Shown here: positions 1 to 12,825 of the stretch, piece by piece | Layout of the letters: the number at the start of each line of letters is the position of its first letter | How positions within the stretch are numbered: position 1 is the first letter of the stretch | Virus record (IMG/VR): IMGVR_UViG_2690316345_000017 | Source of the DNA: a virus | Taxonomy: Duplodnaviria; Heunggongvirae; Uroviricota; Caudoviricetes | Length of the DNA stretch: 12,825 nucleotides | Strand: one strand, 5' to 3' | The notes under the pieces: model-generated | What the model was told of the DNA's origin: nothing | The model's input: the letters and a program-made list of their open reading frames with translations, nothing else | Databases searched by the model: none | Position numbers and translations under genes: made by a program

Positions 1-195
1 GGCATCCGCATAGTGCACTGGGTTATCGCTCGCCACGGGAATATCTACGGCAGCAAGCCAGTAATGGGTTAAGTGATAACAGGTGTCTGGAAATATAGGG
101 GCAAATCCACATAGTCACATCGAACGCGATTCTGGCGGTGCCGCATTTTTATTTATTCATTTTCTGTGAGAGAAGGGCTAGTTCTGTAGAGGGAA

Positions 196-229
196 TGTAA
201 AAAAGAGTGCCCCGAATGGAACACTCTTT
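196..229 (-). terminator. Candidate Rho-independent terminator downstream of yeeJ
   Basis: Minus-strand RNA reads AAAGAGUGUUCC-AUUC-GGGGCACUCUUU (12-bp stem with two G-U pairs, tetraloop) followed by UUUACAU. It lies about 20 nt past the yeeJ stop codon (249-251). The plus-strand version has mismatches and no U-tract. Confidence 0.5.
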
Positions 230-248
230 AAGAAATTATAACGGAAAA

Positions 249-7325
<7,077 letters not shown>

Positions 7326-7514
7326 GCTTACCTTCCCTGAACGAGCTAACATAAATGCGCCCTTTCTAGCACAGCGAAAAAATGTAAATACTGATAGCAA
7401 TATGATTGAAAATTAATAACTTTTCGTTAGGCAGTTTTGGGTGTGAGTTGCAAGAGGGGAGACTACTGAATAACTCAAGTTTTATAATCGAGGGGAAAAT
7501 GGTGATGGCGTTCA

Positions 7515-7549
7515 TAGCAAAACGCCCTCAACCATAAAGGTCGAGGGCG
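7515..7549 (-). terminator. Candidate Rho-independent terminator downstream of asnT
   Basis: Minus-strand RNA reads CGCCCUCGACC-UUUAU-GGUUGAGGGCG (11-bp stem with one G-U) followed by UUUUGCUAU. It lies about 90 nt downstream of the tRNA-Asn 3' end. The plus-strand version has a mismatch and no U-tract. Confidence 0.5.
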
Positions 7550-7638
7550 CTTAAGATGTTAAAAACCCGCTATCCGTTAAAAAACAATGTTCAACTAAGG
7601 TCAGTGACATTGCGCTAAAAAAGCGAATTTTTAGAATT

Positions 7639-7714
7639 TGGCTCCTCTGACTGGACTCGAACCAGTGACATACGGATTAACAGTCCGCCGTTCTACCGAC
7701 TGAACTACAGAGGA
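7639..7714 (-). tRNA. asnT: tRNA-Asn (anticodon GUU)
   Basis: Reverse complement of 7639..7714 is TCCTCTGTAGTTCAGTCGGTAGAACGGCGGACTGTTAATCCGTATGTCACTGGTTCGAGTCCAGTCAGAGGAGCCA, 76 nt with encoded CCA, which I recognise as canonical E. coli tRNA-Asn. Anticodon loop CUGUUAA. The symbol asnT is assigned from its position between mtfA and yeeJ. Confidence 0.96.
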
Positions 7715-7732
7715 ATCGTGTGAACGGGGCGA

Positions 7733-7761
7733 ATATTACTTAGCGGTACCTTGTCTGTCAA
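7733..7761 (-). promoter_or_regulatory. Candidate sigma70 promoter of asnT
   Basis: Minus strand has -35 TTGACA (7756-7761), a 17-nt spacer, -10 TAATAT (7733-7738), then a GC-rich discriminator (TCGCCCC) a few nt before the mature tRNA 5' end. This is the typical layout of stringently controlled tRNA promoters. AT-rich sequence lies upstream. Confidence 0.5.
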
Positions 7762-7814
7762 CACTAAATTTCATAAGTCATTTCAATTGGTTAATTAATC
7801 TGCAAAGTTGTTAA

Positions 7815-8612
7815 TTAATGAACATTCGTCGCCGAAAACGAGTCTGTATCATTAGCGTGATGCAGTCTCTGCAAAGGATCTTGTTGATAAAATTGGCAGA
7901 AACGTTGCCACAATGAAGGGAAACGAGGAGCAAAAAGTTCTGGGGCGCTAAAGAAATATTCAGAAAGTACGGCAAAACATTCAGCAGGATCGCTGGCTGC
8001 ATAAGCATCAATGCTCGCCGCATTCTCGCCAACCAATTCGATTTCTTCCTGAATGTTGTTCATTGCAGCATGAAGATCGTGTTCCCAGCCAGCAACCTCA
8101 CGCAACGGAATAAAGGGAACTCCGCTGGCGCGATCGCCGTTACGGGTGTCCAGCTTATGAGCGACTTCATGAATAATCAGGTTAAAACCAGAAGCATCAA
8201 AAGAATCTTGTATATCCAACCAGTTCAAAACGATAGGCCCTTGCTGCCAGCTCTGACCTGACTGAACAATACGTTGGTTATGCACCAGACCGATATCGTC
8301 TTCCCATTCATCATCGACCACAAATGGCGCAGGATAAATTAAGACTTCATGAAAACCATCCAGCCATTCCAGTCCTAACTCCAGAACGGGTAGGCAAAAT
8401 AGAAGTGCTATCCGGCAGCTTCTTAATGAATCCAGTTCAAAGCCCTGTAAAGGAACAAGCCGCTTTTGCTGTAAAAAACGTTCGGCAAGAGTGACTAATT
8501 TGCTTTGTTCCTGTTCCGTCAGACACGTTAAAAGGGGGATCGATAGTGCTTCCTGCCAGGGAAGGGCAGTTTGATGTGCTGATTCTTGTACTTTCCAGGG
8601 CCACTTAATCAT
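7815..8612 (-). CDS. mtfA: Mlc titration factor A; HEXXH zinc-dependent peptidase-like protein
   Basis: The track ORF starts at a GTG (8651). The ATG at 8610-8612 gives 265 aa beginning [28 protein letters not shown], matching my recollection of E. coli MtfA. It contains the HEVAH metallopeptidase motif. Confidence 0.92.
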
Positions 8613-8661
8613 CGTTTTGCTCGCAAACTCGTCACTTGAACAAAATTGCACGGACAGGGAC

Positions 8662-8670
8662 TGTTAAAAT
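8662..8670 (+). promoter_or_regulatory. Possible extended -10 element (TGtTAAAAT) for serU
   Basis: TG at 8662-8663 and TAAAAT at 8665-8670, about 35 nt upstream of the mature tRNA-Ser 5' end and followed by a GC-rich discriminator (GCC). No convincing -35 at 17 +/- 1 nt spacing. This region is also the divergent mtfA upstream region. Confidence 0.25.
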
Positions 8671-8705
8671 GCCAAATTTCCTGGCATCATGGCAACCATC
8701 TGAAC

Positions 8706-8795
8706 GGAGAGATGCCGGAGCGGCTGAACGGACCGGTCTCGAAAACCGGAGTGGGGGCAACTCCACCGGGGGTTCAAATCCCCCTCTCTCCGCCA
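8706..8795 (+). tRNA. serU: tRNA-Ser (anticodon CGA), class II tRNA with long variable arm
   Basis: GGAGAGATGCCGGAGCGGCTGAACGGACCGGTCTCGAAAACCGGAGTGGGGGCAACTCCACCGGGGGTTCAAATCCCCCTCTCTCCGCCA, 90 nt. The 7-bp acceptor stem pairs perfectly, discriminator G, encoded CCA. Anticodon loop CUCGAAA gives anticodon CGA. Divergent from mtfA, as I recall for serU in E. coli. Confidence 0.96.
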
Positions 8796-8840
8796 AAATT
8801 CAATCACTTACACATCATTAAGTCAGTGACAAAAATCACA

Positions 8841-8877
8841 CTTGGAATTACTTGGAATATTTTCTTGGAATATTTTC
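8841..8877 (+). repeat. Tandem direct repeats (CTTGGAAT x3; 13-bp unit CTTGGAATATTTT x2) at the int 3' end; candidate integrase arm-type (P') sites
   Basis: CTTGGAATTA (8841-8850), then CTTGGAATATTTT (8851-8863) and CTTGGAATATTTT (8864-8876). They sit 46-82 bp from the tRNA 3' end and overlap the last int codons (NIPRKYSK) and stop. This is where P' arm sites are expected in an attL. Confidence 0.45.
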
Positions 8878-9873
8878 AGGTAACGGGACATCAAGTGTTG
8901 GTGAAACTTTAACCTTCCTGTCATAGATTAGCACTTGCCCTTCGGTTTTGTGACCAGAGAAAAGTTGCTTATCCCGGCTGCTTCCTTCATAGTCTGAAAT
9001 TCCTTTCGCCTTCAGATCATGAAAGGTGAAGTCGGTTAAAATACCTGAAATTTTTCCAGCACGATTTCTTGCATCTACCCACATTTCGTTAAAGCCTTTG
9101 TACATATATCGGTTGCCGTATTGATTGCTGATCACATAGGCAGATTTTGGTAACTGTTTTGCTTTTTCGATCGCTGCCTGTAATCGTGGACTCCATGCTT
9201 TTATCTGTTTTTTTCCGGTTTTCCCTTGCTGGATGAATATCCCGTCGTTTCCAATCTGTTCCCATTTCAGCGATAACACATCGGAAACCCTCGCTGCACA
9301 CAGATAGGCAATTTCCATTGCGATAAAAACAGGAAGAGGTGCAACGCTTAATACTGCCTGGTATTCTTTGTCGGTTACATATCGTTCGCGGTTTTTGGCC
9401 TTGAATTTACTTACACCTGCACATGGGTTAGCCTTCACGTACCCTCGCTCATACCCCCAACTGTAAACACGGGACATACTGCTTTTTTCATGGTTGGCTT
9501 GCGTTTTACTCTGCTCCCCTCTTTTGTCCATGTATCGACGGATGTGTTCTGGTTTTATGGAATCCGCTGGTACCTTACCGAATACGGCAAGCAACTTTTT
9601 TTGATGTTGCAGATAATCTTTTTGTGTTCTTGGACTAAGGTCACTGTAATAGGCGCTGGCGAGGAATTTTTCCCACAAGCGACCGAATGTCATTGCACGA
9701 TCGCGATTATTTACAGTTTCCTCATACTTTTTCCATAAAGCAGCTAAACCATCCTTGATGGCGGTTAGTGTGACAGATTCTCTGGATGTTGGTTTCCATA
9801 CATAACTATATTTATTTGGGTATACATTTGGAGGTAATTTTTCGTGTTCAGGATTTTTCCTTCGTCTTCCCAT
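8848..9873 (-). CDS. int: Phage integrase, tyrosine recombinase of the lambda Int family
   Basis: 341 aa. N-terminus MGRRRKNPEHEKLPPNVY resembles lambda Int (MGRRRSHERRDLPPNLY). Box I AARVSDVLSLKW, QQGKTGKK (lambda K235 region), HDLKAKGISDY (lambda HELRSLSARLY), and GHKTEGQVLIY with the catalytic Tyr. Adjacent to the tRNA 3' end. Confidence 0.95.
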   Translation of the reverse strand: MGRRRKNPEHEKLPPNVYPNKYSYVWKPTSRESVTLTAIKDGLAALWKKYEETVNNRDRAMTFGRLWEKFLASAYYSDLSPRTQKDYLQHQKKLLAVFGKVPADSIKPEHIRRYMDKRGEQSKTQANHEKSSMSRVYSWGYERGYVKANPCAGVSKFKAKNRERYVTDKEYQAVLSVAPLPVFIAMEIAYLCAARVSDVLSLKWEQIGNDGIFIQQGKTGKKQIKAWSPRLQAAIEKAKQLPKSAYVISNQYGNRYMYKGFNEMWVDARNRAGKISGILTDFTFHDLKAKGISDYEGSSRDKQLFSGHKTEGQVLIYDRKVKVSPTLDVPLPENIPRKYSK

Positions 9874-10076
9874 CAGATCGCACCAAAATTCGGCTCTACC
9901 TCGCGTGGTGGTAAAGTTTTATTGCAGGTAAATAGATCCCGGCTGACAATCGGTTTGCCACTACGATTGGTATAGAACGGAAGCCCGTTTTCCATTAACC
10001 ATTTTCGCTGGTGGCTTGCATATTTGCAGCCCGTTAATATTAGCAATTCATCTTCGGTTAAAAATAAGCTGCTCAT
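9873..10076 (-). CDS. xis: Small DUF4224-like protein, putative excisionase / recombination directionality factor
   Basis: 67 aa (MSSLFLTEDELLILTGCKYASHQRKWLMENGLPFYTNRSGKPIVSRDLF...), matching the DUF4224 pattern as I recall it. Its stop overlaps the int start (TGATG at 9871-9875), suggesting translational coupling. Position immediately upstream of int is typical for xis. Confidence 0.65.
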   Translation of the reverse strand: MSSLFLTEDELLILTGCKYASHQRKWLMENGLPFYTNRSGKPIVSRDLFTCNKTLPPREVEPNFGAI

Positions 10077-10093
10077 AGCTATATCTCATAACC

Positions 10094-10119
10094 GCCGCTA
10101 ACTATATACGGTTAGCGGC
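10094..10119. promoter_or_regulatory. Perfect 9-bp inverted repeat GCCGCTAAC-N8-GTTAGCGGC between the exonuclease-like gene and xis
   Basis: Seen directly: GCCGCTAAC (10094-10102), spacer TATATACG, GTTAGCGGC (10111-10119). No flanking U-tract on either strand, so not a typical intrinsic terminator. It ends about 17 nt upstream of the xis start codon. Function unknown (operator, RNA stem-loop or processing site). Confidence 0.35.
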
Positions 10120-10134
10120 AATTAGGGTTGAACA

Positions 10135-12576
10135 TTAAAAATCAGCCTGACTCGGGATCAGTTTTTGCCAGATAGCTGAAACGTATTTTGCCTGGTAACG
10201 AGCGTCATCAAGTGCATTATGGCGCTCACCTTCGAATGGAATAGCCGTTCTGGCATCGAAGTCTATGGCTTTCCCCAGCTCAACGATTGTGCGTACATCG
10301 CGATCGTTGTAGTAACGCCACGGGCAGGGGATCCCCTGCCGTTCGTATGAACGGCGCAAAATCGTGTTGTCGAAGTTGGCTCCATTTCCCCAGACCTGAA
10401 CAAAAAATTCACCGGAGTTTTCGTCGATAAATTCCCGCAATTGTAACAGTGCATCATCTAACGGGATTTCATCGGTCATAATGGCAGATTGCGCTTCGCG
10501 TGATTGCTTAAGCCACCATTTAATGGTGTCCCGATCAATGACTCCGCCAGCAGTTTCCAGATCGATAGTCTTACTAAATTCCGGTCCCATATCTCCGGTT
10601 TGCGGATCGAAAAATATTGCACCTATTGAGATGATCGGGGCATCAGGATTTTTTCCCATGGTTTCAAGGTCGATCATTAGATGGTCACACGTCCTGCTGG
10701 TGGATGTGATTTCGTGATGACCGTTCACCTTAATTGAGCGATCTGCCGTCTCGCCAGTTTTATTATCGCTGGCGTGATGCTGATTGCCGCCAGGGTTCTC
10801 CTTGTGTGGATGTTCAGCGTCTTCCATTTCCTCCGGATCATTTTCCTGAACTTCAACCTGATTCTCTTCATCGAATGTTTCCTGGTATGTTGCGTCGCCC
10901 ATCACCGCGCCACAATCAGGGCAGTTGCCGCCACCGCTCTGACCGCAGGCGGTGCAGACTTTTTCCGGTTCCTGTTGCGCTACTGGTTCGGATTGTTTCG
11001 TTTCTGGCTCGTTTTGTAACGCATTTGGGCTGTTTTGTTCCGCTTTTTGGTCGTTCCGTTCCGATTCATGCTGGTTCTGGTTCACAGAATCGCGAGTCTG
11101 GATCCCCTTGACCCATTTCGGATCATTAGGGTCGCTAATCCCCTCAACAAATTCACCACGCGATACAGCAAGTAACTTATCGGCGTCAGGCTGGCTGATA
11201 TTGGCTGCCTGCATAATTTTGTTTACTTCGTCAGCGGTGACTTTTACTTGGTTAGCGGAACTCACCTGCGACTGAGCATCCAGCGACTGCGCGTTCTGGC
11301 CATGTTCAGTTGTATCCGGTTCCATTGTTTCAGTTGTTGCCTGTTCACCTGCCATTGCGTCAGATGGTTGTGGTTTTTCTTCTTCTGTTTCACGCTCAGT
11401 AACCACCTCGCGGTTAATTTCTTCCAGGATATCTTTTTCCGGCGTATGCCGGGCAGCTGTGAGAGTTTCCTTGCTGGGGTTCTCGTGATCAGTTTCCGTC
11501 AAATAGGCGTTGATATACCCCTGAAGGCGTCCCGGGTAGTGATAAAATTCAGGGTGTGCGCTTCGGATAAGTGCAAAAATAGCGGCGCGGGAATAGTCCA
11601 GAATACCCGGGGTTGCACGAAGTGCTGCGGACCATTCTTTGAACGGACTTTCTTTGTTCAGGACTACTTCTTTTGCGCGACGATAAATGCTGCCCGGAAT
11701 TTCATAAATATTAAAATCCATCGGAAGTGTGGCTGCTGCAATCTCCACATCCAGTGTGTCGAGGGTGTGTACTAAATTCGGATTGCGATCGGTTTTGTTC
11801 CCACCGCCAGCATTAGCACCGGAAGCCGTGCGGGTGATGCGTGAAACACGATTTCCTTTCATCCACTCTTTTGTCAGCAGACCCCGATCAGTGTAGTCAG
11901 CGTCCAGGTATGCTTCGAAAAAAGCAGTTATTAGGCCCAGGTCTGAATTACCAGGATTAGGGAAAACTTTGTCAGTGTCACGAACCAGTTTGTGGAGGTC
12001 GCGAATCTCCAGCGAGTCGAGCAGACTGGTTTTATGCGAAATAGCCAGGGCAGTAACAGCCGGTAGTTCTTCAGCCCGTGCAATGTGTAATGCCTGGAGT
12101 TCGTCGCGTGAAACGTGCGTTACTGGTTTTTCGCTGCCGTGTTGAGCAAGCCAACGAATGGGCAGTTCCTGACCGGAGACAGGCAGAAGCATGCTCTCCT
12201 CAATCTCAGTCATGTCTTCGCCGTTGATGTTGGTATTGTCAGTGCTGGCTGGTTTGTCCTGAACAGAGGGGGAAGGGCCGATAAATGTCATTGTGATGCC
12301 ATCTTTCCCGCCTTTTTCATAGCGGTTGCAGAATTCAGTATCAAACACGCCTTCTGGCGGAAGGTCGTCAACAACGGGCAAATTGACGCGGACGGGTTTT
12401 TTAAAGTCGTCTTCATCATAATCGTTGTCATCCATTGCGGTAATGCAGCGGGAGATTGCAACAGATAATTTTTTTGCTGTAGTCCAGTAAAAACCACCTT
12501 TAATTCCCAGGCGTTTTCTTACTTTGTCATTTTTTGCTTCGCAATATAGTGCAAATTCTTCTTTATCAGTGCTCAT
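10135..12576 (-). CDS. Prophage RecE-like ('exodeoxyribonuclease VIII'-type) protein: RecE N-terminal-like region, acidic linker with CxxC-x7-CxxC zinc ribbon, C-terminal DEDDh (DnaQ-like) 3'-5' exonuclease domain
   Basis: 813 aa, ATG start with GAGG about 10 nt upstream. Residues ~115-400 ([41 protein letters not shown]...) resemble what I recall of the Rac RecE N-terminal region. Residues ~400-625 are acidic/Q-rich low complexity containing [16 protein letters not shown]. The C-terminus carries DEDDh motifs: LMIDLETMG (Exo I), [13 protein letters not shown] (Exo II), HNALDDARY (Exo III). Confidence 0.85.
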
Positions 12577-12669
12577 TATTGGTAAACCTCATCACAGATT
12601 TAAGGGTGAACAAATCTCTGCCATTGCTGACATATAAGAATGAAACTGGATATTTATTACGGTGCTGTT

Positions 12670-12825
12670 TTAAAATCCTGCCGGGATTTCGTTATTATCC
12701 TGGTGAATAACTTTATCGACCGGATAACAGTTGCCTGGAATTTTCTGTTCGGTTGCTGCTGCCATACATTCCTGCATTGTTCTGTGAACACTGACTGCAA
12801 TATCAACTGGCTCTCCGGAAACAAG
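12670..12825 (-). CDS. 3' end of a prophage ORF of unknown function (5' part beyond the window)
   Basis: Minus-strand frame open from the window edge: ...LVSGEPVDIAVSVHRTMQECMAAATEQKIPGNCYPVDKVIHQDNNEIPAGF*, stop at 12670-12672. A second frame is also open to 12657, so the frame is uncertain. Position matches the next gene of the early-left operon. Confidence 0.3.
   Translation of the reverse strand, partial: LVSGEPVDIAVSVHRTMQECMAAATEQKIPGNCYPVDKVIHQDNNEIPAGF

Follow-up and report, generated by a model that had tools for sequence, protein, structure and literature searches.

Evidence that a lambdoid prophage of the Sp14/CP-933U/042p6 type occupies the serU tRNA-Ser(CGA) gene

The window that we analyzed, a 12,825-nt stretch of DNA from the Caudoviricetes record IMGVR_UViG_2690316345_000017, places a phage integrase gene beside a complete tRNA-Ser gene. 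This raises the question of which element begins at this junction, and of how the tRNA gene could be complete after that element had entered it. The tRNA gene, serU, is intact and carries the anticodon CGA, on which ARAGORN and Rfam agree. Since the int stop codon lies at 8848-8850, the spacer between the serU 3' end and int is exactly 52 bp (8796-8847); the initial annotation had described int as ending 52 bp from the tRNA and oriented toward it, and the open reading frame and tRNA coordinates bear this out. The genes of the host flank and the junction are as follows.

249-7400, minus strand: yeeJ, host flank
7639-7714, minus strand: asnT, host flank
7815-8612, minus strand: mtfA, host flank on the B side of attL (Pfam Peptidase_M90; K-12 gene order)
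8706-8795, plus strand: serU, tRNA-Ser(CGA) (ARAGORN; Rfam tRNA, 57 bits; cloverleaf fold; alignment of attL, attB and attR)
8848-9873, minus strand: integrase of 341 aa, belonging to the lambda-Int type of tyrosine recombinases, with an arm-binding domain at its N-terminus (Pfam; alignment with lambda Int; relatives)

The mtfA-asnT-yeeJ side had been read as core chromosome, and its gene order is indeed that of K-12 MG1655; even so, asnT is a hotspot for islands, and in E. coli 042 it is occupied. At the outer end of this flank, an IS end adjoins yeeJ at window positions 1-109. The initial annotation expected K-12 to have only core genes 3' of serU, and in K-12 yodB and zinT, rather than phage genes, do lie there. 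In this prophage-free reference the serU site is uninterrupted, with the flanks joined in the order zinT-yodB-serU-mtfA-asnT-yeeJ.

On the other side of the junction, int is followed by three further phage genes.

9873-10076, minus strand: excisionase-like gene, DUF4224, 67 aa (Pfam DUF4224, E 2e-15; PHROG 1266 "excisionase", E 3e-21)
10135-12576, minus strand: exonuclease of 813 aa, early-left operon (Pfam; PHROG 607/20376)
12670-12825, minus strand: ydfD-like DUF1482 gene, truncated by the end of the window so that only its 3' part is present (PHROG 1092, E 1.5e-28, profile positions 13-63 of 63)

The excisionase-like gene overlaps the start of int by 1 nt, and its product is 36% identical to Sb29, the annotated excisionase of phage ST64B; position and size fit an excisionase, and the Pfam name is only DUF4224. 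The 813-aa exonuclease, which combines an N-terminal Exonuc_VIII region with a C-terminal Rv2179c-like 3'-5' exonuclease domain, is Ec042-2203, "putative exonuclease VIII", in the 042 genome paper (PMC2808357). Only int, xis, the exonuclease gene and ydfD are visible as lambdoid genes within the window, and in related genomes dicB comes after the ydfD-like gene (RefSeq annotation of 042). Positions 8600-12825 are 100% identical to E. coli 042, at least 80% of this region is present in 268 genomes, and genomes sharing the window's junction do so at 99.7-100% identity. In both 042 and MS6192, the DNA between serU and yodB/zinT carries int-xis-exo, dicB, cI/cro-like genes, replication genes, Q, lysis genes, terminase, an HK97-type head and a lambda-type tail (RefSeq annotation), in a lambda-like modular order. 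The MS6192 copy is 40.3 kb long and has an intact terL. We conclude that a lambdoid temperate prophage of the Sp14/CP-933U/042p6 type is almost certainly inserted in serU tRNA-Ser(CGA), and that the window contains its attL (BOP').

A non-phage genomic or pathogenicity island could also sit here, given that serU hosts the TcpC island (PAI-serU) in UPEC strains such as 536 and CFT073 (PMC7545054) and that some genomes have neither an empty serU site nor this junction. However, the window's genes (int, xis, exonuclease, ydfD/dicB) are of the lambdoid early-left kind, in 042 and MS6192 the identical module leads on into complete phage structural and lysis modules, and GC in the window is 42-50%, not 38%. 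We therefore give an island next to no probability, and rejected it on the lambdoid gene content of the window.

If a lambdoid prophage had entered at serU, the phage would have to supply a duplicated tRNA 3' segment, as the initial annotation had argued, and a direct repeat of the serU 3' end was expected within about 60 kb downstream. Such a repeat is present in MS6192 and 042, relatives that share the junction: the final 62 nt of serU recur there with 2 differences, 40,294 bp away in MS6192 and ~57.5 kb away in 042 (serU at 2272386, repeat at ~2214912-2214973), and in both genomes this repeat adjoins yodB/zinT. These close relatives, not the window's own molecule, are where attR was located. 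The presence and distance of attR and the completeness of the prophage in the window's genome are extrapolated from relatives, because the best whole-window matches are such relatives, 99.7% identical from position 110 onward. A three-way alignment resolved attL into the host left flank plus the phage right flank, and attR into the phage left flank plus the K-12 right flank, and from it the parts of the att site within serU could be delimited.

8734-8795, plus strand: 62-bp segment common to attP and attB, the att "core" in the broad sense (repeated at attR in related genomes)
8734-8752, plus strand: 19-bp interval holding the strand-exchange site (identical in attL, attR and attB)
8753-8764, plus strand: variable-arm stem with marker positions 8753 (G48) and 8764 (C59) (alignment; cloverleaf fold)

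The common segment begins at C29 of the anticodon stem and ends with the 3' CCA of serU. The repeat begins at CGGTCTCGAAAACC in 042 and MS6192, and the attP of ST64B begins at the identical tRNA position. The 19-bp interval is the anticodon stem-loop CCGGT-CTCGAAA-ACCGG; its left limit is the point where attL and attR cease to be identical, and its right limit is set by the first of the marker differences (8753). By analogy with known tRNA-integrating tyrosine recombinases, the exact 7-bp overlap would lie in the anticodon loop.

The two differences between the repeat copies bear out a phage-supplied tRNA segment. Positions 48 and 59 pair with each other in the variable arm, making the differences compensatory, and the host allele is A48-T59. 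All six lysogen attL copies (042, SMS-3-5, MS6192, O157:H7 and two UK isolates) carry G48-C59, while the K-12 attB and both attR copies (042 and MS6192) carry A48-T59. This distribution indicates that the 3' part of serU in lysogens is phage-derived and that the crossover took place in the anticodon stem-loop (8734-8752). The serU at the junction is chimeric, with nucleotides 1-28 derived from the host and the part 3' of the crossover derived from the phage.

Alternatively, G48-C59 could be a normal variant of the host that has nothing to do with the phage, and the crossover could lie at the very 3' end of the tRNA. An identical 62-nt G..C sequence does occur in Brenneria, Rosenbergiella, Pluralibacter and other Enterobacterales, where it is probably the native allele, judging by the divergent downstream sequences; most of these loci have no detectable related integrase in the adjacent fetched DNA, and one has a match to a 48-aa fragment only. 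In E. coli, however, the allele follows the junction and not the lineage, with G..C at all six attL copies, and the displaced attR in the same chromosomes (042 and MS6192) is A..T, identical to K-12. We consider the polymorphism account very improbable, and retain a phage origin for the 3' part of serU.

The phage-derived DNA next to serU also contains a short repeated motif.

8796-8875, plus strand: P' arm of the att site (three direct CTTGGAAT repeats)

The three copies, at 8841-8848, 8851-8858 and 8864-8871, overlap the int stop codon and last codons. CTTGGAAT occurs nowhere else in the window, and 0.54 occurrences would be expected in 12.8 kb. Two further exact copies, one of them inverted, lie in the P arm beside attR in 042, giving five exact motifs in a 662-bp reconstructed attP, placed on either side of the core much as the arm sites of lambda are. 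This arrangement makes the repeats candidate arm-type Int-binding sites.

We propose that the serU 3' part is present in attP as a 62-bp copy, reaching from the anticodon stem to CCA. The N-terminal domain of Int would bind the arm repeats, three in the P' arm by int and two in the P arm, while its C-terminal domains would bind the core at the anticodon stem, with strand exchange inside the anticodon stem-loop. Because attP brings its own tRNA copy and strands would exchange in the anticodon stem-loop, integration would leave a complete serU with a phage 3' part, marked by G48-C59, and would displace the original host 3' part (A48-T59) by ~40 kb to attR beside yodB. The DUF4224 protein encoded upstream of int would act as the excision directionality factor. 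Our search of the literature found no experimental work on this element, and the phage collection yielded neither a circular attP from excision nor free phage DNA in which the P and P' arms are joined. The only records with int in that collection, ON470583 and ON470580, are predicted partial prophage regions that include host flanks, and the absence of attP from it says nothing against the ability to excise. A true attP was seen for the relative ST64B only.

It is also conceivable that the prophage entered at serU and is now grounded, unable to excise owing to a defective int (a frameshift, or Lys at the Arg II position), or that only its int-xis-exo end survives. RefSeq/PGAP labels int as "frameshifted" in 042, SMS-3-5 and MS6192, int is split by IS1203 in O157:H7, terL is split by a nested element in 042, and the window ends 4 kb into the prophage. 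Against this, the 341-aa int frame is uninterrupted and matches 15 relatives over their full length, including the C-terminal ...PENIPRKYSK, and the KYSK/YSK tail motif is retained in relatives down to 63-69% identity. An 85%-identical E. albertii protein, also of 341 aa, is annotated as intact by NCBI. Three Pfam families reach their gathering scores, namely Phage_integrase (PF00589, 44.7 bits against a cutoff of 27.1), Phage_int_M (PF22022, 27.3 against 27) and Phage_int_SAM_3 (PF14659, 24.8 against 22.6), with Phage_int_SAM_4 below its cutoff (23.8 against 27 bits). The protein aligns over its whole length with lambda Int (residues 1-338, E 1e-12), and lambda Int structures match over residues 1-313 (E 1e-12). 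The alignment takes in MGRRR...LPPN.Y at the N-terminus, where MGRRRKNPEHEKLPPNVY pairs with lambda MGRRRSHERRDLPPNLY; further on, R195, K218, H285, H308 and Y317 correspond to R212, K235, H308, H333 and Y342 of lambda Int.

The exception is K288, which occupies the Arg II position (lambda R311), where Arg is nearly universal. All of these positions, K288 included, are invariant in 16/16 aligned family members, among them relatives of the active phage ST64B, and this invariance argues that K288 is a family trait, not a lesion. In addition, Cre R292K keeps activity, and Lys at Arg II has natural, if rare, precedents (PMC2943603). Given the uninterrupted frame, the intact E. albertii protein, the family-wide K288, the activity of Cre R292K and a 40.3-kb copy with intact terL in MS6192, we consider a grounded or partial remnant unlikely, and this copy of the prophage may be active today. 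A further idea, which we regard as decidedly doubtful, is that Sp14/ST64B-type serU-specific integrases form a widespread natural subfamily in which Lys replaces the 99%-conserved catalytic Arg II and the putative P' arm-binding repeats of the enzyme double as its last codons (NIPRKYSK-stop). If such an enzyme proved efficient with Lys as its genuine catalytic residue, the family would offer a natural model for compensating the ligation defect of engineered Arg II-to-Lys mutants. A weaker variant is that lysogeny, in rewriting serU (A48-U59 to G48-C59), would have a measurable effect on tRNA-Ser(CGA) function.

How common is this occupancy? Among 5,426 complete E. coli genomes, 3,856 (71%) have an empty site, counted as at least 80% coverage of a 330-nt probe spanning it, and 1,144 (21%, O157:H7 included) have this junction, which leaves ~8% with neither. 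The int-xis genes, which the initial annotation had suspected of being a strain-specific accessory insertion, are indeed absent from K-12 and from that 71%. Previous work lists serU as a Stx-phage site (PMC8065619). The element is real, ordinary and already described (042 genome paper, ROD30/042p6); it confirms textbook phage integration into a tRNA gene and has little importance beyond correct annotation. What our analysis contributes is att boundaries fixed to the nucleotide (the 62-bp common segment, with the crossover within 19 bp of the anticodon stem-loop), population figures for serU left empty, occupied by this integrase type or otherwise, and in G48-C59 / A48-T59 a handy diagnostic of whether this phage type occupies serU or once did.

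Chaudhuri et al. (2010; PMC2808357) placed ROD30/042p6 at the serU position in 042, a location matching Sakai Sp14, and divided the region in two at internal phage tRNAs; serU was not named as the site. The 042p6 copy, identical to the window over 8600-12825 and with the same outer boundaries, has a 15.2-kb nested element in terL that splits the prophage gene, and an integrase gene adjoins asnT in 042, whereas asnT is unoccupied in the window, which therefore does not come from 042. A single serU-bounded prophage that contains a nested element describes the 042 region better than two prophages do. Sp14 (Sakai) and CP-933U (EDL933) occupy the same chromosomal position as the window's element, according to that paper. 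In one O157:H7 genome, the junction of serU, P' arm and int 3' end is identical (321/321 nt), although int is interrupted by IS1203 and the exonuclease allele is different. The 22-kb, 38% GC PAI-serU (TcpC) of UPEC 536 and CFT073 (PMC7545054) shares the tRNA target, but it is non-phage and unlike the window in gene content and GC.

Lambda resembles the window's element in its arm motifs (2 + 3), in having int beside the P' arm with xis upstream and overlapping it, and in an Int with an arm-binding N-terminus. It differs in using a 15-bp core between gal and bio rather than a tRNA gene with a 62-bp common segment, in having R311 at Arg II where the window's int has Lys, and in its Xis family, which is not the DUF4224 type. 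The closest characterized integrase is that of the Salmonella phage ST64B (58.7% identical across 96% of Int), a phage reported to insert in serU (PMC10100743) and whose record mentions the likeness of its Int to the CP-933U integrase. Like the window's element, ST64B targets serU, has xis-int oriented toward a tRNA 3' segment that runs from CGGTCTCGAAAACC to CCA, carries a triple direct repeat between int (Sb28) and the core, and has a 3'-5' exoribonuclease gene upstream of xis. Its exonuclease, however, is a stand-alone 189-aa protein rather than an 813-aa fusion, its tRNA segment matches Salmonella and not E. coli serU, its arm repeat is TTTTCTCA rather than CTTGGAAT, and its int-core spacer is ~125 bp, compared with 52 bp in the window.

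The initial annotation had described a prophage left junction at serU, with an integrase gene that reads toward the intact tRNA and stops 52 bp short of it. On the basis of ARAGORN, Rfam, Pfam and ORF coordinates, we found this description to be accurate to the base, and we identified the following features:

7639-7714, minus strand: asnT tRNA (ARAGORN, Rfam)
8706-8795, plus strand: serU, tRNA-Ser with anticodon CGA (ARAGORN, Rfam)
8848-9873, minus strand: integrase, 341 aa (Pfam Phage_integrase plus central and N-terminal SAM-like integrase domains)
9873-10076, overlapping the integrase start by 1 base: DUF4224 protein, 67 aa (Pfam; PHROG 1266, "excisionase")
10135-12576, minus strand: exonuclease, 813 aa (N-terminal Exonuc_VIII region plus Rv2179c-like 3'-5' exonuclease domain)
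12670 to the window end, after the exonuclease: 3' part of a ydfD-like DUF1482 gene

The integrase stop codon occupies 8848-8850, which leaves a spacer of exactly 52 bp (8796-8847) to the CCA end of the tRNA, toward which the gene is oriented; mtfA, asnT and yeeJ lie on the opposite side of serU. An Rfam scan of the whole window detected no RNA beyond the two tRNAs, and a promoter and terminator scan of 8500-10300 returned no more sites than shuffled sequence did, with none between serU and int. Positions 1-109 match one end of an IS3-family element that has multiple copies, some of them on plasmids, and this end adjoins the region 3' of yeeJ; apart from it, the closest genomes match the window from position 110 onward only.

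The DUF4224 protein, which shares 36% identity with the annotated excisionase of the Salmonella phage ST64B, is a putative excisionase judging from these matches. In the 813-aa "exonuclease VIII", only the N-terminal RecE-like region (PF06630) is represented, and it is joined to a 3'-5' exonuclease domain of the DEDD type (Rv2179c-like). In ST64B, by contrast, the Rv2179c-like domain is encoded separately, as a 189-aa protein in the corresponding place. The window shows no visible RecT- or Bet-like partner for the exonuclease.

The suggestion that an accessory insertion lies beside serU, with mtfA-asnT-yeeJ on its other side, agrees with the gene order of the empty-site reference K-12 MG1655 (zinT-yodB-serU-mtfA-asnT-yeeJ), in which zinT-yodB stands at serU and the phage genes are absent. 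Beyond the window, the annotated loci of E. coli 042 and MS6192, which share its junction, hold a complete lambdoid gene order terminating beside yodB/zinT. The early part comprises dicB, ydfABC, cI/cro-like regulators, replication genes, RusA, Q and phage tRNAs; the late part comprises holin/lysozyme/Rz, HNH, TerS/TerL and an HK97-type portal, protease and capsid, followed by a lambda-type tail with J, Lom and tail fibres. By extrapolation from these close relatives, the window's element would have the same far junction and would likewise be a complete prophage. The terL gene is intact in the MS6192 copy. In 042 it holds a nested 15,231-bp integrative element (NC_017626.1 2235725-2250955; L001 10726-25956), bounded by an imperfect 14-bp repeat (TTGGTAAGAATATT / TTGGTAAAAAAATT). 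This element carries its own integrase, HTH regulators, BRO-N, Icd-like, SSB and PerC genes, a DUF927 protein that is possibly primase/helicase-like, and genes for capsid, protease, portal, connector, HNH, TerS and TerL, a set that resembles those of capsid-forming PICI satellites.

It had also been proposed that the phage supplies a duplicated tRNA 3' segment as its att core, which should recur downstream. A sequence search located a second copy of the serU 3' end at the far prophage end in both relatives, the two repeats being 40,294 bp apart in MS6192 and about 57.5 kb apart in 042. We compared attL (window), attB (K-12) and attR (042) by three-way alignment. attL equals K-12 on the left through the whole tRNA and diverges directly past the CCA, while attR becomes identical to K-12 only at CGGTCTCGAAAACC (window 8734, position 29 of the tRNA), with unrelated sequence to the left, and stays identical through the tRNA end into the yodB-side flank. 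These limits define a segment of 62 bp (8734-8795) common to attP and attB.

Within these 62 bp, attL departs from both other sites at 8753 and 8764, with G and C in place of their A and T. The two positions, 48 and 59 of the tRNA, form a base pair of the long variable arm; the exchange is therefore compensatory, and the cloverleaf fold is the same for either version. The G..C form is present at attL in 6/6 lysogens (042, SMS-3-5, MS6192, O157:H7 PV15-279 and two UK isolates), whereas K-12 and the two attR copies examined have the A..T form. We considered the G..C pair as a host polymorphism and rejected this reading, since attL and attR of one chromosome differ. The marker pair shows directly that lysogens have a serU whose 3' part comes from the phage, and that the host's original 3' part has been displaced to attR; this bears out the proposed origin of the att core.

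Together with the limits of identity, the marker differences confine the crossover to 19 bp at 8734-8752, the anticodon stem-loop. By analogy with established cases of tyrosine recombinases that integrate into tRNA genes, we infer that the anticodon loop would contain the 7-bp overlap and that the arms of the stem would serve as inverted core-type sites; the tRNA sublocations used by integrases were reportedly classified by Williams in 2002. Just past the CCA end, window 8796-8815 and the K-12 serU downstream flank have TCAAT[C/G]ACTTA in common with a 1-nt shift, and strings like ATTCAAnCACTTA follow serU in other genera; this motif may represent a conserved trailer of the tRNA, or else homology left over from att.

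The exact 62-nt segment with G48-C59 also occurs in serU of Brenneria, Rosenbergiella, Pluralibacter, Entomohabitans and Enterobacillus, and the phage-borne copy is thus closer to these non-E. coli genes than to E. coli serU. In the DNA fetched, mostly no related integrase was detectable beside these copies, the Enterobacillus match being a 48-aa fragment only. Judged from the divergent downstream sequences, G48-C59 is probably the native allele in these genera. One match to the segment is labelled Vagococcus, possibly through contamination.

An excised attP of the exact phage type was not found. The only phage records with the integrase, ON470583.1 and ON470580.1, are partial prophage predictions that extend into host DNA, with mtfA, asnT and also yersiniabactin genes, and thus no attP can be read from them. 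We therefore took ST64B as a comparator with a real attP, which has the same architecture (xis, int, tRNA 3' segment), with the same start nucleotide and the CCA end. The 8-mer CTTGGAAT has an expected count of 0.54 over the whole 12.8 kb of the window but occurs three times, each time between 8841 and 8871. An attP of 662 bp, reconstructed by joining the P arm of 042, the core and the P' arm of the window, contains five exact copies, of which two lie in the P arm, one of them inverted, and the other three in direct orientation in the P' arm. This 2 + 3 layout is the distribution of the lambda arm sites, and in ST64B a comparable triple direct repeat (TTTTCTCA) lies between int and core, so the CTTGGAAT repeats are candidate arm-type Int-binding sites. 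The three P' copies overlap the integrase stop and last codons and thus encode its C-terminal NIPRKYSK (P-E-N-I-P-R-K-Y-S-K-stop, 8841-8880), so that the protein tail and the candidate DNA-binding sites constrain each other. The NIP/YSK residues are kept in homologues at 63-69% identity.

The integrase aligns with lambda Int over residues 1-338, arm-binding N-terminus included. Its R195, K218, H285, H308 and Y317 correspond to lambda R212, K235, H308, H333 and Y342, and the Arg II position (lambda R311) is K288. The residues at the catalytic positions, including K288, are invariant in 16 aligned family members (the query and 15 relatives at 56-97% identity to it). Arg II is 99.1% conserved among tyrosine recombinases, with few natural lysines, and Cre R292K is active, although impaired in ligation (Gibb et al.; PMC2943603). 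RefSeq/PGAP labels the integrase a "frameshifted" pseudogene in 042, SMS-3-5 and MS6192, with the annotation ending at window 8823. Against a real frameshift, the ORF is uninterrupted, relatives in the family alignment span 327-346 aa, a C-terminal KYSK or YSK is common down to 63-69% identity, and a 341-aa E. albertii protein, 85% identical, is annotated as intact. From these comparisons, we regard the label as a probable annotation artefact in the repeat-encoded tail, with reduced integrase function as a residual possibility.

Over window positions 8600-12825, identity is 100% to 042 and 99.8% to many other strains, and at least 80% of this stretch is present in 268/5,426 complete genomes. 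The best whole-window matches in this set reach 99.7% identity from position 110 on, and 042 differs from the window at asnT. In the window (7639-7800) asnT is unoccupied and directly followed by yeeJ, whereas it has an adjoining integrase gene in 042 and two UK isolates; because of this difference in occupancy, the window strain is distinct from 042 despite the identical phage part. The UK isolate ON470580 also has yersiniabactin genes (ybtQ, salicylate synthetase) at asnT, which we read as the high-pathogenicity island. With thresholds of at least 80% coverage, a 330-nt probe across the K-12 site found serU empty in 3,856/5,426 genomes (71%), and a 321-nt probe across the window junction found this type of attL in 1,144 (21%); the remaining ~8% have something else at serU.

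serU is a listed site of Stx phages (PMC8065619) and in UPEC hosts the TcpC island (PMC7545054), although gene content rules out an island of the PAI-serU type here. The 042 genome paper calls the region ROD30 (2214943..2272385), gives the exonuclease VIII gene as its cargo and places 042p6 and Sakai Sp14 at corresponding positions; its Table 2 lists two "prophages" (2214943..2256641 and 2256892..2272385), divided at internal phage tRNA genes, and names tRNA-Arg and tRNA-Met as their insertion sites (PMC2808357). Given the serU direct repeats at both ends, the region is instead a single element. O157:H7 PV15-279 has an identical attL junction (321/321 nt), and its integrase is split by IS1203 (L009 5184-7547) and thus presumably inactive.

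Our results support the interpretation given in the initial annotation: the feature is real and its integration mechanism is the classical one. Only three points are mildly unusual: lysine at Arg II throughout the family, an integrase tail encoded by the candidate arm sites and, beyond the limits of the window, the capsid-encoding element nested in the 042 copy. The nearest characterised relative of the integrase is that of ST64B (58.7% identity over 96% of its length), a phage reported to insert in serU (PMC10100743), and the element is a common prophage type already described as Sp14, CP-933U and 042p6, with an ST64B-like integrase.

Follow-up and report, generated by a model that had tools for sequence, protein, structure and literature searches.

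Three copies of a short repeat crowd the 3′ end of an integrase gene that converges on a tRNA gene, and the question raised by this locus is what reads them. A sequence-only reading had proposed that they are arm-type sites, arranged like P′1–P′3 of phage lambda and bound by the N-terminal domain of the integrase (Int). The same DNA might instead be read by the excisionase, might be a by-product of the coding sequence it overlaps, or might lie beside the real arm-type site. The whole stretch of DNA analysed, 12,825 bp in length, is referred to here as the window.

The prophage junction in serU

The window contains attL, the left junction of a lambdoid prophage that lies within the serU tRNA-Ser(CGA) gene. 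Along it are found yeeJ (249–7400), asnT (7639–7714) and mtfA (7815–8651), all on the minus strand, and then the integration target serU itself on the plus strand (8706–8795, identified with ARAGORN). In E. coli K-12, the surroundings of serU have the matching gene order and the site is empty. The lambdoid prophage end in the window carries three minus-strand genes. The int gene (8848–9873) encodes a 341-residue lambda-type tyrosine integrase, with matches to Pfam PF00589 and PF22022. It is followed by a gene for a 67-residue DUF4224 protein (9873–10076; Pfam PF13986), whose stop codon overlaps the int start, and by an exonuclease VIII-like gene (10135–12576). The Xis-like DUF4224 protein is the presumed excisionase, or recombination directionality factor; its homologues are annotated as ‘putative excisionase’ in mEp390 and as ‘excisionase’ in 118970_sal3. 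The same int region was found in 1156 of 5426 complete E. coli genomes, about one fifth, O157:H7 lineages included.

In the attachment site, the G of the anticodon CGA (8740–8742) serves as position 0. The attL core, or crossover region, CGGTCTCGAAAACCGGAGT (8734–8752, plus strand) coincides with the anticodon stem-loop, and the identity between attL and attR starts at 8734. The first difference between phage and host, seen by comparing the window with the K-12 empty site, falls at 8753, and the exchange therefore took place 5′ of 8753, inside CGGTCTCGAAAACCGGAGT. The 3′ part of serU in the lysogen comes from the phage: the variable arm has a G..C pair in the window, as opposed to A..T in K-12 and in the attR fragment (two positions). 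A secondary-site junction in strain 2014C-3057, which breaks directly after CGGTCTCGAAA, agrees with this crossover region.

The right end of the prophage, attR, was taken not from the window's own genome but from another, NZ_CP020509.1, which carries an identical attL/int segment and whose prophage is 100% identical to the window across 8780–10100. In NZ_CP020509.1 the right end is flanked by a tail-fibre assembly gene and yodB, and it holds a copy of the tRNA from CGGTCTCGAAAACCGG through the CCA end; the right side of this attR equals the K-12 empty site. The phage attachment site, attP, was reconstructed by joining the left arm of attR to the right arm of the window.

Motif copies on the two arms of the attachment site

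Within the 12,825 bp, the octamer CTTGGAAT occurs exactly three times, at 8841–8848, 8851–8858 and 8864–8871, always on the plus strand. Shuffling gives a mean of 0.54 copies per whole window, and the three observed copies fall within 31 bp. They lie 46–81 bp beyond the serU 3′ end, with start-to-start spacings of 10 and then 13 bp. Two units of CTTGGAATATTTT (8851–8863 and 8864–8876) make up a perfect 13-bp tandem, and a 9-nt form, ACTTGGAAT, is repeated at 8840 and 8850. The int stop codon, TAA, occupies 8848–8850. Copy 1 lies just beyond it, with one base common to both, and copies 2 and 3 encode the end of Int, ...NIPRKYSK*. The three copies, the tandem, the distance from the tRNA 3′ end and the coding of NIPRKYSK had all been described in the sequence-only reading and were confirmed as written. 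Taken as 9-mers on the plus strand, the copies are candidate arm-type sites: a P′1-like CTTGGAATT (8841–8849, +100..+108), just past the int stop, a P′2-like CTTGGAATA (8851–8859, +110..+118) and a P′3-like CTTGGAATA (8864–8872, +123..+131), the last two within the final int codons. Relatives have a site at a position equal to that of the first, and sites matching the second and third. In allele A34, the P′3-like site starts with G.

Copies of the motif are also present on the attR side, where an exact CTTGGAATA is found in direct orientation at −119 and another, inverted, at about −54 (−55..−47); by chance, a 200-bp arm would be expected to have ~0.008 copies of an 8-mer, as scaled from the window shuffles. 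In the reconstructed attP, the CTTGGAATA-type motif stands five times, with the copies at −119 and about −54 (inverted) on one arm and those at +100, +110 and +123 on the other. Among diverged serU prophages, the homologous part of the P arm starts ~10 bp beyond the P1-like site on its outer side. In this stretch the spacers vary, while the core and both the P1-like and P2-like blocks show no variation. Near-copies at −341 (ATTGGAATA) and −794 were rejected as sites, as both lie outside the conserved P-arm block, in which homology starts from about −202 or −130.

Related att sites were compared in phage genomes whose Int is 48–61% identical to that of the window. Salmonella 118970_sal3 has the motif TGAGAAAA at −117, −54 (inverted), +101, +111 and +124, all non-coding, with the int stop ~40 bp further on. 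BUCT709 has CTTAGAAT at +100, +111 and +124 and an inverted near-copy at −53; Evi has TTGGTATA at −118, +100, +111 and +123; and mEp390 has CGCCATT at −119, −57 (inverted), +126, +133 and +144. In Klebsiella Kp4885-3 / ST101-KPC2phi6.3, TGAGAAAA is found three times in the P′ arm and twice in the P arm, once direct and once inverted. These sister attP sites (118970_sal3, Kp4885-3, Evi, mEp390 and BUCT709) resemble that of the window to within 1–3 bp, with a layout of ~−118 direct, ~−54 inverted, and ~+100, +110/111 and +123/124 direct, and their Xis is likewise a DUF4224 protein. They differ from the window in their motifs (TGAGAAAA, TTGGTATA, CGCCATT and CTTAGAAT), in repeats that are mostly non-coding, and in the tRNA targeted, which is Ser-UGA for Evi and BUCT709 and another tRNA 3′ fragment for mEp390. 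The entire att module of Evi is flipped with respect to int, which lies across the core, on the opposite side. The five-site layout is thus kept among related att sites whose motifs differ, and this, together with the copies at attR, supports the proposal that the CTTGGAAT repeats are arm-type sites arranged like lambda P′1–P′3.

The spacing rule extends to a larger set. A de novo search for an exact 7-mer triple downstream of int, run over 80 genomic relatives, found one in 29, and in 27 of these the copies are spaced 10 or 11 and then 13 bp (the remaining two are spaced 11+11 and 10+12). The controls gave no triple in 1600 shuffles and none in the int-coding control (0/80). The repeated motif varies by clade, with CTTGGAAT, CTTAGAAT, TTGGTATA, TGAGAAAA, TTCAGAAT, TTCCTAAT, TTCACTAT and TTTCGCCA among the forms found. 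For the 51 relatives without an exact triple, the likely explanation is that int lies on the opposite arm, that cargo has been inserted, that the sites have degenerated or that the prophage has decayed.

With two of the three P′ copies inside int, the repeats could also be a by-product of coding or of replication slippage at the int 3′ end, tolerated in the C-terminal tail and without a function at the DNA level. Slippage does occur at the repeats, as seen from the perfect 13-bp tandem and from a polymorphic unit number: in O157:H7 SS17, one extra 13-bp unit results in four CTTGGAAT copies and a frameshifted Int of 359 residues. However, the same motif stands ~40 kb away at attR, in non-coding DNA and in both orientations; the triple is wholly non-coding in ECL27829, 118970_sal3 and many relatives; and the 10/11+13 spacing is kept across clades with differing motifs. 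Nor is the encoded tail conserved. Integrases of the family are alike as far as SPTLD, after which they diverge or end, and the last ~13 residues of the window Int form an unconserved, low-confidence tail that reads through P′3 and P′2. In E. coli ECL27829, in which Int is 98% identical and its N-domain identical, the repeats are located ~1.1 kb from int, past two cargo genes, in non-coding DNA at the kept place. The possibility raised beforehand, that the repeats are no more than a coding feature conserved in integrases, fails on these grounds, and the divergent tails and non-coding variants rule out coding constraint as their cause. A by-product reading as a whole is very hard to sustain. 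The repeats overlap the int 3′ end only incidentally, with the open reading frame simply reading on through P′3 and P′2 to its stop; the tail lacks conservation and has low model confidence, and in ECL27829 the repeats are non-coding.

The extra-unit form is present in about 65–78 of 1153 carrier genomes, and SS17-type alleles pair an altered unit number with an altered Int tail frame. It is conceivable, if doubtful, that the 13-bp unit CTTGGAATATTTT is a slippage-prone switch, which would toggle between three and four P′ sites and between Int tails of 341 and 359 residues, tuning or disabling excision heritably.

The probable reader of the motif

A reader of arm-type sites would need a matching domain in Int. 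The alignment of the window Int with lambda Int (1z1b) begins at residue 1 (phmmer; MGRRR...LPPN(V/L)Y, E = 1e-12), and the top Foldseek matches of its AlphaFold2 model are full-length lambda Int chains (1z1b, ~361 aligned columns, E = 1e-16). The model, with a mean pLDDT of 86.9, has strands at residues 17–19, 23–26 and 34–38 and a helix at 43–59, with pLDDT ~88 in this region and low values beyond ~residue 320. Three strands followed by a helix are the lambda arm-binding fold, as in the structures of the lambda Int N-domain. When the N-terminal 70 residues were searched, the Pfam model of the lambda arm-binding domain, PF09003, aligned with residues 1–20 only and stayed sub-threshold (15.7 bits against a cut-off of 22); reliance was therefore placed on the structure model and on the full-length lambda Int matches. 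By this predicted structure, Int carries an N-terminal arm-binding domain in addition to its core-binding and catalytic domains.

The sister phages make it possible to follow this domain and the motif side by side. Over the β-sheet of the N-domain (residues 13–40), identity to the window Int is 57% in BUCT709 and 50% in Evi, as compared with 22% in 118970_sal3 and 25% in mEp390. The motifs of the first two are each one nucleotide away from CTTGGAAT(A), and those of the last two are unrelated to it. The rest of Int is 64–65% identical in BUCT709 and 118970_sal3 alike, and Xis is 40% identical in both. As judged from a handful of phages, motif similarity thus appears to track the N-terminal β-sheet of Int, which makes the N-domain a better candidate for the reader than Xis or the catalytic domains.

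These figures bear directly on the idea that the repeats are sites for the DUF4224 excisionase or another phage accessory factor, and not for Int. Xis-type proteins are binders of short direct repeats in att arms, and xis is co-inherited with int, so that changes in Xis accompany changes in the motif. Yet Xis has diverged equally, to 40%, in a phage with a near-identical motif and in one with an unrelated motif, whereas the N-domain separates them (57% and, in Evi, 50%, against 22%). In addition, only the P arm carries Xis sites in lambda, whereas here the motif occupies both arms in the P1/P2/P′1–3 pattern of Int sites, and three of its copies stay at attL beside int, on the arm that has no Xis sites in lambda. 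Xis was judged unlikely as the binder, and the reading as accessory-factor sites is improbable overall, leaving the N-domain of Int as the favoured reader.

A further candidate lies in the spacer between serU and the repeats. The motif AAGTCAGTGAC (8820–8830, plus strand), confirmed at this position, had been likened to the lambda arm consensus and put forward as an alternative binding site for the Int N-domain. The likeness stands in part: AAGTCAGTGAC has AAGTCA in common with (C/A)AGTCACTAT, and mismatches the consensus at 3 of 10 positions. A (C)AGTGA(C/T) core also recurs in four serU-type att sites at a constant offset. As an arm-type site, however, AAGTCAGTGAC lacks a partner. It is single-copy, and a scan of the reconstructed attP, which allowed as many as 3 mismatches and also used the lambda consensus, found no further copy with 2 or fewer mismatches in either arm. 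In ECL27829 its AAGTCA part is replaced and only GTGA kept, despite the identical Int N-domain. The AGTGA core is also found in phages with a different N-domain and arm motif, and therefore is not the specific target of the N-domain. AAGTCAGTGAC was rejected as an arm-type site, and there is very little chance that it, and not CTTGGAAT, has this role.

The remainder of the spacer has features of its own. A CRP-consensus-like palindrome, AGTGA-N6-TCACA (8825–8840), abuts P′1; it agrees with the CRP consensus TGTGA-N6-TCACA at 9/10 positions and is the sole match with ≤1 mismatch in the window, an observation made post hoc. Its half-sites are kept in ECL27829 and 118970_sal3 and lost in Klebsiella. 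Neither a terminator nor a promoter pattern was found in the spacer at 8796–8850, whose RNA fold is no better than that of shuffles (z = −0.68), and a hairpin or terminator was accordingly rejected there. Relatives carry GC-rich hairpins in the corresponding spacer; the phage of the window does not.

Candidate IHF sites were sought with a consensus scan that recovers lambda H1, H2 and H′ exactly. The reconstructed attP has three matches, which are consensus matches only: an exact one at −92..−80 (minus strand) and two with 1 mismatch each, at −37..−25 (minus strand) and +57..+69 (plus strand). Their strands equal those of lambda H1, H2 and H′, and their positions recur in relatives. The H′-like match ATTCAATCACTTA (8798–8810, +57..+69), with one mismatch to WATCAANNNNTTR and on the same strand as lambda H′, is found at an equal position in 118970_sal3, phage Evi, E. 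coli ECL27829 and the Klebsiella attL; the H2-like site is an exact consensus match in diverged P arms.

A probable lambda-type attachment site and its known counterparts

The CTTGGAAT(A) repeats at 8841–8872 are very probably the arm-type sites that the prophage integrase binds in the P′ arm. Observed are the copies of the motif, where they lie and how they are conserved, their covariation with the N-domain and its predicted fold; from these we infer physical binding by Int, the use of IHF and an allocation of the sites to the two reactions. Literature searches for the att or arm sites of serU prophages and for the motif string returned nothing specific beyond general lambda and KplE1 papers, and they returned no binding or recombination experiment on this Int. 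The repeats are almost certainly arm-type sites, for which no earlier description at serU was found, and their design is itself well known.

In the proposed mechanism, Int would act as a heterobivalent lambda-type tyrosine recombinase, its N-terminal domain holding the arm motif and its C-terminal domains binding and cutting the core in the anticodon stem-loop. The attP would comprise P1 (−119, direct), P2 (−54, inverted) and P′1, P′2 and P′3 (+100, +110 and +123, all direct). Folding back of the arms would come from IHF-type bends near −86, −31 and +63 and would let Int bridge arm and core and build the intasome. After integration, P′1–3 would remain beside int at attL, and P1 and P2 would move to attR, ~40 kb away. 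The allocation of arm sites to integration and excision is established for lambda. By analogy, integration at serU may use P1 with P′2 and P′3, and excision P2 with P′1 and P′2, aided by the DUF4224 Xis-like protein.

The arm sites, the core and the likely IHF sites define minimal attP, attL and attR sites for predicting or engineering integration and excision, and help to set prophage boundaries correctly. The family is also a comparative data set on how lambda-type N-domains read DNA, in which the spacing is fixed and the motif follows the N-terminal β-sheet. A fixed five-site scaffold with swappable motifs could be a natural read-out of the arm-recognition code of the N-domain, and the family could supply orthogonal Int/att pairs. 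Mechanistic understanding is unchanged by these findings; the spacing rule and the swapping of motifs are of modest comparative interest.

The closest design is that of lambda, whose attP was read directly from NC_001416. In both phages P1 is direct, P2 inverted and P′1–3 direct, and the five sites are copies of a 9–10-bp motif unrelated to the core. Three tandem direct P′ sites lie beside the int 3′ end, lambda P′3 overlapping the int stop codon, and the IHF consensus is matched, on the same strands, in the DNA that separates arm from core sites. In both, xis lies upstream of int and overlaps its start, and the two integrases are homologous over their whole length, with an N-domain of three strands and then a helix (in the window Int, as modelled). 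The window Int is only ~20% identical to lambda Int, its Xis is a DUF4224 protein and not lambda Xis, and its arm motif is CTTGGAATA as opposed to (C/A)AGTCACTAT. Two sites lie inside the int coding sequence, as compared with one in lambda, and the P′ sites are spaced 10+13 bp and not 10+11. The P′ sites stand at +100..+131 rather than at +54..+84 because the core lies in the tRNA anticodon loop, and P2 is at −54 as opposed to about −108. Since the distances to the core differ, the bridging geometry of lambda cannot be copied exactly.

The second counterpart is the IntS-TorI module of KplE1 / HK620 at argW, whose arm sites have been mapped next to the 3′ end of the tRNA (Panis et al. 2010, PMC2951348). 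Like the prophage of the window, KplE1 is inserted in a tRNA gene, and the P′ arm-type Int sites at its attL run into part of the region of the integrase gene (PMC2951348). In KplE1 these sites overlap the intS promoter, which leads to negative autoregulation (PMC2951348). In the window, by contrast, int converges on the tRNA, the ‘OC’ shape of PMC2951348, and what the sites overlap is not the int promoter but the stop codon and 3′ end of the gene. For a convergent int/tRNA orientation no autoregulation is predicted (PMC2951348), and with its arm sites away from the promoter, autoregulation is therefore not expected at serU.

Crossover point and the serU variable arm

In the lysogen, the variable arm of the serU tRNA gene, which holds the attL of this lambdoid prophage, carries a G..C pair at window positions 8753 and 8765, versus an A..T pair in both the empty K-12 site and the displaced tRNA fragment at attR. 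The G..C pair is phage-derived, and as a compensatory double change it alters the tRNA sequence upon lysogeny while leaving the stem unbroken. In E. coli 2014C-3057 (locus L016; alignment A2, columns 250–372), the shared P arm and left core meet unrelated, non-tRNA DNA right after CGGTCTCGAAA. The junction has the look of a secondary-site insertion, and it puts the crossover in the anticodon loop.

A CRP-like palindrome beside P'1

P'1, one of the three predicted arm-type integrase sites at attL, is immediately adjoined by a palindrome resembling the CRP consensus, AGTGACAAAAATCACA (window 8825–8840), which matches TGTGA-N6-TCACA at 9 of 10 positions. A scan of the whole window returned this single occurrence at the 9/10 level. 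The half-sites are kept in E. coli ECL27829 and Salmonella phage 118970_sal3, though the flanks have diverged; in the Klebsiella attL compared, they are not kept.

Repeat copy number and the integrase tail

The copy number of the 13-bp unit CTTGGAATATTTT (window 8851–8876) differs between alleles. Alleles of the O157:H7 SS17 type (L011, 151–345) have gained one unit, giving four copies of CTTGGAAT; the extra unit frameshifts Int, which becomes a 359-aa protein with a new tail, and such alleles occur in approximately 65–78 of 1153 carrier genomes. RefSeq labels int as ‘frameshifted’ in EDL933 (L009, 194–1241) and O121 (L012, 194–1244), despite an attL and int 3' end identical to those of the window in both strains. 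The label may arise because the longer 359-aa Int served as the reference, or there may be a frameshift elsewhere in int.

Att modules and arm motifs across the integrase family

In ECL27829 (L017, 1560–2730), two cargo genes, one for an ImmA/IrrE-family metallopeptidase and one for a hypothetical protein, are inserted in the stretch that separates P'3 from the 3' end of int; the arm repeats there are intact and non-coding. Relative to int, the entire att module of phage Evi (L006, 2520–2810), tRNA fragment and arm sites alike, is inverted as compared with the window's phage, so that int adjoins the P1-type arm. Downstream of int in some family members, from Providencia (L055) and Xenorhabdus (L083), triples of T(T/G)TCACTAT are found with the 11+13 spacing that also occurs elsewhere in the Int family, and this motif is essentially the arm sequence of lambda.

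What the first reader, a model, noticed from the sequence alone, without database searches (positions are those of the whole stretch)
8920..9020. Lambda-family integrase with lysine where the conserved box II arginine is expected
By hand alignment to lambda Int, the C-terminal catalytic region matches residue for residue (box I Arg in AARVSDV, K in QQGKTGKK, H285 to lambda H308, H308 to lambda H333, Y317 to lambda Y342). The lambda HELR motif reads HDLK here, placing K288 at the position of the catalytic Arg311 with no arginine within two residues. The Arg-His-Arg triad is close to invariant in tyrosine recombinases. An intact integrase with a natural Lys here would be mechanistically interesting, or the element could be excision- or integration-impaired.
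Basis: partly seen in the sequence, partly recalled or inferred. Interest (0 to 1): 0.45.

Follow-up and report, generated by a model that had tools for sequence, protein, structure and literature searches.

The report
Prophage integrase with native catalytic lysine
The lysine is real, but it is the normal, conserved state of a large family of working phage integrases that insert into tRNA genes, so this is an ordinary functional prophage integrase and not a broken or newly discovered enzyme.

Summary
The 341-aa ORF at 8848-9873 (- strand) is a three-domain, lambda-like tyrosine integrase.

The "impaired element" reading is not supported:
- Lys is invariant in the 120 closest cluster representatives, down to 55% identity, and in 80 of 119 representatives of 50%-identity clusters.
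- The K/R state follows phylogeny, needing only 2 changes on a tree.
- The codon varies synonymously: 47 AAA and 33 AAG in 80 genomes.
- Nearest R-type relatives read HDLRAK where this family reads HDLKAK.
- Temperate phages ST64B, ZF40 and mEp390 carry the same Lys.
- The O157 Sakai Sp14 integrase is 97% identical and sits at the same serU site. Its excised circles have been detected experimentally.

The window's serU is a hybrid attL. It has a phage-derived 3' part, three arm-type repeats and an adjacent excisionase-like gene, so the element arrived by site-specific recombination.

Natural Lys at Arg II is already on record at 0.5% of tyrosine recombinases. Cre R292K is active, and one natural Lys-type integrase has been shown to integrate.

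Verdict: a known prophage integrase of an under-described Lys-type clade. Interest is low to moderate.

The parts
8848..9873 (-). Integrase gene (341 aa). It has three domains: arm-binding (about residues 1-60), core-binding (about 62-145) and catalytic (about 165-320).
   Evidence: ORF listing and translation. Pfam PF00589, PF22022 and PF14659. phmmer to lambda Int. AlphaFold2 model with pLDDT 95.7. Top Foldseek hits are full-length lambda Int, 1z1b_A TM 0.70.
9010..9012 (-). Codon 288, AAG = Lys, at the Arg II (lambda R311, Cre R292) position.
9289..9291 (-). Codon 195, Arg I (lambda R212). D198 (9280-9282) corresponds to lambda D215.
   Evidence: Alignment. R195 is invariant in A1.
9220..9222 (-). 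Codon 218, the catalytic Lys of the beta2-beta3 hairpin (lambda K235).
9019..9021 (-). Codon 285, His II (lambda H308).
8950..8952 (-). Codon 308, His III (lambda H333).
8923..8925 (-). Codon 317, the tyrosine nucleophile (lambda Y342), in the family motif YDRK.
8706..8795 (+). tRNA-Ser(CGA) serU, a hybrid attL. The 5' part is host DNA and the 3' part is phage-derived. A compensatory pair differs from K-12 at 8753 and 8764.
   Evidence: ARAGORN. Alignment with K-12 attB, the E. coli 042 distal end and ST64B attP.
8734..8795 (+). att identity segment of 62 bp, running from the anticodon stem to the tRNA 3' end. It is repeated at the far end of the prophage in E. coli 042 and Sakai.
8841..8872 (+). 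Three direct repeats CTTGGAAT(A/T) between the core and the int stop codon, overlapping that stop. They are candidate P' arm-type Int binding sites.
   Evidence: In 24.5 kb of E. coli 042 the only two exact copies lie within 115 bp of the distal core. One copy lies near the Sakai distal core. ST64B has TTTTCTCA x3 in the same place.
9873..10076 (-). 67-aa DUF4224 protein, a candidate excisionase (recombination directionality factor). Its stop overlaps the int start.
   Evidence: Pfam PF13986. PHROG 1266 'excisionase', E=3e-21. 36% identical to ST64B Sb29 excisionase.
10135..12576 (-). 813-aa early-region exonuclease, listed as prophage context. A RecE-like N-terminal part is fused to an Rv2179c-like 3'-5' exonuclease domain.

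Best explanation
This is the working integrase of a lambdoid prophage inserted in the tRNA-Ser(CGA) gene serU of E. coli. It is of the same type as prophage Sp14/CP-933U of O157:H7 and belongs to the family of Salmonella phage ST64B Int. It is a heterobivalent, lambda-like tyrosine recombinase. The N-terminal domain is inferred to bind arm repeats (CTTGGAATA). The core-binding and catalytic domains act on a core lying in the anticodon stem-loop of serU. The phage attP carries a copy of the tRNA 3' part, so integration rebuilds an intact tRNA. The adjacent DUF4224 protein is the likely excision factor. Lys288 is the native occupant of the Arg II position in this whole clade. It is inferred to donate a positive charge and a hydrogen bond to a non-bridging oxygen of the scissile phosphate, as Arg II does. 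It probably activates the tyrosine leaving group less well, within an active site that has co-evolved around it (Cys instead of Thr three residues before Arg I, Asp/Asn after the Tyr). Shown here: the alignment, the clade-wide conservation, the recombinant att sites, and the presence of the same Lys in real temperate phages. Taken from papers: excision of Sp14 and ST64B, and activity of R-to-K mutants and of one natural Lys-type integrase. Inferred: the chemical role of Lys288, and that this particular copy is active.
For: K288 aligns with lambda R311 and with the R of HDLRAK in the nearest R-type relatives. Lys is present in 121/121 close sequences and in 80 of 119 representatives of 50%-identity clusters, against R in 37, which are mostly below 40% identity. 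An NJ tree built without that column explains the K/R states with 2 changes, and one all-K clade holds 71 of the 80 K sequences. The codon splits 47 AAA and 33 AAG in 80 genomes. Of 60 related loci, 37 have a tRNA gene (Ser-CGA, Ser-TGA or Leu-TAA) convergent and 50-160 nt downstream of int. ST64B, ZF40 (isolated from an induced lysogen) and mEp390 all read FHDLKAKG. Sakai Sp14 Int is 97% identical including the Lys and sits at serU, and circular Sp14 attP forms were detected after mitomycin C (PMC2669165). ST64B excision was quantified by attP qPCR (PMC12455584). The window's serU is a hybrid. The K-12-type 3' part plus the K-12 flank sits at the distal prophage end in 042 and Sakai, and ST64B attP carries a matching tRNA fragment. 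The int-serU junction is present in 1092 of 5426 complete E. coli genomes, attached to different phage backbones. Cre R292K is active in vivo and in vitro, and 0.5% of tyrosine recombinases have Lys at this position (PMC2943603). The natural Lys-type Pal_Y-Int_1 integrated in 18.7% of plasmid-receiving cells (PMC12884075). The structure model has pLDDT 95.7 and its best match is full-length lambda Int.
Against: There is no biochemical or genetic test of this exact protein. Sp14 excision in Sakai was weak, was seen only after mitomycin C, and depended on replication spilling over from the neighbouring Sp15 (PMC2669165). The Sakai protein also lacks one residue in the arm-binding domain. Cre R292K accumulates covalent intermediate, which indicates a ligation defect (PMC2943603), so Lys may carry a catalytic cost. 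The second Lys-type integrase tested in PMC12884075 (Pal_Y-Int_2) failed. NCBI's PGAP annotation pipeline flags the identical gene in E. coli 042 as 'frameshifted', although the C-terminal ...KYSK is shared with relatives. The window holds only about 4 kb of the prophage, so its completeness is unknown. The 80 genome loci were retrieved with an HD[LI]KAK pattern, so only their codon usage and tRNA context are independent evidence, not the presence of Lys.
Confidence: 0.85

Rival explanations
1. The Lys is a disabling substitution in a decaying prophage. The integrase binds DNA but no longer recombines, which locks the element into serU.
For: Arg II is 99.1% conserved in tyrosine recombinases, and R-to-K lowers activity in Cre, vaccinia topoisomerase and XerCD (PMC2943603). 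Sp14 in Sakai excises poorly (PMC2669165). PGAP calls the identical gene in E. coli 042 a pseudogene.
Against: Lys is invariant across the clade, with synonymous codon turnover and phylogenetic coherence. It is present in phages that lysogenise and are induced. The hybrid serU and the displaced host 3' fragment show that integration took place. Excised circles of Sp14 and ST64B have been detected (PMC2669165, PMC12455584). The ORF is full length with a conserved C-terminus.
Confidence: 0.04
2. The guanidinium function of Arg II has moved elsewhere. Another arginine, for example the clade-invariant R319 two residues after the Tyr, or R230, reaches the scissile phosphate, and Lys288 plays only a minor role. 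This would parallel CTnDOT IntDOT, where a downstream Arg replaces the missing Arg I.
For: R319 and R162 are invariant in 50 Lys-type sequences. R230 is R in 66 of 80 Lys-type but only 8 of 37 Arg-type sequences. Precedent comes from IntDOT as summarised in PMC8138268.
Against: R319 is not among the positions that best separate Lys-type from Arg-type sequences, because Arg-type relatives often have K or R there. Lys288 itself is invariant, which a bystander residue would not need to be. Modelling in Cre indicates that Lys at this position can reach the phosphate oxygen (PMC2943603).
Confidence: 0.1
3. The lysine is an artefact, either a sequencing error at codon 288 (AAG for AGG) or a misalignment that hides a nearby arginine.
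For: None was found. AAG and AGG differ by a single base.
Against: The identical sequence occurs in over a thousand independent assemblies. Both Lys codons are used across the family. Three independent alignments agree. There is no Arg in residues 285-294.
Confidence: 0.01

Closest known systems
Bacteriophage lambda integrase (PDB 1z1b, 1z1g, 5j0n)
   Same: Both have the three-domain architecture from residue 1. The full-length predicted fold matches at TM 0.70. [quoted passage not shown] An excisionase gene lies upstream and overlaps int. Three arm-type repeats lie between int and the core.
   Different: Sequence identity is only about 20%. Arg II (R311) is Lys here. Thr209 of the TGQR box is Cys192 here. 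The target is a tRNA gene rather than the gal-bio attB. The arm-binding domain is below the Pfam PF09003 threshold. The RDF is a DUF4224 protein and not lambda Xis.
Integrase of E. coli O157:H7 Sakai prophage Sp14 (ECs_2773; CP-933U in EDL933)
   Same: It is 97% identical, has the same Lys, the same serU site, the same DUF4224 and exonuclease neighbours, and the same 61-62 bp att repeat. Excision to a circle has been shown by PCR and qPCR (PMC2669165).
   Different: There are ten substitutions and a one-residue deletion in the N-terminal domain. Sp14 is a defective prophage carrying espJ and tccP. The prophage behind the window's int is not visible beyond about 4 kb.
Salmonella phage ST64B integrase (Sb28)
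   Same: It is 59% identical, has the same FHDLKAKGISDY...YDRK motifs, its attP contains a serU 3' fragment, and three short repeats lie between int and the core. Excision has been measured (PMC12455584).
   Different: The arm repeat sequence (TTTTCTCA) and the C-terminal tail differ. The excisionase is only 36% identical.
Cre R292K, vaccinia topoisomerase R223K and XerCD Arg II-to-Lys mutants
   Same: The same Arg II-to-Lys change occurs at the structurally equivalent position. These mutants retain activity (PMC2943603).
   Different: Those are engineered single changes in Arg-adapted active sites and show ligation defects. Here the Lys is ancestral to a clade and is accompanied by co-varying residues.
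Pal_Y-Int_1 (Integrase-On-Demand study, PMC12884075)
   Same: It is a natural tyrosine integrase with Lys at the second Arg, and it was shown to integrate site-specifically.
   Different: It is a Pseudomonas element classed as Y-BPP1Arm. Its relatedness to this clade was not tested here.
CTnDOT IntDOT
   Same: It is a natural tyrosine recombinase lacking one of the two catalytic arginines in its canonical place (PMC8138268).
   Different: IntDOT lacks Arg I and uses a relocated Arg. Here Arg II is replaced in place by Lys, and no relocated Arg is indicated.

Membership tests
Tyrosine recombinase / Phage_integrase (PF00589) | Profile match above the curated threshold | tested here: met
   44.7 bits against a cut-off of 27.1, residues 183-317.
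Tyrosine recombinase / Phage_integrase (PF00589) | Tyrosine nucleophile | tested here: met
   Y317 is in register with lambda Y342 and is invariant in the family.
Tyrosine recombinase / Phage_integrase (PF00589) | Arg I, with the acidic residue three positions later | tested here: met
   R195 and D198 correspond to lambda R212 and D215. R195 is invariant.
Tyrosine recombinase / Phage_integrase (PF00589) | Catalytic Lys on the beta2-beta3 hairpin | tested here: met
   K218 corresponds to lambda K235 and is invariant. It sits between model strands E211-215 and E222-226.
Tyrosine recombinase / Phage_integrase (PF00589) | His II and His III | tested here: met
   H285 and H308 correspond to lambda H308 and H333.
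Tyrosine recombinase / Phage_integrase (PF00589) | Arg II (box II HxxR) | tested here: not met
   Lys288 occupies the position. The literature records 0.5% Lys at this site among more than 12,000 family members (PMC2943603). It is therefore a recognised minority state and not grounds for exclusion.
Lambda-like heterobivalent (arm-binding) integrases | N-terminal arm-DNA-binding domain | tested here: inconclusive
   Pfam PF09003 scores 15.7 bits, below the cut-off of 22, and covers only residues 1-20. However, phmmer aligns from residue 1 of lambda Int. The model shows three strands plus a helix at residues 17-59. Foldseek aligns 348 columns to full-length 1z1b_A.
Lambda-like heterobivalent (arm-binding) integrases | Arm-type repeats flanking the core on both sides of attP | tested here: met
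   Three copies of CTTGGAAT(A/T) lie next to int. Two exact copies lie within 115 bp of the distal core in E. coli 042, the only exact copies in 24.5 kb. Binding has not been tested.
Lambda-like heterobivalent (arm-binding) integrases | Adjacent recombination directionality factor | tested here: met
   The DUF4224 ORF overlaps the int start and matches PHROG 1266 'excisionase' at E=3e-21. Its function has not been tested. PMC2669165 judged the Sp14 counterpart to lack a DNA-binding motif.
tRNA-integrating prophage (attL junction) | Direct repeat of the tRNA 3' part at both prophage ends, and an empty site in other strains | tested here: met
   A 61-62 bp repeat is present in 042 and Sakai. K-12 has an unoccupied serU between yodB and mtfA. 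The four-way alignment shows the hybrid junctions.
Sp14 / CP-933U / ST64B-type serU integrases | High identity to the named members and the same attachment site | tested here: met
   97% identity to Sakai ECs_2773, 59% to ST64B Sb28, and serU in all three.
Sp14 / CP-933U / ST64B-type serU integrases | Recombination activity of this copy | not testable with these tools
   Requires excision PCR or an integration assay.

The most novel reading that the evidence does not exclude
The HDxKAK...YDRK integrases form a distinct catalytic sub-class of tyrosine recombinases. The Lys at Arg II, together with co-evolved Cys192 (in place of the box I Thr) and Asp318 (next to the Tyr), would re-tune the cleavage/ligation balance, for example by giving longer-lived covalent or Holliday intermediates or a different dependence on the DUF4224 directionality factor. 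Under this reading the Lys is not simply a tolerated equivalent of Arg.
Probability: 0.15. Interest if true: 0.55.

Novelty: already known. Interest (0 to 1): 0.28.

Why it matters
The result removes a false lead. The Lys does not mark a dead prophage, so serU prophages of this type, which in O157 carry effector genes such as espJ and tccP, should be treated as potentially mobile.

It also shows that the rare natural Lys state at Arg II (0.5% of tyrosine recombinases) is not scattered noise. At least part of it is concentrated in one large, phylogenetically coherent clade of gammaproteobacterial phage integrases that target Ser and Leu tRNA genes. That clade would be a convenient natural system for asking what Arg II contributes to tyrosine leaving-group activation. 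Its members can be recognised by a simple motif, HD[LI]KAK.

Tried and rejected
- The two '100% identical phage' records (vB_EcoS-689R5 and vB_EcoM-606R7) were first taken as evidence of virion production. I rejected this because the 689R5 record, the only one of the two opened, is a partial genome that includes host mtfA, tRNA-Asn and yeeJ-side DNA. It is therefore a predicted prophage and not packaged DNA.
- I looked for a relocated compensating Arg by comparing Lys-type and Arg-type sequences. The best discriminators are C192, K302, G297 and D318, not an arginine. R319 and R162 are invariant in the Lys type but not specific to it, so they are not convincing candidates.
- Nunes-Duby et al. 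1998 could not be read because it is not held in the library.
- Literature searches for an explicit description of this Lys-type clade found none. Smyshlyaev et al. 2021 do not mention Lys at this position.
- Searches on 'serU' mostly matched 'serum'.
- NCBIfam gave only sub-threshold Xer matches, so no specific curated family name exists for this protein.
- The PGAP 'frameshifted' flag in E. coli 042 was considered as evidence of decay. I rejected it because the C-terminus ...KYSK recurs in relatives at 60-70% identity and Sakai annotates the gene as intact.

Full report
**What is in the window**

The window is a stretch of E. coli chromosome. In order it holds:
- a 2383-aa yeeJ-type adhesin ORF (249-7400, - strand)
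- tRNA-Asn asnT (7639-7714, -)
- mtfA (7815-8651, -)
- tRNA-Ser(CGA) serU (8706-8795, +)
- the left end of a prophage on the - strand: a 341-aa integrase (8848-9873), a 67-aa DUF4224 protein whose stop overlaps the int start (9873-10076), and an 813-aa exonuclease (10135-12576)

The same gene order without the prophage is seen in K-12, where serU lies between yodB and mtfA.

**Checking the observation**

The integrase passes the Pfam Phage_integrase threshold. phmmer against the sequences of solved structures aligns it to lambda Int from residue 1 (E=1.2e-12). It places FTFHDLKAKG on PTFHELRSLS, so H285 equals lambda H308 and K288 equals lambda R311.

In the same alignment R195, D198, K218 and H308 fall on lambda R212, D215, K235 and H333. 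Y317 has the same 9-residue spacing from His III as lambda Y342. Codon 288 is AAG at 9010-9012.

The register is independently fixed by more distant relatives that do have Arg. Burkholderia phage KS5 reads FHDLRAKALTD and Xylella phage Xfas53 reads FRDLRAKAATD.

**Is the lysine a lesion or a family trait?**

It is a family trait. Several lines of evidence agree:
- All 120 closest 90%-cluster representatives, down to 55% identity, have Lys in the strongly conserved motif FHD[LI]KAK[GAS]ISD[YF]...YDRK.
- An exhaustive HMMER search of 1.84 billion cluster representatives found 267 relatives at E<=1e-30.
- Of the 119 full-length sequences among the best 150, 80 have Lys and 37 have Arg. The Arg forms are mostly the more distant ones, at or below 40% identity.
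- A neighbour-joining tree built without that column explains the K/R distribution with two changes. It contains one all-Lys clade of 71 sequences.
- In 80 species genomes the codon is AAA 47 times and AAG 33 times. These loci were retrieved with an HD[LI]KAK pattern, so the presence of Lys is circular there. The synonymous turnover is not circular, and it indicates selection for Lys.
- The positions that best separate Lys-type from Arg-type sequences are Cys192 (Thr in the Arg type, the T of the canonical TGxR box I), Lys302, Gly297 and Asp/Asn318 right after the Tyr. No arginine specific to the Lys type emerged, so a relocated guanidinium is not indicated.

**Evidence that Lys-type integrases work**

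- The temperate phages ST64B (Salmonella), ZF40 (Pectobacterium, isolated from an induced lysogen) and mEp390 (E. coli) all carry the Lys motif.
- Of 60 related genomic loci scanned, 37 have a tRNA gene convergent and 50-160 nt downstream of int, exactly as in the window. The tRNA is Ser-CGA, Ser-TGA, or Leu-TAA of the glyW-cysT-leuZ cluster.
- The window's own junction is a textbook attL. Window 8734-8795 (anticodon stem to tRNA 3' end) is repeated at the far end of the prophage in E. coli 042 and in O157 Sakai.
- A four-way alignment shows that the distal copy carries the K-12-type sequence (GTAGGG...CTCTAC) followed by the K-12 downstream flank. The intact tRNA in the window carries a variant 3' part (GTGGGG...CTCCAC, a compensatory pair at 8753/8764) followed by phage DNA resembling the ST64B attP arm. 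The crossover therefore lies in the anticodon stem-loop, and the phage supplied the new tRNA 3' end.
- Three repeats CTTGGAAT(A/T) lie at 8841-8872 between the core and int, overlapping the int stop. In 24.5 kb of E. coli 042 the only two exact copies sit within 115 bp of the distal core. ST64B has three TTTTCTCA repeats in the equivalent place. This is the arrangement expected for arm-type sites.
- The int-serU junction occurs in 1092 of 5426 complete E. coli genomes. It is joined to clearly different phage backbones in 042 and Sakai, which argues for an exchangeable, functioning module.

Experimental anchors from papers:
- The Sakai prophage at serU is Sp14. Its integrase ECs_2773 is 97% identical to the window's, including the Lys.
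- Asadulghani et al. 2009 (PMC2669165) judged the Sp14 integrase intact. They detected excised circular Sp14 by attP PCR and qPCR after mitomycin C, although weakly and in dependence on replication from the neighbouring Sp15.
- ST64B excision has been quantified by attP qPCR (PMC12455584).
- Gibb et al. 2010 (PMC2943603) report Arg II as 99.1% R and 0.5% K among more than 12,000 tyrosine recombinases. They also report that Cre R292K is active in vivo and in vitro but accumulates covalent intermediate, which points to slower ligation.
- The Integrase-On-Demand study (PMC12884075) tested two natural integrases with Lys at the second Arg. One integrated in 18.7% of plasmid-receiving cells and the other failed.
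- The large classification by Smyshlyaev et al. 2021 (PMC8138268) does not mention the Lys state.

**Fold**

An AlphaFold2 model built on 50 Lys-type sequences has mean pLDDT 95.7. It shows an N-terminal three-strand-plus-helix unit, and K288 sits in a helix spanning residues 285-294. Foldseek against the PDB ranks full-length lambda Int first (1z1b_A, E=4e-16, TM 0.70, 348 columns). Lambda Int chains fill the top ten ranks, ahead of XerA, Tn1549 Int, the integron integrase and Cre. By sequence alone the arm-binding domain stays below the Pfam PF09003 threshold.

**Most likely mechanism**

The element integrates as follows:
1. Int binds arm repeats through its N-terminal domain, and binds the core in the serU anticodon stem-loop through its core-binding and catalytic domains.
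2. Y317 attacks the scissile phosphate.
3. R195, K218, H285 and H308 play their canonical roles.
4. The ammonium group of K288 takes the place of the Arg II guanidinium on a non-bridging oxygen.

The DUF4224 protein is the probable directionality factor (PHROG 'excisionase'; 36% identical to ST64B Sb29). The alignment, conservation and att anatomy are shown by this analysis. The chemical role of K288, and the activity of this particular copy, are inferred.

**Comparison and novelty**

The protein is a member of the tyrosine recombinase family with one canonical feature (Arg II) replaced by a recognised minority state. By architecture it is a lambda-like heterobivalent integrase. By identity it belongs to the Sp14/CP-933U/ST64B serU group.

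The identical protein is in public databases and stands for more than a thousand member sequences. Its close homologue has been studied, and natural Lys at this site has been tabulated. The finding is therefore already known in kind.

What appears under-described is that the Lys state defines a large coherent clade with co-varying active-site neighbours. That is worth a note but is not a discovery about this locus.

**Limits**

No experiment addresses this exact allele. Only about 4 kb of the prophage is visible in the window. PGAP flags the identical gene in strain 042 as frameshifted, which I regard as an annotation artefact because the ...KYSK C-terminus recurs in relatives.

Noticed in passing
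window 8753 and 8764 (within serU 8706-8795): Relative to K-12, the intact tRNA-Ser(CGA) carries a compensatory base-pair change (G...C instead of A...T) in the variable arm. The change was brought in with the phage-derived 3' part of the gene. Lysogens therefore express a slightly different serU tRNA.
   Followed up: partly
window 8841-8872: Three direct repeats CTTGGAAT(A/T) overlap the last codons and stop of int and encode its ...PRKYSK tail. Matching copies lie near the distal att site in E. coli 042 (L009:15014 and 15078) and in Sakai (L010:8311). They are probably arm-type Int binding sites.
   Followed up: partly
window 10135-12576 (- strand): The 813-aa protein usually annotated as 'exodeoxyribonuclease VIII' matches RecE only over its N-terminal ~600 residues, below the NCBIfam cut-off. 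It ends in an Rv2179c-like DEDD 3'-5' exonuclease domain (residues 632-803) in place of the RecE nuclease domain. In ST64B that domain is a separate small protein, Sb30.
   Followed up: partly
L008 (E. coli 042, NC_017626) about 10982-27984: In strain 042 the large terminase gene of the serU prophage is split by a ~15-kb insert. The insert has its own integrase, a DUF927 primase-like gene, and a second set of capsid, portal, protease, HNH and terminase genes. It looks like a capsid-forming phage satellite sitting inside a prophage.
   Followed up: no
L008:47309-48359 (E. coli 042): PGAP annotates the integrase, which is identical in sequence to the window, as a frameshifted pseudogene of 1051 nt. 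The Sakai annotation and the conserved ...KYSK C-terminus in relatives indicate an intact 341-aa gene. This is a likely annotation artefact that would propagate to many genomes.
   Followed up: partly
L001 (ON470583.1, 'Escherichia phage vB_EcoS-689R5'): This GenBank 'phage' record contains host genes (mtfA, tRNA-Asn, tRNA-Ser and part of a yeeJ-side ORF annotated as 'integrase'). It is a prophage prediction with chromosomal flanks, not a virion genome.
   Followed up: yes
L027 (Martelella alba contig NZ_SZPQ01000070.1): A contig assigned to an alphaproteobacterium carries the enterobacterial int-serU-asnT arrangement. This is probably contamination of the assembly.
   Followed up: no
window 249-7400 (- strand): The yeeJ-type inverse autotransporter adhesin is an uninterrupted 2383-aa ORF here, whereas the Sakai counterpart (ECs_2775) is annotated as a pseudogene.
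   Followed up: no
L030-L070 (many loci): A sub-clade of the Lys-type integrases (about 50% identical to the query) sits next to tRNA-Leu(TAA) at the end of the glyW-cysT-leuZ cluster in many Enterobacterales, Aeromonas, Idiomarina and others. Another sub-clade uses tRNA-Ser(TGA). Target choice tracks integrase sub-clade.
   Followed up: partly

Follow-up and report, generated by a model that had tools for sequence, protein, structure and literature searches.

A lambdoid prophage gene that joins a RecE-type N-terminal region to a predicted DEDDh 3'-5' exonuclease

The N-terminal region of RecE, the exonuclease of the Rac prophage (E. coli K-12 b1350), enhances linear-linear recombineering. [quoted passage not shown] DEDDh exonucleases are known from other systems, and two of them, T4 DexA and the enterobacterial EcD, also called HREX (GenBank HAK9828821.1), are DNA 3'-5' exonucleases (PMC12153337) and the nearest characterised relatives of the nuclease domain described here. 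EcD degrades 5hmC DNA and defends E. coli against T4 (PMC12153337); protection against MS2 and Qbeta is provided by DEDDh exonucleases whose auxiliary domains vary and many of which are encoded on prophages or other mobile elements (PMC13344964). The in vivo phenotypes reported for relatives concern defence only, namely EcD against T4 and the TONDO proteins against MS2 and Qbeta.

The window analysed here is a stretch of 12,825 nucleotides from a virus of the Caudoviricetes (IMG/VR record IMGVR_UViG_2690316345_000017). On its minus strand, positions 10135..12576 hold a complete coding sequence of 813 codons that begins with ATG, ends with TAA and is preceded by a GAGG Shine-Dalgarno sequence 10 nt 5' of the start codon (12587..12590, minus strand). 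The encoded protein is 100% identical to EC042_RS31795 of E. coli 042, where it is labelled 'exonuclease'. The next gene downstream, 58 bp away, encodes an excisionase (DUF4224; 9873..10076, minus strand; PF13986, E = 1.9e-15; PHROG 1266 excisionase), and an inverted repeat with a 9-bp stem and an 8-nt loop (10094..10119, minus strand), without a T-run after it, lies in the gap that separates the two genes. The tyrosine integrase gene of the prophage follows (8848..9873, minus strand; PF00589 and PF22022); it is annotated as frameshifted in the identical E. coli 042 sequence. At the prophage end lies a tRNA-Ser (CGA) gene (8706..8795, plus strand; ARAGORN and the 042 annotation), which is probably the integration site.

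The N-terminal part of the protein is a folded module of the RecE type (aa 1-397; 11386..12576, minus strand). Within it, Pfam PF06630 (Exonuc_VIII) matched aa 57-189 (12010..12408, minus strand) with an E value of 3.8e-36. BLASTP aligned aa 58-615 with residues 50-591 of K-12 RecE at 58% identity and gave no RecE similarity after aa 615, so that the likeness ends at the start of the RecE nuclease domain. The NCBIfam exodeoxyribonuclease VIII equivalog NF007259 likewise matched aa 1-615, covering only profile positions 1-602 of 877, and its score of 939 bits fell below the equivalog cut-off of 1269 bits. Searched as a profile against the PDB for a fold relative, the N-module gave only the RecE nuclease, owed to rows of RecE type in the alignment, and TBP, in a low-complexity match.

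The N-module is followed by an acidic, Q/N/E-rich linker (aa 398-625; 10702..11385, minus strand) with a net charge of -31. It is largely disordered according to the AlphaFold model, with pLDDT below 50 at aa 397-463, 487-538 and 559-624. The linker is common to RecE and to the YdfE-type exonucleases: its nucleotide identity to K-12 recE is 60-88%, except for a block of 47% at aa 511-540, and to phage Tritos it is 93-98% from aa 451 onwards. A CxxC-x7-CxxC motif within the linker (aa 541-556; 10909..10956, minus strand), seen in the sequence, is a putative zinc ribbon with a weak Pfam DZR match (E = 0.096), and it is also kept in K-12 RecE. The ribbon was considered as a defining feature of the family and rejected, since only about 6-7 of 61 aligned family members have it.

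The C-terminal head (aa 632-803; 10168..10683, minus strand) is a DEDDh domain with predicted 3'-5' exonuclease activity. PF16473 (Rv2179c-like) matched it with an E value of 7e-68 and 228 bits against a cut-off of 27, over 176 of the 177 profile positions. The DEDDh motifs were found as IDLET (635-639), NFDN (734-737) and HNALDD (786-791). Full-length searches were saturated by near-identical E. coli and Citrobacter sequences, and diverse homologues were taken from a representative-cluster search; among these 46-47 homologues (38-53% identity), D636, E638, D736 and H786 were invariant and D791 was conserved in at least 90%. The predicted active site of five residues (D636, E638, D736, H786 and D791) is intact, and the head is under purifying selection (dN/dS 0.13-0.18). 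The AlphaFold model of the head (pLDDT 93) has the RNase H-like DnaQ fold. T4 DexA was the top Foldseek match (TM 0.71-0.74), with further strong matches to RNase T, oligoribonuclease (Orn)/REXO2 and ERI1, and not to RecE. In a sequence-profile search of the PDB, DexA (8KEL, E = 1.6e-21) and a DnaQ protein (E = 2.7e-5) were the only matches, and no RNase structure was among them.

The initial annotation had described an N-terminal and middle region resembling RecE and a C-terminal domain with DnaQ/RNase T-like DEDDh motifs (DLE, FDN, HNALDD), and had named three findings that would count against it: a RecE-type fold of the C-terminal domain, an N-terminal region dissimilar to RecE, and acidic residues not conserved among homologues. 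The reading survived all three, and the sequence and model comparisons confirmed that the protein is the front part of RecE joined to a nuclease of opposite predicted polarity.

The modules of this protein occur in other combinations. The RecE-type N-module was found with either nuclease head (at 50% identity, about 20 clusters for one and about 18 for the other), and the same linker and DEDDh head also occur behind an unrelated, YdfE-type N-module. Recombination breakpoints lie at the module borders. DNA of the DEDDh head was present in 4048 of 5426 complete E. coli genomes (75%), at up to 7 places per genome, and DNA of the RecE head in 1730 of the 5426. The DEDDh-head protein is not rare, and in E. 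coli it is commoner than canonical RecE. The gene is also carried by complete-looking phage records with names of their own (Tritos, PhiR42_1, Evi and mEp460). Some prophage copies are frameshifted (PPompW), so that prophage maintenance, at least, does not require the gene.

Names given to the protein vary. RefSeq uses 'exonuclease' or '3'-5' exonuclease', GenBank phage records use 'exodeoxyribonuclease VIII' or 'exonuclease VIII, ds DNA exonuclease', and some source names read 'Exodeoxyribonuclease 8'. The early warning that an exonuclease VIII label would mislead was justified, as that label is in use in the GenBank phage records and some source names. The architecture is already recorded in RefSeq and Pfam; literature searches found neither a paper on the RecE-N/DEDDh architecture nor a biochemical or genetic test of the 813-aa protein.

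In the 9 contexts examined, the exonuclease gene was the last early-left gene before xis-int, in the order repressor, ydfABC, dicF, dicB or kil, ydfD, exonuclease gene, xis, int. It thus occupies the slot where lambdoid phages keep exo/bet/gam or recET. The initial annotation had pointed out that no annealing-protein gene lies between the gene and xis. This holds in the window, where xis is directly downstream and the integrase gene next, and it extends beyond the window: no RecT, Bet or Erf (SSAP) gene was annotated or detected in the stretches examined in the 9 contexts. In contrast, 7 of the 8 listed rows with true recE had recT annotated beside it; in the eighth the flank was a 'hypothetical protein'. 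Standalone homologues of the head sit in replication/recombination modules of unrelated phages. In mEp235 the order is Erf, SSB, exonuclease and then a protein annotated 'anti-RecBCD 2'; the Vibrio phage homologue adjoins SSB; in the Proteus phage a helicase gene immediately precedes the homologue and a primase gene follows about 2 kb further on; and in Rhodobacter RcAqua a Cas4-family exonuclease gene lies two genes upstream and a DNA polymerase gene is next.

We favour, with moderate confidence, the explanation that this is a mosaic early-left gene of a lambdoid (Qin/Tritos-like) prophage, encoding a DNA 3'-end exonuclease that is carried on a targeting module and acts independently of an annealing protein. 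The protein comprises three modules: an N-module of about 400 aa, folded and the same as the RecE N-region; a linker of about 230 aa, acidic and mostly disordered, with a small Cys4 ribbon; and a head of the DEDDh exonuclease type, from the DexA / EcD / Rv2179c-like family. The head would take nucleotides off free 3'-OH ends by two-metal-ion hydrolysis. The most likely substrate is DNA, since T4 DexA and E. coli EcD, the closest to it among the relatives tested, both digest DNA as exonucleases. The N-module and linker may bring the head to the same target as the RecE N-terminus, presumably DNA ends or replication/recombination intermediates; this targeting step is conjecture, because the N-module has no known function even in RecE (PMC11611040). 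After prophage induction or infection, the enzyme would trim 3' ends in phage DNA metabolism, and it would not serve as the resecting partner in an annealing pair of the Red/RecET type. For an end-joining role, nothing was found.

The main rival reading, which we consider unlikely but to be taken seriously, makes the protein a prophage immunity or exclusion nuclease, in which superinfecting phages would have their nucleic acid destroyed by the head, with the N-module as an 'auxiliary domain'. Like EcD/HREX, the protein might attack modified DNA; like TONDO, it might attack the 3' ends of RNA. The published defence precedents in relatives (PMC12153337, PMC13344964) argue for it. EcD itself is a standalone relative, and the head shares 38% identity over 183 aa (E = 1e-37) with an EcD-like protein of 189 aa; this EcD-like protein was obtained from viral (IMG/VR) contigs through a published EcD primer, its correspondence to EcD being judged from the primers and the stated Ala78. 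The presence of the head in three quarters of the complete E. coli genomes, at up to 7 places in each, is also what would be expected of a trait useful to lysogens. However, the gene lies in a repressor-controlled early-left operon, which is not the typical position of a lysogen-expressed moron, and homologues that stand alone are found among the replication genes of virulent phages. The PADLOC-DB v2 defence models gave 0 families at E <=0.01 with the 813-aa protein, in a collection that dates from 2023 and is older than HREX and TONDO. The residues with which DexA reads 5hmC are not conserved: W152 corresponds to Tyr756, and D169 to Lys768 or Ala769, the alignment being uncertain near D169. 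By this alignment, the head would lack the Trp and acidic residue used for 5hmC recognition in HREX. The tetramer-forming Asp absent from EcD (DexA D90, Ala78 in EcD) appears to be kept in the 813-aa protein according to phmmer, in a region that aligns with gaps.

That the head could instead be an exoribonuclease, trimming or degrading host or phage RNA 3' ends in lytic growth, is improbable. PF16473 is named for the 3'-5' exoribonuclease Rv2179c, many source names read "3'-5' exoribonuclease", and the fold matches to RNase T, oligoribonuclease/REXO2 and ERI1 are strong. DEDDh enzymes are often active on DNA and RNA alike, and the family name is therefore weak evidence. Against an RNA substrate, the profile matches in the PDB were confined to DexA, a DNA enzyme, and the DnaQ protein; DexA was also the best Foldseek match; its fusion partner is the N-terminus of a nuclease that works in DNA recombination; and the standalone homologues are found beside SSB, Erf, helicase and polymerase genes.

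Still less probable is a counter-defence enzyme that would remove a 3'-ended signal or effector of host immunity, such as retron msDNA, primed DNA ends or linear oligonucleotide messengers. Genes near kil/dicB in the early operon are often anti-host, the mEp235 homologue is directly upstream of the gene annotated 'anti-RecBCD 2', and joining of one head to variable N-modules is a pattern also known from arms-race genes; but no relative with reported counter-defence activity appeared in the papers found, and the sequence indicates no specific target. An exonuclease VIII equivalent that prepares DNA ends, with the annealing protein coming in trans from the host or from another prophage, is scarcely credible, even though about 560 aa are in common with RecE and many E. 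coli genomes also have Rac recET, since a 3'-5' exonuclease gives 5' tails, wrong for RecT/Bet-type annealing as known from Red/RecET, the RecE nuclease domain (PF12684, about aa 564-866) is missing, the NCBIfam score is below the equivalog cut-off, and no SSAP gene is nearby in the 9 contexts examined.

Thousands of genomes of E. coli, Citrobacter and phages encode this protein, which often bears the name of an enzyme with a different fold and a polarity opposite to the one predicted here; a RecET-like recombination system inferred from that name is wrong for these prophages. Red, RecET and Erf are missing from the usual slot of these lambdoid phages. As relatives of the head were recently reported to be antiviral, this very common prophage gene may also contribute to the phage resistance of E. 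coli. The natural head-swap is a ready-made experiment on the RecE N-region, with the same N-module and linker joined to either a 5'-3' or a predicted 3'-5' nuclease. It is possible, though we hold the idea only tentatively, that the RecE N-region is a portable targeting module that delivers nucleases of either polarity to one site, with the DEDDh form representing an unrecognised pathway of lambdoid prophages for annealing-protein-free DNA-end processing or immunity. If that were true, comparing the two natural head variants would reveal the function of the RecE N-terminus.

Compared with known systems, the 813-aa protein resembles RecE in its front part. The two have the N-region and linker in common, with blocks of 90-94% nucleotide identity, both contain PF06630 and the Cys4 ribbon, and both genes occupy the same early-left slot upstream of xis-int. 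They differ in the head, which in RecE is a PD-(D/E)XK nuclease of 5'-3' polarity (PF12684, PDB 3H4R) and here a DEDDh domain (PF16473), predicted 3'-5'; Pfam found PF12684 in K-12 RecE and not in the 813-aa protein. The 813-aa gene, unlike recE in 7 of the 8 listed rows, has no adjacent recT.

From aa 451 to the end (linker and DEDDh head), the gene matches that of the 823-aa YdfE-type exonuclease of Tritos and PhiR42_1, represented in K-12 Qin by the 'ydfE' pseudogene. The YdfE-type gene occupies the same slot (dicB, ydfD, exonuclease, xis, int) and is 92-100% identical at the nucleotide level over that part, but the first ~450 aa are unrelated and the Tritos protein lacks PF06630. The first 256 aa of the Tritos protein are 99% identical to K-12 YdfE; judged by this alignment, K-12 ydfE is the truncated start of a sister YdfE-type exonuclease. 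The 813-aa gene itself, in the same place by ydfD/dicB, was considered as the intact form of K-12 ydfE and rejected, there being no similarity.

Among DEDDh enzymes, T4 DexA (exonuclease A; PDB 8KEL/8KEN) belongs to the same subfamily as the head. Its D7, D119, H186 and D191 align with D636, D736, H786 and D791, and its second acidic residue, given as 'E12' in the legend of the paper and at position 9 by count of the aligned sequence, matches E638. DexA is nevertheless a standalone protein of 227 aa from a virulent phage, has extra loops and is only about 20-23% identical to the head. EcD is, like the head, an enterobacterial DEDDh exonuclease, but it is a standalone domain that keeps the Trp, whereas the 813-aa protein has Tyr756 and an N-terminal extension of 625 aa. 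The founder of PF16473, Rv2179c of M. tuberculosis, is a standalone chromosomal 3'-5' exoribonuclease characterised on RNA; it is more distant from the head than DexA or EcD, and the sequence profile did not detect it in the PDB. The TONDO / ISG20-like antiphage exonucleases, from a study that covered proteins of less than 500 aa, and Cap18 belong by their description to another, ISG20-like DEDDh clade.

The 813-aa ORF (10135-12576, minus strand; ATG to TAA in the ORF list and translation) is preceded by GAGG 10 nt upstream of its start, as read from the sequence. An excisionase gene (xis, DUF4224; 9873-10076, minus strand) follows 58 bp on, and then a tyrosine integrase gene (341-aa ORF; 8848-9873, minus strand). 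Integrase, xis and the 813-aa gene lie beside tRNA-Ser(CGA) (8706-8795), and therefore the window holds the left end of a prophage, bordered by this tRNA gene next to mtfA (7815-8651). An E. coli 042 prophage matched positions 8800-12825 with 100% identity. On that identical sequence, PGAP calls the integrase 'frameshifted' (1051 nt, reaching 25 nt further, window 8823-9873, minus strand), and the large-terminase gene is interrupted in the 042 prophage; for these two reasons, the 042-type copy may be defective. At the neighbouring tRNA-Asn (7639-7714), 042 carries the yersiniabactin high-pathogenicity island and the window carries yeeJ (249-7400, minus strand; 2383-aa ORF, named from the annotation of near-identical genomes), an inverse autotransporter adhesin gene with no relation to the exonuclease. 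With the prophage at tRNA-Ser and the island at tRNA-Asn in 042, the two adjacent tRNA genes are thus separate integration sites. In the 58 bp that separate the stop codon of the exonuclease gene from the start of xis lies a perfect inverted repeat, GCCGCTAAC-N8-GTTAGCGGC (10094-10119, minus strand), with no T-run after it; the repeat could act in RNA processing or stability, or could bind a protein.

The initial annotation described a RecE-like N-terminal region joined to a DEDDh exonuclease in place of the RecE nuclease, and both halves were borne out. Pfam placed PF06630 (Exonuc_VIII) at aa 57-189 (E 3.8e-36), and BLASTP aligned aa 58-615 with residues 50-591 of K-12 RecE at 58% identity, with no alignment past aa 615. 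The NCBIfam exodeoxyribonuclease VIII equivalog matched aa 1-615 strongly, covering profile positions 1-602 of 877 only, and its score of 939 bits was below the cut-off of 1269. K-12 RecE has PF12684 (PDDEXK-like) at aa 615-850, whereas the window protein lacks it. By the BLASTP alignment, the fusion junction is no more than about 30 residues away from where the RecE nuclease domain (about aa 564-866) begins. In the full-length model, aa 4-100, 120-250 and 259-397 were confident (pLDDT > 90), and aa 397-463, 487-538 and 559-624 were predicted to be disordered. This linker is rich in Q, N and E, with a net charge of -31, and contains a CxxC-x7-CxxC motif that K-12 RecE also has; of the 61 family members, no more than about 6-7 carry it.

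The C-terminal head matched PF16473 (Rv2179c-like 3'-5' exoribonuclease domain) at aa 632-803 (E 7e-68). Among 46-47 homologues drawn from clusters at 50% identity and 38-53% identical to the head, D636, E638, D736 and H786 were invariant and D791 was at least 90% conserved; the active site is intact. An AlphaFold model of the head built on the homologue alignment had a mean pLDDT of 93.2, and Foldseek against the PDB returned T4 DexA first (E 1.6e-11, TM 0.71-0.74), followed by RNase T, oligoribonuclease and REXO2, with RecE absent from the matches. The head family profile also matched DexA (E 1.6e-21). Nei-Gojobori comparisons gave dN/dS of 0.13-0.18, and hence the head is under purifying selection. 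Sequence and model together indicate an intact DEDDh exonuclease domain. None of the three points on which the initial proposal could have failed, namely the fold of the head, the similarity to RecE and the conservation of the acidic residues, went against it.

The gene is a mosaic with observed breakpoints. Nucleotide identity to K-12 recE was 90-94% over aa 121-240, 81% over aa 241-270 and 60-88% over aa 391-600 (except a 47% block at aa 511-540), and fell to background past about aa 600 and, at about 45%, over aa 1-120 and 271-390. Compared with phage Tritos, aa 1-450 were unrelated and aa 451-813 were 92-100% identical; the Tritos protein (823 aa; 5269-7740 of its locus L032), unlike the window protein, lacks PF06630. 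The first 256 aa of this intact 823-aa DEDDh exonuclease, found in Tritos and PhiR42_1, are 99% identical to K-12 ydfE, a Qin prophage pseudogene cut by IS2E (6079-6999 of locus L003), so that K-12 ydfE is what remains of a truncated gene for a YdfE-type 3'-5' exonuclease. This gene type shares the linker and head with the window gene and differs in its N-module; a relationship of ydfE to the window's own N-module was ruled out, as there was no similarity. RecE-type N-modules were joined to a DEDDh head in about 20 cluster representatives (50% identity) and to a RecE head in about 18. In one representative, P0127 (703 aa), the PF06630 region runs directly into a RecT domain (PF03837, aa 528-678) and a nuclease head is missing; an in-frame deletion may have fused recE to recT here. 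Some family members (divergent fusion proteins P0142, P0131 and P0126, from loci L035, L036 and L037) have a third module, PF27432 'YdfE_C', placed after the Exonuc_VIII region and before the DEDDh head, which makes their middle part combinatorial as well.

DEDDh-head DNA was present in 4048 of 5426 complete E. coli genomes (8111 places, up to 7 per genome) and K-12-type RecE-head DNA in 1730 of the 5426; the DEDDh fusion also occurs in Citrobacter prophages. A homologue in prophage PPompW_EH1846 (L043:5269-7736) is annotated as frameshifted by deletion in EHEC PPompW prophages, and because of this the gene can be lost without elimination of the prophage. Nine fused-gene contexts were compared (E. 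coli 042; Tritos, vB_EcoS-640R1, PhiR42_1, PPompW and Evi; L035 from Citrobacter freundii; L036, a short 4.6-kb contig; and L037/L038), with the order repressor, ydfABC, dicF, dicB (or kil), ydfD, fused gene, xis, int. In all nine, no other early-left gene came between the fused gene and xis and int. As initially noted, no annealing-protein gene separates the 813-aa gene from xis, which is the next gene, and RecT, Bet or Erf was neither annotated nor detected in the stretches examined in the nine contexts.

We propose that the head would hydrolyse nucleic acid, most probably DNA, starting at 3'-OH ends, that the N-module and flexible linker may anchor it to the target that the RecE N-terminus has, and that the protein would serve phage DNA metabolism with no need of an annealing protein. 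Immunity or exclusion is a serious rival role, compatible with the one in DNA metabolism. T4 DexA is a 3'-5' DNA exonuclease. Of its E. coli homologue EcD, Kang et al. 2025 (PMC12153337) report that it degrades 5hmC DNA and confers protection from T4, a strategy that they name 'HREX'. The head was 38% identical (E 1e-37) to a 189-aa EcD-like protein that was recovered from viral contigs via the published EcD primer and has Ala78, as stated for EcD. The DexA residues proposed to read 5hmC are not kept in the head (W152 to Tyr756; D169 to Lys768 or Ala769), and PADLOC gave no match for the window protein. A 2026 preprint (PMC13344964) reports that 'TONDO' proteins, ISG20-like DEDDh exonucleases with variable auxiliary domains, defend against RNA phages, and that many of them are encoded on prophages or other mobile elements. 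RNA is a less probable substrate of the window protein than DNA. Hundreds of phage records (766 matches) have the head as a standalone protein of about 180 aa, and in the phage loci inspected its gene sits among DNA-metabolism genes: adjoining SSB in a Vibrio phage, directly after a helicase gene in a Proteus phage (primase gene about 2 kb downstream), and in Rhodobacter phage RcAqua two genes downstream of a Cas4-family exonuclease gene with a DNA polymerase gene next. In mEp235 the order is Erf, SSB, exonuclease and a protein annotated 'anti-RecBCD 2'. Counter-defence is a further, less likely possibility for the window protein.

The protein is very unlikely to act as a true exonuclease VIII, given the sub-threshold equivalog score and missing PF12684, and the warning that this label would mislead was justified: in GenBank records of phages, and in part of the source names, it is called 'exodeoxyribonuclease VIII', 'exonuclease VIII, ds DNA exonuclease' or 'Exodeoxyribonuclease 8'. 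RefSeq uses 'exonuclease', '3'-5' exonuclease' and '3'-5' exoribonuclease domain-containing protein', and the two-domain architecture is already on record in Pfam; since both record it, the finding is correct and useful, not a rare oddity. No paper describing a RecE-N/DEDDh protein was found in the literature searched. The window protein is a very common, uncharacterised, head-swapped RecE variant. It is valuable mainly as a candidate nuclease of prophages and because it provides a natural experiment on the N-terminal region of RecE. Whereas the stretches examined in the nine fused-gene contexts showed no RecT, recT was annotated beside RecE-head DNA in seven of the eight rows listed, and in Salmonella phage SPN3UB the RecE-headed protein is followed by RecT.
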